Below, piece after piece: positions 1 to 64,000 of a stretch of DNA of 64,000 bases (the stretch's first letter is position 1; the number at the start of each line of letters is the position of its first letter). The stretch is from an uncultured virus (IMG/VR IMGVR_UViG_3300035686_000079) (lineage: Duplodnaviria > Heunggongvirae > Uroviricota > Caudoviricetes): IMG/VR virus record IMGVR_UViG_3300035686_000079; one strand, written 5' to 3'. Below the pieces are notes generated by a model that worked only from the letters and a program-made list of their open reading frames with translations, was not told the origin of the DNA and searched no databases. Position numbers and translations under genes: made by a program.

Positions 1-348
1 ACCTCGCTTACCTGTTTTGTCTGGTACGAGCCATCGTTTCCATGCTTTGTCTAATCTCTGAAGATTCATTTGCTGAACCTCCGAGTAGATATTGGCATAG
101 GCAGGAAACAATTTCTTGGTTTCCTTCAGAGCAGACTGCTGATAGTAGTAGTCCACTCGTTCTGGAATTTCCCCAATGGGTTCGGAAACAATTGAGCAAC
201 GGTCAATCTGAGACCTTGTGCGATTAAGCCAGTCCAGTCGTTGCGCTAACGAAAAATTCCAGTGCCTCCTCAGCAACTCACTCCAGGTCTCCATAATGGC
301 GACCTGTTCGGGAGTGGGCTTAATCCTGTACTGGAACGTTATTATCAT
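1..348 (-). CDS. tnpB: TnpB RNA-guided nuclease, N-terminal part (runs off window; absent from ORF track)
   Basis: Manual translation from ATG 348: MIITFQYRIKPTPEQVAIMETWSELLRRHWNFSLAQRLDWLNRTRSQIDRCSIVSEPIG..., clearly homologous to the TnpB at 54315; divergent from tnpA. Confidence 0.9.
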   Translation of the reverse strand, partial: MIITFQYRIKPTPEQVAIMETWSELLRRHWNFSLAQRLDWLNRTRSQIDRCSIVSEPIGEIPERVDYYYQQSALKETKKLFPAYANIYSEVQQMNLQRLDKAWKRWLVPDKTGKRG

Positions 349-373
349 GGAAGTAATTATATCACTTAACGTT

Positions 374-784
374 GTGGACTATACCAAAGGCAACCGTTCA
401 GTTTACAGTCTTAATATTCATTTAGTGTTGGTAACGAAATACCGTCGCAAAGTTATCACGGAAGATATCTTGCGACGGCTAAAAGAGGTATTTGATGCAA
501 CTTGCCAAAAATGGCGATGCACTCTCAAAGAATTCAATGGAGAGGCTGACCACGTACACCTGGTCATCTCTTTCCCACCTGATGTACAAGTCAATACGTT
601 AGTGGGCAATCTAAAAACAGTATCCAGTCGGCTTATTCGCAAAGAATTTGCTGACTGGATATCTCAGTTTTATAAGAAGCCCGTATTCTGGTCAGGTGCT
701 TACTTTGTGGCTAGCTGCGGAGGTGTGACTCTTGACCACCTTAAGCGCTATGTAGAACAACAATCAGCTCCACGCGCCACTTAA
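374..784 (+). CDS. tnpA: IS200/IS605 Y1 (HUH) transposase TnpA
   Basis: HLVLVTKYRR, EADHVHL (HUH), FWSGAYFVASCG, YVEQQ; start GTG 374 (alternative ATG 347). Confidence 0.95.
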   Translation: MDYTKGNRSVYSLNIHLVLVTKYRRKVITEDILRRLKEVFDATCQKWRCTLKEFNGEADHVHLVISFPPDVQVNTLVGNLKTVSSRLIRKEFADWISQFYKKPVFWSGAYFVASCGGVTLDHLKRYVEQQSAPRAT

Positions 785-855
785 ATGACCGCCATTCCCC
801 TCCCGTCAACTAAGAGTGTGACGGGAGACCCCTGGCGGAAGAATGTTGGATATAT

Positions 856-1131
856 GTGATAGTCAGGAAAACGAAAGACAAGCCACCAGCAGAAGACTTG
901 ACCTTCAAAGCTAAAGGACTCCCCTACCCTCATCCGTTCTGGTTGAGGGTCGATCGGTTGGCAGACGATGCCGACAGATACACTTGTCACATTGATTTGG
1001 CAACGTGCCCAGCCACGCTATATGAAACGATCGTTCATCACACCGTTAATCGTGAAATCAAGCCTTTGTTAATTCAAATGGGCTTCTTGGAACCAGATCA
1101 AATATCAATTTTGTATCAGGAACCAAGTTAA
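856..1131 (+). CDS. hypothetical protein
   Basis: 91-aa ORF ending just before a terminator; start uncertain because it abuts the IS end. Confidence 0.5.
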   Translation: MIVRKTKDKPPAEDLTFKAKGLPYPHPFWLRVDRLADDADRYTCHIDLATCPATLYETIVHHTVNREIKPLLIQMGFLEPDQISILYQEPS

Positions 1132-1135
1132 TACG

Positions 1136-1180
1136 AAAAGACCCACCTAATCAAAATCAAATTGATTAGGTGGGTCTTTT
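1136..1180. terminator. bidirectional intrinsic terminator
   Basis: AAAAGACCCACCTAATCAA-loop-TTGATTAGGTGGGTCTTTT between convergent genes. Confidence 0.85.
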
Positions 1181-1181
1181 G

Positions 1182-1706
1182 CTATTTGTAGACGAAGGCT
1201 ACTCCCGGTTCGGGATAGACGACGCTTATGCATCCGAGTGTTTTCTGCATCCATTGATGCCACTCTGGGGGCGTGTAATAGCGCTGGAAGGTACCGATCG
1301 AAGTAATCACCTCAACCGGATCGGTTTTTCGTTTTGGTTGCACTGACACAACCATGGCACGAATTGCCAATTGATAGCAGAACTGAAGGACTTCTTCCCG
1401 CTCTGAGTTATCTTCAATGACATTGAGCACGTAAATCAGCGACACAACATCTGTTGGCTGAATCGCCGTCGTATCGGGTTTGTAGTGGGGATCGAATCCC
1501 CTGGCATGGATGCCAGAAGCATTGAGTCTTTCGACATCGCCATGCCTACCACACCCAAAATCTAGGACGTGGGAATCTTCTTGAATTAATCCCTTGGTTA
1601 CAGCCAAATTCATTGGTCTGGATAAAGAAGATCGTCCGATCGCCGTTTTCCAGCGTGGTGTTTGCCAGATGGAAGAATCGATCCACTTGGGAAAAGATTG
1701 TTGCAT
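1182..1706 (-). CDS. DNA phosphorothioation-associated putative methyltransferase-like protein (short, single MTase domain)
   Basis: KTAIGRSSLSRP, LDFGCGRHGD, GFDPHY, YVLNVIED..ER, TSIGTFQRYY match the pattern I recall for this family. Confidence 0.75.
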   Translation of the reverse strand: MQQSFPKWIDSSIWQTPRWKTAIGRSSLSRPMNLAVTKGLIQEDSHVLDFGCGRHGDVERLNASGIHARGFDPHYKPDTTAIQPTDVVSLIYVLNVIEDNSEREEVLQFCYQLAIRAMVVSVQPKRKTDPVEVITSIGTFQRYYTPPEWHQWMQKTLGCISVVYPEPGVAFVYK

Positions 1707-1778
1707 AATAGATTTAGAACTTTAGAGTCTCTACAAAATCGCGATCGCACTCTATGCACAGAGTACGATCGCCTTTGC

Positions 1779-3365
1779 TTAGTCTTCGTCTTCTCCGACG
1801 ATATCGATATTTATCTTCAAGCGCCAGAAGCTGGTCTTACTTACAGTCCAGCTGTACAGCCGGTTGTTAGACCAGAAGAGTGAGGAGAGGAGAATGTCTA
1901 GCTTCTCTCCTTTTTTGAGGTTCTCCTCTGCCTCTTTGATAAGAGCCAGGTGAACCTCGGTCGCCTTTTTGATGAACTCCTTAGTTTCAGGAGCCTCTTT
2001 CTGGGCGGCTTTTTGGGCTTCGGAGGAAATCTCCTTAGCCTTTTCAATTTGCTTCTCAAGTTCAGCTTTCGCTTCAGCTTGAGTTTCCGGTTTTGGCTCC
2101 TCTCCTAACTTAGGTTGGGGAGCCTCTACCTTATCGGTGACGACTGTAGAGCCGTCACTTTGGATTTGCTCGTCAACGTTCTCAACAGCGGGTGCTGGAG
2201 AGGTCATCTGAGCGAGTTTGTCCTTAACATTTTTCACTGTCTCGGCAAATGCTGCAGACAAGAGATAGGAAGCGCCGATCGCTTCTACAACTAGCCGCTC
2301 TGACGCAACGCCTGGGAAGGCAAGCGCCACTTGGGCGGCAGTGATGTATTTCAGGACGTTTAGCAGGGCTTTCCCTGCGACCATCACACTTGATTCTGAT
2401 GGTTGTTCCGGTTTTTGAGCAACCGGAACTGTGACATCCTTTTTATCCTCGACGTGGAGGGTTAAGGATGAATTCTTAAAAACGATCTGAACAGGCGTGT
2501 TATCCATGTCCTCCCCAATGAGGGAAGTCACGGCTTTTAGCAGCTTGTTGCGATCGAATTGGATTTTTGGGGAATCCGTGGGATTGAAATCCTCAATCGT
2601 TGGGAATTTCTTTACCTCTATGAGGTCGGTCGTTATTGTAACCCTTGCTCCCTCTAGGAGAGCTTTCCCCCTGGAGATTGAGATCGAAACGGACTCTTCT
2701 CCTCCTTTTTCAAGGAGGCTAATTGCCTCGGCGGGAATTGTGAATTCCCCGCTCTTGACCTCAGCCCCTTTGGTTGAGGGGCGTCCCCGTCCTTTTTTGA
2801 CGGTGGGCATTTGGTAGGTTCGGTACACCATGGTGGTGTCGTTCAGTGAGGTTAGGCAGATGATGCTGCCTGCATACTGAATGTGTATACCCTTCATGGG
2901 CTTTTTGGCCCCCTTGGGGTTCTCCCGTGCAATTACTGCGCAGGATGCAAGGGCGGCGAACCCATCCTTGTCGAAGTGTAGGATGACCAAGGGGTCATTG
3001 AAGTTTTCTTCCACTTCTTCAAGAATCTTGTCACTTTTCCAAGGAGTGAGTGCTATTTGATTTTTGTCAGCACTCACGGTCAATGACCCTGTGTCCTTTT
3101 TGAATTTCAAAGATACGTTCATCTCCGGCTTCAGGCTTTGGATGCCCTGAATTAGAGAGGAAGAGATTGTAATCGTCCACTCCGAATCCTTGAGTTTGGG
3201 AATAATTAGCTTGTTGCGGACGAGTAGTTCATCCTTTGCATAGGTCGCCTGAAGGCAACCTTGCTTGTCGTTGATTTCAAAATAAGTCAATCGAACCGGA
3301 AACGGCTCCGCATCCTTCGAGACGTGGATGTCAAGAAGTTCTTGCAGCTGTTTGGCTGTCAACAT
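1779..3365 (-). CDS. highly diverged beta sliding clamp (DnaN-fold) protein with C-terminal charged extension
   Basis: Three-domain alternating alpha/beta pattern; ITTDLIEVKKFP..IQFDRNKLLKAV and LLNVLKYITAAQVALAF..LVVEAIGASYLL parallel DnaN domains II-III. Confidence 0.55.
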   Translation of the reverse strand: MLTAKQLQELLDIHVSKDAEPFPVRLTYFEINDKQGCLQATYAKDELLVRNKLIIPKLKDSEWTITISSSLIQGIQSLKPEMNVSLKFKKDTGSLTVSADKNQIALTPWKSDKILEEVEENFNDPLVILHFDKDGFAALASCAVIARENPKGAKKPMKGIHIQYAGSIICLTSLNDTTMVYRTYQMPTVKKGRGRPSTKGAEVKSGEFTIPAEAISLLEKGGEESVSISISRGKALLEGARVTITTDLIEVKKFPTIEDFNPTDSPKIQFDRNKLLKAVTSLIGEDMDNTPVQIVFKNSSLTLHVEDKKDVTVPVAQKPEQPSESSVMVAGKALLNVLKYITAAQVALAFPGVASERLVVEAIGASYLLSAAFAETVKNVKDKLAQMTSPAPAVENVDEQIQSDGSTVVTDKVEAPQPKLGEEPKPETQAEAKAELEKQIEKAKEISSEAQKAAQKEAPETKEFIKKATEVHLALIKEAEENLKKGEKLDILLSSLFWSNNRLYSWTVSKTSFWRLKINIDIVGEDED

Positions 3366-3436
3366 GATAACTATTCCTTGTGATTAAATGTTTCTACTCT
3401 TAGTATAACTTAATTAATGGTTGTTTGTGTTAAATT

Positions 3437-3458
3437 ACACCGTTCGATCGAACGGTGT
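3437..3458. repeat. 24-bp palindrome family, copy 1 (22-bp core)
   Basis: ACACCGTTCGATCGAACGGTGT. Confidence 0.95.
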
Positions 3459-3464
3459 TCGACA

Positions 3465-3500
3465 AAAAATCCCCATTCCAGAGTTCGGAACGGGGATGGG
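3465..3500 (-). terminator. intrinsic terminator
   Basis: AAAAAATCCCCATTCC..GGAACGGGGAT hairpin with a T-tract on the minus strand. Confidence 0.65.
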
Positions 3501-3531
3501 TGTTTACGGATTCCGTAAAGGCTGATGGAAC

Positions 3532-3711
3532 TTAGCGAGCGGCGTATAGCTGGAGTTCCATCTTCTGCACCCAGTAACGGGCGATCGCATCAACTTTGTC
3601 GAGCGTCCGCTGTGGTTTGTCAATTTCCTTAAAGACGATTGCAACGTGCCAGTTGTGTAAACGATCAATTTCGTTCCCTATCTCGTCAAAGGTTGTTGGA
3701 TTTGCTGTCAT
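3532..3711 (-). CDS. hypothetical protein
   Basis: ORF MTANPTTFDEIG... within a co-directional run. Confidence 0.55.
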   Translation of the reverse strand: MTANPTTFDEIGNEIDRLHNWHVAIVFKEIDKPQRTLDKVDAIARYWVQKMELQLYAAR

Positions 3712-3994
3712 TTTTTGATTGTCCTTGAGTAATACAAAAGCCTTGTTGCCGATCGCCACTCCGTCCTTTAAACACCTCAATTTCTACCCCAACACCTTGT
3801 AACTTTTCAACAGTTCGGTAGACCCGTTTCCTGTTGATTTGTAGCTTACCAGCTGTTGCAACCTCAATCTCCTGGGCGATTGCATTGGCGGTAAAGACCT
3901 TGCCTGGGTGTTGACTTAGGAAACGATGGATAGCAATTGCCTCCGCTCCTAGGAGTTCGATCGGTGTTAACAGTGGCTCATTCACTGCTGACAC
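3686..3994 (-). CDS. winged helix-turn-helix protein
   Basis: IHRFLSQHPGKVFTANAIAQEI..INRKRVYRTVEKLQGVGVEIE..GFCI resembles an HTH_11-type wHTH. Confidence 0.6.
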   Translation of the reverse strand: MSAVNEPLLTPIELLGAEAIAIHRFLSQHPGKVFTANAIAQEIEVATAGKLQINRKRVYRTVEKLQGVGVEIEVFKGRSGDRQQGFCITQGQSKNDSKSNNL

Positions 3995-4202
3995 AGCCTA
4001 AAAACACTGCATGACCTGCATCCAAGAGTAAGACGGCTATTGCCGTTCCCTTGTGAATGGAGGAAGGAAGCTGAGGAGGGATTGCGTATGTTTTGCCGTC
4101 AATTGAGGCAAGTTCCACTAATTCGTAGACTTGAGCGTCTACTTGAACAAAGCTTTTTTCTTCATTTTTGTCAAAGGTGCCAAGTGTTGTAGTTGGTTCC
4201 AT
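3978..4202 (-). CDS. hypothetical protein
   Basis: Tightly packed ORF in operon. Confidence 0.55.
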   Translation of the reverse strand: MEPTTTLGTFDKNEEKSFVQVDAQVYELVELASIDGKTYAIPPQLPSSIHKGTAIAVLLLDAGHAVFLGCVSSE

Positions 4203-4206
4203 AGGA

Positions 4207-4428
4207 TTAAAGTGTGCAGATTTTGTCTGGTACTTGGCTGGGTTCAGCCGCCTGAGGTTGCAGGAACGCTAGTCGCCTTGTTGAATGAACGATCGGCTGG
4301 GTCACTCTCCATGCAAACTTAGAGCTTTCAAGGCATTGCGCTACGTACAGGTCGCCGTGCTGTTCCTGAATTGACTGAAGATGTTGAATTATTTCCGATA
4401 TCTTTAATGGCTCTGGTTTGTCGGACAT
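4207..4428 (-). CDS. hypothetical phage protein
   Basis: KISEIIQHLQSIQEQHGDLYV, a common small phage-protein N-terminal pattern; AGGAG RBS. Confidence 0.65.
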   Translation of the reverse strand: MSDKPEPLKISEIIQHLQSIQEQHGDLYVAQCLESSKFAWRVTQPIVHSTRRLAFLQPQAAEPSQVPDKICTL

Positions 4429-4456
4429 AGCTTCTCCTAATTTTCTCTAAACGAAA

Positions 4457-4488
4457 TGCCCTCGATCCAAATATTTGGATCGAGGGCA
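4457..4488. terminator. perfect 32-bp inverted repeat, probable terminator
   Basis: TGCCCTCGATCCAAATATTTGGATCGAGGGCA just after the stop at 4494. Confidence 0.7.
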
Positions 4489-4493
4489 AAATA

Positions 4494-5426
4494 TTAGCCT
4501 AGTAGCTCAACGATTTCAGGGATCGGGATGATTTCCCGATTGGGGAGGACATAGGTGCGATCGTCCGATCGTACAAACAGTTCAACTGGTTCTAACTCAG
4601 GGTTGAGCAAAGTTGTTAATTTAAATGGGATATGGTGCTTTTGTTCTGTGTACAGCGAACGGGGAAGTCGTTCAAGCGATGCAATTTCGCACCGCTCCAC
4701 AGGGAAAGGGGTTTTGTCCAGTTTGAGATAGCGTGTTTCATTCCCTTCTGTTGTAGAAGGCAAAATTCGGATGTAGCCTTGTTGATCTGGTTCGTCTGTT
4801 GTTGCCCACCCAGATTCAGGTGAGTCTTCCTTCCCGTGCCAAACCCATCGGTATAGGGTGATTGGCTTCCATTCGTTGTTGTTTTGCCAGTAACTGGCAT
4901 ACACCCGTTTGATCTCCTCTTCGGCTACTGCGTCACCAGATACCGCTTGATTAAACTGCTCTACCGCTTGGACGTAGAAGTCTTTTGCTATTGCCAGCAT
5001 TTTTCCCGTCCACCTGTTGAGCTGATCGGCATTCGCTTCTTTTAGATAGTCGTAGCGAATTTTCCAGTGAGAGGTCAACGTTGCCCCGAACTCTGTGGTC
5101 TTAGGGATTTCGTCGTTGTTCCACTCTCCATTGTTGGAATACCAGATACTTCGGCGATCAAAGCTGTACGAGATCGTCATTCCATACAGGGTTAGATCGA
5201 CTTTTGGAGCCGAGCATTCATAGTTGTCCTGAAGCAGTTCTTCAGGGCAGTCTAAAGCTGCCTTAATGCGGTTTTTTAATTCCCGCATTTCCCCTTGGTA
5301 TCGACCGATCTCGATTTTCTTTGCTTTATCTTCTGTCGAGGATTGCTGTTTTTGCTTCAGGTGTTCGCGAGCGCTGTCGATGCGAGCGTCAAAAGCCAGC
5401 ATTTCAGGAGTTTCTGGAATGATCAT
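4494..5426 (-). CDS. hypothetical protein
   Basis: Long ORF; start at MIIPETPEM. Confidence 0.75.
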   Translation of the reverse strand: MIIPETPEMLAFDARIDSAREHLKQKQQSSTEDKAKKIEIGRYQGEMRELKNRIKAALDCPEELLQDNYECSAPKVDLTLYGMTISYSFDRRSIWYSNNGEWNNDEIPKTTEFGATLTSHWKIRYDYLKEANADQLNRWTGKMLAIAKDFYVQAVEQFNQAVSGDAVAEEEIKRVYASYWQNNNEWKPITLYRWVWHGKEDSPESGWATTDEPDQQGYIRILPSTTEGNETRYLKLDKTPFPVERCEIASLERLPRSLYTEQKHHIPFKLTTLLNPELEPVELFVRSDDRTYVLPNREIIPIPEIVELLG

Positions 5427-5580
5427 AGATTGATTATGATGATTGTGAAATGTTTGTGTCAGAGGGACGTAAGCGCCCTCTTTCTTCATGATATCCCAAA
5501 AACGGCACATCATGCAACCCTCAAAAAATAAGCCCTCCGTCGATCGGCGGAAGGCTCACGGCTAGATGTATGCAGTTGTT

Positions 5581-6042
5581 CTAGGGGGAGTTAGCCGTAG
5601 ATGTTTCTCCACCAGATGCTGGACCCGAAGACGTTGCCACGTTCTGGGTGATGGCACTGGCTGGTTGATCGCCTGTTGCTAGTGGTGGTCCAGAAGGCGA
5701 GGTAGAGCTATCGGGTGTGGGGCTACGGCCCGAATGTGGGGGAGTTGCCCCACCTGATGTTGCCGCAGGTGGCATGTCTGCGGGGTTCTTTAATATGCGG
5801 CACAAGCCGTCATACCCCACGTAGGCAACAGGGTCGGGGAAAGTCCGCCATGTTTCTATAAATAATTCCCAGACCTTGGCGGCTCCCGCTGTCATTAGCG
5901 CTTTCCCGAAATTGATCTGCTCGTGAGCAAGTAAAAATGTTTGCCCGACCATCCCCTTGTCATTGGCAATCAACAGGGGCTGCTGGCACTTGAGTAGAAC
6001 AGCCCCGTTCTGTTCTGTAATCGTCGCTTTGACTTTTGACAT
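5581..6042 (-). CDS. hypothetical protein with P/S/T-rich tail
   Basis: ORF downstream of parB, MSKVKAT... Confidence 0.65.
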   Translation of the reverse strand: MSKVKATITEQNGAVLLKCQQPLLIANDKGMVGQTFLLAHEQINFGKALMTAGAAKVWELFIETWRTFPDPVAYVGYDGLCRILKNPADMPPAATSGGATPPHSGRSPTPDSSTSPSGPPLATGDQPASAITQNVATSSGPASGGETSTANSP

Positions 6043-6082
6043 AATTAACGACCTAGATGATTTTCTAATTGTACTTCTTACA

Positions 6083-7180
6083 TTAATCGAGTTCCTGTAA
6101 CTTTCGTCGCAGCGCCTCTTTGAGTTCCTGTCTGCTTGATTCAGAAAGCTTTGCCACTTCAATTCGATCGATCGCCTGAATCACTTTATTTTCCTGCCTG
6201 TCTGAAGGTTTTTTCAGTTTCTGATTCACCAGTTGGCGAACCTTGGACAGTGACAGACGATCGTTTATAATCCGTTCGATGAGTTCTCGCCGAACTTTTA
6301 AAGCCGCTTTGGGCGTACAGCCTAAGTTTTGTGGGGTGAGTTTAGAGAGTGCAGTTGCGGTATTTACGCTTAACCCTTGCTCTCGTATCGCGACCTTTAA
6401 GTCGTCGAATAAATTAAGGCAGTCTACCGCAACTGCAAAGGATGGTGGCTTGATGCCGAGTTCCAGCAGTACGGTAAAAATCTTGCGTTCCTCATCAGAT
6501 ATCCCCTCTAATTTAGGACGCCCTCGCTCTTTGTGTTCATCAGTTGTCGTTTTAATGTTTTGCAGGGCTGACAGGCTCAATAATTCCGGTATCCGCTGAT
6601 GTCGAGCGAAGCGCCTGATCGTTGTTCTTATCAATCGGACGATCGTCTCTGCCTCCATCCCTGTAGCTGTTTGAATCTCTTGAAGTACGGCTTCAGCCAT
6701 GTCCAATTGATTCAATCCCTCTCTGTGTAAACTGGCGACCAAAATCTTTCTTTGCAGGTGAGCTGGTCGAGGAATGACGATCGCTTTGATTGTGTTCCAG
6801 CCTAACTTGGTAGCCGCTCTGTAGCGACGTTCCCCATCAAAAAGTTCAAAGCACTCGCCTTTGTCTATCAAGATAACCGGCTCCTGTTGTCCATCGCGCT
6901 CTAAGGAGTCAGCTAAGTGTGAAATTGTGTCCTCCAAGAATGTTCGTCTTGGTTGGTTAGGGTTGCGATCGATCAGTTCCAGTTCTATCTCCCGTATGGG
7001 GGAAGAAACCAGCATTTCTTTAAGCTGATTGATGTTTTGACTGCTATCTTGACCGTTTTCTCGCAATCTCGCAATCTCTTGAGTCAACTCAAATACCTTA
7101 GACTCCAATTCTAGAACGTCCTGGACTTCCGCAGCATCGGAGAATAGTTCGGTTAGGTTTATCCCTGATTTATTATTCAT
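6083..7180 (-). CDS. parB: ParB/RepB/Spo0J partition protein
   Basis: NPNQPRRTF, GQQEPV, DGERRYRA (ParB box II), HREGLNQLD; immediately downstream of parA. Confidence 0.93.
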   Translation of the reverse strand: MNNKSGINLTELFSDAAEVQDVLELESKVFELTQEIARLRENGQDSSQNINQLKEMLVSSPIREIELELIDRNPNQPRRTFLEDTISHLADSLERDGQQEPVILIDKGECFELFDGERRYRAATKLGWNTIKAIVIPRPAHLQRKILVASLHREGLNQLDMAEAVLQEIQTATGMEAETIVRLIRTTIRRFARHQRIPELLSLSALQNIKTTTDEHKERGRPKLEGISDEERKIFTVLLELGIKPPSFAVAVDCLNLFDDLKVAIREQGLSVNTATALSKLTPQNLGCTPKAALKVRRELIERIINDRLSLSKVRQLVNQKLKKPSDRQENKVIQAIDRIEVAKLSESSRQELKEALRRKLQELD

Positions 7181-7943
7181 GAAAATTTAACTTTTTTACG
7201 ATCGGTTCAAAGTCTGTAATGGCTGAATTGCCAGGGCGGAAGAGGGGTATGGGAATGCCTTTGCCACTGGCTGTTTTAAAGTCGGCTGAATGTCGGATCG
7301 GAGGGAAAAACTCTAACCCCATATCTGCCAATGTCGGGCGCAGGTCGATTAATAAATTGCGGTGCGTAGCAAAGTTCTTGTTGTACATGCACGGCACGAC
7401 GCCAAGGATTTTAGGTTGTGGATTAAGTCTCAACCGTTTCACTATCTGAAATATCCACTGCAATAGTGCGGCACAGCCATAGACCGCCTTAGGCTCTGGC
7501 TGAATAGGGATTAGGATATCCGTTGCTGCTGATAAGGCAACCAAGGGTAATGGCCCTAGCGTGGCTGGGCAGTCGAAGAAGACGTACTTATGGGGTAGGG
7601 GATAATCTATCAGCCGATCGCTCAGCAGGTATGCTCCACGCTCGTGTAGCGCCAATTGCGTAATCGCCTTGACTAAGCCAGTATCCGCGTATGCTACAGA
7701 AACTTTGTTGTTCCAGCTAACGGGGGCGAGATTCCAATCTCCTTGAAAGGTCTCGTCGAAGACGGAAGCGATCGAGGTTTGCTGCTTTTTTAGCCCCGTG
7801 AACAGTGATAGCGAGCCTTGCGGGTCGAGGTCGATGAGAGCAACACTATGCCCCTGAGAGCCGAGAAGGTAGCCTAGGTGAGTGGTCAGGGTTGTTTTAC
7901 CTGTCCCCCCGGCGTTGGAAAGTACTGCTATCCGTCGTTGCAT
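7173..7943 (-). CDS. parA: ParA partition ATPase
   Basis: Deviant Walker A NAGGTGKTT, IDLDPQGSLS, FFDCPATLG. Confidence 0.95.
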   Translation of the reverse strand: MQRRIAVLSNAGGTGKTTLTTHLGYLLGSQGHSVALIDLDPQGSLSLFTGLKKQQTSIASVFDETFQGDWNLAPVSWNNKVSVAYADTGLVKAITQLALHERGAYLLSDRLIDYPLPHKYVFFDCPATLGPLPLVALSAATDILIPIQPEPKAVYGCAALLQWIFQIVKRLRLNPQPKILGVVPCMYNKNFATHRNLLIDLRPTLADMGLEFFPPIRHSADFKTASGKGIPIPLFRPGNSAITDFEPIVKKLNFHE

Positions 7944-7945
7944 GT

Positions 7946-7975
7946 TTTTTGTCATAAAACGTTTTATGACAAAAA
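7946..7975. promoter_or_regulatory. perfect 30-bp palindrome at the parA start (operator or parS candidate)
   Basis: TTTTTGTCATAAAACGTTTTATGACAAAAA directly upstream of the parA ATG. Confidence 0.6.
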
Positions 7976-8001
7976 TGGTACCTGAATTTTGCTCCTGCAA
8001 C

Positions 8002-8029
8002 AAAAAATCCCACCTTAAGAAAGGTGGGA
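8002..8029 (-). terminator. intrinsic terminator
   Basis: TCCCACCTT-AAGA-AAGGTGGGA with a T-tract on the minus strand. Confidence 0.75.
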
Positions 8030-8062
8030 CGTGAAATTCCGCTCTTGCTAGATTAGTTTAGT

Positions 8063-8677
8063 TTAGGCATAAAGCTCGCTGTTCTTCAGGAAAAACAACA
8101 ATACTTTGGCTACGGGGGCGGGAAGACCCGTAACGGTTACATCGACCGTTTCACCTCTTGCGAGGACTTCCACTCCCACTTCCACTTCTTTTTTGGGGCG
8201 GATAACGGTATAGGCCCGGTTGCCACTGGAATCCCCTCCCAAGATTTTTGAGAGGATGGAGACGATCGGATGAACCTTGACATGCTGCTGTGTCTTGAAT
8301 TGTTGCTCTATTTTGTGTGTTTGGAGCGCTTCTTCCCAGGTCGCTTGATACTGGGGCATGATTTTGTTTTGTATTTGCTCGACAATGTACTCTAACCCCT
8401 TGTTGATTTGAGTAGAGGTGAGGGTGAGCTTTCTGTCCAATTCATCTTTAGGCACGTAAGCGATTGCGCCTGGGGGTAGATGCTGCCAGTCGCACTGGAC
8501 GAGCAGACGCACTTCTGAAAGATAGTTTACTGTTGGTTGCAAGTGGAGGTAGATGCCTTTTCCTTCGTCAGTTGCAAGGCAGATATGTCCTTGACCGGAA
8601 ATGCTGTCTTCGTCGATGAACCATTCATCACCTAGCGCAACGCAGATTTGCTCTGCGATCGCCTCGTAGGTCTTCAT
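8063..8677 (-). CDS. hypothetical protein
   Basis: ORF MKTYEAIAEQI... Confidence 0.7.
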   Translation of the reverse strand: MKTYEAIAEQICVALGDEWFIDEDSISGQGHICLATDEGKGIYLHLQPTVNYLSEVRLLVQCDWQHLPPGAIAYVPKDELDRKLTLTSTQINKGLEYIVEQIQNKIMPQYQATWEEALQTHKIEQQFKTQQHVKVHPIVSILSKILGGDSSGNRAYTVIRPKKEVEVGVEVLARGETVDVTVTGLPAPVAKVLLFFLKNSELYA

Positions 8678-8892
8678 GTTGAGTTCTTTCTCAACACTGT
8701 ACAGTTGGTGTACGATCGAACTTAAATTGGGTTTGAGTTGTACTAGTTGCATGGTGATATAGAAACGACGGCTTAATAGGCGGAAAGTAAAACCGCCGAT
8801 CTGTAAAAAAGGATTATTGTTACTTCCTTATACTTTTATTTTATGGGATGCGATCGGTCACTTTAATATTAAAGTAGATTCGTAATTACCGT

Positions 8893-9060
8893 ACAAAAGC
8901 AGAAAGCCCCAGCACGAACTGTGCCGAGGCTTTGGAATTCCATTGTGAGATATTTGTGTTTCGGGCAATATGACCGCCTTTCAGTAAAGTTTTGGTTGCA
9001 AGTTGTGGCTTGCTGCACCCTAAAATTCAATGTTTGCGATTGCGCTACTTTTTTGTATCT
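8893..9060 (-). ncRNA. candidate ~165-nt sRNA
   Basis: Upstream TTGTCA-N17-TACAAT promoter (9095-9067); ends in hairpin AAAGCCTCGGCAC..GTGCTGGGGCTTT plus U-rich tail; no convincing ORF. Confidence 0.4.
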
Positions 9061-9066
9061 ACAGTA

Positions 9067-9095
9067 ATTGTAGCATATTGTATTATGTATGACAA
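9067..9095 (-). promoter_or_regulatory. sigma70-type promoter
   Basis: TTGTCA-17 bp-TACAAT with a TG extension. Confidence 0.7.
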
Positions 9096-9114
9096 CAAAG
9101 GTGTAGAGTAACAG

Positions 9115-9138
9115 AACACCGTTTGATCGAACGGTGTT
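9115..9138. repeat. 24-bp palindrome family, copy 2
   Basis: AACACCGTTTGATCGAACGGTGTT (one C>T change). Confidence 0.95.
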
Positions 9139-9142
9139 AAAC

Positions 9143-9174
9143 AAAAATCCCCGCACTTTTTGGGTACGGGGATT
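9143..9174 (-). terminator. intrinsic terminator (near-identical copy at ~11847-11880)
   Basis: AAAAATCCCCGCAC..GTACGGGGATT. Confidence 0.75.
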
Positions 9175-9190
9175 GGGGAACAGAAGGAAT

Positions 9191-9520
9191 CTAGAATACT
9201 AGTTCCCAATGCTTAGAATCTTCGTTGTAAACACCCTGACAGCTTGTAAAACAAGGTTGAAGGTAATCGGGAAATACTATGGCTTCTTTCATGTTTTTTG
9301 AGGCAAACTCAGCTGCTTGATCGGCTGATTCTTTGTGAACATACAAAACAAAATCTAGATCAATTGTGTTTTCGCCTAGTACGGTAAGATTTGTTTCGGG
9401 TGTTTGGCGAATGCGAATTTCAAATTCATTCGCAGGCTGGAATTGATCAATGCTTAGTCCGTCGATGTTTCCTTGAAAGGTGATACAGCAGTCTACAGAG
9501 TATTTAGCTAATCCAGACAT
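9191..9520 (-). CDS. hypothetical protein
   Basis: MSGLAKYSVDCC..., bracketed by palindrome copies 2 and 3. Confidence 0.65.
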   Translation of the reverse strand: MSGLAKYSVDCCITFQGNIDGLSIDQFQPANEFEIRIRQTPETNLTVLGENTIDLDFVLYVHKESADQAAEFASKNMKEAIVFPDYLQPCFTSCQGVYNEDSKHWELVF

Positions 9521-9586
9521 GGTTTGTTGTTTTTTTGATTGCATTGCTACAGAGTATTTTACCTCTGTTATAACCATCTTAACACA

Positions 9587-9610
9587 AACACCGTTCGGTC
9601 GAACGGTGTT
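9587..9610. repeat. 24-bp palindrome family, copy 3 (overlaps stop of the MTase gene)
   Basis: AACACCGTTCGGTCGAACGGTGTT. Confidence 0.95.
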
Positions 9611-10679
9611 AATCAACCCAATCGGAAAACAAGGGCAAGTCTGCATAACACGGCAGGCTTGCTTTTTTCTTTTCTGGCTTGGTCAGATATAGGATTGCAG
9701 CACTGGCTCCCGTTCCTTCAAAGGAGTTTGGGGGGAGTTCTTCGACCGAGCCATGGTTTTCAGCCAAGTCTTTAATGGACTGGTTGAGCGAGTCCTTGCA
9801 AAACGTGAAGGACAATGGTGCGATCGCTGCAAGTTGCCCGCCAGGGGCGAGCAGTTCCCATGCAGCGAGGATGTGGATGGCATAGACCCATTTTTTCTCC
9901 TTAATTGAGAATGGTGGATTCATGACGATCGCCTTGTAGAGACGATCTGGTTGATAGTCGAGAAAGTCAGACTCAAATACCGTTCCGATATTTAAGTCTC
10001 GTAGGGCGTTTGCTCGTTCCGGGTCTATTTCGACCAAATGTAGGTCGGTGTGAGGGAAGCGCTTTTTTACAGCGGCTCCTAATACCCCAAGTCCTGCATC
10101 GGCATCTAAAACGATGTCTGCATTCTCTGGTCGTATCCAGCTAGCCATTTGTTTGGCAACTGGAGGTTTAGTTTGGAAAAATGCCAAGGGGTTGAGGTCT
10201 GGTAATTCTCCTTTTTGGAGATAGTTCTCCAGTACCTCGGTTGGGTCTTCCTTGAAAACGTGAGCTTGAGTTTTGCCCCCCTTCCAGGTACCTCCGAGGC
10301 AACGTAGTAGACGATCGGCTACTTTGTACGAATCTCGGTTGAGCTTCCCTGTATTCAGGCGAAGCATTTTTCCGTCAATGGTGGCAGTAGCCAGGATTTC
10401 CTCAGGAGATAGGCTGATGCCTTCGTCTTCTTGAGGTTGTGGTTTGGGTTGTTGCATTTCGAGGAGTTCTTCCTCGGTGATGCCCATAGCAGCAAAGGCA
10501 GAATTGATCGCCTCATGAACACCTGTGAGATGCTGATTGACTTTGGCGAATCCCGCCTTCTGTTCTGTTTCGCTCTTGCCTAGAAGGTCAAATAAGTCTT
10601 CCAAGCTAGATTCAGCCGCTTTGGCTTCGTTCGTGAGCAAATCTAAGTATTTGTCGAGTTCGTCAGCTAATTCTGTCAT
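9609..10679 (-). CDS. N6-adenine DNA methyltransferase (NPPF type) with N-terminal extension
   Basis: FFQTKP, LDADAGLGVLG (motif I), VEID, IVMNPPFS (motif IV), ELPPNSFEGTG. Confidence 0.85.
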   Translation of the reverse strand: MTELADELDKYLDLLTNEAKAAESSLEDLFDLLGKSETEQKAGFAKVNQHLTGVHEAINSAFAAMGITEEELLEMQQPKPQPQEDEGISLSPEEILATATIDGKMLRLNTGKLNRDSYKVADRLLRCLGGTWKGGKTQAHVFKEDPTEVLENYLQKGELPDLNPLAFFQTKPPVAKQMASWIRPENADIVLDADAGLGVLGAAVKKRFPHTDLHLVEIDPERANALRDLNIGTVFESDFLDYQPDRLYKAIVMNPPFSIKEKKWVYAIHILAAWELLAPGGQLAAIAPLSFTFCKDSLNQSIKDLAENHGSVEELPPNSFEGTGASAAILYLTKPEKKKASLPCYADLPLFSDWVD

Positions 10680-10736
10680 TGTGGTAAGGGAGAGTATTGT
10701 GGAACTGGCGGCAGGGTTATCCTGCCGCTTTTTTCG

Positions 10737-11738
10737 TTACCGCTGATAGATGTATAAGTTCATTGCTGCGTCATGCAGAATGAGGTAGCGGTTTTTGATA
10801 AGGCAGTAGAACAGCTGGTAACCCTCTTGCCCTTCTTTTATGTTTTGTTGGCTGCAAGCATTTTTATACAGTTGTCTGAAAAAATCAGATGCAAGAAGAT
10901 ATTGTCCTAGGAATTCTACTTCCTCGAACGGCTTGGCTTTCTCGTCATACCGGAAGGTCTTCCAGTACAGCCAGAAGGCTTTCCCATGTTTCTTCCAGTT
11001 TTGAGCTACATAAGATAGCTCAACTAGGTCTTCCCAGTCGAAGACTTCATACCCGATGGGGAATTTGCTTAGAGCCATTGTTTTCCATTCCTGGGCGTCA
11101 GGGACGGGCGATTGGCTCAGCCACCAGGCAATGTTTTGAATGATCGTCTCTGGTTCCTGTACGGCATTAATCCACACAGTTCGTTCGATCCCTTGCCTGT
11201 GGGCGTCTTGGTCGCGAATCAGGATTTGAGGATTGTCGGGTTCCGCTTCCACAAAGGGGAGGGGAACCCAACAGAAGTCCTCGCAGAGGCACCAGTCCTC
11301 GTCGGAGATGCCAGGGATGTACAGGCATTCTCCAGGTAGTTCAACGATCTCTCCTAAAGAAATCGCTGAATACATTAAAAGGGTATCCAGTTCGCAGGCA
11401 AAAAATAGTTGATTGTCTTGGGCTACGACAGCTGTTGTATTCATCTGCTCGCAGATCTTGACTTTTGCTTGCTCAGCTAACTGAGGAGAGCTGAATAGCA
11501 GACGATCGCAGTAGTGACATGTGGGTATTTCTCCCTCCAGCTCTATTTTTTCTGCGGCGTCGTACCAATGTTCGTAATCACTGTCGTTTAGTAGGATCAA
11601 CGATTCAATTCTTTTTGAGTTGCATAGTGGTGCCAGAAGTTCGTGTGCCTTTATAGCGTCAGAATTTGACACGAAAAATACCCCCCAAAAAAGGTTTCTC
11701 TCTACGCCTGTTTGACGCAGAAACTGTTGAAGATTCAT
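10737..11738 (-). CDS. protein with a C-terminal diverged ArdA-like antirestriction domain
   Basis: PQILIRDQDAHRQGIERTVWINAVQEPETI..SQSPVPDAQEW..FEEVEFLGQY follows the ArdA pattern. Confidence 0.55.
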   Translation of the reverse strand: MNLQQFLRQTGVERNLFWGVFFVSNSDAIKAHELLAPLCNSKRIESLILLNDSDYEHWYDAAEKIELEGEIPTCHYCDRLLFSSPQLAEQAKVKICEQMNTTAVVAQDNQLFFACELDTLLMYSAISLGEIVELPGECLYIPGISDEDWCLCEDFCWVPLPFVEAEPDNPQILIRDQDAHRQGIERTVWINAVQEPETIIQNIAWWLSQSPVPDAQEWKTMALSKFPIGYEVFDWEDLVELSYVAQNWKKHGKAFWLYWKTFRYDEKAKPFEEVEFLGQYLLASDFFRQLYKNACSQQNIKEGQEGYQLFYCLIKNRYLILHDAAMNLYIYQR

Positions 11739-11846
11739 GATGGTGATAGTGATAAAAAGGTTACGGGTAGTCGCTCAAACGGCTACCCTTTCTTTATTCT
11801 AGCACTTGTTATCACAATACACAGATGCCGTTTATGTCATTATCAA

Positions 11847-11880
11847 CAAAAATCCCCGTACTTTTTTAAGTACGGGGATT
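11847..11880 (-). terminator. intrinsic terminator
   Basis: AAAAAATCCCCGTACTT..AAGTACGGGGATT. Confidence 0.8.
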
Positions 11881-11910
11881 GGAGGGGTGCGATCGGCGCT
11901 TCGTTAATGT

Positions 11911-12189
11911 CTATTCAACCAAGAATGGCTGATTCTCACTGGCGCAGATTCGCATCTGATGTGCTATTGCGCTTAATGCTGGTTTGTGTTCGGCGATCGC
12001 AGGATGGTTAAGGACTGACTCTAGACCACTAGCTACAGAAGTACAGTCTGCTGGCAAGATTTCTCCGTCGAGCGGCGTTTCCAGCCACTTTCGGACTGAA
12101 CTGTTATGTGTTAATTGCAGCAGTTGTTCAGCTAAAACGCCAAATTGATTGTAGTTCCAGCCAAGAGCGTATTGTCGGTAAATTCCCAT
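11911..12189 (-). CDS. hypothetical protein
   Basis: ORF with AAGGA RBS. Confidence 0.65.
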   Translation of the reverse strand: MGIYRQYALGWNYNQFGVLAEQLLQLTHNSSVRKWLETPLDGEILPADCTSVASGLESVLNHPAIAEHKPALSAIAHQMRICASENQPFLVE

Positions 12190-12276
12190 GTTTTTGTTCC
12201 TTTGATTGCGTTGCTAGGTTTTTAAGGAAGATGTGCAGCTGAGTTACTGCACATCTGATGTGATCGGCATTCGGTA

Positions 12277-12486
12277 TTAAGAAAGAACTCGCTTGATTTC
12301 TTTGCGCTTCAGGATGGTTGAACCATACTGATGCTCTACGCGATAAGTTTTTTCCTTTGCGGTAGCGTTTTCTGTTGGCGAAATAATCTCAGTAATTTGC
12401 CCTTCCTTGATGTCTCCGTAAAACACTTGTTCTGGAGTGTTGTATAGACGGTATTGGACTCGGCTACCTACTCGAATTCTAGGCAT
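12277..12486 (-). CDS. small hypothetical protein (SH3-like beta barrel?)
   Basis: IRVGSRVQYR..GQITEII..YRVEH; AAGGA RBS. Confidence 0.65.
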   Translation of the reverse strand: MPRIRVGSRVQYRLYNTPEQVFYGDIKEGQITEIISPTENATAKEKTYRVEHQYGSTILKRKEIKRVLS

Positions 12487-12550
12487 TTGTTTTCCTTTTT
12501 TGTTGCATTGCTACAGAGTTTTATTGCTCTGTTATAACTATCCTAGCACG

Positions 12551-12574
12551 AACACCGTTCGATCGAACGGTGTT
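12551..12574. repeat. 24-bp palindrome family, copy 4
   Basis: Perfect copy; symmetry extends to 12548-12577. Confidence 0.97.
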
Positions 12575-12753
12575 CGTTGAGGATTCCACTGCTTTTGCGG
12601 GGGTCTTTTTTTTTAAACAGGAAAAAGTATTGTGAGAAAAGTATCTATGCAATAGGAGGAGTTTTGTCCTCTTTTGTATGTGTAAACGGGGTTTATTCAC
12701 TTTGGCTTGGCGGTGCTGAGACAAGGGATAAGTGCCAAATACAAATAGAACCC

Positions 12754-13338
12754 ATGACAGCTTTAGTTACGTCTCACGGTCGAATAGGGAGAGTCCGATC
12801 GTCCTTTTTTGAGGATGGTGGTGAGACATTACCAGAGCGCTTTGAATTTAGCGACGTTTCGGTTGCTATCAGAGTGTTTTTAGGTAAAGGTGTCTTAGTA
12901 AATTTGTTTGTTCAAAACAATCGCCCTGGACAAGCGTGTTACGTCCAGTTGCACGACTCGGCGGCTGACCAACTGCCGTTACAGCATCCAGCCGCATTTT
13001 ATTATCCTTTGCCTCCGGGTGGGGATTATCATAGCGATCCCAATCCGTCTGGATTTAGCACCTTGTCTCTGGGGGGCGATCCTATCCCGTTCAGGGAGGG
13101 CTGCGTAATCGCCTACAGCTGGCATCCCAAAATGTACCAACCTATTCCCTTTGAGACGCCACCACCAGAACCGATTCGGATTCCTCAGTATTTGGCTAAA
13201 GTAGACGCCAACGGGAACCCAGTCCAAAAAACAGAATTAGATCCAGCAACGAATACCCGTAAGCCAGTCTACGTAGAGATGGACCCCCCGCCCTATAAGA
13301 CTTGCCACGGGACTTTTATGCTTTTGGAGTCAGCGTGA
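12754..13338 (+). CDS. hypothetical, putative virion protein
   Basis: First gene of the tail-fibre operon; beta-rich. Confidence 0.6.
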   Translation: MTALVTSHGRIGRVRSSFFEDGGETLPERFEFSDVSVAIRVFLGKGVLVNLFVQNNRPGQACYVQLHDSAADQLPLQHPAAFYYPLPPGGDYHSDPNPSGFSTLSLGGDPIPFREGCVIAYSWHPKMYQPIPFETPPPEPIRIPQYLAKVDANGNPVQKTELDPATNTRKPVYVEMDPPPYKTCHGTFMLLESA

Positions 13339-13342
13339 AGCC

Positions 13343-13600
13343 ATGACTGCTCGCATTACCTCTATCAAGAAACCTAAGAGGTTAGAAAAATTCGAGCATT
13401 GGCAGCGCGAACCTGCGACAAGCGTTACCGTCAACGTTCCGTTTGAGACTCTTCCGAAATCCGTTGATTTTTTTGTTTTAGATGAATTTGGCGAGATAAA
13501 GCATCCCCTGTACCTCGTTAAATGTACCTACCTAAATTTTCCTGAAGTCAAAATCGATTTTGTCGATCCGTCCTGTTTCTTAGCTGTGTTTTGGAGATAA
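13343..13600 (+). CDS. hypothetical protein
   Basis: Tightly spaced within the operon. Confidence 0.65.
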   Translation: MTARITSIKKPKRLEKFEHWQREPATSVTVNVPFETLPKSVDFFVLDEFGEIKHPLYLVKCTYLNFPEVKIDFVDPSCFLAVFWR

Positions 13601-13606
13601 AAACCA

Positions 13607-15097
13607 ATGGCTCAATACGATCGCGTCCCAACGGTAACGACCCGAATTCAAGATGCCAACCAGATTCCCTACCACCAGAATTTTCAAAATAGGAGCGTAT
13701 ACGTCAGCCCCGCCATTGAAAACGTCAATGGACGGAAAACGATTCATCTCGATAAAGCGGTTGCTGGACGCGATCTAGGAGATCTTCAGGACGACTACAC
13801 GGCGGCAGTTGGTAGTTTAGAATCACGCTGGCAGGCAGAAGCACAATCTACCAACACCCGGATCGACAACTTATTAAGGGGGATTCCCAAAAGCTACACC
13901 GTAGCCGGACTTTTCAACAGCTTGGCAGATTTCCGAGCAGCTGCAACCGATCCTAATAGTACTGCGATCGTCCGTTACCCCGATCCTCAGCCACCTTATG
14001 CCACACAGATCTGGGTTAACGACTTAGCCGATCCGGCAAATAGCGGACTCTACGACCTTGCTACTAGAACCCGGATCTATGAAGATTTAGATGCCTACAT
14101 CCCTGGCACCACTATCCATAACGATAGTAATAACAGAACTTATAAAATAAATGACGAGCCTACGGTTGATGATGATGGTGATATCACCAGCTTGCTTGCT
14201 CAACCTTTTGGCTATTACGAACCAACAAACTTCCTTTTAGCTCTTCGATTAGGTGGTGATTCGGGGCGTGACGTTTCTCTGCAAACAACCGATCGTTTCG
14301 TCCAGGTTGCTGGTACTGATGGAATTATCCGTCTGGGCATTAGTGCGAGTTTTCAGGCTGAGCTAACCGGATTGCGTACCGACATCGATGGTAACAGGGC
14401 TTCGATCGTTGCCTTGACAGACCGAGTGGCAACAGACGAAGCGACAATTGATCGGATTAACTCGACCGTTCAGGCGCAAGGCACGGCAATCACTAACTTG
14501 CAGCAAGCCGATCGTGACTTCACGACTAGCTTGCAGCAAACCAATAACAATTTAGCGGCAGCAGTTGAACAAGAGCGAACGGATGTTAACAACATCAATA
14601 CCGCTCTAGATGGGCTGACGGGAACAGTTCGCTCCCAAGGCGTTCAAATTGGGCAACAGCAAAACGATTTGAACACCTTGACCGGACGAGTGAATAATCT
14701 CGCCGTCGTACAGGGGGAGATGCAGCAGGAAGATATCGACCTGCAAAATCAGATTAATGCCATCAACCAAGTACTGCCCACCAAGGACACTCCGGCAGAG
14801 CGAGACCGTGCGATCGCTTTAGATGCTCAAGAGGTTCTACTCAAAGAGGGCGATCCAAGTATTGTCCGCAACGAGGTAAACGGTGCAACTGTTTGGCGCG
14901 TAACGTTTCCTCAGCCCGGTTTTGGCTTGGTTAGTTACCTGGAAGTTCCAGCAGAAGGTCCGACAGGGCGTCGTCGGGTTCTCCAGCTCCTCAAGTTGTT
15001 TGTGGAAAACACTGTTGTCGAAATGTGGGAAGACGGCATTGTGCCATGGGGAAGCCGCTCCATCCGTGTCAAGCGCTTCTATCCCGTAAATTTTTAA
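13607..15097 (+). CDS. putative virion fibre/structural protein with long coiled coil
   Basis: Heptad Q/N/T-rich region in the C-terminal half; upstream of the tail fibre. Confidence 0.7.
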   Translation: MAQYDRVPTVTTRIQDANQIPYHQNFQNRSVYVSPAIENVNGRKTIHLDKAVAGRDLGDLQDDYTAAVGSLESRWQAEAQSTNTRIDNLLRGIPKSYTVAGLFNSLADFRAAATDPNSTAIVRYPDPQPPYATQIWVNDLADPANSGLYDLATRTRIYEDLDAYIPGTTIHNDSNNRTYKINDEPTVDDDGDITSLLAQPFGYYEPTNFLLALRLGGDSGRDVSLQTTDRFVQVAGTDGIIRLGISASFQAELTGLRTDIDGNRASIVALTDRVATDEATIDRINSTVQAQGTAITNLQQADRDFTTSLQQTNNNLAAAVEQERTDVNNINTALDGLTGTVRSQGVQIGQQQNDLNTLTGRVNNLAVVQGEMQQEDIDLQNQINAINQVLPTKDTPAERDRAIALDAQEVLLKEGDPSIVRNEVNGATVWRVTFPQPGFGLVSYLEVPAEGPTGRRRVLQLLKLFVENTVVEMWEDGIVPWGSRSIRVKRFYPVNF

Positions 15098-15154
15098 GCG
15101 GCTCAGTGACTAGCCCCACCACTGAGCCGACAACGTTACTGACTCAAACAGGGG
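15088..15154 (+). other. candidate -1 programmed ribosomal frameshift signal
   Basis: A_AAT_TTT heptamer immediately before TAA; 10-bp stem 15099-15108/15120-15129; loop CCCC can pair with GGGG 15151-15154; -1 frame open to 15195. Confidence 0.6.
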
Positions 15155-15280
15155 AACCGTTGACCGACCAAGATGGCAATCCATTGAATTGGTAGTTTTC
15201 CTTCATACTGCAAGGGGTCAATTTGGTAGCCACTGGCTGCCAAATTGACGGTTTGTTATTAAAACTTTTGAGTAATTTTT

Positions 15281-18200
15281 ATGTCAGGTAAAAAAACGGA
15301 CGATGCCAGTTTTGAGTTGCTTTCTGCCGATCGGTTGACAGGAGATGAGTCGTTTTATTGCGTCAATGGTGGGGAGGATTTCAGGACGTTACTGAACGCA
15401 ATCGCTGGATTTCACGAGCGCAAAGGGTTAGGTGCTCATCCAGAATTTGAGGCGGCTATTGCAAGTATCCTGTCTCAGTTAGGCAACAAACAACCTGCAA
15501 ATACTACCCTGACAGCGTTAGGGGCATTGGTAGTTACAGAGATGGGCCGTCAGTTGCTCACGTCCCACATTATTCCTCTTGAGGCTTTGCCTACAATCAC
15601 AGCTGAGCGAGTGGGGGCTGACGCAAAGGGAACTGCTGCAACTGCCCTCCGTACTCATGAAGGTACGACTAATCACCCAGTTGCAACAACTACCGTCAAG
15701 GGGCTTTTGGCAGCTGAGGATAAGCTAAAGCTGGATGGTATTCAAAATCTCGCTACTCAAAATGCCACTGATGCTCAGCTAAGGGATAGAGCTACTCACA
15801 CGGGTACCCAACCCTGGACGACAATTAGCGACACGCCAACATCTCTTGCTGGGTATGGGATTCGTGATGCTGCCAGGTTGGTTAATGGCGTCGTTCCGAC
15901 TTCGTTGTTACCTAACGATTATTTGGTCAATACAGCCAGTGTCGCAACCCAAGCTGATATGCTGGCATTGCCATTCGGGCAAGGGGACTTTTGTTGGCGA
16001 CGGGATGTCGGCGCTTATTTCGATCTAAATGGCGATGACCCGACTGTTTTGGGTAATTGGCGTCAGCGCCAAGCTTCTTCGCTTCGATCGATTAACACTC
16101 AAACCGGGCCGGACGTAGTTTTAGGGGCGACTGACGTTGGGGCTGACCCTAGAGGGACTGCGGCAGGTGCTGTAGGCGCTCACGAAGCTACAGTTAATCA
16201 TCCTGCGGCAACGCCTTCACGACAAGGAATGATGGCGGCTGGAGATAAATCCAAACTAGATGCTATCCAGCCTGGAGCAACAGTTAATGCTACTGACGCT
16301 CAGTTGCGTGATCGTTCTACACATACGGGCACTCAACCGTGGAATACAATTTCTGGTACCCCAAGTTCGCTTACTGGGTATGGAATTACTGATGGCGTAT
16401 CAAGTCAAGACTCCAGACTAACTAATGCTCGAACACCGACTTCTCACTCCTTATCTCACGCTATTGGCGGTACCGATGCTATTACCCCTGCCAATATTGG
16501 TGCTGAGGCAGCGGGGACGGCAAATACTGTTGTAAGTAGTCACGAGGCTACGACCAATCACCCAACGGCGACGGCAATTGCCAAGGGGTTTATGTCAGCC
16601 CCAGATAAATCCAAGCTAGATGGGATCGAAACTGGAGCAACGGCTAATGCCAGTAATGCTCAGTTACGCGATCGTTCTACTCATACAGGTACTCAGCACT
16701 GGAATACGATTTCCAACAAGCCTACTACGGTGGAAGGATACGGGATTACAAATGCCGTCTCTTTGGTAGATGGTGTTGTTCCATCGTCGATGCTACCCAA
16801 TGAATATCTGGTTAATACAGCCGTCGTTTCGTCTGATGCCCAGATGCAGGCGCTTAACTTCCAGCGGGGAGATTACTGCTATAGGAGCGATGTTGGCGGT
16901 TATTACGATTTAATAGGGACTGACCCAGGTGTATTAACTAACTGGCAACCACGTCAAGTTTCAGGACTACGTTCCGTCAACAGACAAACTGGGCCTGATG
17001 TCATGTTGGGAGCATCTGACGTTGGAGCCGATCCAGCAGGAACGGCTGCTGGAGTCGTGCAAGCCCACGAAGGGACGACAAATCATCCAGTGGCAACTCC
17101 AACAGCCAAAGGCATGATGGCAGCAGCAGATAAATCCAAGTTGGAAGCAATTCAATCTGGGGCAACGGTTAACGCTACAGATGCTCAGTTGCGCGATCGA
17201 GCTACCCATACCGGAACGCAAAGTTGGAATACGATAGCTAACACCCCTACAACAGTTTCGGGATACGGAATTACAGATGCTCCCGTACTAGTTAATGGAG
17301 CGCTTCCCGATACAACTCTAGGTAACAGAACTGTCGATCAGGCTCTACCCGAACCGGCTAACACGGGAACTCTTACTCAATTGCTGGGTTGGATCGTCGG
17401 TCGCATCAGGGCAGTACTGGGGACAACAAATTGGACGGATGCTCCTCCTATCACCCTTCAAGCAACCAGTAGTCACGTTGCCAGTACTAGTAACCCTCAC
17501 AATACAACTGCTGCCCAAGTTGGTGCAGCTCCGTTGGTTCACAACCAAGCTTGGTCTACAATCACCAATCGACCTACCACAGTAGCGGGATATGGCATTA
17601 CAGATGCCGCTACGTTGGTCAACGGACTAGTTCCAACTTCCTTGCTACCCAATGACTACCTCGTGAACACGACAACAGTCGCCACGGAAGCTGAGATGTT
17701 GGGGCTTACCTCGTTTGGTCGGGGAGATTTTTGCTACAGAACTGATGTTGGGGCGTACTTCGATTTAATTGGAACCAATCCAACGGTTTTGGCAAGTTGG
17801 CAGCGACGGCAAGCTTCCTCGCTTCGATCGATCAACACTCAAACTGGTCCTGATGTTGTGCTAGGGGCAGCTGATGTTGGGGCGATTCCCAATACAGCAA
17901 ATAGCGTTACTGATGGATTGATCGGTGGTCGAACAGTAGACCCAGCGTTAGCTACTCCTGGCAATACAGGAACCATCACTCAAATACTTAGTTGGATAAC
18001 TGGCCGCATCAGGGCGCTACTGGGAACAACAAACTGGACGGATGCTCCTCCTATCACCCTTCAGGCAACTAGTACTCACGTTGCTAGTACCAGTAATCCT
18101 CATGCTACTACTGCCGCTCAAGTTGGCGCTGTTGCACTGACAGCGGGATTAGTAACGCCGTCTCAGTCGCTTACGTCAATTCGCTGTAAGGTTTCCTTGA

Positions 18201-18586
18201 GTTCTAATCTGTCCGTCTCCAATGGTACGTTTACCCCCACTCCATTCGGTACGATCAACTGGAATAGTGGCATTACTCGCACCAGCTCCTCTAGATACAC
18301 TATTGCTACCGCTGGAGGATATCAGGTTAATGGTTTTGGTGTATTTTCTTATGCAGTGAATGGTGGGGATAGATATGTCGGTATTCGTCTGAACGGTACA
18401 ACGATGCTTGGCGTTTCACTAGGCTTGGCTAATACCATTGCTGGAGATGACACCGGATTGTCGGTTTCCTGCGATCATGAATTTGCAGCGGGAGATTATC
18501 TAGAATTAGTAGTTTGGCAGTTTCAGTCTCCTAGCGCTACGGCGGTTTTAGCGTCTGCATCCCTTTCAATTAGAAGAGTTTATTGA
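15281..18586 (+). CDS. modular phage tail fibre protein with C-terminal C1q/TNF-like head
   Basis: Repeated LRDRxTHTGTQxW..PTxxxGYGITDA, GxMxAxDKxKLD and NPHxTTAAQVGA modules; C-terminal beta-sandwich (YTIATAGGYQV..AGDYLELVVWQ). Confidence 0.85.
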   Translation: MSGKKTDDASFELLSADRLTGDESFYCVNGGEDFRTLLNAIAGFHERKGLGAHPEFEAAIASILSQLGNKQPANTTLTALGALVVTEMGRQLLTSHIIPLEALPTITAERVGADAKGTAATALRTHEGTTNHPVATTTVKGLLAAEDKLKLDGIQNLATQNATDAQLRDRATHTGTQPWTTISDTPTSLAGYGIRDAARLVNGVVPTSLLPNDYLVNTASVATQADMLALPFGQGDFCWRRDVGAYFDLNGDDPTVLGNWRQRQASSLRSINTQTGPDVVLGATDVGADPRGTAAGAVGAHEATVNHPAATPSRQGMMAAGDKSKLDAIQPGATVNATDAQLRDRSTHTGTQPWNTISGTPSSLTGYGITDGVSSQDSRLTNARTPTSHSLSHAIGGTDAITPANIGAEAAGTANTVVSSHEATTNHPTATAIAKGFMSAPDKSKLDGIETGATANASNAQLRDRSTHTGTQHWNTISNKPTTVEGYGITNAVSLVDGVVPSSMLPNEYLVNTAVVSSDAQMQALNFQRGDYCYRSDVGGYYDLIGTDPGVLTNWQPRQVSGLRSVNRQTGPDVMLGASDVGADPAGTAAGVVQAHEGTTNHPVATPTAKGMMAAADKSKLEAIQSGATVNATDAQLRDRATHTGTQSWNTIANTPTTVSGYGITDAPVLVNGALPDTTLGNRTVDQALPEPANTGTLTQLLGWIVGRIRAVLGTTNWTDAPPITLQATSSHVASTSNPHNTTAAQVGAAPLVHNQAWSTITNRPTTVAGYGITDAATLVNGLVPTSLLPNDYLVNTTTVATEAEMLGLTSFGRGDFCYRTDVGAYFDLIGTNPTVLASWQRRQASSLRSINTQTGPDVVLGAADVGAIPNTANSVTDGLIGGRTVDPALATPGNTGTITQILSWITGRIRALLGTTNWTDAPPITLQATSTHVASTSNPHATTAAQVGAVALTAGLVTPSQSLTSIRCKVSLSSNLSVSNGTFTPTPFGTINWNSGITRTSSSRYTIATAGGYQVNGFGVFSYAVNGGDRYVGIRLNGTTMLGVSLGLANTIAGDDTGLSVSCDHEFAAGDYLELVVWQFQSPSATAVLASASLSIRRVY

Positions 18587-18621
18587 TGTGATATGGTGGC
18601 AGTACCCTTACGGAGGTCTAG

Positions 18622-19188
18622 ATGGTTATTGACAAAAAAATAAATCCTGATCGTCTAACAGACGAACTACAAGCAATTCCAGAACTAAGTCCTGTCAACA
18701 AGGAGGCTAAATTCGTTGTTTCTGCATCATTAAATTCAGCGGAAATATTTTTCTTTGATGAGCTAGGCGAAGACGTATTATTGAGAATTCAAGAGATTGT
18801 TGATGCTCACGAGCCAGATACTGCAACCTCTTCGAGTAGACGCAAGTGGGATGAATTGGCTAGGGGGTTCAACGAGTCTCGGCTTAATCAGCAAGTGATT
18901 ACCCCTATCAAGCACGCAACCGATCCCATCCCTCAGCAGGGAGCTATTTGGAGCGCTGCCGAGCAAATCGAAAAAGCGATCGTCATGACTTATTATTCGG
19001 ATGACGATCGCATTCGAGGGCTGACAGGGCATTTGCAGTTCTTGTTCGATCAGTTTCGGGTAGCTGAAATTGACGTACCAGCAGATATATGTCGAGAGCT
19101 TGCCAGTTTGTGTAATGCAGCTGGATTTCCAGAAGTAGCCGCTATCGTTCCTAATGCCACGCCAAAAGAAGACACCACCTCCACCTAG
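18622..19188 (+). CDS. hypothetical, possible tail fibre chaperone
   Basis: Directly after the fibre gene; GGAGG RBS. Confidence 0.6.
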   Translation: MVIDKKINPDRLTDELQAIPELSPVNKEAKFVVSASLNSAEIFFFDELGEDVLLRIQEIVDAHEPDTATSSSRRKWDELARGFNESRLNQQVITPIKHATDPIPQQGAIWSAAEQIEKAIVMTYYSDDDRIRGLTGHLQFLFDQFRVAEIDVPADICRELASLCNAAGFPEVAAIVPNATPKEDTTST

Positions 19189-19675
19189 ACTTGTCGTTGC
19201 TGAATACAAGTCCCACGACGACGGAGATACTTGCTTCGTCGTCGGGGATTTGTTTGCCATTGTTCGGGTGGCATTGATCGACACACCAGAGCTTCCACAC
19301 ACAGCTCAGGATAGGAAGTTAAATGACGCAATTGTTGAGGCTCAATATAGATGGGGGAAAGCTGCCAAAGAGGCGATCGCTTCTAAGATTGCCGAAACAT
19401 CGAAAGAGCTGACGCTTACTGTCACTGGCTTTGACAGTAAGTACAATCGCAACATTGCTGCGGTTGTATTTAGTGACGGCACTGATTGGGGGAGTTATTT
19501 AGTCGATCGGGGGCTAGCGCTTGTTTACACAAAGTATGCTATTGGTATTGCTAATTATGATGCGCTGTGTATTGCCCAAGAGACAGCGAAGACGCAGGGT
19601 TTAGGCTTTTGGTCTGACCCAAACTTTAAGGAGCCGACTGAATTTAGAAAGTATAAAGAAAACCTTTGCAAATAA
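19154..19675 (+). CDS. thermonuclease (SNase) family protein
   Basis: DGDT, VRVALIDTPE, D.KYNR, LVDRGLA, AQETAK..LGFW. Confidence 0.88.
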   Translation: MPRQKKTPPPPRLVVAEYKSHDDGDTCFVVGDLFAIVRVALIDTPELPHTAQDRKLNDAIVEAQYRWGKAAKEAIASKIAETSKELTLTVTGFDSKYNRNIAAVVFSDGTDWGSYLVDRGLALVYTKYAIGIANYDALCIAQETAKTQGLGFWSDPNFKEPTEFRKYKENLCK

Positions 19676-20733
19676 TCAGGGATTTTGATGTAATAAAAAC
19701 AAATTTTGCTCACATGTTTAATGTCGAGCCAGTTAAGGTTACGTACTTTCATACGGAAGAATTAAGGCTGATCGTTGGAGAGCTTGCCGAGTTTGGGGAA
19801 TTAATGTTACCCGTTATTCATCCCCGATCAGTCCTCAATTATTTTGGGTTTCAAGTCCATGAAGACACGGGGGTGATGGTTGCCGCCCTCTCTCCTCCCC
19901 GTCAGTACAAGCATTTTTCTGCCGGAAAATGGGTCAACGTAGATGAACCCGTATTTCAATATCCAGAAGAAATCCGAGTAGGTATGCCATTCTGGACAGG
20001 TGCGGTGCAGTTTCATTTGTTACTCAATCATCGTGCCCTCTACCAAACGGTTAGTGTGGGTTACGAGGTTCCCCGCGATCTGCTGGATTATTTAATAGAA
20101 TTTGCCTTACCCGATTATCTAAGTAAACCCGTAGTTCGCACTGCGCGACAACTTTACACAGACCCACTGGGAGCTATCTACTTCCCCGATGGTTTCGATA
20201 CCAGTCTGGTAGAAAATATTTGGGTACAGTATCCTTTGGAATCAATGCCAATGTTGGGGGTATTGACAGACGATCGCACGGTAGCTGTTGGCACAACATT
20301 GCCCCCCAACGAGCCACTGCAATTGGTCTTTGATTTAAAACTCAAAGTGAAACGCCGTAACACAACCCAGATTGAATTTCTCCCCAATGTTTTTGTCGAT
20401 GATGCAGATATGACCAATATGCGGCAACTAATGTATGCCGACAGCGTAGCGGTAGATTGTGGGGAAAAACTGTTTCGCTATGACGAGTCTAGGAGGGGTT
20501 TTGACTTGCCTGTCACGGTTTCAATTACAGCAGCAAGTACCAACGAGGCAAATGAAATCGCATTTGCCATAATGGATCGAATTGATGAGGACAGTCGATT
20601 GTATGCTCCTGCGTTCGATCTGGAATTTGGTGTCCAGCAATCAGGAATATTAAAAAATGTAGGAGGAAACTCTCTTGTGGGGGGACTGCCAACTAAACGA
20701 TTCAATGTAGTAATTAAAAATATTTCTATCTAA
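19666..20733 (+). CDS. hypothetical, possible virion protein
   Basis: 355-aa ORF in the operon. Confidence 0.7.
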   Translation: MQIIRDFDVIKTNFAHMFNVEPVKVTYFHTEELRLIVGELAEFGELMLPVIHPRSVLNYFGFQVHEDTGVMVAALSPPRQYKHFSAGKWVNVDEPVFQYPEEIRVGMPFWTGAVQFHLLLNHRALYQTVSVGYEVPRDLLDYLIEFALPDYLSKPVVRTARQLYTDPLGAIYFPDGFDTSLVENIWVQYPLESMPMLGVLTDDRTVAVGTTLPPNEPLQLVFDLKLKVKRRNTTQIEFLPNVFVDDADMTNMRQLMYADSVAVDCGEKLFRYDESRRGFDLPVTVSITAASTNEANEIAFAIMDRIDEDSRLYAPAFDLEFGVQQSGILKNVGGNSLVGGLPTKRFNVVIKNISI

Positions 20734-20737
20734 TGTT

Positions 20738-21133
20738 ATGCCGAAGGAAGAACTAAGACCTTCTCAATGGGTTGTTGATGTCGTCACTTTAACTGATGCT
20801 GCTGGAAGATTTTGGCGAGAAGCTGGCGGTGCTCTTACTACGATCGCCGCCGTCTTTACGGTAGGTGGTGTGGTTGTTTTTTGCGTGGCAAGAGCGTTAG
20901 AGTTGCCTCCATGGGCGCAAATTGCCCTAGGATCGACTGGAACAGCTAGTATTGTTTACGACCCCAGAAAGGGTAGTGTTCAACAGAACTTCACTAAGCC
21001 CGTAGAAAACGTGAGTACATCGGTTACAGGCCCAGCAGCAACCGTTACGGATACAGGTTCGATATCATCTGAGCCTGAGGACGATGAAGATGAATGGGTA
21101 AGTCCCCAAGCGGTGATTGGAGGCGATCGTTGA
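20738..21133 (+). CDS. small membrane protein (holin candidate)
   Basis: Hydrophobic segments ALTTIAAVFTVGGVVVFCV and WAQIALGSTGTASIV. Confidence 0.5.
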   Translation: MPKEELRPSQWVVDVVTLTDAAGRFWREAGGALTTIAAVFTVGGVVVFCVARALELPPWAQIALGSTGTASIVYDPRKGSVQQNFTKPVENVSTSVTGPAATVTDTGSISSEPEDDEDEWVSPQAVIGGDR

Positions 21134-21774
21134 GTTCTAATGCAATCAAACTGGGACTAAAATTCGTCATCCATTGGCTGTCCCAATTTTTAGACGATCC
21201 AAGACCAGAGCCACAAAAAAAGCTAAACCCGATCGAACGTCATGATATTGGCGAGTATCATCTTTGGAGATTTTTGCGGAACACTCCCGCAGAGGTTGCT
21301 AGCTGGAACATTCATATAGATGGCTATAACGCTCAGCTGCTATTTTTTGTGGATAACTTAGATAAGCTAGAGTTTATTAATGAATTTTACAAGAAAGCTT
21401 CAGTAGTTACTGGTTTTGAGGAATCTAGGGCTGTTAAGCGAACTCATTTGATTTCAATTGAATGGGTTGTTCGGCTTCAATCTGGAGTTAATGTAGCCAG
21501 GAGAATTGGGTATTGGGTTGGTGACTTACAAGGGGGCGATCCAAATATTAATCGGAAAGCTTACGACATCCTTATGCTGTTGGCGCGTGATGTGTACACG
21601 ATTAAGGAGTCAAACGAGGTCGCTTGGCGCAAGCGGATAGAGGCTTTTCCTTGGGAGGAAGCAATTGAGAGTATTTGTACTGCTAAGCTTCCAGGTGTTG
21701 ATATTCGATTGAAAAAAATAGAAACTAAGGTAACTGAGGTAACAGCCCAAACAAGAGTTCAATTTCCACGCTAG
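21130..21774 (+). CDS. hypothetical protein
   Basis: TTG start overlapping the previous stop. Confidence 0.65.
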   Translation: MSSNAIKLGLKFVIHWLSQFLDDPRPEPQKKLNPIERHDIGEYHLWRFLRNTPAEVASWNIHIDGYNAQLLFFVDNLDKLEFINEFYKKASVVTGFEESRAVKRTHLISIEWVVRLQSGVNVARRIGYWVGDLQGGDPNINRKAYDILMLLARDVYTIKESNEVAWRKRIEAFPWEEAIESICTAKLPGVDIRLKKIETKVTEVTAQTRVQFPR

Positions 21775-21786
21775 GTTGCTGATGAG

Positions 21787-22365
21787 ATGGACAAAACAAG
21801 ACTACTCGAAATATGTCAATGGGACTTCCTGTCTTACAGTGAAGCTTTATCCACTTCCCCGTTTGGGACAGAAAAAATTCGTTATAGCAAAATGAGCGAA
21901 CCACTCAAGGTTCACGAGCCGTCATCTCTACTACCAGTCCTCAGCCAAAGAGATACTTACGAAATCCGGATAGGAAGAGATCCTTTTGGTTTTTTTGCCT
22001 GGATGCCAACATGCAAGGACGATCGCGCCTTAGTTCTCGAATACAAGACAAAACCAAAACCCTGGACTGCTTATAAGTCAAGGAATGAGGATCAAGCAAA
22101 GTTTATTAGCTCGACGATTGAAGCAATAATGGGTTCCCAAGGCTTCTTGGTGGGCGTTAGTTGTATCGGAGTGCAACTATTTGTGGAGCAATTTATGGTT
22201 ATGTTCGCACGGAACACTCTTAACCCAATGCCAGTAGCTTTCACTTTCTATGTTTCTCATCGGCTGTTCTTTGAGTACCAAAGCAATGATGGAAAGGTCG
22301 AATATCTGGATGGCGTTGCTAGCGAAATTTTGTGTCAAAGAAAGCAGTGTCAAGACCGAAGGTAA
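21787..22365 (+). CDS. hypothetical protein
   Basis: 192-aa ORF. Confidence 0.65.
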   Translation: MDKTRLLEICQWDFLSYSEALSTSPFGTEKIRYSKMSEPLKVHEPSSLLPVLSQRDTYEIRIGRDPFGFFAWMPTCKDDRALVLEYKTKPKPWTAYKSRNEDQAKFISSTIEAIMGSQGFLVGVSCIGVQLFVEQFMVMFARNTLNPMPVAFTFYVSHRLFFEYQSNDGKVEYLDGVASEILCQRKQCQDRR

Positions 22366-23753
22366 TGAATCCACAAATCGCCATCCATGCCGCAGATCTG
22401 CCGCATCATCTCGTAAGAATAGGTCAGTCCAGCGCCGCTTCTAGTGGTGTCATACCCCGACGAGTACCATTCCCCATACGGATCGTTGACAACCCAACCT
22501 TTCGGGTTATAGCCGATAATGCAAATAATGTGTCCAGACCCGGTGAACCAACCGTGGACGACACAAGGATTCCCACGATCAATCCACTCTTTCACGTCTG
22601 CCCACCGAGCTGCGGGGGTAAAGTCATCTTTATACCCGTAAGCTTTCACGATTTGCGCCAAATCTCCTGGAACGTGTCGGTCGAGTCCGTTGCGATCGCA
22701 GTACTGATTCAATTCATCTTCAAGCTGGACACCATGAGTATTTCGGATCGGGTGTCCGAAGTAAGCCAGCGCCATTGCGATCGAAGTGACGTTGCAGCTC
22801 CCCAGTGGATATAGTTCGTTATCGAGCTGACTTAAATAAGGCACTTTGAGTACAACCCCATCAGCTGGTGTTGGCACTTTTTCTATCGGCTTGGGTGCCG
22901 CCGCCATTAAAATCGACTCTTTGCGGACATGCCAAGTATTTCTACCCTTGAGTACTACTCTGTCAAAGGTAAAGACTAAATAATCTGCGTCTACCTCTCT
23001 CCAGCACAATACGGGAAAGACGGTTCCAGCTCTTACCCGCCCTCGTTGCTCTTTAGGTAGTTGCTGCCAATTGGTAGGGGATAGGGTGAAATAGCAATCT
23101 TCGATCGTCTTAATTTTTGTTCTGCCACCTTTAGACAGGGTCGATACTTGAACGATCGGCTGATGCTTGGAGTTATTTTCGGACATGGCAATAGGAAGCA
23201 GGAGCTTGAGTAATGGGACGACGCCTATTTGTCCCGATGGATAATTAGGGTCGAAACTGCCGTCTGAAACGTATTTCCCTACCCTGTAGTGATTGGTGCC
23301 CGACCACAGATAGGGGCTTAAAACCTCAGGATGATAAAGCCGATACCCCCAGCCGTTGTATTGCTCTGCTTGGAACAGTAAGCCGGGTATAGACCAGTCT
23401 TTTACCTGGTCAATTTCCTGCATGGTTAAGACATCGATCGCGCTTTCCTCCCAGGTGAATGGTGGACTACCTTTGATTGGTCGATTAGGTGGTTCGTGAT
23501 AAGTGTATCCAGTCAAGGGATCGCCGTTGTGCAGATGGCACTTAAAGCTTAGAGTTGACTCCATGTTATGAATCACGGCGATGAAATACCAAGGGCATCC
23601 TATGACCGAGGCTACGCCTTCATAGCGCGGTTTATTTTTGAGAATCTGCCCAATTGTAGAGTTAGCCAAATCCCGCCATTCCGGGAGTATCTGGCAGGTG
23701 TCCCAGAGTCTTTGATATTCCTCTCTCAGAGAAGACAGGGAGATGTTTGGCAT
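22350..23753 (-). CDS. endolysin-like: lysozyme-family domain plus C39-like peptidase
   Basis: PWYFIAVIHNMES..LHNGDPL..FTWEESAID..YNGWGY..SPYLWSGT; C-terminal LKVPYLSQ..GSCNVTSIAM..SGHII..VNDPYG. Confidence 0.85.
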   Translation of the reverse strand: MPNISLSSLREEYQRLWDTCQILPEWRDLANSTIGQILKNKPRYEGVASVIGCPWYFIAVIHNMESTLSFKCHLHNGDPLTGYTYHEPPNRPIKGSPPFTWEESAIDVLTMQEIDQVKDWSIPGLLFQAEQYNGWGYRLYHPEVLSPYLWSGTNHYRVGKYVSDGSFDPNYPSGQIGVVPLLKLLLPIAMSENNSKHQPIVQVSTLSKGGRTKIKTIEDCYFTLSPTNWQQLPKEQRGRVRAGTVFPVLCWREVDADYLVFTFDRVVLKGRNTWHVRKESILMAAAPKPIEKVPTPADGVVLKVPYLSQLDNELYPLGSCNVTSIAMALAYFGHPIRNTHGVQLEDELNQYCDRNGLDRHVPGDLAQIVKAYGYKDDFTPAARWADVKEWIDRGNPCVVHGWFTGSGHIICIIGYNPKGWVVNDPYGEWYSSGYDTTRSGAGLTYSYEMMRQICGMDGDLWIHYLRS

Positions 23754-24037
23754 TATTCCTTGAGCCGATCTTTTGAGGGCATAAAATCAGAACTATTGTT
23801 ATATTTCCTGCGCTCCATACGCTTCCTGGCAAAGTCTCTCCAGTACTCTGTGCCTCTGGGACTACCGTTGGCGATCGCTTCAATTTGCCGCAACCCAATT
23901 TCAATGCCGAGCTGGTCTTGATAAGGTAAATCTTCCCATTGGGGCGCATCGTCCCTGAGAATAACAGACGACGTATAATGAAGCTGTGCTAGCTCTCGCC
24001 ATGTCGCTCCGGTTAGAGCTTCTAGTTCTAAGTTCAT
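23753..24037 (-). CDS. hypothetical protein
   Basis: Stop overlaps the lysin start; PQWEDLP motif similar to 38315-38668. Confidence 0.6.
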   Translation of the reverse strand: MNLELEALTGATWRELAQLHYTSSVILRDDAPQWEDLPYQDQLGIEIGLRQIEAIANGSPRGTEYWRDFARKRMERRKYNNSSDFMPSKDRLKE

Positions 24038-24061
24038 CTCTATAAAAAATAATAATTTCTA

Positions 24062-24625
24062 GTGTACAACGAAGCAGAATGGCGAGAGTTTCTAGAATCG
24101 GTAGGCTTATCGGAGGAAGACGCACCGGAGCTGATATTCGATGACGGAGAGACGATCGAGGAAAAACTTCGTCAATCTCAGGACAAAGAAAAGCTAGCTA
24201 TATTGTTACTCCGACAATTCTGGATGGAAACTCAACTTATTAAAGCGAGCCACTCTGAAATTATTGAAAGAATTGAGCGTATAGAGCAAGAGGTAAAAAT
24301 TGGGGTCAGCGAACGCGGACAACTAAAAAGCCTCAATAGACAGCAACGCAAGCGAGCGAATAAAATCTTTGTTCTGGTTTGCTTGGTTTTTATCGCTGGG
24401 TTAGCCGAGTTTTTTGCTAATCTTAATCAAGACTATGCACCGTGGTTTATGCGATTTCTGGATGTTGAATCCGTTCGCAAAACCATGACAGCCATTGCCA
24501 CTGGGGCGATCTTTGCGGCGATCGGCATAATTACTGGCAAGCCTGGAGACAAGGCTTCTCAGTTTTTGTCCATTGACGTGGTTCTCCCTCTGGAGTCTCT
24601 GTGGCGGAAAATTCGTAGACGATAA
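24062..24625 (+). CDS. membrane protein with coiled coil and two TM segments
   Basis: IFVLVCLVFIAGLAEFF and MTAIATGAIFAAIGIITG. Confidence 0.65.
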   Translation: MYNEAEWREFLESVGLSEEDAPELIFDDGETIEEKLRQSQDKEKLAILLLRQFWMETQLIKASHSEIIERIERIEQEVKIGVSERGQLKSLNRQQRKRANKIFVLVCLVFIAGLAEFFANLNQDYAPWFMRFLDVESVRKTMTAIATGAIFAAIGIITGKPGDKASQFLSIDVVLPLESLWRKIRRR

Positions 24626-24633
24626 AGGAAAAA

Positions 24634-25230
24634 ATGCCAACAGATTTTATCATTCCCCAGGAAGAAATAAAAACTTTACTAGAGCAGGCTACCCGCCAAG
24701 AGTTAATACTCTGGGACAAGGAGTTAGTTGTTGCTTATTTGCTTCCTTCGGGTAGTTTAGTAGTAGGGCGTGGAGCCGTTCTTGATCCTGCAAATTTCGA
24801 TCTAGAGAAAGGGCGAGAAGTTGCCAAGGAAGACGCTATTAAGCAGTTGTGGCAGCGAGAAGGATACCTAAGACAAGTTGAGCGTAGCGACGAGCAGCCG
24901 TCAGATTTATCCCCACAGCAGCTGCTGGAGCAATCGGAAGTCCACAAGAGTAGCCTTTTTGACGTTGCGATCGTTAGCGCACGCCTGCCATCTGGTTTTA
25001 CAGTGACAGGGAAGGCGATTATTGGCGATTTGTCGATCGAGCAGGCTTACCAGTTGGCTCAGGTAGATTTGCTGGAGCAGCTTCAGTATCTGGAGGACTA
25101 CCGCAAAACTCAAACCGATCCGTCTAAGTCGGCAACAGAAGTTCAGCAACCTGAACCTATACCGGAAGAGTCTCATCCTGAATTACCAGCTTTAGAACAA
25201 CCTACCTCCCCTCCTCCCTCCATACTCTAG
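24634..25230 (+). CDS. N4 Gp49/Sf6 gp66-family protein, tandem domains
   Basis: LLPSGSLVVGRGAVLDPANFDLEKGREVAKEDAIKQLWQREGY plus a second copy RLPSGFTVTGKA..LQYLEDY. Confidence 0.75.
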   Translation: MPTDFIIPQEEIKTLLEQATRQELILWDKELVVAYLLPSGSLVVGRGAVLDPANFDLEKGREVAKEDAIKQLWQREGYLRQVERSDEQPSDLSPQQLLEQSEVHKSSLFDVAIVSARLPSGFTVTGKAIIGDLSIEQAYQLAQVDLLEQLQYLEDYRKTQTDPSKSATEVQQPEPIPEESHPELPALEQPTSPPPSIL

Positions 25231-25254
25231 GCTTGACGAGTAGCAGCCAGCCAA

Positions 25255-25290
25255 TAAAAAAGCCCGTATATCGTTGATATACGGGCTTTT
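25255..25290. terminator. bidirectional terminator
   Basis: AAAAGCCCGTATATC-GTT-GATATACGGGCTTTT. Confidence 0.85.
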
Positions 25291-25521
25291 GCCTATCCTG
25301 CAAGCTTTTCGCTGCGCCTCTGCTGTGTTCTTGGTCTTGAACTTTTCGTTGACATTGATTCGTTCGCTCCCTTGTGTGGCAGCACGTTAATTTATCGCAC
25401 CTTCAGATAGTTTGAAGTGTTCACTTATTTGAGTGTTTACTGGCGAGGTATTCCACCTCGCTCAACCAAGTAGCTTTGCCAGCATTCCGCAAGCTTTTGG
25501 TACACTTATCTCTTTAAGAAC
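25255..25521 (-). ncRNA. candidate ~265-nt sRNA or micro-ORF transcript
   Basis: TTGGCA-N18-TATACT promoter, internal hairpin GCGAGGT..ACCTCGC, terminator at 25255; only a 20-codon ORF (MSTKSSRPRTQQRRSEKLAG). Confidence 0.35.
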
Positions 25522-25580
25522 TACTCTAAGTATACCATACTTGTGATAACATTGCCAACGTAGATGCAGCTGATTGCTAG

Positions 25581-25604
25581 AACACCGTTCGATCGAACGG
25601 TGTT
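25581..25604. repeat. 24-bp palindrome family, copy 5
   Basis: Perfect copy 3 bp after the stop at 25608. Confidence 0.97.
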
Positions 25605-25607
25605 CGC

Positions 25608-26309
25608 CTAGATATTCTCAAACTCGATTACCCAAACCCAAGGATTGCTAGTCCAACTGTAACCACGACGCTCATTGATACTGTTCCAGAGGGTTCGGAA
25701 GCTTGCGATCGGGCACTTGAGCCAGTCTTCTTTAACATGTTTAGTGGGCTTAAAACCGTAGTTTCGGTAGGCATCACAGCGCAATATCTTGGAAAACTTG
25801 CTTTCAATCCCTTCCTTTATGGCGTCCTCAGCAGAAATATCGGCTACTCGTTCAACTCGAATATCGCCGATCTTTAAATTTAGGCGAGACGCCTCCCGAT
25901 ACCCCCCATAAGCGAGCTTTTTGCCTACAATAGGCGTTCCTTTTAGTCGGCTGGGGTAGGGAAGATTCCCACTGATAGTACCGTCTGCACAGTACTTGAC
26001 GACGATGTGGTTTTCGGTACAGCTAACTACCTCCATCTGTTCCCTGACCCACAGACGATCGCCCACTTTCCCGTAAGGGCAGCTAAACCACTTTTCCCCA
26101 GTCGGATAGTCTGGATGAGTGCCAGCCCAGCAGGGGGAGCCGTGGTCATCGACTTCTTGCTCTCCTCCAATAATCCAGGGCTTTAGTTCTAGTGGTAAGA
26201 CTCCTTTGGGGGGCGTCAAAGGTTTTACGACGCGCCTGGTTTGTTTCTTGGTTCCGGACAATACTGCCCGAACCATCTCTGGCTTAAATAGGATGGGAGT
26301 TTCTTTCAT
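25608..26309 (-). CDS. ASCH/PUA-like phage protein
   Basis: PILFKPEMVRAVLSGTKKQTRR, CPYGKVGDRLWVRE, RVERVADIS..DAIKEG, NPWVWVIEF. Confidence 0.85.
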   Translation of the reverse strand: MKETPILFKPEMVRAVLSGTKKQTRRVVKPLTPPKGVLPLELKPWIIGGEQEVDDHGSPCWAGTHPDYPTGEKWFSCPYGKVGDRLWVREQMEVVSCTENHIVVKYCADGTISGNLPYPSRLKGTPIVGKKLAYGGYREASRLNLKIGDIRVERVADISAEDAIKEGIESKFSKILRCDAYRNYGFKPTKHVKEDWLKCPIASFRTLWNSINERRGYSWTSNPWVWVIEFENI

Positions 26310-26357
26310 TTTTTAATGGAATTTACTTCTAGGGCTGAAAAATCTACCAAACTCTGG

Positions 26358-27191
26358 TTAATCCTTCGAGACAGGGAGAAACAGATTTAATTGCTGTTGT
26401 CTCTTCGTTACATTTGGGGAAAGCCAAAGACATTCAATAGCCTCTCTCCCGTTGTTTTTGCGTGTTTTCTTTTTCATTAAATGGAAGCCTGTGTAAAGTT
26501 CTTGATATAGCTTGCTGTCATAGCCAGAAATAATGCTCATCCCTTTTAGAGAATGAACTACCTCAGCGAGTTCTCTATGGTCATCGTCGCTAAGCTCAAA
26601 CCTGTACATATCTCGATGATTCTCTGTCCTAGTGCTTTTTAGGTAAGGTGGATCGAAATAGAATAGTGTTTCAGTCGTATCGATCCGTTTGATCAAGTCC
26701 AGCGCAGGGCGATTTTCAATCTGAACTTGGCGAAGCCGCCAAATAATAGCGTGTAAGTGTTCGATGTTGTTCCATTCTGCTATGGCATTAGCATGACCCT
26801 CCTTGTACATGTTTCGCCAGCCAGAGTTGTAGCGATACTCGGCTCCAGAAATGGTTTGCCAGCTTCTGGTGTAAAACCGTCTGGCGCGTTCCAGTTCATC
26901 TCCTTCTGAAATACGACTTAATTCCTGTTCTGTCCTGCTGTAGGGAGTGAGCTGAATCTTTTCAATGAGATCATTTCCGCGATCACGTAACATTCGGAAG
27001 AAATTAACAACTTCTCCGTCAAGATCATTGTAGAACTCGTAGGTAGAAGGCTGTTTGAGTAGGAGGACTGAACCACCTCCTCCGAACGGTTCACAATAGG
27101 TTGTATGCCTGGGGAAATGGCTGATAATCCAGTGTCCGTCACGGAACTTACCGCCAGGATACTTCAATGCGGGGCGTGATATAGCTGACAT
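26358..27191 (-). CDS. Dam-like (D12 class) N6-adenine DNA methyltransferase
   Basis: LKYPGGK, EPFGGGGSV, YNDLD, YFDPPY. Confidence 0.92.
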   Translation of the reverse strand: MSAISRPALKYPGGKFRDGHWIISHFPRHTTYCEPFGGGGSVLLLKQPSTYEFYNDLDGEVVNFFRMLRDRGNDLIEKIQLTPYSRTEQELSRISEGDELERARRFYTRSWQTISGAEYRYNSGWRNMYKEGHANAIAEWNNIEHLHAIIWRLRQVQIENRPALDLIKRIDTTETLFYFDPPYLKSTRTENHRDMYRFELSDDDHRELAEVVHSLKGMSIISGYDSKLYQELYTGFHLMKKKTRKNNGREAIECLWLSPNVTKRQQQLNLFLPVSKD

Positions 27192-27206
27192 TGTATTGAA
27201 AGAAGA

Positions 27207-28244
27207 TTAGTTGATGATGGAAGCAAATTCAGTTGCGATCGCCTGAGATATTAGGGGTGGCACGGCATTGCCAACTTGCTTGTGCCCTATGCATTTAGCC
27301 TGATGGAAACGGAAATCATCTGGAAAGCTAGAGAGCCGTGCCGCTTGGCGGACTGTGATCACCGCGTTTCTGTAGGGGTCGATCGGGCGTACTGCCGTCC
27401 TGGTCATATCACTTCCTCCCGCCATGAGGGTTGGAGCAATGGAGTTCGGATTCAACTTTACAAAACGGCTAACGGGTTCCTTGTGTCCGATCGGCGTAGC
27501 CATAAAACGAGAGATAACCTCGTTGCTATGCCGTGTCCGTCCAACTCCAGTGATGAAATCCAGCTCTCGCCGCAAAGATTGGGCATAGGCAGATGCTGAC
27601 TCTTTCATACAGGAATAAGGCAGGTGGTCAACCTCGAACAGTTCCTCAAACTCATCCACGTCTGGAAGGTCTAGAATTGCTTCTGCAACCGTTACTTTCT
27701 GTGTTTGAGGTTTGGGAAAATTTGGCAGCGGATAGCCCGGTAGAGCACCAAACAAAAACACCCTTTCCCTATCTTGCGGAACTCCGTAGTCGGCTGCATT
27801 GAGGACTTGATGGGAAAGGGTATAGAGAGAAAGGCGATCGCACAGTTGCTCGAAAATCTCCCACATGTCGCCTAGGACAAGCCCTTTAACATTTTCCATG
27901 ATGAAGTACGGAGGAAGCAGTTCTAAGACGAGTCGAGCAAACTCATGAAGTAGTTGAGTACGCAGATCATTCTTATTCCGCCTCCCTTGCAGTGAGAAAC
28001 TCTGGCAGGGCGGCCCGCCAATTACGATCGTTGGGCTTCCAATGTTATTGCGAATCCAGCTACCCGTGACCTGGCAGACTGAAGCGCAAATCATTTGTGT
28101 TGAGGGAAAGTTGACTTTGTAGGTTCCGGCGTGGGCGGGTTCTCGTTCGATCGCACCAATCACTTCAAAGGATTGATGAAATCCCCAACTGAACCCGCCT
28201 ACACCTGCAAATAAATCTAGAACCGTAGGCTTGGAGGTGTCCAC
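27207..28244 (-). CDS. C5-cytosine DNA methyltransferase
   Basis: DLFAGVGG, GGPPCQSFS, ENVKG, PQDRERVF, QVGNAVPP. Confidence 0.95.
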   Translation of the reverse strand: MDTSKPTVLDLFAGVGGFSWGFHQSFEVIGAIEREPAHAGTYKVNFPSTQMICASVCQVTGSWIRNNIGSPTIVIGGPPCQSFSLQGRRNKNDLRTQLLHEFARLVLELLPPYFIMENVKGLVLGDMWEIFEQLCDRLSLYTLSHQVLNAADYGVPQDRERVFLFGALPGYPLPNFPKPQTQKVTVAEAILDLPDVDEFEELFEVDHLPYSCMKESASAYAQSLRRELDFITGVGRTRHSNEVISRFMATPIGHKEPVSRFVKLNPNSIAPTLMAGGSDMTRTAVRPIDPYRNAVITVRQAARLSSFPDDFRFHQAKCIGHKQVGNAVPPLISQAIATEFASIIN

Positions 28245-28723
28245 ACTTTTAGTATTCGCTCTCGTAGACCGGGATTGTCTTTACTTTTGTCAACGTCCCA
28301 TGGAGCAGCTTGGCAACCCACTGCCGGGACGGAAGTAGAAAAGGTTTCTCGCTGTTCGATTTGCCAAGCTTTTCTTCCTGCCTTCCAGTCGCCAACCTCT
28401 ATCTCTGTAAAAGTCTGCTCTGCTATGAATTCCGGAGTCATTGTGATAATTTCAGTTAGCATTCCTGTGCCGATGATCTCGCCGTATTTAGGCTTAAAAT
28501 CTGTACCTAGGTATTTATCTGCTAGTTGCTTGTACTCCGGAATCATCTTCTTTTGAGCAGCTTGTATGAATAGCCGGATCGGTAATTTGCTAGTTACTCC
28601 TTTGGGGCGAGTCTCAAAAAACTTGATACCAGCGAGTAATAGGGAGGCGTAGGGTTCGTACATTGTTAATACGAACCACGCTTCTTTCTCTGCTTCTGAG
28701 AAAAGTGATAGCTGCTTGTGCAT
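28217..28723 (-). CDS. ASCH domain protein
   Basis: LTMYEPYASLLLAGIKFFETR, GEIIG, GDWKAGRKAW. Confidence 0.8.
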   Translation of the reverse strand: MHKQLSLFSEAEKEAWFVLTMYEPYASLLLAGIKFFETRPKGVTSKLPIRLFIQAAQKKMIPEYKQLADKYLGTDFKPKYGEIIGTGMLTEIITMTPEFIAEQTFTEIEVGDWKAGRKAWQIEQRETFSTSVPAVGCQAAPWDVDKSKDNPGLRERILKVWTPPSLRF

Positions 28724-31051
28724 TCAGGTACGAGTTACCAATTCGTAAATCGAATTGAAGTGTTGTTTAATTCTCCGTATCTCGGCTTCAGGTATGGACA
28801 TAAATTCCTCTTCCCAATCGGGATGAGTTATTTGCTCTTTGACTGCGTTGATTATTTGAATCAGGACAGTGTTAAGCTCTCCAAGCTGCTGACTTTCTGT
28901 AGTGAGCTTTTGGATTTTTTCCTGATCATCCAGGCTTTGAGCCTCTAGCTGACTAACGCGAGTCAATAATCGTGCCAGTTTTTCATCATATTCTTCCTCA
29001 GGTTGTGCAGAGGAATCGAGTGTTGGTGATTTCTCGATAGTTGCAGTGCTGGAACTCGACGTTCCGTTACTGCTACTGCTTCCAGATTCCTGTGTTGAGG
29101 TAGAGGTATTGGAGGTAGTAGATTGTGTTCCATTGGTAGTAGCAGAACTGTCGCTACTTTCGTCCTGTGGACTAGAGGGGAAGTGTTTGGCTCTTTCCTC
29201 CTCTGTAAGTTCCCTGAGGTAGCGCAGGCTTTCTGGTGTTACCGCTCCAGATAGGTAGTCCCCATCAAGAGGGACAAACTCCAAGTTGCCCTCATCATCC
29301 GTTTTGAGATAGATGCCTTCTATGTTGGCTTCTAATACCTCCTGCTTCATATATGCATATTTCGCCTCTAAGGTCGTTACGCAAACAGTTTGAGGCTGAA
29401 TTGTAATCGTTATTTTTTCCTCGGACTGGATAGGTTTCGGTGTGGAGGTTGAAGAAGTGGCCTTGCTGCCACCACCGCCACCGCCTTTGCTGCGGCTTTT
29501 GTTGTGCCCCGTACTCACTCGCCTGTTTTGGCGATTATCGTTCGAGGTGGAGACGATCGCAATCTCTCGATCGCCCAGCCACTTATCGATGATCTCTTGC
29601 TGCTCTGGAGTGATTTTGTACTCCTCCCGTTTTTCGGGAAGGAATTTCTCCTTAGGATCTGATGTAACCCAGTACGGGTCTTTAGCTAAATTTCTCAACC
29701 ACTCTGTAGTGGTTGAGACGGCGATGCCGACATGTTTCGCCACTAGCGTTTGGGATTTATCCGCGAAGAACGGATCTAGCAGAGTTCTGAGGAAGTTGAG
29801 GCGCTTGGTCGTGTTCGACCGCTTCTGAGCTAAGGTCTGCTCGTGCTGTTGGTTAGCAGCAATGGCGGCTAACCTTGCTTGCGAGTACGTACCTAGAATT
29901 AATTCGACTGGTATGTACTTAAGTGAAAGCTTGAGTTCTCTCAAGAATGCCACCATTCGCTTCGTTCCGTCCGTTACCCGCCAGATGACCCTACCATCCT
30001 CTCGGACTTCCTCTCTGACCTGCGGTCGGGGAAAAGCGTACCAATTCCAATCTCCCTGCCGCATTTCCTTGGCGGTATTTGCCACGAATTCCATGTTTGT
30101 CCCTTCTGCGTGGGACTGAAGGAATATGAGGATATTTTTACCAGTATGTTCGGCGATAAAAGCCTCTTCCTCCTCTTGGGTCAAGATCCCATTGATCGAA
30201 GACCACATAACGATCGTGTCATCGGGAAGATAATCGAACTCTTCCCGTACCTCTTGGAGGTAGGCAAGCCCTTTTTCTACTTCAGGTTCGGGAGAGGGTT
30301 GCTCCTGCTTAGGATCTGGGGTGTCGGGTGCTTGAGGAGTAGGCTCCTCCTGTGCTGAGCTTGAGGTCTCCTCGGTAGGTGATTGAGGGGTCGGTTCCTC
30401 TTGGGGTGAATCTGGGGTTTCCTCAGTTGTTACTTGAGGAATAGGTTCTGGGTACACGCTTACTACATGTTTTCCTTCTATCAGGGATGCGATACCTACC
30501 GTTAGCCCATCTTGCAAAAGTTTTTCTTTTGCCACCTCAATCTCGTCAGCAAGGATGCAAGTTTTCCGGGCTTGTTTGTAGCCCCGTACTGGGGCGTCAG
30601 GAATGCCAAGCGTGTCTTTGAGCAACGCTCCATCAACGTATACCCCTTCCTTGTGAAAGGCTGTATATTGAGTCCCCTTTTGTATGAGCAGAACATCTAC
30701 GTTCTGCTCTGCCTTGAAGTTTAAGTAGTTTTTCAACTCATCAGGGGGCTTCCCCCCTTCATCTGGGATTTGGATACCTAGGGACGATCGTGCCAAGTTT
30801 ATCAGCTTGGTTCCTGAAAAAGTGGAAGAGCCAATAACAAGCTTCACCCCTTTTTGGGAAATCTCGATTGCATAGTCGCTTAGGTTTACAGGCTCTTGCC
30901 ATGTCTGCTTAAGTTGCTCCTTGATTGTGAATTCGTCTGCTCCTAGGTATCGGAGCATCTGCCAGCTTTTCGCCAGCTCCTTGTTAGTCTCCGTAGCTTG
31001 TGCGATCGCGGCCCGTAGGGTTTCTTGGGCTTCTGTAGTTTTTGTGGACAT
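28724..31051 (-). CDS. large multidomain protein: MutS-I-like domain, ParB/Srx-like domain, HTH and coiled coil
   Basis: YLNFKAEQNVDVLLIQKGTQYTAF..KLLQDGLTVGIA; RVTDGTKRMVA..AANQQH; SQTLVAKHVGIAVST. Confidence 0.55.
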   Translation of the reverse strand: MSTKTTEAQETLRAAIAQATETNKELAKSWQMLRYLGADEFTIKEQLKQTWQEPVNLSDYAIEISQKGVKLVIGSSTFSGTKLINLARSSLGIQIPDEGGKPPDELKNYLNFKAEQNVDVLLIQKGTQYTAFHKEGVYVDGALLKDTLGIPDAPVRGYKQARKTCILADEIEVAKEKLLQDGLTVGIASLIEGKHVVSVYPEPIPQVTTEETPDSPQEEPTPQSPTEETSSSAQEEPTPQAPDTPDPKQEQPSPEPEVEKGLAYLQEVREEFDYLPDDTIVMWSSINGILTQEEEEAFIAEHTGKNILIFLQSHAEGTNMEFVANTAKEMRQGDWNWYAFPRPQVREEVREDGRVIWRVTDGTKRMVAFLRELKLSLKYIPVELILGTYSQARLAAIAANQQHEQTLAQKRSNTTKRLNFLRTLLDPFFADKSQTLVAKHVGIAVSTTTEWLRNLAKDPYWVTSDPKEKFLPEKREEYKITPEQQEIIDKWLGDREIAIVSTSNDNRQNRRVSTGHNKSRSKGGGGGGSKATSSTSTPKPIQSEEKITITIQPQTVCVTTLEAKYAYMKQEVLEANIEGIYLKTDDEGNLEFVPLDGDYLSGAVTPESLRYLRELTEEERAKHFPSSPQDESSDSSATTNGTQSTTSNTSTSTQESGSSSSNGTSSSSTATIEKSPTLDSSAQPEEEYDEKLARLLTRVSQLEAQSLDDQEKIQKLTTESQQLGELNTVLIQIINAVKEQITHPDWEEEFMSIPEAEIRRIKQHFNSIYELVTRT

Positions 31052-31166
31052 CTTTTCTTTTTTTGTATGTGAAGTTCGATACAAAGCTTGTTTGCTTTGC
31101 TCATGATAAACAGTGTACTATAAAAATGCAATCGTAATACGATTACACAGTTATCTTACAAGCGCC

Positions 31167-31661
31167 ATGAAAGAACCACTTGAACCGCCTGAAGCTGAAT
31201 ATCTTCAGCCAAATACCAAGAAAGAAAGGCTTTCAGTTAGCCTTAACCCTAAGTTGGCCGCCAAAATTAGGGAGTCTGCACAGTCCTCGTTCAGGAATGT
31301 GAGCCAAGAACTAGAAATGATTCTGACCCGGCATTACTTTCCCCAACTGGATTCCACGAGCGATGTTGTAAAACAAGTTAGTGCATTGGGAAATCAGCTT
31401 AGGCTGTTAATTTCTGACCTTTGTAAAAGCCCTGACTTCTTTAGTTACTTTAAGAACGAACACCGCTCTAGCGCCGCTTATTACACGGCTCACTACATAG
31501 CTAAGGACGAAGGCTGGGGTAACCATGTTACTCCTACGCGCCAACACTGGAAGGAAGAAGTTTTAGGGTGTACGAGGATAATCCGTTCGCAATTCTCGAC
31601 AATACCGGACTCGATCGAGGCGAAGCTTCAAGAAATAGAAACTGAACTGGATAAAGACTGA
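31167..31661 (+). CDS. ribbon-helix-helix (Arc-like) regulator with C-terminal domain
   Basis: ERLSVSLNPKLAAKIRESAQSSFRNVSQELEMIL. Confidence 0.65.
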   Translation: MKEPLEPPEAEYLQPNTKKERLSVSLNPKLAAKIRESAQSSFRNVSQELEMILTRHYFPQLDSTSDVVKQVSALGNQLRLLISDLCKSPDFFSYFKNEHRSSAAYYTAHYIAKDEGWGNHVTPTRQHWKEEVLGCTRIIRSQFSTIPDSIEAKLQEIETELDKD

Positions 31662-32599
31662 TGACTACAGGTGTCGAATGGGTCAAAAATCCTGATAACT
31701 CTCCTGGCTTTGCCCTCAACCCTGTTGACGGCTGCCAGGAAACCGCACCGGAATGTGACAACTGTTATGCCAGGATTATGGCGGCAAAGTTTGCTCGCAG
31801 GTTCAAGACTTCTCGCTACGTACAAGTGATCGGAGAAGATGGGGGATGGAACGGCAATGTTGTTTTTCATCCCGAAGTTCTAGACCAACCCAGGAAGCGC
31901 AAAAAGAGATCGACCTACTTTGTAGGGGATATGGCTGACATCGCCCTTCCTGGCAAGGTGCAAGATGAGTGGTTGGAGCAAATGTGGACGATGTTTGAAG
32001 AGTGCGATCGGCACATCTTCTTGGTGTTGTCGAAGCATCCCCACCGGATACTGAATTTGCTCAAGGAAGGCGATCGGAAACCCATGCAGCATGTATGGGT
32101 TGGCACGACGGTTGGACACCCCACCACGACTTACAAGCTACGGTACTTACGTGGCATTGCCGAGCTAGGCTACAACACATTCATTAGTGCAGGCCCGTTG
32201 CTTGGGCGAGTGGATTATCAATTAGATACTGGGGTTGCGAAGTGGCTAATCCTCGAAGGGGAGTCGCAGCCGGAACCAAAAGCCCCCGTTCGCCCTTGCT
32301 ATTTGGAGGATATGGAAGCTGTTATTGGGCAGTGTCGCCGATATGGTGTCTCTGTTTTTGTCAAACAGCTGGGAACTTATCCTTTGACCAATCGGGCTTA
32401 TGAGGGGCGAACCGTGCCCTTGTCCGAACAGGAATACGAGATGCTCAAAAAAAGGATAGGGGATGAGCGTTGGCTTACTCCTCAAACTCGGCGGTATGTA
32501 ACCAATCACAAAAAAGGTGGTGGGGAGTCAATGGATGAGTTTCCCCGATGGGCGCAAGTCCGCGAACTACCGTATTTATTTGCAAACAACTTTAACTGA
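31661..32599 (+). CDS. phage Gp37/Gp68 (DUF5131) family protein
   Basis: TGVEW..NPVDGCQETAPECDNCYA, FVGDMAD, VWVGTTV, WLILEGES, VFVKQLG. Confidence 0.9.
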   Translation: MTTGVEWVKNPDNSPGFALNPVDGCQETAPECDNCYARIMAAKFARRFKTSRYVQVIGEDGGWNGNVVFHPEVLDQPRKRKKRSTYFVGDMADIALPGKVQDEWLEQMWTMFEECDRHIFLVLSKHPHRILNLLKEGDRKPMQHVWVGTTVGHPTTTYKLRYLRGIAELGYNTFISAGPLLGRVDYQLDTGVAKWLILEGESQPEPKAPVRPCYLEDMEAVIGQCRRYGVSVFVKQLGTYPLTNRAYEGRTVPLSEQEYEMLKKRIGDERWLTPQTRRYVTNHKKGGGESMDEFPRWAQVRELPYLFANNFN

Positions 32600-32604
32600 A
32601 GGTC

Positions 32605-33183
32605 ATGCAAGAAGCATTCTCTAATCTGGAAGAATTACAACTAAAGGTTCAAGATATTTTGAAACGTTGCAAGGCATCGGATACTCACCGATCGGCACAT
32701 CGAGCAGCGAATCACCTTATTAATATGACCGTCCTAGCTGGACTTTCGATGTCTCAGCTGGATGGGCTTTTTATAGAGGATTACGGGTTTTTTCTCGGAC
32801 TGTTGTTCAGTAATGCGCCTAATAAAGAGTTTAGGGGTAGAAACGTTTCGCAGGAGTTTGAACGTTACTGCTGTGAGGGGGACGTAGTAAAAAACGACGA
32901 TATTCTTACCAGCGTTGAACTAGCGATCGCCCTCGTATTTGTTGAGAGAGCTAAGCGTGAGATAAAAATCGTTGAGCAAGTAAAATCAATCCTAGGATCG
33001 CGATTCCCTTTAGACCTGGAGGGGTATGGCGGACGCATTGTCTACTCAAAGTCTGGGCAAACAGATGTCGTGTTGTCCCATCCCGATCGAGAAGGTGAAA
33101 TTGTCTTTACTTGCGCGGCGATCGATCAGAAAAGATGTTTAGTCAGTGGTGTTGGTAGTCATCACGGAAGGCTGGTGTTTTAG
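32605..33183 (+). CDS. hypothetical protein
   Basis: ORF in operon. Confidence 0.65.
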   Translation: MQEAFSNLEELQLKVQDILKRCKASDTHRSAHRAANHLINMTVLAGLSMSQLDGLFIEDYGFFLGLLFSNAPNKEFRGRNVSQEFERYCCEGDVVKNDDILTSVELAIALVFVERAKREIKIVEQVKSILGSRFPLDLEGYGGRIVYSKSGQTDVVLSHPDREGEIVFTCAAIDQKRCLVSGVGSHHGRLVF

Positions 33184-33274
33184 CGAACCTATCAAAAGCA
33201 CTTGGGAGCTGAGAACCCCTGTGCTTTTAGCCAGGGGATGAAAGCGACTCATGGGCTTTAGCCCACTGTATCCA

Positions 33275-33688
33275 TCACTTACCACGTTGATTCTCAATAT
33301 ATTTTTTAACTACCTCCGTACTGACCTGACCTGTCGTTGCAACGAAATAGGTTGGAGTCCACAGGGCAGGTAGTTTTTTTAGTTCTGGGAACTCTCGTCT
33401 TAGATGATGTGAAGCCCTGCCTTTGACCCATCGAGCAATATCGGCAGGTGATTCATGAGTAGGTGCATTAATGAAGAAATGAACGTGGTCAGGTTGAACC
33501 TCTAATGCAATCAGTTTCCATCCATGTTCTGTGACCAAATCAAAGATAATCTCCTGCAACCGATGAGCTACTGCTTTAATAAGCACAGGCTTACGTCGCT
33601 TAGGTACGAATACAAAATGATAATTGATTGACGACACTGAGTTTTCAGTGCGTCGATACTCGTAATCTTCACTTGAAAGTTTAGCCAT
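33275..33688 (-). CDS. tnpA: IS200/IS605 transposase TnpA
   Basis: YHFVFVPKRRKPVL, QPDHVHFF, LWTPTYFVATTG, KYIENQ. Confidence 0.96.
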   Translation of the reverse strand: MAKLSSEDYEYRRTENSVSSINYHFVFVPKRRKPVLIKAVAHRLQEIIFDLVTEHGWKLIALEVQPDHVHFFINAPTHESPADIARWVKGRASHHLRREFPELKKLPALWTPTYFVATTGQVSTEVVKKYIENQRGK

Positions 33689-33754
33689 ATTCTTTATTTG
33701 TGTTGACTATAAGTGTAGTAGACAATATACTCAACTACAGGAGGTGATGACAAG

Positions 33755-35134
33755 TTGTATAAAACAATTCCCATCAAAGCCAGCTTCAATGAGGAAGAAG
33801 AGTCCTTTTGGACTACCATGTGTTTTCACGCCAACAGTCTAATCAATTGTGCTATTTACCATACTCGCCAAACTCACTATGCACGACTTGAAGAACAAGG
33901 GAATGCATTCACGACCTACTGGCGAGGTGATGAATTGCGCTACGGCTGGAAGACTTACAGATGTAAGACTACTTATCCAGAATTAGACAAGGTACTCAAA
34001 GGCAATCCACACTACAAAGCTTTAGCTGCTCAAGCTTCCCAACAAACACTCAAGTCTGTTGGTGAGTCGATTTCCAGCTATAACGAACTGGTTAGCCTCT
34101 ACTATAAAGGTGAAGTTGATAGACCATCTTTGCCTAAGTACAGAAAGAAAGGTGGATTAGCTTCTGTTACTTTCCCCCGCCAAGCATTGACGTACAAAGA
34201 TGGTTGCTTTTATCCATCAGTTAGTAGAGAAACTAAGCCTCATCTGATGACTGATGTTGCTTTACCTCTGCCCGACTTCATTGATTCTGACTGGGTTAAA
34301 GAAGTAACAATTCGTCCCAACTATGGACAGTTGTGGATTGACTGGGTAATTGATGATGGCAAAGAAGCCGTCACTTATAATCCAAACCTTGATTATTCTC
34401 AAGCTTGGAGCTTTGACCACGGCGGTACGAATTGGATGACTGGTGTTTCGACTCGTGGCAAGAGCCTAATCATTGACGGTCGTAAACTCAAGTCAATGAA
34501 TCAAGGCTACTGTCGTTTGGTTGCTAAGTACAAAACTGGAAAATCGGACTTTTACTGGGATTCCAATTTAGACAGAATACAGCGCAAGCGGAACAGTCAG
34601 ATGCGTGACGCTGTTAACAAAGCAGCAAGATTCATTATCAATAAGTGCCTGACTGACAAGATTGGAAATCTCATCATCGGCTGGAATGAAGAGCAAAAGA
34701 ATGGCTCTAACATGGGAAAGCGTAACAATCAAAACTTTGTTGCCATTCCCACTAAGCGACTGATTGACAGATTACAACAACTCTGTCTAGAGTACGGAAT
34801 TGTCTTAACGATTACAGAAGAAGCGTACACCAGTAAAGCGTCTTACCTTGATGACGATAGCCTCTACAAATTTGGTGAAAAACCCAAGGGATGGAAACCG
34901 TCAGGCGAAAGAGTAAAACGTGGACTGTACAGAACGTCTTCTGGACAACTGATTAGCGCTGATGCCAATGCAGCAGCAAATATAGCTAGAAAAGTAGCCA
35001 CACAGCTAGGGTTAAACCTAGCCGAGGTGGGTAGGGGAGATTTGGTACTCCCGAAACGATACGATCTGTTCACTCACCTGTCTAGATCGTATCGTGAGAA
35101 ATGTGGAGCGACGTGTCTTAAGACCGTCGCGTAG
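33755..35134 (+). CDS. tnpB: TnpB nuclease (IGWN/EEAYTSK-type RuvC, no C-terminal Zn finger)
   Basis: SFDHGG, IIGWN, TEEAYTSKAS, RVKRGLY, ADANAAANI. Confidence 0.92.
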   Translation: MYKTIPIKASFNEEEESFWTTMCFHANSLINCAIYHTRQTHYARLEEQGNAFTTYWRGDELRYGWKTYRCKTTYPELDKVLKGNPHYKALAAQASQQTLKSVGESISSYNELVSLYYKGEVDRPSLPKYRKKGGLASVTFPRQALTYKDGCFYPSVSRETKPHLMTDVALPLPDFIDSDWVKEVTIRPNYGQLWIDWVIDDGKEAVTYNPNLDYSQAWSFDHGGTNWMTGVSTRGKSLIIDGRKLKSMNQGYCRLVAKYKTGKSDFYWDSNLDRIQRKRNSQMRDAVNKAARFIINKCLTDKIGNLIIGWNEEQKNGSNMGKRNNQNFVAIPTKRLIDRLQQLCLEYGIVLTITEEAYTSKASYLDDDSLYKFGEKPKGWKPSGERVKRGLYRTSSGQLISADANAAANIARKVATQLGLNLAEVGRGDLVLPKRYDLFTHLSRSYREKCGATCLKTVA

Positions 35135-35183
35135 CATCAGCTCAGAATCCCCTCTCTTTCAAGGAGGGGAGATATCAAACCAG

Positions 35184-35205
35184 AACACCGTTCGATCGAA
35201 CGGTG
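35184..35205. repeat. 24-bp palindrome family, copy 6 (5 bp from the IS right end)
   Basis: AACACCGTTCGATCGAACGGTG. Confidence 0.93.
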
Positions 35206-35464
35206 GTTACCACCGATGTTAGTAAAATTGGCAAAACCCCCACAGCAGCTTACTTCTCCGGAGAATACGAGAGCTGTTGTGGGGGTTATGGTTATCAGGG
35301 TGCATCTACTTTTTGCAATTCTAGAGAAAGCCTACCTAAAAAGCAACACCCTAAATATGTTGCAATGTTACAATAGAGTAGAAAAAGCAATGCAACCAAC
35401 CAAATATGTTTACCAAGAACATTAACTCAGGATCTAGTTGCCTGTATGTAGCGAGGTCGTTTTA

Positions 35465-36805
35465 ATGCAGCAACTGACTCTGGATTTGTATCCAAGATCA
35501 TCCGTTCACACGGAGGTATTTGTTCCAGGAATAATTGATGCAGCACTTCATATGGGTGCGGCATTGGCTATTTCTAATTCTGGTGGCAAGGACAGTCAAG
35601 CTATGACCAATCTCCTGCCAAAATTGCACAGAGAAAAGGGATATCCCGGTTCGATGTTTGCTATTTTTGCAGACCTCGGACGTATTGAATGGGCAGGTAC
35701 GCTAGAGCATTGCAAAAAACTTGCTCGCCATGCCGATATTCCTCTCGTTGTCGTTCGTCGTCCCCAAGGTGGAATGATTGAACGATGGGAGCAAAGGATG
35801 CAGTCAATAGCTGAAAAAGACCAAGACAAACCATTTTGGTCGAGTAGTGCCAATAGGTACTGCACGGATAGTGGGAAAATTCAGCAAATTGACAAAGAAT
35901 TACGCAAAATTGGTAGCAAGCCTTTCTGGTCGAGTAGTGCCAATAGGTACTGCACGGCTGAGCTGAAAAGGGCACAGGTTGACAAAGATTTGCGATCGCA
36001 TGATTTGGTAATTTGTGCTGTTGGGATTCGAGCGCAAGAATCCCCGAATCGGGCAAAAGAACCAAGGTTCTGTGTCCGAAATAATATCACAGCGGAGAAA
36101 TTAAAAACTCCGACACTTTCAAGCGTTTACAACGACTTGAAGAAAACCAAGGGTATTGGCGATCGATTAAAGTTAGCATTGCTTCCTATTCGGGCAGCAA
36201 TGCTAGCTTTAGTTGGGGTTTTCTACGACCCTAAAGATAAAGCCAAGTACTCGGCGTTTGAGGAGCTTTGGGCTATTGAAGCGTTTGAGCGCTGGCGTAG
36301 TGGCGAAGTGAAAGGGCGTTTTGCCTTAACCTGGAACGCCATTCTAGATTTTGACATCGAACAAGTCTGGAAGGCTTGTGGCACCAGTACTGCCGATGTC
36401 GAATATCGCCGCAAACTCTACAAGCAAGGGTTTGTGGAGGCGGCGATCGCAGGGTTTCCTGCTCACTGGGCGTACATCACGAGCAGCACCCGCTTATCGT
36501 GTTCCCAGTGCGTACTAGGAAGCGCGAAAGATACCGAAAACGGAGCCAAGCACAACCTAGAGGTTTGGGTTGAGCTGGTAGAGATGGAAATCCGCAGCGG
36601 ATGGACGTTTAAGAACGACTTTGCCCTTGCAAGTTTGCAAGAGCAGGTCGGCTCTATGAGTGATGGCGATCGTTATCATCTACACGAAGTCCTGATCAAA
36701 TTAGGGCTTGTTTCTCCCTTACCCGTACAGATAGCAATTGAATTGCTATCAGTGCGTTATCTAAGTTTTGCCCTATCCCGAATTTGGGCTGGGCTGCCAT
36801 TCTAG
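35465..36805 (+). CDS. phosphoadenosine-phosphosulfate reductase (PP-loop) family protein
   Basis: SNSGGKDSQAM, ADLGRIEW, RYCTAELK, GIRAQESPNRAK, RLSCSQCVL. Confidence 0.88.
   Translation: MQQLTLDLYPRSSVHTEVFVPGIIDAALHMGAALAISNSGGKDSQAMTNLLPKLHREKGYPGSMFAIFADLGRIEWAGTLEHCKKLARHADIPLVVVRRPQGGMIERWEQRMQSIAEKDQDKPFWSSSANRYCTDSGKIQQIDKELRKIGSKPFWSSSANRYCTAELKRAQVDKDLRSHDLVICAVGIRAQESPNRAKEPRFCVRNNITAEKLKTPTLSSVYNDLKKTKGIGDRLKLALLPIRAAMLALVGVFYDPKDKAKYSAFEELWAIEAFERWRSGEVKGRFALTWNAILDFDIEQVWKACGTSTADVEYRRKLYKQGFVEAAIAGFPAHWAYITSSTRLSCSQCVLGSAKDTENGAKHNLEVWVELVEMEIRSGWTFKNDFALASLQEQVGSMSDGDRYHLHEVLIKLGLVSPLPVQIAIELLSVRYLSFALSRIWAGLPF
35837..35957 (+). repeat. 31-bp exact direct repeat, 90-nt period, inside the PAPS-reductase gene
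   Basis: TGGTCGAGTAGTGCCAATAGGTACTGCACGG at 35837 and 35927. Confidence 0.95.
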
Positions 36806-36822
36806 TATCGTGCTAGTAATTA

Positions 36823-36857
36823 AGCACTCTTAACTTTATGTTAAGAGTGCTTTTTTT
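36823..36857 (+). terminator. intrinsic terminator
   Basis: AGCACTCTTAAC..GTTAAGAGTGCT followed by a T-tract. Confidence 0.85.
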
Positions 36858-36904
36858 GTGCTAAAAATAAAACTATCTTTCATCATAAATAGAGTGAATT
36901 TGTC

Positions 36905-37129
36905 ATGAGTGAATTTACTAGAAAGATTACTGTCACATTTGAAGACAAAGAAAGTGCAGATCAAGTATTTGCTGAGTTAAGTCAACAATGGAATGATGTT
37001 TCGCAACACGATCGCAGTATCTCGGTCAATGACACAATGTTCGTTCTTGAAGACTTATGGAACAAGATATGCGATATTGATGTCCCCGACAAGGTTACGA
37101 ATATAAGTTTAGAAAAAATCGACTCCTGA
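36905..37129 (+). CDS. small hypothetical protein
   Basis: 74-aa acidic ORF. Confidence 0.6.
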   Translation: MSEFTRKITVTFEDKESADQVFAELSQQWNDVSQHDRSISVNDTMFVLEDLWNKICDIDVPDKVTNISLEKIDS

Positions 37130-37158
37130 GACTTGTATTTTATTATTTTTGATCAAGA

Positions 37159-38241
37159 ATGCACTACTACCCGATCGCCTTTTCCAGGTTGTACCCAATG
37201 GCTCCAAAAATACTGAGCCTGTATCGGCAATGTACAGCAAATCGATCGCTCACGTTCTATGACATTCCTGAGGAACAAGACGTAAGTTACTGGGAGCCAC
37301 TGTATAAGTTGGCTTTGAATTGCGACCATACGGGTGTAGATAGGAATTGGCTAGAGGTTTGCGTTTTCAATCAAGTTATCAACTGGACAATTTGGGGTGC
37401 ATGGCATTTAGAAGGGGCGATTGTTTTTAGCCTTGAAAAAGAAATTACCCAAGAGTTTTTGGAGACAGATGTTGAGGGTTTGATGGTAAGAGACATTGCA
37501 TTGCCCTATGATCGTTTTTACCTGCACTGGGGAAAAATCGAAGAATTAGGCAATGCAGATGGTTGTTTTATCTTTAGGACTTCAGATGGTTTTTATCTTC
37601 ACTTGACTCTGGTAGAGGAAGACACTGATTATGAAAAGCCAATAAACTGGTTTCAAAAACCTCAGTCATGCGTTGAATTTAGACTGGATGAAGATTGGCA
37701 ATTGGACTACGATTTTCTCTACAGCAAGATGAAGGAAAACATCGATAGTTGGGAGGACAAAACGACACCTACGGGTTCTGTACTTTCTGGATTTACTCAA
37801 AAAGCGGCTGAGTTAATTGTCACGTCTTATCGGGATTTCCAAGATTATTTATTGCCTATTATCAGGGTGGTTGTTAATGCCCTGCTCTACCTGACATCTG
37901 CGCCCAATGATATTACAAGTGAGTGGAGCGATGCTCCGGATGAACTAGTCCAAGCATGGATGGCTACACCGCCAGCTAAACGAAAGCGAATCACCCAAGA
38001 GTTGAACAAATTGGGCTATCGGCAAATAAAGTTTGTGGGGCGCAAATTGACGTACCCGCAAGCACCCAGCAACTCCAATAATTCAAGGAAGATGCCAATG
38101 CATCGACGACGAGGACACATTAGGCATCAGGCTTTTGGTGAGGGACGAAAAGAACGGAAAATCAAATGGATTCGTCCTACTTGGGTTAATAAAGGTGATG
38201 ATGAGACGATCGTTCCACAAGTTTACGAGGTTGAGGGTTAA
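37159..38241 (+). CDS. hypothetical phage/plasmid protein with HxRRGHxR C-terminal motif
   Basis: MHRRRGHIRHQAFGEGRKERKIKWIRPTWVN. Confidence 0.75.
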   Translation: MHYYPIAFSRLYPMAPKILSLYRQCTANRSLTFYDIPEEQDVSYWEPLYKLALNCDHTGVDRNWLEVCVFNQVINWTIWGAWHLEGAIVFSLEKEITQEFLETDVEGLMVRDIALPYDRFYLHWGKIEELGNADGCFIFRTSDGFYLHLTLVEEDTDYEKPINWFQKPQSCVEFRLDEDWQLDYDFLYSKMKENIDSWEDKTTPTGSVLSGFTQKAAELIVTSYRDFQDYLLPIIRVVVNALLYLTSAPNDITSEWSDAPDELVQAWMATPPAKRKRITQELNKLGYRQIKFVGRKLTYPQAPSNSNNSRKMPMHRRRGHIRHQAFGEGRKERKIKWIRPTWVNKGDDETIVPQVYEVEG

Positions 38242-38268
38242 CTGATCACTCACTGGTTTATGGGAAAG

Positions 38269-38292
38269 AACACCGTTCGACCGAACGGTGTT
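38269..38292. repeat. 24-bp palindrome family, copy 7
   Basis: AACACCGTTCGACCGAACGGTGTT; symmetry extends 38264-38297; between convergent genes. Confidence 0.95.
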
Positions 38293-38314
38293 CTTTCTTT
38301 TAGTAGTTCCGAAA

Positions 38315-38668
38315 TCAGTCTGTTGTGCCAATTATTCGGCGTAGTTTGTCCATTGCCTCTGAGTGCTTTCGCGTTGCGGTCAGTGTCATCTGAAAGTATT
38401 TCTCCTTTGATTCGGGAGACGGATTGCCGTGCGTAGAACAAGTGAAGCCTTTGTCCCAAAGGGTGTGAGACTCTGTCTCAAGGGCTTCTACTTCTAGTAA
38501 CTCTTGTCTAATTGGCTCCACGATCGCTTGGACGCCAAGGATGAAAAGTCTCTGGCTCAGTGCTGGTAAGTTGTCCCAGTCCGGAACCTCTTCCTTCGCT
38601 ATTTTTTTGATGTTTTCTCGGTAGCTGTTATAGAAAGTCTCGGCTAGGGCTGTGGGATCGTTCAACAT
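38315..38668 (-). CDS. hypothetical protein
   Basis: PDWDNLP motif similar to 23753-24037. Confidence 0.65.
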   Translation of the reverse strand: MLNDPTALAETFYNSYRENIKKIAKEEVPDWDNLPALSQRLFILGVQAIVEPIRQELLEVEALETESHTLWDKGFTCSTHGNPSPESKEKYFQMTLTATRKHSEAMDKLRRIIGTTD

Positions 38669-38675
38669 GCTTAAT

Positions 38676-39215
38676 TTATTCGACTGAACGGTGTTCTTCG
38701 TCGTCGGTAGGCTCTGAACCGATCGAGTAATAAAATTTCTTGAACTGAAACGCTTCAGCTAGACGTTCGAGCGATTCGGCGCTGACTTTAAAAAACGTGT
38801 CGGTTGATAGAGGCGTTTTTAGATCGACTGGAGCCAATACCAAGAGCGCGGACTTGATTACCTCGTCCTGGATGTCGTTCACGGCAAAGCGTCGTTCTTT
38901 CTGTTTGTCCAGGTCGATCGCTACGAGCAACCACTGATGCTCTGGGTGCCACTCTGTTGAAGTAAATTCCAGTTGAATAGGCTTAACTCGGCGTTTTCGC
39001 GTCTCTCCTTTCCAGTTTTTATATGAAAACTCCAAGCCTTCTTGCCTCGCTTGTTCTGCAACCGGGTGTTCCGTGACTTCCTCGATCGTGTTGAGTAGTC
39101 CGCAGTGAGGGCAATTGACTAGTTTGCCAAGCTGGGGGATTATGTCGGCTATCGTCCACCATCGATCGCAGTTATCGCACTTGTAGTGATACAACTTTTC
39201 CAGACTAATTTTCAC
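38676..39215 (-). CDS. zinc-ribbon plus WYL-domain protein
   Basis: CDNC..CPHC; FSYKNWKGETRKRRVKP..WHPEHQWLLVAIDLDKQKERRFAVNDI. Confidence 0.8.
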   Translation of the reverse strand: MKISLEKLYHYKCDNCDRWWTIADIIPQLGKLVNCPHCGLLNTIEEVTEHPVAEQARQEGLEFSYKNWKGETRKRRVKPIQLEFTSTEWHPEHQWLLVAIDLDKQKERRFAVNDIQDEVIKSALLVLAPVDLKTPLSTDTFFKVSAESLERLAEAFQFKKFYYSIGSEPTDDEEHRSVE

Positions 39216-39216
39216 G

Positions 39217-39741
39217 CTAAATTACCTCGTCTGCTAAACCGCATATCTTCGCTTCCTCTGCGTCCATAAACCAATCCTTCTCAATGTCTTTGGCTGCAAT
39301 GGAGTCTTTAAATCGCGAATTCAAGATTATAACGATCGATTCCATTAGGACTCTTAGGTGTTCTTGGTATCGAAAGGTATTGGAGTAGGGACAATCGTAT
39401 TCTGTTTGCAGTTCGTGGACGAGCAAAAACGAGTTTTGCGTGATGAGAACGCGCTCGGCTGCACACAGCAACAGTACTGCCGAACTGGCAACCCACCCTT
39501 CTGCGATAACTGTAATTGGCAGGGGCGATCGTTTGATGGCGTCATGAATCCGTAAGGCGGCATGAACCGAGCCACCATTGGACTGCAATCGTAACTCAGT
39601 GTACTTGTCGTCCTGGGTGGCTTTTTCCTGCTCAACCTGATGAATTAGTTTCACCAGTAAATGTGCGGATTCATCGTTGATATCCCCAGTGAACCAGAGG
39701 GTACCATGAGAATATTCAGCTGTATAAGTATCTTCGCTCAT
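39217..39741 (-). CDS. clpP: ClpP-like protease
   Basis: FTGDIND, SNGGSVHAA, GWVASSA (Ser), LVHE (His), DWFMDAEEA..GLADEVI. Confidence 0.88.
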   Translation of the reverse strand: MSEDTYTAEYSHGTLWFTGDINDESAHLLVKLIHQVEQEKATQDDKYTELRLQSNGGSVHAALRIHDAIKRSPLPITVIAEGWVASSAVLLLCAAERVLITQNSFLLVHELQTEYDCPYSNTFRYQEHLRVLMESIVIILNSRFKDSIAAKDIEKDWFMDAEEAKICGLADEVI

Positions 39742-40270
39742 GAAGCCACAAATTAAAGTTGTCAAAAATAATCTTCCCGGAGCGCGTAACAGGCTTACGC
39801 AAATCCAACGGGATATTACTACTGTAGGGCAACCGTGGGCAAGGGAATCATCCGAAGAAATGGGCCGACAGTTTGCCGAGAATTTGGCAACCCAAGGTAG
39901 GGGCGGTACAGGTCCGGAGCTATCTCCTGTCACGCTGCATCTGTACGATTTATTGGGTGATCCGGACGGTAGCGGGATTCGAGACCACGTAGTACTCAAG
40001 CATGACGTATTTCCAGATGGCAGTGCCCAGAGCCGATTTGGGGTCAGAAAAGGTCGCCCAACAATGATTACTCGCGTTCAAGACCAGGGTGTTGCGATCG
40101 CGGTGACACCACGGATGCGAGCCTGGAGAGCAGCTCACGGTGTACCCCTTAAGGCAAATACTCGCTATATAATTATTCCACCACGATATTCGTGGTCGCA
40201 CGCGGTACGCGATACCAATAAGATCGCTAAATTAAAACTAAAGCGAAAAATCAAGCAAATTCATGGGTAA
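39740..40270 (+). CDS. phage virion morphogenesis / tail-completion-like protein
   Basis: RVQDQGVAIAVTPRMRAW..YIIIPPR; basic, typical pattern. Confidence 0.6.
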   Translation: MKPQIKVVKNNLPGARNRLTQIQRDITTVGQPWARESSEEMGRQFAENLATQGRGGTGPELSPVTLHLYDLLGDPDGSGIRDHVVLKHDVFPDGSAQSRFGVRKGRPTMITRVQDQGVAIAVTPRMRAWRAAHGVPLKANTRYIIIPPRYSWSHAVRDTNKIAKLKLKRKIKQIHG

Positions 40271-40772
40271 AATCTTCTCTCAACGAGTTTCAATTATTTT
40301 TGGCATTGTAGCGGCAACCGTGTTGTCGATCGACTCTTGGGGGTGCTGGCGTCGCACTGGCTTGACGTTGTTAACTGTCTCCAACGCATCGCTAGCTTTG
40401 GTGTTCTGGGGATTTATTCGATCGGCTTGTCGGCAGATGTCAGAAATTAAAAAGTTTAACCTCTTAGAAGAAGAGGTGGCGCGAAAATACAAATTGCTGA
40501 AGTACGAGACTAAAGATATAAACCCCGGTTTTGCCCCTTACACGTTTGACGACTTAGAGAATTTTGCAACTAATGCAATCTCCAAAACTCAATTACTAGA
40601 AATAATTTTAAACAACATAGACGAGAAGACTCACATCAGTAAGTTACCGTGCCACGATTGCAAAAATTACACTCCTCAAGAAATGATCCGATGCACGGTC
40701 AAGCCCAATGGTAGTGCTATCAATTGCAAGCGACACGAACCGATATCCGAAGAGTTGCAGACGATAGCCTAA
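40263..40772 (+). CDS. membrane protein with C-terminal Cys-rich (DUF6464-like) domain
   Basis: Two TM segments; CHDCKNY..RCTVKPNG..NCKRHE. Confidence 0.55.
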   Translation: MGKIFSQRVSIIFGIVAATVLSIDSWGCWRRTGLTLLTVSNASLALVFWGFIRSACRQMSEIKKFNLLEEEVARKYKLLKYETKDINPGFAPYTFDDLENFATNAISKTQLLEIILNNIDEKTHISKLPCHDCKNYTPQEMIRCTVKPNGSAINCKRHEPISEELQTIA

Positions 40773-42577
40773 TGGTCAATTCAGCCAACAATCCAACAAA
40801 ATCAGTTCAGAACCTCCCGCAGGATACCCTGAATCAGGCAAGCTTTATTTTGTCGCCACTGGACAAAGTCAAGGCGAATCCAAACACCAAGCCTGACTCT
40901 ACCGATGGAGCGCGAACATCTGCTTTATATGCCAAGTCAACACTAGAGCGATCGCATCGCGATCCTAAATTCACTCCGGCATACGAGCCGATCCGAATCA
41001 TGTTCCTGACGGGTGCCTATGCCAAGCAGTTTCTGGATTTAGGTACCAACACAATGACACTGAGCGAGAGTCAATCAGCTCAGTGGGAAACAACGAAGGG
41101 AAGCTCTGTACGAACCTCAAGCTCCTTTAAAAACATCGAGCCACGTCGATTCAACTTGGATTTGGACTATTGGGACAACAATAAGGATATTCGGCAACTG
41201 GTGGAGAACTGCGCCCACCTGCAAGAGATTACAGATTTTTCCCATAGCCCCCCAGACTTACAAATTATCAACGGCACGGCTACGATCGATCCGGTAGTCT
41301 GTACCAGTTTTGAACCAACCTATGATACCCCCTTGCCAGGGAATAGAGGCTGGCATCACGGGACGGTAAAACTCACTTTTGAACTGCGTTCTGAGAAAAG
41401 CGGCAGGCACGAACTCGCTCCTCCATTAGGCCCGACGCCATTGGGCGATTACAAGAAAAAAACAAATGCCGCCGATCGAGCAAAGATGGCAGCATTTGCT
41501 CAAGTTGAGGCATTGCTGGAGCCTTGCTTGGGGAAAGAGGCGGTTCAGAAGCTAGAGACGATGATGCGCCTCAATCAGCTAAACAACCCAGATAATTTAC
41601 TCAAGCTCGACTCGGAGACGTTCCTTCAACTGGCGGCGGCGGGGTTTCCGAACAACATCATGTCAGACCCCAGAATTCAGCAAAAAATCAAAACCGATAC
41701 GGCGGTTGTGATGGCGAAGCGGGAAAATGGCATGAATCCGATTTATATGCGCGATGTTGCACAGGCTTTGCTTTTGGGTGATACGAAGAGAGTGCCGGAA
41801 GTTTACCTGCAATCCACTAATGTGGTGGCAGAAAAAGTTACCACAGACAAAGATGGTAATTTCGTCTCCAGTACGAATTCAACGACCAGCAAGTCGTTAT
41901 TCGAGATGATGAAAAATGACTATGACGTAATCGTTAATTCTATTTTAAATGGGAAACTTAGTTCCTCTGATGACGTTTTCAATAGAGATAAAAACCCTAC
42001 AGCTGGGCAACGTATACAGGGAATGGTTTCTTGTGGTTTGGGAATGCGAAATCAAGGCGCTCCCTTGTTTGCTGGGCAGACCAACACCGACGCAGCGCAA
42101 ATTAATGGTATCAACCAGCTGCTGAGCAACCCCAAAACTACAGATGCCGAACTCAAGCGAATCCTAGGATTACCTGCCAGTACTCCTGAAACGGTTCTGC
42201 GCAAGTTACGCAGTGGGGTGCCTTACGACAACAAAGAGGATTTTCTTAAGAGTGCAACAACTAACCGCCAAGGGTTTAGCGCCTACAACATGCTTTCTAG
42301 CTTCAGTAGTGCTGAAGCTGCTACGTTAGGCAAAATGAATGAATTTTTACAGCAGAAAGATTTGACCGATGACCAAATTAAAGAGGCTTTCGGCTTGACC
42401 TCCCCGCAGGATATTAAAAAGATTCGTGACGCCAAAGCTTTTAAGGATAAAGACCAATTCTTAGCTGCTTTTGGCAGTGCTGGCACCAATAATCTGACGG
42501 GTCCAGGTAGTCAAATTTGGGTAAAATTTCAGCTAAATGAATCCAAATTAAAGGACAAAGGCGATGCCCCTCACTAA
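40772..42577 (+). CDS. tail tube-initiator / CIS-tube-like baseplate protein with long C-terminal region
   Basis: PRRFNLDLDY..SPPDL..PVVCTSFEPTY..PG..GTVKLTFEL. Confidence 0.5.
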   Translation: MVNSANNPTKSVQNLPQDTLNQASFILSPLDKVKANPNTKPDSTDGARTSALYAKSTLERSHRDPKFTPAYEPIRIMFLTGAYAKQFLDLGTNTMTLSESQSAQWETTKGSSVRTSSSFKNIEPRRFNLDLDYWDNNKDIRQLVENCAHLQEITDFSHSPPDLQIINGTATIDPVVCTSFEPTYDTPLPGNRGWHHGTVKLTFELRSEKSGRHELAPPLGPTPLGDYKKKTNAADRAKMAAFAQVEALLEPCLGKEAVQKLETMMRLNQLNNPDNLLKLDSETFLQLAAAGFPNNIMSDPRIQQKIKTDTAVVMAKRENGMNPIYMRDVAQALLLGDTKRVPEVYLQSTNVVAEKVTTDKDGNFVSSTNSTTSKSLFEMMKNDYDVIVNSILNGKLSSSDDVFNRDKNPTAGQRIQGMVSCGLGMRNQGAPLFAGQTNTDAAQINGINQLLSNPKTTDAELKRILGLPASTPETVLRKLRSGVPYDNKEDFLKSATTNRQGFSAYNMLSSFSSAEAATLGKMNEFLQQKDLTDDQIKEAFGLTSPQDIKKIRDAKAFKDKDQFLAAFGSAGTNNLTGPGSQIWVKFQLNESKLKDKGDAPH

Positions 42578-43511
42578 AAGTTATTTGCAACCGGGCTTGA
42601 TTAAAGAGTTTTCATCTCAAGTTTCAGTTATAGACGATATTTTAAAGAACCTTCTTTTGCTTGAGTGGGTTGTAGAGCCGATCGTTCCAGAGGCTTTTGA
42701 GGCGTCGGCAAAAGCCGCTATGGCACTCAATTTCAGCTCCAAGCTCGGATTTAAGCAACTTGTTATTCGCACGGCCCTAGATATTCTGTCGTCAGGGACA
42801 GGAGCAATTAAAGTTTTACAAGCCAAAGACAAGCCAGATACAGATAGGCTATTTCATCTAGATAATACTTGTGTCGAGCGACTGGATTTCAACGAGGCTG
42901 AAAACTTCTACATTGAGTGGACTTCCAATGTCGCGGGGGATGTGTTCATGCCGGAAGAAATGATTTTTATTCCCTTGTATCCAGGTGTCCCTTTGAACTT
43001 ACAGTCCAGTCCACTGGGCTTATGCTTAATTGCGATCGCCCAAAATTTGTCTGTCAAATTTATCCGAGGTATTCCGTTGGATAGCCCAGCTTGGATGGAC
43101 AAAGGTCTTAAGAAAGAACGGCGAGACACTAATTATGAGCTATTTAGTTTTACTGAATTAGTCCAAGTTGTTTCTAAGGAGGTTTCGCTTAGGACAGACT
43201 GCATGGAGCCAGAGACTTTTAAGCAATGGATTATCCATCCGGGACGTAACCATTCCCTCGATCCGGTCTTGAAAGTAGACTACCAAGGTTGGCTGTGTCG
43301 GCAGGTAAAAACTTGCCTACATCACTTATTAGTAGACTTCTTCCCCCTTCCCGTCGATACAGAGCAGGCGTTAATCATCAAAGCGATTCTATGGAAAGAG
43401 AGTCTTGATGTGCAAGTGGCGGAAATAGCGACGTGTTTGGCGATCGCTATTCACCATCAATTAAATCAGTTTTTGTCAAGTTACAGCTGTCAATTTAGGA
43501 TTACAAATTAA
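42564..43511 (+). CDS. hypothetical protein
   Basis: ORF overlapping both neighbours in the operon. Confidence 0.6.
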   Translation: MPLTKSYLQPGLIKEFSSQVSVIDDILKNLLLLEWVVEPIVPEAFEASAKAAMALNFSSKLGFKQLVIRTALDILSSGTGAIKVLQAKDKPDTDRLFHLDNTCVERLDFNEAENFYIEWTSNVAGDVFMPEEMIFIPLYPGVPLNLQSSPLGLCLIAIAQNLSVKFIRGIPLDSPAWMDKGLKKERRDTNYELFSFTELVQVVSKEVSLRTDCMEPETFKQWIIHPGRNHSLDPVLKVDYQGWLCRQVKTCLHHLLVDFFPLPVDTEQALIIKAILWKESLDVQVAEIATCLAIAIHHQLNQFLSSYSCQFRITN

Positions 43512-45016
43512 TGCCGGATACTCCTACCCCTGCTCCTACTGCTGCTACTCCTTCTTCCGCTGCAAATGCTACAAGCCCAGCAACAGCAACTCAGGCACCA
43601 GCCTCTGGCGGAGGAATGCCGACGATGGAGCAATTAACAAAAATTTTTCCTGACGCTAGCAAAGAGGAGCTACAAAAAAATGTTCCCTTGCTTGCCAGGG
43701 AAATGGTAGCGGCTGGAATGATAAGTAAAAGTCAGTTAGTTGCGCTTTTTTGCAATGTGTACACAGAGACTCGTTCTTTTGGCTCCATTCCAGAAGTAGG
43801 TAAAGGAGGAGGCGAATATGGACCCTTCTACGGTAGGGGTTTCATACAGCTTACTCACAAGGAAAACTACCAAGCCATGAGTAAGGTTCTTGGGCAAGAC
43901 TTGTTCGGCAATCCAGAATTAGCCTTGCAGCCGGAATTGGCGGCTAAAATATCCGTCCTTTTTTGGACGGCTAAGGCAGCTAATACGATTGACATTCGCC
44001 CTCTGGCTGAAAAACAAGATTGGCCCAATTGTCGAAGCGTTATCAATGCTGGCTGCCTAGGGGGGCGCTGTTGGGGGATGGAAGTTTATACCCCCTGTGT
44101 AGAACGAGCGTTGGCTGTTCTCACATCCGGACTCGATCCCAATGCCGTGGGTAGTGCCATGCCTGCCGGGTATGGGATGGGGTGTGCCGATCCTGGTGGG
44201 CCGGTAACAACCATTAGTGGGCAAGGCAATCCTCAGAGCGGTCAGGATGCCGTTTTAAGGGCATTGGGATTGCATTTAGCTAATCTCAATCGAGCGATTA
44301 CCGCCGAAATGGATCTCGATCTGTACTCCCAACCTGAAATCCTAAAGTTTGAGGCGCAAAAGGCGTTTGATGCCAAGGGCTTCGGCGGTGGAGAGTTCGA
44401 CACCTCTTACACCATTGATACCGTGCATTTTATCGCCGATCACGTAGGTGGAGCGTTGGAAGCGCATGTAGTCGCTCACGCTGGAGAAGAACTGCCTCCC
44501 ATTAAGATATTCTCCAATAATGCCCCTAGTACGGCTACTGCTATGGCAGGAGCTGGTATTACACCTACTAGTGGTACGCCTACCACTGGAGGTGAGGCAG
44601 GGGATGGTACTATTTCCGGTAAGATCCTTGCCAATGGCATGAAGGCATTTCAGGCAGGTGCTTCTACGGCAGAAGGACCAGGCGGCGGAAACGTTGCTTG
44701 TGCGTGGGCTGTGAATAAATTTTGTATCGTTCCCTCAGGGTTGAAGCCCCTAGGTTCTAATCCCGACTACGTTCCGTCGCTGGAAGATGAATTAAAGGGA
44801 GGGCGTGGGAAGCTGGTTTCTAGGGCAGAAGCCATACCCGGCGACATTTGGATCGCGCCGGATCAAGGGCATGTTGGCATATGCGTAGACAAAGGCTGTG
44901 CCACGGTGCTTTCTAATTCTAGTTCAAAAGCATCATTCACCTGGAAAGATGCGATTGACTCCGTTAACTCGAACTACGGTGGCGGTGCAGAACGAATTTA
45001 TCGGATGCAAAATTGA
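43511..45016 (+). CDS. tail-associated lysin: GH19-like glycosidase plus CHAP/NlpC-like domain
   Basis: TET..FYGRGFIQLTHKENY..NPELAL; ACAWAVN..GDI..GHVGIC..SNSSS. Confidence 0.8.
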   Translation: MPDTPTPAPTAATPSSAANATSPATATQAPASGGGMPTMEQLTKIFPDASKEELQKNVPLLAREMVAAGMISKSQLVALFCNVYTETRSFGSIPEVGKGGGEYGPFYGRGFIQLTHKENYQAMSKVLGQDLFGNPELALQPELAAKISVLFWTAKAANTIDIRPLAEKQDWPNCRSVINAGCLGGRCWGMEVYTPCVERALAVLTSGLDPNAVGSAMPAGYGMGCADPGGPVTTISGQGNPQSGQDAVLRALGLHLANLNRAITAEMDLDLYSQPEILKFEAQKAFDAKGFGGGEFDTSYTIDTVHFIADHVGGALEAHVVAHAGEELPPIKIFSNNAPSTATAMAGAGITPTSGTPTTGGEAGDGTISGKILANGMKAFQAGASTAEGPGGGNVACAWAVNKFCIVPSGLKPLGSNPDYVPSLEDELKGGRGKLVSRAEAIPGDIWIAPDQGHVGICVDKGCATVLSNSSSKASFTWKDAIDSVNSNYGGGAERIYRMQN

Positions 45017-45504
45017 TGAATTTAGATCCCAAACAACAAGACGTTAAAAGTAAGGATGTTCCCGATGCATCTCAAGCAGCAAAACTGCTAGCTCCAGTTT
45101 TTCACAGTCGGGTCAAGCCAACGACTGACCCCAAAACGGGAGAACCAACATTACAGTTTGATGCCCAGCCTTTACCCAAGGGGGTGTCGTTCGACGTGCT
45201 GTATTTCTCCCGTTTTGGGCAATATACCCTCACCACTTGGCGCAGAGGAGGTGTTGGAGATTTTTATGTCGGACAAACTTTGTGGCGCGGGCAGGTTCCG
45301 ATCGCCTCAGGGGGAGGAGAAATCCCCTTGTACAAGCCTCCCGTTCCTACCCCAGGAACTCCACCGCCAGAAGACCAGTCGGTTTGGAAGATGGTTAATC
45401 CTCTGATTGGCAAGAATGGACTGTCAATGACTGATATACAAGGGTTACAAGACCCTAAGAACTTCACTTACTTATTTCCAGAACAGGAATTCCGTAGACT
45501 TTAG
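45013..45504 (+). CDS. hypothetical protein
   Basis: Overlaps the previous stop. Confidence 0.65.
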   Translation: MMNLDPKQQDVKSKDVPDASQAAKLLAPVFHSRVKPTTDPKTGEPTLQFDAQPLPKGVSFDVLYFSRFGQYTLTTWRRGGVGDFYVGQTLWRGQVPIASGGGEIPLYKPPVPTPGTPPPEDQSVWKMVNPLIGKNGLSMTDIQGLQDPKNFTYLFPEQEFRRL

Positions 45505-45510
45505 GTTTTT

Positions 45511-45532
45511 CACCGTTCGATCGAACGGTGTT
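45511..45532. repeat. 24-bp palindrome family, copy 8
   Basis: CACCGTTCGATCGAACGGTGTT, 6 bp after a stop. Confidence 0.93.
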
Positions 45533-45539
45533 TTTGGAT

Positions 45540-46724
45540 ATGTTAGAAGCGATCGCATTATCAACAAAGCAAGTACTCAACGCGACTGATTTTTTGTCAA
45601 GCCTGGAGGTAAAACGTACTGGCGGTAAATTTTATTGCCCTGGTTGCCAGAAAGAGGTTATACCTAGGAGTCGATACAGGTGGGCGAACCACTTCTACCA
45701 CAAACGAGGGAATAGTGGCTGCGCCGCACTCGAACCACGTAGAGAAACGGCAGAGCATAAAGCAGGAAAACAGACGATCGTACACTGGCTAAAAACAGTT
45801 TTTGAGCCACTCGAAGTTGAGATAGATACTGAAAAAGCCGTAAATTCTCGGCGTCCGGACGTTCTAGTTTCCTTCCAGGGAAATATACTATTAGCAGGCG
45901 AATGCCAGGTTTCTCCAATTTCGATTGAAAACTTAGAGTCTAGAACTAAAGACTTAAGCCGATCGGGGATTAATGTTCTGTGGTTTGTAGGAGCTAAGGT
46001 TAAAGCTCGTGTGGGGCACTACTTTGAGCGAATTCAAGGAAATTGGATTAATGTTGGCTCGCTGTATTGTTATCTACCAAAAATTATGCAATCAACATGC
46101 AGTAATGGTAACGGCGTGGTGTCTTCCTTATCTTTGTTTGGAGCCAGTCCCTTACGCCAAGCTATAGAAAAACTAGGAGAGGAAAACTTCCGCCAGATTG
46201 TGGCAGAGCAGTTTTGCAGGAATGTCGAAAGCATTAAACCTGAGGATTTGACACACGAAAAACTTGACTATCTCAGGAGCTTAATTGAGTCTATGATGGT
46301 ACTGGTTGCGCCCGTACAACCAGTGCTAGTGCAGGAATTATTAGTGGAACCGCCAGTTGCCGCAGCTGTTGAAGAGGAAATACTTGGCAAAGTTCCATAT
46401 ACTTATGACACTAAAAAGTTTGATCGATACATACTTGATTTCTTGCAAAGGGTACAAGCCGATCGGAAAAAAATTAAGGAGGTTCTTGGTGCGAGTTACC
46501 CCCTCACTGCAAACGATCGCCGACTTTATTGGTCAGAGCGCGACCAAGAGCTTAATCAAGGAAGCCCTAAGCCGTTGTGGCAAAGAGCGATCGATATACG
46601 AATCGATTCGTTGTTGAATGCTGGCTGGATTAAGCCAATTCAAGGGCACGAAAACCGTAGTAAGTGGCGCAAGTATGAGCTTACTACAGCTGGTGAAGCT
46701 GAGTTGCAAAGATTGCAAAGTTAA
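45540..46724 (+). CDS. CoiA-like PD-(D/E)XK nuclease fused to an Mrr_N-like wHTH
   Basis: FYCPGCQ..HFYH, ETAEHKAGK, RRPDVLV..ECQVSPIS..RT; C-terminal LTANDR..WQRAI..LLNAGWI..YELTTAG. Confidence 0.75.
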   Translation: MLEAIALSTKQVLNATDFLSSLEVKRTGGKFYCPGCQKEVIPRSRYRWANHFYHKRGNSGCAALEPRRETAEHKAGKQTIVHWLKTVFEPLEVEIDTEKAVNSRRPDVLVSFQGNILLAGECQVSPISIENLESRTKDLSRSGINVLWFVGAKVKARVGHYFERIQGNWINVGSLYCYLPKIMQSTCSNGNGVVSSLSLFGASPLRQAIEKLGEENFRQIVAEQFCRNVESIKPEDLTHEKLDYLRSLIESMMVLVAPVQPVLVQELLVEPPVAAAVEEEILGKVPYTYDTKKFDRYILDFLQRVQADRKKIKEVLGASYPLTANDRRLYWSERDQELNQGSPKPLWQRAIDIRIDSLLNAGWIKPIQGHENRSKWRKYELTTAGEAELQRLQS

Positions 46725-46743
46725 TTGATTAATGCGAATTTCT

Positions 46744-47004
46744 TTACTGTTGGCAAAATGCCTCCCCAGATTGAGGGAGGTATTTCGCTTTTCTGGCTCG
46801 ATGCCGACGCACTCTAGTAGCTCCATCAATCGTTTCTTCGCTCTTTGGGCGTCCTTTGGAGCGCAACTTTACTCCAGCTTTCATTAGTCTTATGCGAACA
46901 GTTTCAGGGCTTACTTTGATCGCCTGAGCTACCCTGACAACTGACCCCAACTCACTATAGAGACGCTTCATTTTCTCGATATCCAAAACTTTTTTGGCTG
47001 GCAT
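46744..47004 (-). CDS. HTH DNA-binding protein
   Basis: LYSELGSVVRVAQAIKVSPETVRIRLMKAGVKLR. Confidence 0.7.
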   Translation of the reverse strand: MPAKKVLDIEKMKRLYSELGSVVRVAQAIKVSPETVRIRLMKAGVKLRSKGRPKSEETIDGATRVRRHRARKAKYLPQSGEAFCQQ

Positions 47005-47058
47005 ATTGCTTTTCTAGTTTTTTTTGTTACAGTGATTGTAGTCGAGTTTTGAAAAAAA

Positions 47059-48732
47059 GTGAATACCTGGGCAGAAGCAAAGTTTGGTGGCGTTCAGCCG
47101 CCTACCAATGGAGTGAAGACCTCCAATGAAGAGACTTTTCCTCAAGCCGTCCCAAAAGAATGTAAGTACAATCACCTGTACCGTTCTTTTGACATATTTG
47201 TCATTGATTCCTTGTTCGGAGGCATCAGTTGTCACGCAGTTAACCGAGACCTCGATCTCCGTATTGAAGAGCATCATCCTCATAGCGAGATGTTCCACGG
47301 TGCGCCCGTGGCACGGTTTGCGATGCGAAGGAAGGTAGACGAGCTAATCGAATCTCGTGGACTTGATATTCCACCACATGTGGAGAAAATTCCCAAACAG
47401 GAAGAATCGGCAACGGAAATATCCAGAAGAATTCACCTAAAAGAACTAGAGAGACAAAGGATTAAGAGAATGAACAAGGTTTTTGCGTTTGACGCCTGCT
47501 CCGGTATTCAGGCGGGAGCAATATTCTTTACTGCAACAATCAAGCTTAATGATATTGCAGACATGTTTAATATCGATATTTCAAAACTTCAGCAGATCGA
47601 GCGCTATCAACGGATTCCTTCGGGAGCCAGAATTAATGGCTTAGTAAGTTACATGAAAATCAACCAGGAGACATACATCCTGCCTAGCCTGACTTGCTCG
47701 ATTGAGGGTGAGTATGAATTTGAGCAGTACGGGCCTCGGACTAAGGCAGGGGTTCTAACCCTGAAAGCTGAGACAGAACTCCACTTAATTGATGGGGGAC
47801 ATCGACGAGGCGCTATTGAGAAAGTCGTTAAAGAGTTGGCGAAACTTGGTGAGGAAGACATTGCTGTTAAGTTTGTGATCGACAGGGGATTGAGGCAAAG
47901 GCGGCAGTGGTTCAGCGATACCAATCGTTTTGCAAAGACTCCACCTAAATCCTTGTGTTTGGACTACGATCGCCGCGATAGAGAGGCGAACTTCCATAGG
48001 GATGTTATTGACGACATTCCTGCATTCGCGAAATACACCGAGCGGACAAAAGGTTCGGCTGGGGGCAAGAGCTCTCAGAATCTGTTCGTACTGACTTGGC
48101 TGCATAGCGCCAATCAGATTTTACGACCAAACCAAGATTATCAGACTGATTTTAACTACTGTACGGCGTTTTGGACTGCGCTGAGCGAGATTATTGATTG
48201 GCGTGATTACGACCCTGCATCCCCAAGCAGTCCCTCTCCAGAGAAGATGCGCGAGAAGTTGTGCTGCACGGCGATCGTCATCAAAGCGCTTGCCCAGATT
48301 GGGCAGGAGATGGCTTATCAATTTTCGGAGAAACTCGATAGTATCAAGGAGTTTCTGAAGCCGCTAGAGACGATCGACTGGTCTAAGTCCAATCCTGACT
48401 GGGAGGGCATTGCAATTGAAAAAGTTGGGGACAAATATAAGGTTTTGACAAAAAATATGCCTCAAATTGTGGCCTATTTAAAGTGGAAGCTAAATCAAGG
48501 AGGGTCAAAAGCCCCAATGTCTCAGCAAGAGTCTGAGTGGGTCGCTAAGCTTTCGGTTCCAGTAGCCGACGAACCAGAGCCTATTAAGAGCGAACCAGCT
48601 CCATCAGAGCCAGCTAAGTCCAAGAGAAATTCAAATTCATCTAATACTAACAAGCCCAAAACCAGTACTTCCAAAGCTCAGCCTTCAGCTACAGCCAAAA
48701 CCAACAAGAAAAGCACGGCAAATCGAAGCTAA
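47059..48732 (+). CDS. DndB-like (DGQHR-domain) protein
   Basis: GIQAG..RYQR..YILPSLTCSI..IDGGHRRGAI..QWFSDTNRFAK..DYDRRD; start may be later (MNKVFAF). Confidence 0.82.
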   Translation: MNTWAEAKFGGVQPPTNGVKTSNEETFPQAVPKECKYNHLYRSFDIFVIDSLFGGISCHAVNRDLDLRIEEHHPHSEMFHGAPVARFAMRRKVDELIESRGLDIPPHVEKIPKQEESATEISRRIHLKELERQRIKRMNKVFAFDACSGIQAGAIFFTATIKLNDIADMFNIDISKLQQIERYQRIPSGARINGLVSYMKINQETYILPSLTCSIEGEYEFEQYGPRTKAGVLTLKAETELHLIDGGHRRGAIEKVVKELAKLGEEDIAVKFVIDRGLRQRRQWFSDTNRFAKTPPKSLCLDYDRRDREANFHRDVIDDIPAFAKYTERTKGSAGGKSSQNLFVLTWLHSANQILRPNQDYQTDFNYCTAFWTALSEIIDWRDYDPASPSSPSPEKMREKLCCTAIVIKALAQIGQEMAYQFSEKLDSIKEFLKPLETIDWSKSNPDWEGIAIEKVGDKYKVLTKNMPQIVAYLKWKLNQGGSKAPMSQQESEWVAKLSVPVADEPEPIKSEPAPSEPAKSKRNSNSSNTNKPKTSTSKAQPSATAKTNKKSTANRS

Positions 48733-48734
48733 CT

Positions 48735-48780
48735 AGCGATGGCATTATCCACCTCTAAGTGGATAATGCCATCGCTTTTG
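48735..48780 (+). terminator. intrinsic terminator
   Basis: AGCGATGGCATTATCCAC..GTGGATAATGCCATCGCT TTT. Confidence 0.85.
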
Positions 48781-48799
48781 TCTATCGGAACAGAGAATT

Positions 48800-49615
48800 A
48801 TGGTAATTACAACTCCCCTCCGTTACCCTGGCGGAAAGGCAAAGGCTATCAAAAAAATAATCAAATATCTGCCTCATGATTTTTCTGAATACAGAGAACC
48901 TTTTGTAGGGGGAGGTTCTCTGTTTATTTATTTGAAGCAGAAGCAGCCTTACCTAAAAATTTGGATAAACGACTTAAATACTGAGTTGTTTCTTTTCTGG
49001 AAAGTCGTTCAACTTGATTGCGAGACCCTAGTTAAAGAGGTGCGAAAAATAAAATGTCAACACACAAACGGCAGGTTGCTTTTTGATACTCTCGCCACAA
49101 CAAAACTAGAAGAATGCTCAGAGCTTCAGAGAGCAGTGCGTTTCTATGTTCTCAATAGAATCTCTTTTTCAGGTACAGTAGATGCTGGCGGCTTTTCTTT
49201 AAGCTCTTTTCAAGGGAGATTTACTGATTCAGCTATAGAGCGCTTGTCCAAGTTAAACCAGCTATTAGGAGGTAAGGACGCGGTAACAAATTTAGATTAC
49301 AGTGAAGTGCTAGAGACGGGTGGGAAGGATGTGTTTATGTTCTTAGATCCACCTTACTGGGTTGCAATCAAGTCAAAACTGTATGGAAAGAGAGGTAGTT
49401 TACACACCTCTTTCGATCACGTTCGGTTTGCTGAGGCATTAAAAAACTGCAAGCACAAGTGGTTAATCACTTATGATGACTCACCTCAGATTCGGCACAA
49501 CTTTAAATGGGCTAATATTTTTGAGCTTCAGCTCCAGTACAGCATGAATAACTACAAACAGGTCAAAGCTGAAAAAGGAAAAGAACTCATAATCACAAAC
49601 TATGATGTTAAGTGA
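48800..49615 (+). CDS. Dam-like (D12 class) N6-adenine DNA methyltransferase
   Basis: PLRYPGGK, EPFVGGGS, INDLN, FLDPPY. Confidence 0.92.
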   Translation: MVITTPLRYPGGKAKAIKKIIKYLPHDFSEYREPFVGGGSLFIYLKQKQPYLKIWINDLNTELFLFWKVVQLDCETLVKEVRKIKCQHTNGRLLFDTLATTKLEECSELQRAVRFYVLNRISFSGTVDAGGFSLSSFQGRFTDSAIERLSKLNQLLGGKDAVTNLDYSEVLETGGKDVFMFLDPPYWVAIKSKLYGKRGSLHTSFDHVRFAEALKNCKHKWLITYDDSPQIRHNFKWANIFELQLQYSMNNYKQVKAEKGKELIITNYDVK

Positions 49616-49655
49616 TTTTTGATGGCAACCTAATTAATTACAGAAAAGAGAGCTT

Positions 49656-50903
49656 ATGGCACGTAAAACTTCAACAAAAACAAAACCTGTCGAACCCAAA
49701 ATTGAATCAACAGTATTTAGCGTTCATTTTTCCGAATCAGAATTTCTAAGGTTTTGTGAAAGAGTGCAACATGCCAATAGAGTTATACCTGACTGTCCAG
49801 TTCATCCCATGTTAGGGAACTTAAAATTGGTGGCTTCCTCAGAAGGGAGCCTGGAGATTACAGCTTTCGATATGCAAACCGGAATTCAGTTCTTGGTTGA
49901 AGCCAAGGTCAACCAAGAAGGCTCTATTCTGCTACCTGGTAAGCTTTTTTCTGGAATACTGACTAAGTTTCCCTCAGGAGAGTTTTCGATTGACTGCATC
50001 GCTCAAGAGGAAGGAAGGGCAGGTGTCAATGCGACCTTGCGATCGGGGGAGATCAGATACCAGGTCAAAGGATTTGATGTCTCCAAGCTAGAAAGCTTCG
50101 ACGAATATCCAGATCTTCCCGACCCAGAAGAGGAGGGCGAAGCTCCTCAAGTCGTACAAATCCAAGCAGACCTACTTAAGCGCGGCCTTACTGGCACGCT
50201 GTTCTCTACTGGCAAGGATGAAACCAAGCAAATTTTGCAAGGGGTGAAGTTAAAGTTATCTGGTAAGAGAGTGGAATTCACCTCAACCGATGGACATCGA
50301 TTGAGCTATTTGAGGTTTCGTAGTTTTCAGTCAGAAGATTTTTCTCAGGTGTTGCCTAAAGCTTTTTTGGTTGAAGCCCTTAAAATTTTAGGGTCTGAAA
50401 AAGAAGAAATCATTACGATCTACTCTTCAAAGAGGACGATCTGTTTGAGAGAAAAAAACTATTCCTTAATCGTTCGATTAATTGAAGGACAGTTCCCACC
50501 CGTCGAGCAATTTATTGCCAGTACGATAACGCCAATTCAAGTACGTGTTGATACGAAGGCGCTTTCTCGAAGTGTTTCTGTTTTGTCTGCAATAGGAGAA
50601 CAAGCAGAAAGAGGGCTTTTAAAGATGGAAATTCAAGAGCATTCGATTGTAATGGAGGTAATAGCCAAGGATTCGGGAAGAGGTACAGAGACGGTTTCAT
50701 GCAATGCTACTGGCGTTGATGGGACGTTTGTTGTAGGTATGAACTCTAAATATCTTCAGGCGGTTATTAATAACATTCCAACAGATACCGTTGTATTGCG
50801 TTTCAAAAGTGCAATACAACCCATTCTTTTTACGGCTGAGTCTACGGATGAGATTAGTGAAGAGTTTATTTACCTAATGATGCCGATCGAGCTTCCAAAA
50901 TAA
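49656..50903 (+). CDS. dnaN: DNA polymerase III beta sliding clamp
   Basis: HPMLGN, DETKQILQGV, STDGHRLS, RLIEGQFP, GMNSKYL, YLMMPI. Confidence 0.92.
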   Translation: MARKTSTKTKPVEPKIESTVFSVHFSESEFLRFCERVQHANRVIPDCPVHPMLGNLKLVASSEGSLEITAFDMQTGIQFLVEAKVNQEGSILLPGKLFSGILTKFPSGEFSIDCIAQEEGRAGVNATLRSGEIRYQVKGFDVSKLESFDEYPDLPDPEEEGEAPQVVQIQADLLKRGLTGTLFSTGKDETKQILQGVKLKLSGKRVEFTSTDGHRLSYLRFRSFQSEDFSQVLPKAFLVEALKILGSEKEEIITIYSSKRTICLREKNYSLIVRLIEGQFPPVEQFIASTITPIQVRVDTKALSRSVSVLSAIGEQAERGLLKMEIQEHSIVMEVIAKDSGRGTETVSCNATGVDGTFVVGMNSKYLQAVINNIPTDTVVLRFKSAIQPILFTAESTDEISEEFIYLMMPIELPK

Positions 50904-50912
50904 TTTCTTCTA

Positions 50913-50960
50913 AAACAACAAAAAGCTCAGTCCAGATAGGGCTGAGCTTTTTATTGTTTT
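50913..50960. terminator. terminator
   Basis: AAAAAGCTCAG..CTGAGCTTTTT. Confidence 0.8.
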
Positions 50961-51011
50961 TTCGGTAACCAAGGATGTCAAGATATAGATATCCCTCTAT
51001 CAATTTAATTT

Positions 51012-51377
51012 GTGACAGAAAAAATATTGATAGCTGAAGATGATACGATGTCGCGGGAAAATATCATTGAAATCCTCGACATAGAAGGATACGAATCGGT
51101 TAGCACGGGTGATGGCACTGAAGTTTTGCCGTTGGCTTTGTCCTGCAAACCAGATTTAATTCTGTGCGATTTGTCACTCATCAATCTTGATGGCATCGCT
51201 GTATGCCAGCAGCTCAGGGCAGAGTCAGCTACAGCGCAAATTCCCATTTTGATACTGAGCGCTCATGCCACTCAGCGCGATATCAAGCGTGCCCTCAACG
51301 CTGGAGCAAGCTCTTACATGGTAAAGCCGTTCCATATCGACCAGTTGATCGAGCGAATAAAAGAATTACTGCGCTAA
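51012..51377 (+). CDS. stand-alone response regulator receiver (CheY-like)
   Basis: ILIAEDD, PDLILCD, LILSA, YMVKPF. Confidence 0.92.
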   Translation: MTEKILIAEDDTMSRENIIEILDIEGYESVSTGDGTEVLPLALSCKPDLILCDLSLINLDGIAVCQQLRAESATAQIPILILSAHATQRDIKRALNAGASSYMVKPFHIDQLIERIKELLR

Positions 51378-51886
51378 GGTAGCGCAAAGAACTCCTCCGG
51401 CCCAACCATCTTGGGTTGAAGTTGCGGACCTTCGATCGTCCCCTTATGGGCGTTAACTAATTTGTACTGGTAGAACACGAGGTTACCCCGGTGGATGTTC
51501 GACGGCTCGTCGGTTAGGTGCATCTGGTAATACACGCCCTCAAACAACAGCCGAGTGTCTTTGGTTACTTTCCCTTGGTGGAAGCCGTAGCGCGGCAACA
51601 GGTTAACGTACAGCTCGCTAGCGCGGACAATGCCCCCCTTGCCACCATCTACAGACAGCTGAGCCATGCTCTGTACCTCCACGAAGCCTACAACTTTGTC
51701 GGTACAAACGTATATCTCCTTCTGTGGAATGCCGTGGGCATAGTCAATTTGCCGATCGACTATGCGCTTGCACAAACAGAGGTAATGATCGTGTTCCTTG
51801 ACCAGACGATCGAATGCCGGGATGTCGTACCAAGGTTGCTGGGGCGTTCCTTGGGAGGTGCTGGCGGGATATTTAGGAAGGTACAT
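51374..51886 (-). CDS. hypothetical, possible head-closure/adaptor protein
   Basis: Downstream of baseplate genes; beta-rich. Confidence 0.5.
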   Translation of the reverse strand: MYLPKYPASTSQGTPQQPWYDIPAFDRLVKEHDHYLCLCKRIVDRQIDYAHGIPQKEIYVCTDKVVGFVEVQSMAQLSVDGGKGGIVRASELYVNLLPRYGFHQGKVTKDTRLLFEGVYYQMHLTDEPSNIHRGNLVFYQYKLVNAHKGTIEGPQLQPKMVGPEEFFALP

Positions 51887-51895
51887 CTTGGATAA

Positions 51896-52120
51896 TCAAT
51901 AGTAAACTTTCACGTCGGCTAGCTCGGCGTAATTGAGCTTTTCGGCGGCTTCTTTGATCGCCTCTTGCTGTTTTTTCAACTCCCCAAACTCTTCGCGCTC
52001 CTCCTCTGTTAAGTTGTACCACAGTATAGTTCTCTCGTTGTCCATACTGCTTAACTGAGTTCTTAAGTGCGGTATGAGTGTTGTTATGGTTAATAGCCTA
52101 GCTACTTTTGGGGAAATCAT
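51896..52120 (-). CDS. hypothetical protein
   Basis: ATGA overlap with the baseplate J stop. Confidence 0.55.
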   Translation of the reverse strand: MISPKVARLLTITTLIPHLRTQLSSMDNERTILWYNLTEEEREEFGELKKQQEAIKEAAEKLNYAELADVKVYY

Positions 52121-53304
52121 CGAATCCAATTAAACGTGACACTATCATTAAGTTTAAACAAAGCTCCCAGTTTAATTTCAGCTTCCAGCTCAGCCAAGGG
52201 TTGTCCTGTTTCGGCATGAAACAGATTCATATTGTCAATTCCGTAGATGTTGCCAGAACCCTGAACTAGGGCAGAAGCTAGGCTAGAACTAAAAGTTCGA
52301 TCGCCCCACGAACCATACGGAGGATTGATTTGGTTTACTACTACAGACGCGGCTTCCGTGAGTACTTGGGAGGCGGAGATGGAGCTGACAATTCTCGTGT
52401 CTATAGTTCCATTCAACGGAATGATTTCTGATTTGTAGACTCCTACTCTCGTCCCAGAAAGCTTTCGGTCTACCATCACTTCTTGAACGTAGTCCGACAC
52501 ATCTGGAGGATAAACCACAATTGAAATCATATCCGCGTCATAGCCAGGATTGGTGTATTCAATTCCTGGTAGAACACGCGCTTTTTGAGCGCCCGACCAG
52601 AGGGCGGTGAGGTAGTAGTGCCGATCGGTTGTTATTCCGGTGGGCATTTGCAATTGCTGCCTTGCTCTCAAGACTGCCTGGGACAATGTTTCGGCATCAC
52701 GTCCGGGATAAACGATCGTCGTCCCTTGGGCGCGATCGACATAGTTGAGTAAGTCTTGCAGCCAAACAAACTCTCCCGCCGAGATATTTGGAGAAATTTT
52801 GCCACGACGGTTGAGGCGAGCGGGGACGACAACAGAGGACTGGGAACTGGGAATTTCTGCGTATTGGGTGGTAACGCAATGTAAATCGGCTTCCCGGTTG
52901 CTGAACACTTTGGTGCCAACTGGGATAATGGCGGCTTGGGTGCCGTAGTCGTATTCACCAGACGATCGGTAAAAGGTTATGTCGATGCGTGGGTAATCCG
53001 CATCCTGCATCTCAATTCCCCAGACCCTCAGCCAGTTTACGTAGACATAATCTGGAATTAGGTTCGCTTCATGCATTTGCATCTGCATGAGGAAAATAAC
53101 GTGCTCCATTAGGATGCCTTCGGCGGTCAGTGGGTTACGACTGGAGAACGGGCTAGGAGTGCCATCCGCTAGAGGCATGGCTAACCTGTCCATGGTTTCT
53201 CTGTAGAGTTGTTTCCCGTCAATATCAAATAGACGCCGTGGTCTAATATTGTTCGGCTCCTGAGACAACAGGTCGTCGAGCTGGTAAAACCATTCGTATG
53301 TCAT
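52117..53304 (-). CDS. baseplate J/gp47-like wedge protein (5' 37 codons supplied by a recoded copy)
   Basis: EANLIPD..WLRVWG, IIPVGTKV, VVVPA, GRDAETLSQAVLR, GITTDRHY. Confidence 0.8.
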   Translation of the reverse strand: MTYEWFYQLDDLLSQEPNNIRPRRLFDIDGKQLYRETMDRLAMPLADGTPSPFSSRNPLTAEGILMEHVIFLMQMQMHEANLIPDYVYVNWLRVWGIEMQDADYPRIDITFYRSSGEYDYGTQAAIIPVGTKVFSNREADLHCVTTQYAEIPSSQSSVVVPARLNRRGKISPNISAGEFVWLQDLLNYVDRAQGTTIVYPGRDAETLSQAVLRARQQLQMPTGITTDRHYYLTALWSGAQKARVLPGIEYTNPGYDADMISIVVYPPDVSDYVQEVMVDRKLSGTRVGVYKSEIIPLNGTIDTRIVSSISASQVLTEAASVVVNQINPPYGSWGDRTFSSSLASALVQGSGNIYGIDNMNLFHAETGQPLAELEAEIKLGALFKLNDSVTFNWIR

Positions 53305-53358
53305 TTTGCTTGAAGATTTGATGACTTATTGTATGGTATCGAATTGAATTTAACGCAA

Positions 53359-53385
53359 ACAACCCGCCCAGTCCGGACGGGTTGT
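53359..53385 (-). terminator. terminator hairpin
   Basis: ACAACCCG..CGGGTTGT downstream of the 53411 gene. Confidence 0.65.
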
Positions 53386-53410
53386 AGACAGGATTTTGAT
53401 TCATCAAAGG

Positions 53411-53671
53411 CTAATCGTTGACTTCTTCCGCTCCTTGACCAAAACTTTCTTCTGTCAGCCAACGTTGCTTTAATTCTTCAGTAGTGCATCCTTGGGCTTT
53501 TGCTTCATCTTCAATCAGTCCGTTGATCGTGGGTACATTTGCCTCAATTCGAGCGCTAATTATTTGCCCTGCATAGGTCGCCTTTGGCTTACCATGCCAC
53601 CTCGACCAGAAAATCAAATTTCGCATCTCGGCTTCGCTGAGCTGGATGGTCACACGGTAGACTTTTGCCAT
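53411..53671 (-). CDS. small RHH-like DNA-binding protein
   Basis: YRVTIQLSEAEMRNLIFWSRWHGKPKATYAGQII. Confidence 0.6.
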   Translation of the reverse strand: MAKVYRVTIQLSEAEMRNLIFWSRWHGKPKATYAGQIISARIEANVPTINGLIEDEAKAQGCTTEELKQRWLTEESFGQGAEEVND

Positions 53672-53862
53672 TTTTCAAAAAGAATTGCTGATTACGATCT
53701 AATTCTATGCTTATTCTGCTCGTATGTGGTTAAATGATGATGAGGGCAATACAACGTCCTCAAAAGCAAGTGGTCGCACCCACTTAGGAGTACGACCAAC
53801 CGTGTCTGATATAGGCGATGACAGCACCTAAGTCAGGCAACTTCACCTCCACATGAGTAGAC

Positions 53863-54276
53863 ATGCAAAGGAGCATATTCATCATGACAAATTTTGTTAT
53901 TTATAGCGCAAGTTACGGGCTTTCTCTTTCAGTTGAGACAGCCCGCAATGTCTGCGCTTACTTTTTTGGGTACGATACTCTACCCCCAGAACAGCGACTA
54001 GAGAAAGAAACCGCTCGCGGATACAAATCAAGATGTGTCAGGCTATTAAACAAGCTGTGTTCTGTGAGCGAACGAAGCATTAGGCGTTGGGGCAGAGGTT
54101 TAGATTTCGATAATATGCCACCGATTCGCCAAGCGCAGCTCACTATACTGATGTTGCGCGATCGCCTGCAAAAAGCCGAATCCCAGATTCAGCAGAAAGA
54201 TGAGCAAATCAAGAAGATGCGACGTGCGATCGATCACCTTCGGTGGCAATTGGATGAAGCTCGTAGGGTAGCTTAG
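53863..54276 (+). CDS. HTH plus coiled-coil protein upstream of tnpB
   Basis: RLLNKLCSVSERSIRRWG; C-terminal heptads. Confidence 0.6.
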   Translation: MQRSIFIMTNFVIYSASYGLSLSVETARNVCAYFFGYDTLPPEQRLEKETARGYKSRCVRLLNKLCSVSERSIRRWGRGLDFDNMPPIRQAQLTILMLRDRLQKAESQIQQKDEQIKKMRRAIDHLRWQLDEARRVA

Positions 54277-54314
54277 CACCTAGTTCAAGAGAAAGTACAA
54301 CTGTTCAATATCTC

Positions 54315-55619
54315 ATGAGACTAACGCACATCTACAGAATTAAGCCTTCCACTGAGCAAGTCGCCATTATGGACGACTGGCTAGAGTTACTAAGGCGGCA
54401 TTTCAACTACGCCCTCGGTCAACGATTTGATTGGTTGCGTAGAACACGATGCCAGATTGATAGATGTAGCTTGGTTTCAGAGCCAATTGGCGATATACTA
54501 GGTAAATTTCCTGGGTACAACTTTCAAGCTGGGGAGCTGAAGCAAACCAAGCAACTGTTCCCTGCGTACAAAGAAATTCATGCTGAGGTTCAACAGCAGA
54601 ATCTCAAGCGCTTAGACAGGGCTTGGGAGAGATGGATAAAGCCTGATAAATCGGGCAAGAGAGCGGGTAGACCCAGGTTCAAAAAGAAAGGGGAAATGCG
54701 CTCGTTCACCTTTCCCAGGATTAACTGCCCAAAAGCAGGAGCAAACAAGATTGATGATGGCGTTTTAACCTTATCCAAGATAGGGTCAATGCCAGTCATC
54801 ATGCACCGTCCATTCCCTGACGGATTTGAGTTGAAAACTGCAACCGTCGTCAAGAAAGCTGATGGATGGTATATCGCTGTTTCTCTAGAAGACGATTCTG
54901 TTCCAAGTTCCAAGCCCATTGATGAAGTTAAGAGTGTAGTGGGCATTGACCTGGGGCTTAAGTCTTTTTTGGTGACATCTGATGCTGAGACTGTAGAAGT
55001 TCAACAACACTACAGAAAAACCCAGAAGCACCTTGCCCGTCAGCAGAAACGCTTAGCCAGGAAAGAACCTGGTTCTATTAACGCACAAGATCAAAAGGAA
55101 AAAATCTCCCGCATCCACCAACGTATAGGTAGGAAGCGGGAGATTTTTCATTACAATGTCGCTCATCAACTCGTCAAAAAGTATGACTTAATAGCTGTTG
55201 AAGACTTAAATATCAAGGGATTAGCTAAAACACGTTTAGCTAAATCAATTTACGATGTGGCTTGGGGTAAGTTCCTGACAATACTGGAAGCAGTGGCTCT
55301 CAGAAGCGGCGTACATCTTGTTAAGGTTAGCCCTCACAACACCACAGTAAATTGTTCTGGCTGCGGCACTAAAGTACCCAAAACATTATCTGTTCGTCTT
55401 CACGAATGCCCGAAGTGCAACCTGGAGATAGACAGAGACGAGAATGCTGCAATCAACGTTTTACATAAAGCGTTAACTGCCGTGGGACTCACGGTGGCTG
55501 CCTATCGACGGTTAAGTGGTAGCACTCCGGATGAAATAGGAATGCCTAACTGCGAAGTTGGGAAGCTGCCGCTATATTCGCAAGAATTAGCGGTAGAGGA
55601 TGTCACAGTCTCACGATAA
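54315..55619 (+). CDS. tnpB: TnpB RNA-guided nuclease with intact RuvC
   Basis: GIDLG (D), VEDL (E), CSGC/CPKC Zn finger, DRDENAA (D); stop codon lies beyond the right end. Confidence 0.95.
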   Translation: MRLTHIYRIKPSTEQVAIMDDWLELLRRHFNYALGQRFDWLRRTRCQIDRCSLVSEPIGDILGKFPGYNFQAGELKQTKQLFPAYKEIHAEVQQQNLKRLDRAWERWIKPDKSGKRAGRPRFKKKGEMRSFTFPRINCPKAGANKIDDGVLTLSKIGSMPVIMHRPFPDGFELKTATVVKKADGWYIAVSLEDDSVPSSKPIDEVKSVVGIDLGLKSFLVTSDAETVEVQQHYRKTQKHLARQQKRLARKEPGSINAQDQKEKISRIHQRIGRKREIFHYNVAHQLVKKYDLIAVEDLNIKGLAKTRLAKSIYDVAWGKFLTILEAVALRSGVHLVKVSPHNTTVNCSGCGTKVPKTLSVRLHECPKCNLEIDRDENAAINVLHKALTAVGLTVAAYRRLSGSTPDEIGMPNCEVGKLPLYSQELAVEDVTVSR

Positions 55620-55626
55620 AGCTGTT
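55480..55626 (+). ncRNA. TnpB omegaRNA (scaffold to 55606, guide from 55607)
   Basis: Overlaps tnpB 3' end; hairpin CTGCCGCTA..TAGCGGTAG then GGATGTCAC; 5' boundary approximate. Confidence 0.65.
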
Positions 55627-55717
55627 TTCCGTCGATATCAAACAGACGCCGAGGCCTTATATTATTCGGCTCCTGAGATAACAGGTCGTCGAGCTGGTAA
55701 AACCATTCGTAAGTCAT
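55607..55717 (-). pseudogene. orphaned original 5' end of baseplate J gene (37 codons)
   Basis: Same peptide as 53304-53194; ATG overlaps the gp25 TGA; interrupted at the element right end. Confidence 0.88.
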
Positions 55718-56286
55718 ATGTCGGTTGAAAATGATAGCGGCACGGGTGTGGTGTTGAATTCAGAAGGGAGCGATCGCAATTCAAATGCCTCACCATCAAG
55801 AGAAATATTGCGAATCAACTCGGCAACTGATTGAACACGGTTGTGGTAAACCGAAGGTTGGAAGTAACCGAAGGATAAAACACTGTTTTCGCCAGAGCCG
55901 ATCGCAGTAAATGCGATATTGACCGTGATGCAGTTAGTGTAGACGGTCTGCGGGTCTACGCTAACTTGCAAGGCATTAATCCCAATAAACCCCCAGCGGT
56001 TCCACCGTTCGATCTCCTCTTTACAGTGGTACACGAAATAACTACAAGTCTGGGAGTTGAGCGAGTCAAATAAGTCGGGAGCTATACCCAGTCGGACGTG
56101 GAAGACACTTTCTCCCGGTCGCATCAGAAGTACTACCAAGATTCGGCGAGCCACCACATGTGAAATAGCTCGTGCCTGCTCAAATGTGTTGCCGTCGTCT
56201 GGATACGAGCCGACAATGTTCAATCCTCCCCAGTTGTTGTGAGGAGGGAATAGTGCCCATTCGGAGCCGATAAAAGTTTGCTTCAC
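55714..56286 (-). CDS. GPW/gp25-like baseplate wedge protein
   Basis: RRILVVLLMRPGESVFHVRLG..LFD; precedes baseplate J. Confidence 0.75.
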   Translation of the reverse strand: MKQTFIGSEWALFPPHNNWGGLNIVGSYPDDGNTFEQARAISHVVARRILVVLLMRPGESVFHVRLGIAPDLFDSLNSQTCSYFVYHCKEEIERWNRWGFIGINALQVSVDPQTVYTNCITVNIAFTAIGSGENSVLSFGYFQPSVYHNRVQSVAELIRNISLDGEAFELRSLPSEFNTTPVPLSFSTDI

Positions 56287-56492
56287 TGATTTTCCTCTGG
56301 CACTAACTTAACGAGAGATGTGATCGCCTTTTCTAAGTAAAATTGCCCCATACCCTGATAATGTATGGGGTTTATTTTTTGCCGTGCCTCTAAGCGATCG
56401 TGTATAGTAGCCAATGCTACGATCATTTCTTTGGTTTCATCGTCGAAACTCAATATGGGTTCCGATACTGGAGATGAACTTTCTGTGTTCAT
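56283..56492 (-). CDS. small helical-hairpin protein
   Basis: Overlaps the gp25 start; IHDRLEARQ..YLEKAITSL. Confidence 0.55.
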   Translation of the reverse strand: MNTESSSPVSEPILSFDDETKEMIVALATIHDRLEARQKINPIHYQGMGQFYLEKAITSLVKLVPEENQ

Positions 56493-56519
56493 TGATTTTT
56501 CTGTTGACTCGAAAACCTT

Positions 56520-57593
56520 GTGGTCAATCTAGATCGAAGTATATTCCAAGATGTAGAACTGGGGGAATTGGGACTATCTCTCCCAGTTGGCTTAAAGGTG
56601 GGCGACAAGCGGTTTGTTGACTACACGTTCTATTCCTACACGGGGGTAAACGACCTGGAGCTGGGTGACCTGGAAGACGTTAACAAAAACCACAAGTATC
56701 GAATCAACCGTATCTATTCCAAATTGCTCTCCCTAATGGTGGAGTCGATAGACAACTACCAGCTAAAGGAAATTTGCCAAATGCTGGATACTACCCCAGT
56801 CAGGCTATTTGAGAGCATGTATTTGGCAGATGTACTGTCAATGCTATTGAATCTACGACTGTTTAGTTACGGCTCAGAGATTGGCTTAAACGGAATTTGC
56901 CCCTGTGCCGAACAGCATCAACTAAGGGCTGGGCAACAGGGGCAAGGCTATCACGACCTCAATTCGATCGTTATTCGGCGGGTGCATGAGTCGATCGCCA
57001 ATCCCTTCCCATTAACGGCGGAATTAGTTGATGGAGTTGAAGTAGATGGCAATCTTATCAAGACAATAGAATTTGAGCCATTGCGGTTTGAGCAGTTGAG
57101 GGAACTCAAGGAGTTACAAGAATACCCCCTACACATCCGGCTTTTGTATTTGTGTTCTACCAACCCCAAATTCAACGATGCTCTGTACGATCGCCTGTCG
57201 TTGGATGACATCGACATACTCAGAAAAGCCTCTCTGCTGCTAGAGCGGTTTGGCCCCAACCGGGATATTGAGATGGACTGCGCCTGGGACAAGTGTCCAC
57301 ATGGCGGCATGGAGTGGAAATCACGCTTGATTCTGGGGGAGAACTATGAAGAGTTTTATGCAGGGCTGATGTGTGCTCCTAGGATGCACGCGGATATTGG
57401 AGGCACGAGGGCGTATTTCGATGAGATTTCATTCTTTTGGAGTACCGGGCAAGATGCCCCCTCGAAAGACCTGGATGCAATACTAACCAAGACCCCTTTG
57501 AGCCGGGATAACATCACCGAGAAGCTCAAGGAGTTCTATGCCTCGCAGAAGAAGGCGCACGATGAAGCTATGGCTAAGTCGAAACGAAAATAA
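56520..57593 (+). CDS. putative tail/baseplate assembly protein
   Basis: LPVG..., MYLADVLSMLLNLRLFSYG..CPC, LVDGVEVDG..IEFEPLR, C..CPH; T4 gp26/chaperone-like pattern. Confidence 0.5.
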   Translation: MVNLDRSIFQDVELGELGLSLPVGLKVGDKRFVDYTFYSYTGVNDLELGDLEDVNKNHKYRINRIYSKLLSLMVESIDNYQLKEICQMLDTTPVRLFESMYLADVLSMLLNLRLFSYGSEIGLNGICPCAEQHQLRAGQQGQGYHDLNSIVIRRVHESIANPFPLTAELVDGVEVDGNLIKTIEFEPLRFEQLRELKELQEYPLHIRLLYLCSTNPKFNDALYDRLSLDDIDILRKASLLLERFGPNRDIEMDCAWDKCPHGGMEWKSRLILGENYEEFYAGLMCAPRMHADIGGTRAYFDEISFFWSTGQDAPSKDLDAILTKTPLSRDNITEKLKEFYASQKKAHDEAMAKSKRK

Positions 57594-57615
57594 CACCGTT
57601 CGATCGAACGGTGTT
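57592..57615. repeat. 24-bp palindrome family, copy 9 (spans both stop codons of convergent genes)
   Basis: Perfect copy; symmetry 57587-57620; TAA 57591-57593 and TTA 57614-57616. Confidence 0.97.
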
Positions 57616-58552
57616 ATTTTTCTGAAACCAGATTGGTGGATTTCAGTCTTTCAAACTCAGTTTGCCAAGGAACTTGAGCGATCATCTGGCAGAGGAAGGA
57701 AAGATCGCCTTTATCTGTTGCTCCTTTATACAACTCATGTAGATATTCTGGGTATTCGTAAACGTGATGAAATTCGCTTAAAGCTGATGCATAAAGAAGT
57801 ATATTTGATAATATTGGTTTTGTTCTTGGGGTAGATAAAAAGTCTAAAATCTCGCAGCAAATAAGTTTCTGCATCCGCCGATCCAGTCGGGTCATTTCAA
57901 TGTGGTACTTCAAATCGTCTTCCTTTATCGAGCCAAATTCTTTTAGCAAAACGAATGCTTCTGTTTCGCTTATGGATTGCGTCAAAAGCTTTTGACTTAA
58001 TTCCTTTGTGTATATGGCATGAGCAAACATCCGGTCAAACTCAATACAAATTTCTTTTTTTAATCGTTCTTCTCGTAAAAGACTGATGCAGTTTTGAAGG
58101 GTATTCTCAAATATTTTAGACAGATATTTATCTGGATCGTCTACTTCCACTTCCTGTGGATCGATTAAATAAACCCAGCCTAATTGCTCGGCTTTCTGTC
58201 TTCCTTCTTTAAAAAGAGGGGTGGCTTTAATCACCTCGTAAAACCAGCGCTGAATTAATTTTAATCGTTGCCCGCGAGATTGATTTGCCTTGCGCTCTAA
58301 ATCTTCTGTGTTATAACTCTTGATTCGGTTTTCACAGGCTAAAACGATCGCAGGGTCTTTACCCGGAAAATGCGAGAAATGTGCGCCAATTTTAACGTCT
58401 TTGCCCTTTACCTGCCTAGTTCCCTCAGCTCTCAAGAATACGGGGTCTCTGCATTCAGGGCAAAGCAAGCCAAGAGACTTGTAACTTTCGTAGTCGCAAT
58501 CTTCGGCTTCAATTAGCTCACCCCCATACCGAATTGATGAAGCGTACCTCAT
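57614..58552 (-). CDS. protein with CoiA-like N-terminal Zn-binding domain
   Basis: LLCPECRDPVFLR..AHFSH..ACE. Confidence 0.6.
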   Translation of the reverse strand: MRYASSIRYGGELIEAEDCDYESYKSLGLLCPECRDPVFLRAEGTRQVKGKDVKIGAHFSHFPGKDPAIVLACENRIKSYNTEDLERKANQSRGQRLKLIQRWFYEVIKATPLFKEGRQKAEQLGWVYLIDPQEVEVDDPDKYLSKIFENTLQNCISLLREERLKKEICIEFDRMFAHAIYTKELSQKLLTQSISETEAFVLLKEFGSIKEDDLKYHIEMTRLDRRMQKLICCEILDFLSTPRTKPILSNILLYASALSEFHHVYEYPEYLHELYKGATDKGDLSFLCQMIAQVPWQTEFERLKSTNLVSEK

Positions 58553-58553
58553 G

Positions 58554-58760
58554 CTAGTTGTCCTCCGATCTATTGCAAAAAATAGCGATCGCTTCGTTCC
58601 AAGTGCCTCCTTTTTTGCATGTAAAACAATAGGATAGATAAAATTTAGGACTAAACGTTAATGCCTCTGTTTGGCACAGTGGGCAAGTAGACCGTAAGTC
58701 TTTGCCATCAGGACGTAGGGACGGGAAATGAGTTTTAAGCTGTTCTTCTGTAATTTTCAT
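58554..58760 (-). CDS. primase-type zinc-finger protein (stand-alone)
   Basis: STCPLC..YCFTCKKGG. Confidence 0.6.
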   Translation of the reverse strand: MKITEEQLKTHFPSLRPDGKDLRSTCPLCQTEALTFSPKFYLSYCFTCKKGGTWNEAIAIFCNRSEDN

Positions 58761-58789
58761 TGAAGCGATGGTTAGGTGAAAACGAAAAT

Positions 58790-58813
58790 AACACCGTTCG
58801 ATCAAACGGTGTT
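58790..58813. repeat. 24-bp palindrome family, copy 10 (overlaps the stop at 58812)
   Basis: AACACCGTTCGATCAAACGGTGTT (one G>A change). Confidence 0.95.
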
Positions 58814-59264
58814 ATTTGTGACCCTCAGTCCTGTTTTTACTAAACAGGTTTTTCTCTCGCTGCTTTTTGTTGTAGCGCGTTGCCAGTTCTATCGCTGGAG
58901 GACAGTTGAAGGCAAAGGCATTGTTGGGCGTATCTAGCATTTGCGTCATGGCGGTTTGAGGATGAAAGTAAGACACCTTGTAGATGCGCAATTCGGGGTC
59001 TACATCCCAAACCCAAAAATCGATAGGTTCACCACTTCGCCTAGTCCAACCATTTTTCCCAAAGTTTTCAAAAGGACGAGCGGATATACATCCTTCCTCA
59101 CGATCGGTGTTCTCCACGGCATAGAAGTCAAGCGTTCGGTTATCGCTTGCGTTCAATTCCCATTCCGTACAGACAACAACCAGTCCGTTGGACGGATCGA
59201 AATTCCTCCTCAGGGATGCAAGCTCCTTGGCTTTTTCGGTGCAAAACTCCAATAACTCGTTCAT
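58812..59264 (-). CDS. hypothetical protein
   Basis: ORF in a coupled operon. Confidence 0.65.
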   Translation of the reverse strand: MNELLEFCTEKAKELASLRRNFDPSNGLVVVCTEWELNASDNRTLDFYAVENTDREEGCISARPFENFGKNGWTRRSGEPIDFWVWDVDPELRIYKVSYFHPQTAMTQMLDTPNNAFAFNCPPAIELATRYNKKQREKNLFSKNRTEGHK

Positions 59265-59863
59265 GGGTTACCAGTGCAACTCAAGAATTCTGTCAGCTGC
59301 TGGCGATCGTAAAACAGGCGATAGGGAGCGTCAAACCCAGGCTCTCCAGGTAAGGTCAAGCTGTTCCGTTGGTGAATCTCTATTCCTAGTTCAGTGAAAG
59401 ATTGACTTACCGATGGCTCTACTTGAGTTAGCGCCCTTAAGAAATGCGGAGTGCAGACAATACCCACGGGAATTGGTTTAACTGGCTTAATCTTGTTAAT
59501 TGTCCTAGTCAGGTCTTCGAGAATTGCATCGGAATCAGTGAAAGAGAATTGATGTAACCCCCTAGACCAAGGAGGTGGGTCGTTGTCTATTGCGTACAAG
59601 CTCGGCACAAATGGTTGTAGTCCGAACGTGCCCTCATAGATTTTTTGGGTAGCTCTGTGCGCCAAAATCTCTGAATATGTACCCTCTTTCTCGACAGACC
59701 ATCCTTTCTGACTCTCCTGTTTGACCCAGTCTTCGTTGGTTGTTATTTGCCGCCTCCCTTCGTGGTTAACCAATAGCCACGTCCGTACTGAAAGGCGATC
59801 GTCCATGTCGTGAGGTGGCAAAGACTCACTTTCGTGCCAAGCAAAGTTGCTCCCTTCAATCAT
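59261..59863 (-). CDS. hypothetical protein
   Basis: ORF in a coupled operon. Confidence 0.65.
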   Translation of the reverse strand: MIEGSNFAWHESESLPPHDMDDRLSVRTWLLVNHEGRRQITTNEDWVKQESQKGWSVEKEGTYSEILAHRATQKIYEGTFGLQPFVPSLYAIDNDPPPWSRGLHQFSFTDSDAILEDLTRTINKIKPVKPIPVGIVCTPHFLRALTQVEPSVSQSFTELGIEIHQRNSLTLPGEPGFDAPYRLFYDRQQLTEFLSCTGNP

Positions 59864-60093
59864 CAGTTTCCCTCCTCAAAAATAAGTGGAACTGGAGTTC
59901 CTGTTTCTCTGTGCTGTTTTTCGAGATACAGCATTCCGGTTTCGATGTTCGTGCGTGCGACGGAAATATATCGACCCTTGGGAACCGACTGTCTGATCTG
60001 TTCGAGTTGATTATCCACCTCTGTTAACAGATCAGTCAGGGTAAACCCCGCGTCGTGCATGGTGTGTAGAAAGTCTCGGACCGTTCTAGACAT
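59863..60093 (-). CDS. small helical-hairpin protein, Tad1/Acb2-like candidate
   Basis: GFTLTDLLTEVDNQLEQ..GRYISVARTNIETGMLYLEK. Confidence 0.5.
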   Translation of the reverse strand: MSRTVRDFLHTMHDAGFTLTDLLTEVDNQLEQIRQSVPKGRYISVARTNIETGMLYLEKQHRETGTPVPLIFEEGN

Positions 60094-60102
60094 ATTTTTG
60101 AA

Positions 60103-60558
60103 TTAAGCGTTTTCCCCATGATGCACCATTTGTCTTGCCCAAAACCAGGGCCACTGAAGTTCCTTTAGCATTTGAAAGTGAATTTGCGCCTCTTGCGTAT
60201 CGCGCATATACTTAACCCACTTCTGCTGAAAGACCTCCAAGGACTTCCGATCGCCTTCCGTCAGGTAAGGGTAGTCCTCAATGTCCCAACTATCTGAGTC
60301 TCTCAACCATTCCCTGGCGGCCGATCGAATGTTTTCGCTCAGTGAGGTTTCATCTGCTGGAACCTTGGGCATTGGTGGCTGGGAAACAAAAAAATTAAAC
60401 CAATCTGGGATTTGCTTGGGCGCAAGGGCAGCAAAAAAATCCAACTTGGTTAATCGGTTGATGGGTTGATCTGCGCTTTTTGGTCGAGTGTGCAGACCTT
60501 CTAGTAGGCGATCGTATAGTTCGGCAATTTCGGAACTAGATGACTGATTTGAATTCAT
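60103..60558 (-). CDS. hypothetical phage protein
   Basis: LTKLDFFAALAP..IPDWF..QWPWFWARQM. Confidence 0.65.
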   Translation of the reverse strand: MNSNQSSSSEIAELYDRLLEGLHTRPKSADQPINRLTKLDFFAALAPKQIPDWFNFFVSQPPMPKVPADETSLSENIRSAAREWLRDSDSWDIEDYPYLTEGDRKSLEVFQQKWVKYMRDTQEAQIHFQMLKELQWPWFWARQMVHHGENA

Positions 60559-61139
60559 GCTGAGTGTATTTTCAAGGTTGCGCGATTGATGTTGTCCAGG
60601 ATTAATTCTGTTAGTGACAGGCTACCACTGAAGGTTAGCTCCTGCGACCAGTGAGTAATGTGCCGCAGGCTTTTATGTAAGTTGAATCTTACGTCGATCA
60701 GGGGTGTGCGCCCAGATGGGAGTTTAAACCCCAAAACGATAATGGAAAACTGTATCTGTTCGTGGGGATTGAGAGCGTTAAAAGTTCTTGAATCTAGTAT
60801 CAATCCTATTAGCTCCCTATCACATTCAGGAGGCTTATCGCCCAGCTCTTTTTGTGAAAGCTTAGCAAATTCTAATTTTCCGGCTGCGCTGAGATTATTT
60901 AGTCGTAGATCCAATACTTTAAATTTTTTAACAATTTGTCTTCGATGGCGTTGTACTAAAATCTGTGTCTTGGCGCAAGGTAGTCGCTGGAATTCCCTGC
61001 TCTTTGTCGCCTCCCATAGCGCTAGGACTAGTAAGGAGAGCTTTTCTTCTTTTGTGGCTTGTTTGTAGCTGTCGCAATGGGCGATCAGCTCTAAATACCC
61101 GCGATCGTCCGTTTCCGATTTCAGTTTAAGTTGTTGCAT
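60555..61139 (-). CDS. hypothetical protein
   Basis: 194-aa ORF. Confidence 0.65.
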   Translation of the reverse strand: MQQLKLKSETDDRGYLELIAHCDSYKQATKEEKLSLLVLALWEATKSREFQRLPCAKTQILVQRHRRQIVKKFKVLDLRLNNLSAAGKLEFAKLSQKELGDKPPECDRELIGLILDSRTFNALNPHEQIQFSIIVLGFKLPSGRTPLIDVRFNLHKSLRHITHWSQELTFSGSLSLTELILDNINRATLKIHSA

Positions 61140-61186
61140 AGTTGCAATATTTTACGCTCAACTTTATATGGTAGCCCCTTAAAACG

Positions 61187-61219
61187 AAAAAACCGACCGT
61201 ACAAAACTTGTACGATCGG
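61187..61219 (-). terminator. terminator
   Basis: CCGACCGTACAA-AAC-TTGTACGATCGG with a T-tract on the minus strand. Confidence 0.7.
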
Positions 61220-61226
61220 CTGAGCA

Positions 61227-61532
61227 TCAGTGGTGCATCATCATTGCGGCGAGGAATATCTCGCTCGCGATATCACCTATCAAGAGGCAGGTGAATGCGG
61301 AAGTTTTCGGGCGTAAGACCTTGATTGTGGCTGCTACCAGCAGCTGAATCAAGACACTTAATCCAATCTCCCCTAGAGGGAGCCAGTCAAAAACTAGATG
61401 TCCGGGTTTGTAGTAATGCGAGTGGAGGACGCCCTCTTTGAGAGCATTTCCGGTCACCGCAAGCTGCAAAACAGACAGAGAGGTTTCGGCGTGATGGGCA
61501 ATTGCCTCAGGCTGGGCATTAATCTTAATCAT
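61227..61532 (-). CDS. hypothetical protein
   Basis: ORF preceded by the TAGCAATGCAA leader motif. Confidence 0.5.
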   Translation of the reverse strand: MIKINAQPEAIAHHAETSLSVLQLAVTGNALKEGVLHSHYYKPGHLVFDWLPLGEIGLSVLIQLLVAATIKVLRPKTSAFTCLLIGDIASEIFLAAMMMHH

Positions 61533-61829
61533 TGTTGTATTTATGTAAGTTGCATTGCTATATATAAGTATAGCTTATATTAAGTAAATATGCTACTTTT
61601 AACGTGTTTTTAGGGTATTTTAGGGTAAATTTAGCTAAAAATAGGGTGTTTTTGAATAAATTTAATGTATTTTTATGTAAAACGGTATGTACGGAATCCG
61701 TAAAGCGCTCAAAAAAAAACAGAAAAATCGACCATTTCGTTGTAGTGACGAATAGTCGATTTATGCTTGTAGCGCGACACGCTCCGACCGAGTTTTACCT
61801 TAATGTCGGCAGAAGGCTCCCGTTATAAT

Positions 61830-63321
61830 CAACGCGGACAACGGAACCGCGAGTGTCCCCACCTTCAACGAAGTAAGGTGGGGCGGTAAGCGGAAAAAAG
61901 AGAAGACTCGATGTCTTCTCTTTTTTCATATCTGTTGGTATCATTTATATACAGTTGCGAGATAGTCAATGCCCACACGTCGAGCTACCTTCCGCCTCTA
62001 CCCCACCTCAGTGCAGGAACAAAAACTGCGCTGGGGAAGGAAGATGCATCAAGAGCTGTATAACTCGGCATTGTCCAACCGTAAAACTCAGTACCAAAAG
62101 TTTGGGAACAACGTTGATTACTACCACCAGCAAGGTAGCCTACCCGCTTTCAAGGAAGTTTGGGTAGAATACAAGTTACTCAATGCTGGTAGCTTGCAAG
62201 CCACACTAAAACGTGTAGATTTTGCATATCAACGCTTTTTTCAAGGCTTAGGTAAGTACCCCCGTTTCAAGTCAATCCGACATTATTCTGGATGGACGTA
62301 TCCCGACAGTCGCCAAGGCTTTAAAGTTCACACCACAGGTGTTAATGGCTATTTAGAGCTGACCGACCTAGGGATACAAATCCAGATGAGAGGAAAAGCT
62401 AGAAGTTGGGGTAGACCAACGACCTGCACCATCGTCTACCGCCAGAACAAATGGTACGCATCTATAACAGTAGATATCACCAGTATCAAGCGAGAGCTAG
62501 GGACAGGTGCTATTGGGATAGATATTGGTTGCAAGGCTGCACTAGCTATCACTGATGGTGAAAACCATCAATTGATAGATGCTCCTAAGTTTCTCCGCAA
62601 GGCTGAAACTCAAATTAAGCAAGCATCTAAGTCTAAGCGTAGAAAAAGGGCACCAAATCGTAAGTCCAAGACCAAGGCTTCTAGACGATGGAAGAAGGCA
62701 TCTGACCGAGTAGGCAAACTAACTCGCAAAGTAGCCAACTCCAGACAGAACTGGGTTCATCAGGTAGCAACAGAAATCACGCGCAGTAACAGCCTCGTTG
62801 CTACTGAAAAGCTAGAAGTCAAGAATATGACCCGTAAGGCAAAGAAAGGTAAGCGTAAGAAGCAGAAGGCAGGACTGAATAAGTCTATCCTGGATGTAGG
62901 TTTTGGGATGCTAAAGAGTGCAATTAAGTACAAGGTTGAAGAAGGTGGTGGGCAGTTCATTGAAGTACCCACCAGGAAAGTTAAACCTTCTCAAACTTGT
63001 CCTAAATGCGGACATCAGAAACCTAAAACATTGGATGAGCGCATTCATCAATGTGGTGAGTGTGGCTACCAACAGGATAGAGATATTGCCTCTGCTGAGG
63101 TCTGTCTTTACTGGGTCAAAGGTACTCTGCCGGGGCTGGGAACCAACCTCGTAGACGCCGATGGGTCTAGCTCTACTTCATCACCCAAGGGGCCCAAGTC
63201 CTGCGGAGGAATGAAGCAACTAGCCCAAGTGAAACGTCAAAAGTCTGTGCGCACTATAGTTGATAAAGGTGACGGGAATGCAGAAACCCGTCGCTCAACG
63301 AAGTAGCGACGGGTAGTTCAT
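61830..63321 (+). mobile_element. tnpB-only (IS1341-type) element nested in another element's right-end hairpin
   Basis: Left and right hairpins share loop CAACGAAGT (61857-61883; 63286-63314); right end ..GTAGTTCAT; boundaries +/-1-2 nt. Confidence 0.85.
61969..63306 (+). CDS. tnpB: TnpB RNA-guided nuclease
   Basis: FRLYPT, GIDIG, TEKLEVKNM, CPKCG..CGECG, DRDIASA. Confidence 0.95.
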   Translation: MPTRRATFRLYPTSVQEQKLRWGRKMHQELYNSALSNRKTQYQKFGNNVDYYHQQGSLPAFKEVWVEYKLLNAGSLQATLKRVDFAYQRFFQGLGKYPRFKSIRHYSGWTYPDSRQGFKVHTTGVNGYLELTDLGIQIQMRGKARSWGRPTTCTIVYRQNKWYASITVDITSIKRELGTGAIGIDIGCKAALAITDGENHQLIDAPKFLRKAETQIKQASKSKRRKRAPNRKSKTKASRRWKKASDRVGKLTRKVANSRQNWVHQVATEITRSNSLVATEKLEVKNMTRKAKKGKRKKQKAGLNKSILDVGFGMLKSAIKYKVEEGGGQFIEVPTRKVKPSQTCPKCGHQKPKTLDERIHQCGECGYQQDRDIASAEVCLYWVKGTLPGLGTNLVDADGSSSTSSPKGPKSCGGMKQLAQVKRQKSVRTIVDKGDGNAETRRSTK

Positions 63322-63371
63322 TTCGGTACTCCGAATTAGTGGCGGGAGGATGTCAATTTTGGCGAGTGAAG

Positions 63372-63614
63372 CTAGGCGTTCCAGAACACGATCCTTTCTT
63401 GGATAGTCCCCTTAGCAACCCAGATAAAACCAGCGTCAATCATGTGCTTAAATAATTTTTCAAACTCAACCTTGCTTAGTGAAGGCATCCTTGCGTGAAT
63501 CTCTTCTGGGGATATGCAGACCACGCCCTGAAGCTCTTGGCGCTTCCTTTCATTAAAGTATGCTTCTTTGAATGCAATCTCTTCTGGTAAGTTGACAGAT
63601 GGCAAGTTGAACAT
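63372..63614 (-). CDS. small wHTH-like hypothetical protein
   Basis: AGGAG RBS; LSKVEFEKLFKHMIDAGFIW. Confidence 0.55.
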   Translation of the reverse strand: MFNLPSVNLPEEIAFKEAYFNERKRQELQGVVCISPEEIHARMPSLSKVEFEKLFKHMIDAGFIWVAKGTIQERIVFWNA

Positions 63615-63656
63615 TTATTTGGCTCCTAGGTTGTCTGTCGGATGTATCTTCGTCAT

Positions 63657-64000
63657 TTAATACCCCAATAGTTTTTCCGCTTGTTTGGCTTCAATCCTTG
63701 CCAGCTCGTGCCTGTTTGCCCAAGCTGTATAATCGTCTGGGTCTGCAAATCCCCAATTAAAAGTGGTTTCAAGATCCAGATTCCGGAGCATTCTGTTAAT
63801 GCCCCTACCGATGATTTGTGCGATCGCTATAATCGGTGGCACGAGTTCGTTGTCGGCATCAATGAGCCGTTGTAAAACATCTCGGTCATCTCCCTCAAAG
63901 GGCTGGAAGATACTGCTGATGTTATCAGTCGTTATTAGTGATGCCTTGAGGGCGTTTGTAGCTAAAAGTTCTTCTGCCGTTACATCAAAATTTAGGTTCT
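63657..64000 (-). CDS. hypothetical protein, 3' part (open to window edge)
   Basis: No in-frame stop between 63842 and 64000 on manual translation. Confidence 0.6.
   Translation of the reverse strand, partial: NLNFDVTAEELLATNALKASLITTDNISSIFQPFEGDDRDVLQRLIDADNELVPPIIAIAQIIGRGINRMLRNLDLETTFNWGFADPDDYTAWANRHELARIEAKQAEKLLGY

Follow-up and report, generated by a model that had tools for sequence, protein, structure and literature searches.

The window, a 64 kb stretch of DNA, comes from a cyanobacterial phage-like plasmid that encodes ParA/ParB together with virion genes. Its baseplate-J gene (J), an essential gene of the tail, contains the gene of an RNA-guided nuclease, tnpB, along with a spare, silently recoded J start, an arrangement that resembles a natural "cut-and-rescue" selfish element whose nuclease activity is predicted. 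The replicon is rich in insertion sequences (IS), with at least four IS605-family elements in the window, and insertions are therefore frequent. The locus is laid out as follows:

52117..53193, minus strand, baseplate-J gene body, codons 38-395 (395-aa ORF with relatives, PHROG 6)
53189..53193, plus strand, TAM-like TCCAT (reverse complement of Met38 and the first two bases of Asp39)
53194..53304, minus strand, copy B: J codons 1-37 fused to the gene body
53305..53410, minus strand, new 5' leader of the restored J, unlike the gp25 end
53411..53671, minus strand, ORF86, small ribbon-helix-helix-like protein
53884..54276, plus strand, ORF137, HTH-like domain and coiled coil
54306..55606, plus strand, IS605-homologous segment (tnpB and right end)
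54315..55619, plus strand, tnpB, 434 aa
55477..55606, plus strand, omegaRNA scaffold, 3' part (two hairpins and an invariant tail, GAGGATGTCAC)
55607..55624, plus strand, predicted guide template AGTCTCACGATAAAGCTG (reverse complement of copy A codons 37-32)
55607..55717, minus strand, copy A: orphaned J codons 1-37
55714..56286, minus strand, gp25-like baseplate wedge gene, the ancestral upstream neighbour of J

The J ORF of 395 aa aligns colinearly with 17 relatives from end to end, the closest at 60% protein identity; its match to PHROG 6 (baseplate wedge subunit) has E 6.7e-12, and Pfam Baseplate_J is found in some of the relatives. The ORF upstream of copy A is gp25-like by profile, with PDB gp25-like chains matched down to E 6.5e-12 and Pfam GPW_gp25 matched by 4/7 members of its family. 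Copy A overlaps the stop of this gene (ATGA), as the preliminary description had reported, and reads on into the IS as a 71-aa ORF. The ancestral position is that of copy A, since 9 of 28 relatives' loci have gp25 immediately ahead of J; this bears out the order of the copies proposed earlier. None of these nine relatives carries an insertion between gp25 and J, and no homologue of ORF86 or ORF137 was found in their J loci. J is whole again, and its old 5' end persists as an orphan still coupled to gp25. Within the new J leader (53305..53410), a terminator-like hairpin at 53362-53378 follows ORF86, and a promoter scan returned no more sites than shuffled sequence.

Recomputation of the two 111-nt minus-strand copies, 55717-55607 (A) and 53304-53194 (B), reproduced the reported counts exactly. 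Both encode the same 37 residues, MTYEWFYQLDDLLSQEPNNIRPRRLFDIDGKQLYRET, and the 16 nucleotide differences between them are all synonymous; 15 occupy third positions, and the sole exception falls on the first base of Arg35 (CGT to AGA). Changed codons are 2, 13, 18, 20, 21, 22, 25, 28, 30 and all of 32-37, with seven changes in the final 18 nt, and a repeat search of the region reports no long direct repeat other than this pair. In codons 18-37, 13 of 20 are changed, against 13.1 +/- 2.0 expected from a random synonymous redraw, while codons 1-17 hold 2 changes against 9.6 +/- 1.8 expected (Fisher's test, 2/15 vs 13/20 codons changed, p = 0.005). Codons 1-17 of the copies are 96% identical and include a 32-nt perfect stretch, so that the cassette could be lost by repeat recombination. 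Upstream of the ATG no A/B homology was found, 830/2000 shuffles matching the observed local score. If a TnpB-like dN/dS is assumed, ~5 replacements are expected in codons 18-37, against 0 amino-acid differences observed. Two natural alleles at saturated synonymous divergence with zero amino-acid change are unexpected, and this is counted against the reading that we favour. The recoding may be an adaptation or a captured natural allele.

The tnpB gene matches NCBIfam guided_TnpB at 271.6 bits (cutoff 100), with Pfam and PDB matches as well. Twelve relatives all keep D212, E296, D375 and two CxxC pairs unchanged, in agreement with the intact RuvC D-E-D triad described beforehand. In a solved TnpB-like chain of 408 residues the triad aligns with positions 191, 278 and 361, the zinc finger is intact, and dN/dS against the closest copy is ~0.08. 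By these measures the predicted nuclease is intact and constrained. The right end was defined independently of J. In seven related cyanobacterial IS copies homology stops at 55606/55607 after the conserved tail GAGGATGTCAC(A), and two further IS copies on metagenome contigs diverge directly after 55606. Distant relatives end in ...GTCACA, which makes base 55607 ambiguous by 1 nt; the two closer copies fix the end at 55606. This end is the exact break of the old J copy, where it had been placed from the start, and the tnpB ORF extends 13 nt beyond it. The omegaRNA hairpins show covariation: across 8 sequences, 11/19 pairs have changed in a compensatory way. Rfam returned no family for the omegaRNA region and, over 52000-57000, nothing at E up to 1.

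GTCCAT lies at 53188-53193, abutting the restored copy B, and includes the presumed TAM. It fits the NCCA(A/T) that precedes the left end (LE) in 9/12 related IS605 loci, where LE boundaries were read from the shared motif and constant spacing rather than from empty sites, and in the IS that the window itself carries at 779-850. As set out in parts of Karvelis 2021 (PMC8612924), the TnpB guide derives from the flank and the TAM is the TnpA target; the guide position was assigned by the rule given there. Inspection of the guide AGTCTCACGATAAAGCTG against the own allele GGTTTCTCTGTAGAGTTG reveals mismatches at positions 1, 4, 7, 9, 10, 13 and 16, the set named previously, with five of the 7/18 falling within the first 10, so that the TAM-proximal half is heavily hit. 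The own allele is mismatched on the TAM side, as first proposed. Recoding for self-immunity is nevertheless a weaker claim than first put forward, with differences reaching 60 nt from the junction, far past the ~16-nt guide, and a natural third allele equally distant. With up to 3 mismatches allowed, the window holds a single occurrence of the guide sequence. No uninterrupted J allele in which TCCAT is followed by the guide was found among the J relatives (nearest 60% protein identity), and in the metagenome runs X1 and X2, whose contigs drop rare variants, no contig joins 53193 to 55607.

The closest IS (76-78% nucleotide identity) is canonical, with divergent Y1 tnpA and tnpB, and homology to it begins only at 54306, 9 nt ahead of the tnpB ATG. 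An LE profile derived from nine relatives finds no left end in 53194-54314 and recovers a control LE at 850-779 (E 3e-10), which upholds the earlier claim that none lies at 53194. No tnpA or recombinase domain was found in the cassette; the preliminary description was right on tnpA, with the nuance that the rest of the window has copies at 218-784 and 33275-33688, and tnpA is thus available in trans on the same replicon. Because the left end and tnpA are absent, the cassette is apparently unable to excise or transpose any more. Read from these alignments, a canonical IS200/IS605-family insertion 3' of TCCAT, between J codons 37 and 38, evidently came first, and only its tnpB/omegaRNA/right-end half was kept. 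Later, the LE/tnpA half was evidently swapped for a foreign divergent ORF86/ORF137 pair, a new leader and a second set of J codons 1-37.

ORF86 has 48 representative relatives, and its profile gives weak matches to CopG (E 0.014) and ParD. In one other genome an ORF86 homologue pairs divergently with an ORF137-like gene and lacks TnpB, and the pair is therefore an independent module. ORF137 spans 130 aa from its conserved start (the longest ORF runs from 53863) and consists of a helical HTH-like domain followed by a long coiled coil, with an AlphaFold model at pLDDT 87. It has 11 homologues at 58-73% identity, and the model has no fold match in the PDB. Atlas matches of ORF137 serve as leads only.

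Run X2, from a second study, contains a second strain in which one contig covers J, copy B and ORF86 with 36/803 differences from the window. The X2 cassette core shows 0/527 and 0/323 differences, an identity that is unspecific, as 51567-51937, outside the cassette, also shows 0/371; X2 has a depth of only ~4, with tnpB in multiple copies. The flanks differ at 54/485 positions in gp25 and 28/448 in J, for an overall flank divergence of 4.5-11%. An identical core on diverged flanks is what one would expect if diverged backgrounds shared a cassette. Record 12 of X2 holds a third, gp25-coupled allele, 16/110 nt from copy B, so alleles this far apart (~15%) circulate naturally.

We regard homing or exclusion by the TnpB cassette as plausible and hold this reading with roughly even confidence. 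Recombination would have imported the J 5' end from a diverged lineage, as opposed to slow divergence in place, since the orphan copy A carries no change of non-synonymous type. The cassette would still make TnpB and omegaRNA, with the orphan's last 16-20 nt as guide, and the complex would cut any uninterrupted J allele carrying TCCAT and A-type sequence, whether in a co-infecting relative or on another plasmid copy resident in the same cell. The carrier would be spared because its own allele mismatches the guide. A cut allele would be either lost (exclusion) or repaired from the carrier, with homology arms provided by the J body on one side and the gp25/copy-A flank on the other, and repair would copy the cassette in while J stays active. 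If true, the locus would be a natural nuclease-plus-resistant-rescue drive. Counted against a drive, 126 TnpB instances in 125 loci (71 with at least 2.5 kb upstream) include no second example of the architecture.

The locus could also be an inert scar, which we consider possible but somewhat doubtful. IS605 would have disrupted J during plasmid maintenance, and one illegitimate crossover with a diverged relative that already had ORF86/ORF137 ahead of its own J would have restored it; nothing would be driven today, and the guide would point at the old allele merely because each IS605 guide is its own flank. A single crossover in the tiny tnpA-tnpB spacer (homology from 54306), together with the partner's intact J, explains the whole structure and makes the left boundary at the TAM automatic. 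The occurrence of the ORF86/ORF137 module elsewhere, the circulation of ~15%-apart alleles, the frequency of insertions, the unmatched architecture and the naive target not seen among J relatives or X1/X2 contigs are all in line with such a history. However, tnpB and omegaRNA are fully intact, 0/9 relatives with adjacent gp25 and J carry anything between the two genes, the ATG marks the precise start of the duplication and no trace of gp25 homology precedes copy B, the peptides are the same despite saturated synonymous divergence in codons 18-37, and the cassette core is unchanged in a second, diverged strain.

Two further accounts concern the duplication itself. Copy B may have started as an exact duplicate and been recoded in place, TnpB self-cleavage selecting synonymous escapes on the TAM side and repeat recombination selecting further divergence. 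We judge this improbable: saturated divergence extends to codon 18, ~60 nt out, against a ~16-nt guide (in the portions of Karvelis 2021, PMC8612924, that define it), 1-2 seed mismatches should suffice for escape, the 51 nt most useful to repeat recombination are still 96% identical, and the third natural allele is equally far from copy B. What speaks for recoding in place is that 16/16 differences are synonymous, that codons 32-37 are all changed with differences falling off away from the junction, and that the orphan lacks non-synonymous-type change, so that the changes lie in the expressed copy or pre-date the union of the two. Far more remote is an assembly chimera, in which copies from two strains or molecules were misjoined via the shared 32-nt stretch. 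Junction support was judged on contigs of X1 and X2, X1 may be the window's source sample, and its Logan contigs are interrupted exactly at the shared stretch, with record 1 stopping at 53296 and record 2 beginning at 53269. Yet all four junction-bearing X1 contigs are identical to the window at equal depth (27-29), with the J/copy B junction (53193/53194) inside record 1 and the right end/copy A junction (55606/55607) inside record 6. In addition, a 4.5%-diverged strain from a different study keeps J, copy B and ORF86 contiguous, and ordinary reads are longer than a 32-nt repeat.

The homing or exclusion cassette favoured here shares with IS200/IS605 TnpB-omegaRNA elements, as far as the cited sources describe them, the nuclease family, right end, omegaRNA, flank-derived guide and a TAM equal to the TnpA target, as well as insertion 3' of the target with no target duplication and a multicopy replicon. 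Part of Mears 2025 (PMC11870625) describes how TnpB gives IS copies a gene drive within multicopy plasmids, and sections of a review (PMC13565253) discuss non-restorative homing between phages or plasmids. In contrast to those elements, the cassette lacks the left end and tnpA, has a foreign two-gene module, and carries a cleavage-mismatched replacement 5' end, by which insertion is no knock-out. The free-standing homing endonuclease genes of T-even phages (Seg, Mob), treated in the same sections (PMC13565253) under intronless homing and marker exclusion, likewise place a nuclease gene between or within conserved phage genes, separate self from non-self by substitutions in conserved neighbouring sequence, and spread by recombinational repair with co-conversion, as the cassette would. 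Its recognition is RNA-guided rather than by protein, and it sits within coding sequence and needs a duplicated gene end, whereas Seg and Mob lie between genes. Gene ends are also replaced by the integrating elements e14 and phage 21. At icd of E. coli, e14 supplies a mostly synonymous substitute end and leaves the original orphaned as the icdC pseudogene, in the account excerpted from PMC13626634, by means of a site-specific integrase and at the 3' end; the cassette has no recombinase domain, replaces the 5' end and start codon, and encodes an RNA-guided nuclease. The synthetic home-and-rescue and cleave-and-rescue drives HomeR (PMC7968924) and ClvR (PMC6442612) are, in the parts of those reports drawn on here, engineered Cas9 systems in insects, in contrast to a natural TnpB locus of predicted function in a prokaryotic replicon. 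IStrons, which combine a group I intron with TnpB, also keep gene function with a TnpB element inside the gene, and their TnpB-only forms are thought to spread by homing, according to passages of PMC10690162. The cassette differs from them in having no ribozyme (no Rfam match, as above), J being restored at the DNA level by duplication and not by splicing.

Inspection of the baseplate-J locus reveals that the first 37 codons of the gene occur twice, as the preliminary description had claimed, with a TnpB cassette running from the second copy to a right insertion-sequence (IS) end at 55606. The features concerned are the following.

52117-53193, minus strand: body of the baseplate-J gene
53189-53193: TCCAT, the presumed target-adjacent motif (TAM)
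53304-53194, minus strand: copy B of J codons 1-37, fused to the gene body
53411-53671, minus strand: ORF86
53884-54276, plus strand: ORF137
54315-55619: tnpB ORF, 434 aa
55606: right end of the element
55607-55624, plus strand: predicted guide
55717-55607, minus strand: copy A, orphaned J codons 1-37

Copies A and B are each 111 nt long and encode an identical 37 residues, with 16 differences that are all synonymous. The repeat is a diverged copy of a gene end, not a target duplication, and the two copies show no homology upstream of the ATG. Copy A and the ORF that precedes it share an ATGA start/stop overlap. This upstream ORF is gp25-like: a profile of the ORF and six homologues matches solved gp25-like chains (E 6.5e-12), and four of the seven members of the set match Pfam GPW_gp25. 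Copy B runs on into a 395-aa ORF that matches a PHROG baseplate wedge family and is colinear end to end with 17 relatives. A gp25 homologue ends at most 36 nt from J in 9 of the 28 loci with J relatives, and ORF86 or ORF137 homologues are absent from these nine; copy A therefore lies at the ancestral position, in line with the earlier proposal.

The tnpB ORF scores 271.6 bits against NCBIfam guided_TnpB (cutoff 100) and exceeds the cutoffs for Pfam OrfB_IS605, Cas12f1-like TNB and HTH_OrfB_IS605. Its RuvC residues D212/E296/D375, described previously as intact, are invariant in 12 relatives, as are the zinc-finger residues C347/C350/C365/C368 (two CxxC pairs). In an alignment with a solved chain of 408 aa, D212, E296 and D375 fall on residues 191, 278 and 361, of which D191 is catalytic according to Karvelis 2021 (PMC8612924). 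No RuvC inactivation was found in this triad, unlike in TldR-type domesticated TnpB regulators, and tnpB dN/dS is ~0.08 relative to the closest copy.

The right end is sharply defined. A DNA search for IS relatives in 401 cyanobacterial genomes gave matches in 49, and all matches that reach the 3' end stop at window positions 55605-55608. Seven aligned copies have a common tail, ...GAGGATGTCAC(A), followed by complete divergence, and two closer copies on metagenome contigs diverge directly after 55606. Copy A was said to break at this end, and these boundaries bear that out. The predicted omegaRNA scaffold overlaps the tnpB 3' end. Its last 130 nt fold into two hairpins in which 11 of 19 base pairs show compensatory changes, and its 3' tail does not vary among eight sequences. 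For ISDra2, the guide is the ~16-nt flank past the right end and the TAM is the TnpA target (PMC8612924). Applied to the right end at 55606, the flank rule predicts a guide beginning AGTCTCACGATAAAGC..., the reverse complement of J codons 37-32. The cassette's own allele differs from this guide at 7 of 18 positions, including 5 of the first 10 TAM-proximal ones, so the carrier allele would be resistant to its own nuclease. Within 55580-55619, a 1-nt difference from the closest IS in the last hairpin abolishes the usual tnpB stop, and the ORF consequently continues through the right end for a further 13 nt of the guide region. At five loci in cyanobacterial genomes (L032, L072, L079, L080, L081), the conserved omegaRNA/right-end tail is preceded by little tnpB sequence or none; these are possible solo remnants of a right end or omegaRNA.

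The closest relative, in the cyanobacterial genome G317, is a canonical IS605 element of 76-78% nucleotide identity with a divergent Y1 tnpA. The tnpB of this element (L078, G317:C95, 2260-8433) is itself split into two halves by ORFs of 559 and 615 aa that, from their sequences, look like reverse transcriptases of group II introns. Of 12 related loci that contain tnpA, 9 have the motif NCCA(A/T) at constant spacing ahead of the left-end (LE) hairpin; LE boundaries were set by the motif that these loci have in common and not by empty sites, and the variants are TTCCAT, GCCAT, GTCCAT, TCCAA, ACCAA and GTCCAA. The remaining three loci comprise one truncated left end and two unlike left ends. The window's own IS at 779-850 has the same arrangement, and GTCCAT stands at 53188-53193, directly before copy B, which supports TCCAT as the TAM presumed in the preliminary description. 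Given these motifs, the history most simply begins with an ordinary IS605 element inserting 3' of TCCAT and so separating codon 37 from codon 38.

Homology to canonical elements does not begin until 54306, just 9 nt short of the tnpB ATG. An LE profile from nine relatives has no match in 53194-54314 at E values up to 10 (control LE at 850-779, E 3e-10), and the interval 53194-55606 contains no tnpA, so the cassette indeed lacks both, as had been stated; tnpA is present elsewhere in the window, yet would need an LE to act on. The place of tnpA and LE is occupied by ORF137, the divergent ORF86, a 106-nt leader and copy B. ORF137 is really 130 aa long and has 11 homologues at 58-73% identity, with an HTH-like domain and a coiled coil. 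It has no Pfam or NCBIfam match, a PDB profile search and Foldseek returned nothing useful and no PDB fold match, and its single PHROG match is marginal (E 0.01) and to a family of unknown function. Close ORF137 homologues were absent from 401 + 401 sampled cyanobacterial genomes and from IMG/VR. For ORF86 there are 48 representative relatives; its profile matches CopG and ParD weakly, and it has no Pfam, NCBIfam or PHROG match. RHH repressors are known IS605 passengers according to bioRxiv 10.64898/2026.09.24.754181, and ORF86 is only a candidate for this group. A cyanobacterial chromosome carries a homologous divergent ORF86/ORF137 pair with no TnpB, which indicates an independent module. 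There (L112, G149:C1, 5400-9850), the pair lies amid two further RHH-like ORFs and HNH-endonuclease-like and cytosine-methyltransferase-like ORFs, all named from reading translations; the ORF137-like protein has two repeats of the domain, and the surroundings resemble a mobile or defence island. The GC content of the cassette does not differ from that of the flanks, and a promoter/terminator scan gave no excess over shuffled sequence.

Two metagenome runs provide population evidence. Contigs from X1, which may be the window's source sample, are identical to the window over both boundary junctions at equal depth (27-29). The spanning of the junctions speaks against an assembly chimera, a possibility raised in the preliminary description; a 32-nt identical stretch of the repeat is the only place where the contigs break. 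X2 comes from a different study and appears to be one strain, at depth ~4. Its J gene differs from that of the window at 28/448 and 36/803 positions (the second contig covers J, copy B and ORF86), its gp25 at 54/485 and the next gene at 33/638. In contrast to these flanks (4.5-11%), the cassette core has 0/527 and 0/323 differences (0/850), at depth ~4. An identical core is the expected trace of a cassette moving between backgrounds and is consistent with such movement, but it is not specific, because the non-cassette stretch 51567-51937 is also identical (0/371). X2 further contains a third allele, ATGA-coupled to a gp25 differing by 11% and distinct from copy B at 16/110 positions. This sequence (record 12) reaches just 8 nt beyond codon 37 and fits either a naive allele, that is to say an uninterrupted gp25-J, or the strain's own orphan copy. 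Depth at the tnpB region is ~300, which points to a multicopy tnpB family in the community.

How copies A and B came to differ bears on the earlier claim of self-immune recoding. In codons 18-37, synonymous divergence is fully saturated (13 of 20 changed versus 13.1 expected from a random redraw of codons), whereas codons 1-17 are almost identical (2 changed versus 9.6 expected), a contrast with p = 0.005 by Fisher's test. The orphaned copy A has zero non-synonymous changes, which excludes slow divergence in place, as unconstrained decay of copy A would not remain synonymous. The copies represent either two lineages both functional until recently or a copy B that changed fast under selection. 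The 7/18 guide mismatches agree with recoding for self-immunity; the extent of the divergence does not, since it reaches 60 nt, too far for selection by self-targeting with a ~16-nt guide, and the natural X2 allele lies equally far from copy B. We therefore favour copy B as a captured natural allele, perhaps from a locus with unusual nucleotide-level diversification. Zero replacements at saturated dS are nonetheless unexpected for two natural alleles (~5 expected at TnpB-like dN/dS), and the J N-terminus is poorly conserved across the family. A codon-usage likelihood did not separate copies A and B. The TAM-adjacent 20 nt of copy B (53194-53213) form an 18/20 inverted repeat with 55003-55022 inside tnpB, the peptides reading KQLYRET in J' and QQHYRKT in TnpB, and both mismatches are exactly those that would alter the J peptide; the match was equalled by 2 among 3000 random synonymous recodings and by none of 1000 shuffles, and may reflect chance, given multiple looks.

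Searches of phage, viral, genome, metagenome and plasmid collections retrieved no naive allele matching the guide. The phage collection has no DNA match to the window, its sole J protein match being a Gordonia phage at 24% identity, and viral and genome contig scans using J alone gave no match. J profile scans returned 22 loci from metagenomes and 6 from genomes, each no more than 42% identical and too distant for reading a guide match. PLSDB contains one J relative (40%), on a 223-kb Nostoc plasmid also with DndB, and closer J relatives stand at 60% and 48%. No contig in the sequencing runs joins 53193 to 55607; an X2 joint, 53193-56526, was discarded as unreliable, one side being only 20 letters long. 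The suggested search for further tnpB loci flanked by recoded duplications gave no second example, the window alone emerging, as positive control, among 126 TnpB instances in 125 loci. Matches at L036, L132, L168 and L172, at most ~400 nt from the tnpB start, were read as left-end/right-end similarity or tandem pieces. On a related 188-kb contig, a tnpB lies 578 nt downstream of a J gene (L016, 3569-6410), and another tnpB elsewhere on this contig (L168) is flanked by a 248-nt repeat of 87% identity.

Like IS200/IS605 elements, the cassette is inserted 3' of a target motif without target-site duplication; in contrast to them, it has neither a subterminal LE hairpin nor a Y1 TnpA. It differs from IStrons in that no group I intron ribozyme was detected (no Rfam family at E up to 1 in 52000-57000), and from integrase-mobilised elements that restore gene ends in that no tyrosine or serine recombinase was found in it. 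Resistance of its own allele, judged by sequence alone, recalls HEG-like homing elements. Gene-end replacement is common to e14/icd (PMC13626634), and the logic to the synthetic rescue drives HomeR and ClvR. Within the literature searched, which was limited in scope, we found no such natural arrangement in print, nor the combination of TnpB homing, e14/icd-like gene-end replacement and rescue-drive logic.

The anatomy and targeting logic are established: from its sequence, this is an element predicted to be unable to transpose that has kept its nuclease and guide intact and whose own allele would be spared through the 7/18 mismatches. That the element acts at all, by drive or by exclusion, is evenly balanced in our judgement. 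The locus may instead be an inert scar, a reading to which we assign lesser, though real, weight. In a natural RNA-guided home-and-rescue drive, a TnpB/omegaRNA module minus transposase and left end would spread among phage-plasmid genomes purely by cutting uninterrupted J alleles, followed by repair copying, and its cleavage-resistant gene start would keep the essential J functional. We put forward this gene drive, together with a guide-versus-target arms race at the J 5' end, only tentatively and regard it as less likely than not. The J 5' alleles A, B and X2 are each ~15% apart, versus 4.5-6% in the J body; if the home-and-rescue reading is true, this high synonymous divergence would be a trace of the arms race.

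If active, the cassette would be the first natural RNA-guided nuclease linked to a resistant rescue copy of its essential target gene, a nuclease-plus-rescue design that gene-drive engineers reached independently (HomeR, ClvR). It would show a route by which an IS settles in an essential gene with no need of a self-splicing intron, how TnpB may persist after its transposase is lost, serving competing phages or plasmids as a weapon of homing or exclusion, and why many tnpB genes stand alone. The locus offers a testable TnpB, a predicted TCCAT TAM and a ready pair of sensitive and resistant targets.

The window encodes a virion structural protein, a head protease, endolysins, ParA/ParB, two DnaN, several methyltransferases and DndB. 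This gene content, with J and DndB common to the 223-kb Nostoc plasmid, indicates a multicopy phage-plasmid-like replicon; in multicopy plasmids, TnpB is reported to work as a gene drive for IS copies (PMC11870625). At least four IS605-family elements are present. Besides the cassette, such regions lie at 1-850, 33275-35134 and 61795-63356. The first, a tnpA+tnpB pair, is truncated by the beginning of the window (LE 850-779, target TCCAA); another is a second tnpA+tnpB pair, and the third is tnpB-only with both ends and follows a gene at a distance of 17 nt. The stretch 47059-49615, a few kb from the baseplate genes, holds a DndB-like gene and a Dam-type methyltransferase, and DndB is also found near J on the Nostoc plasmid pC052_F.
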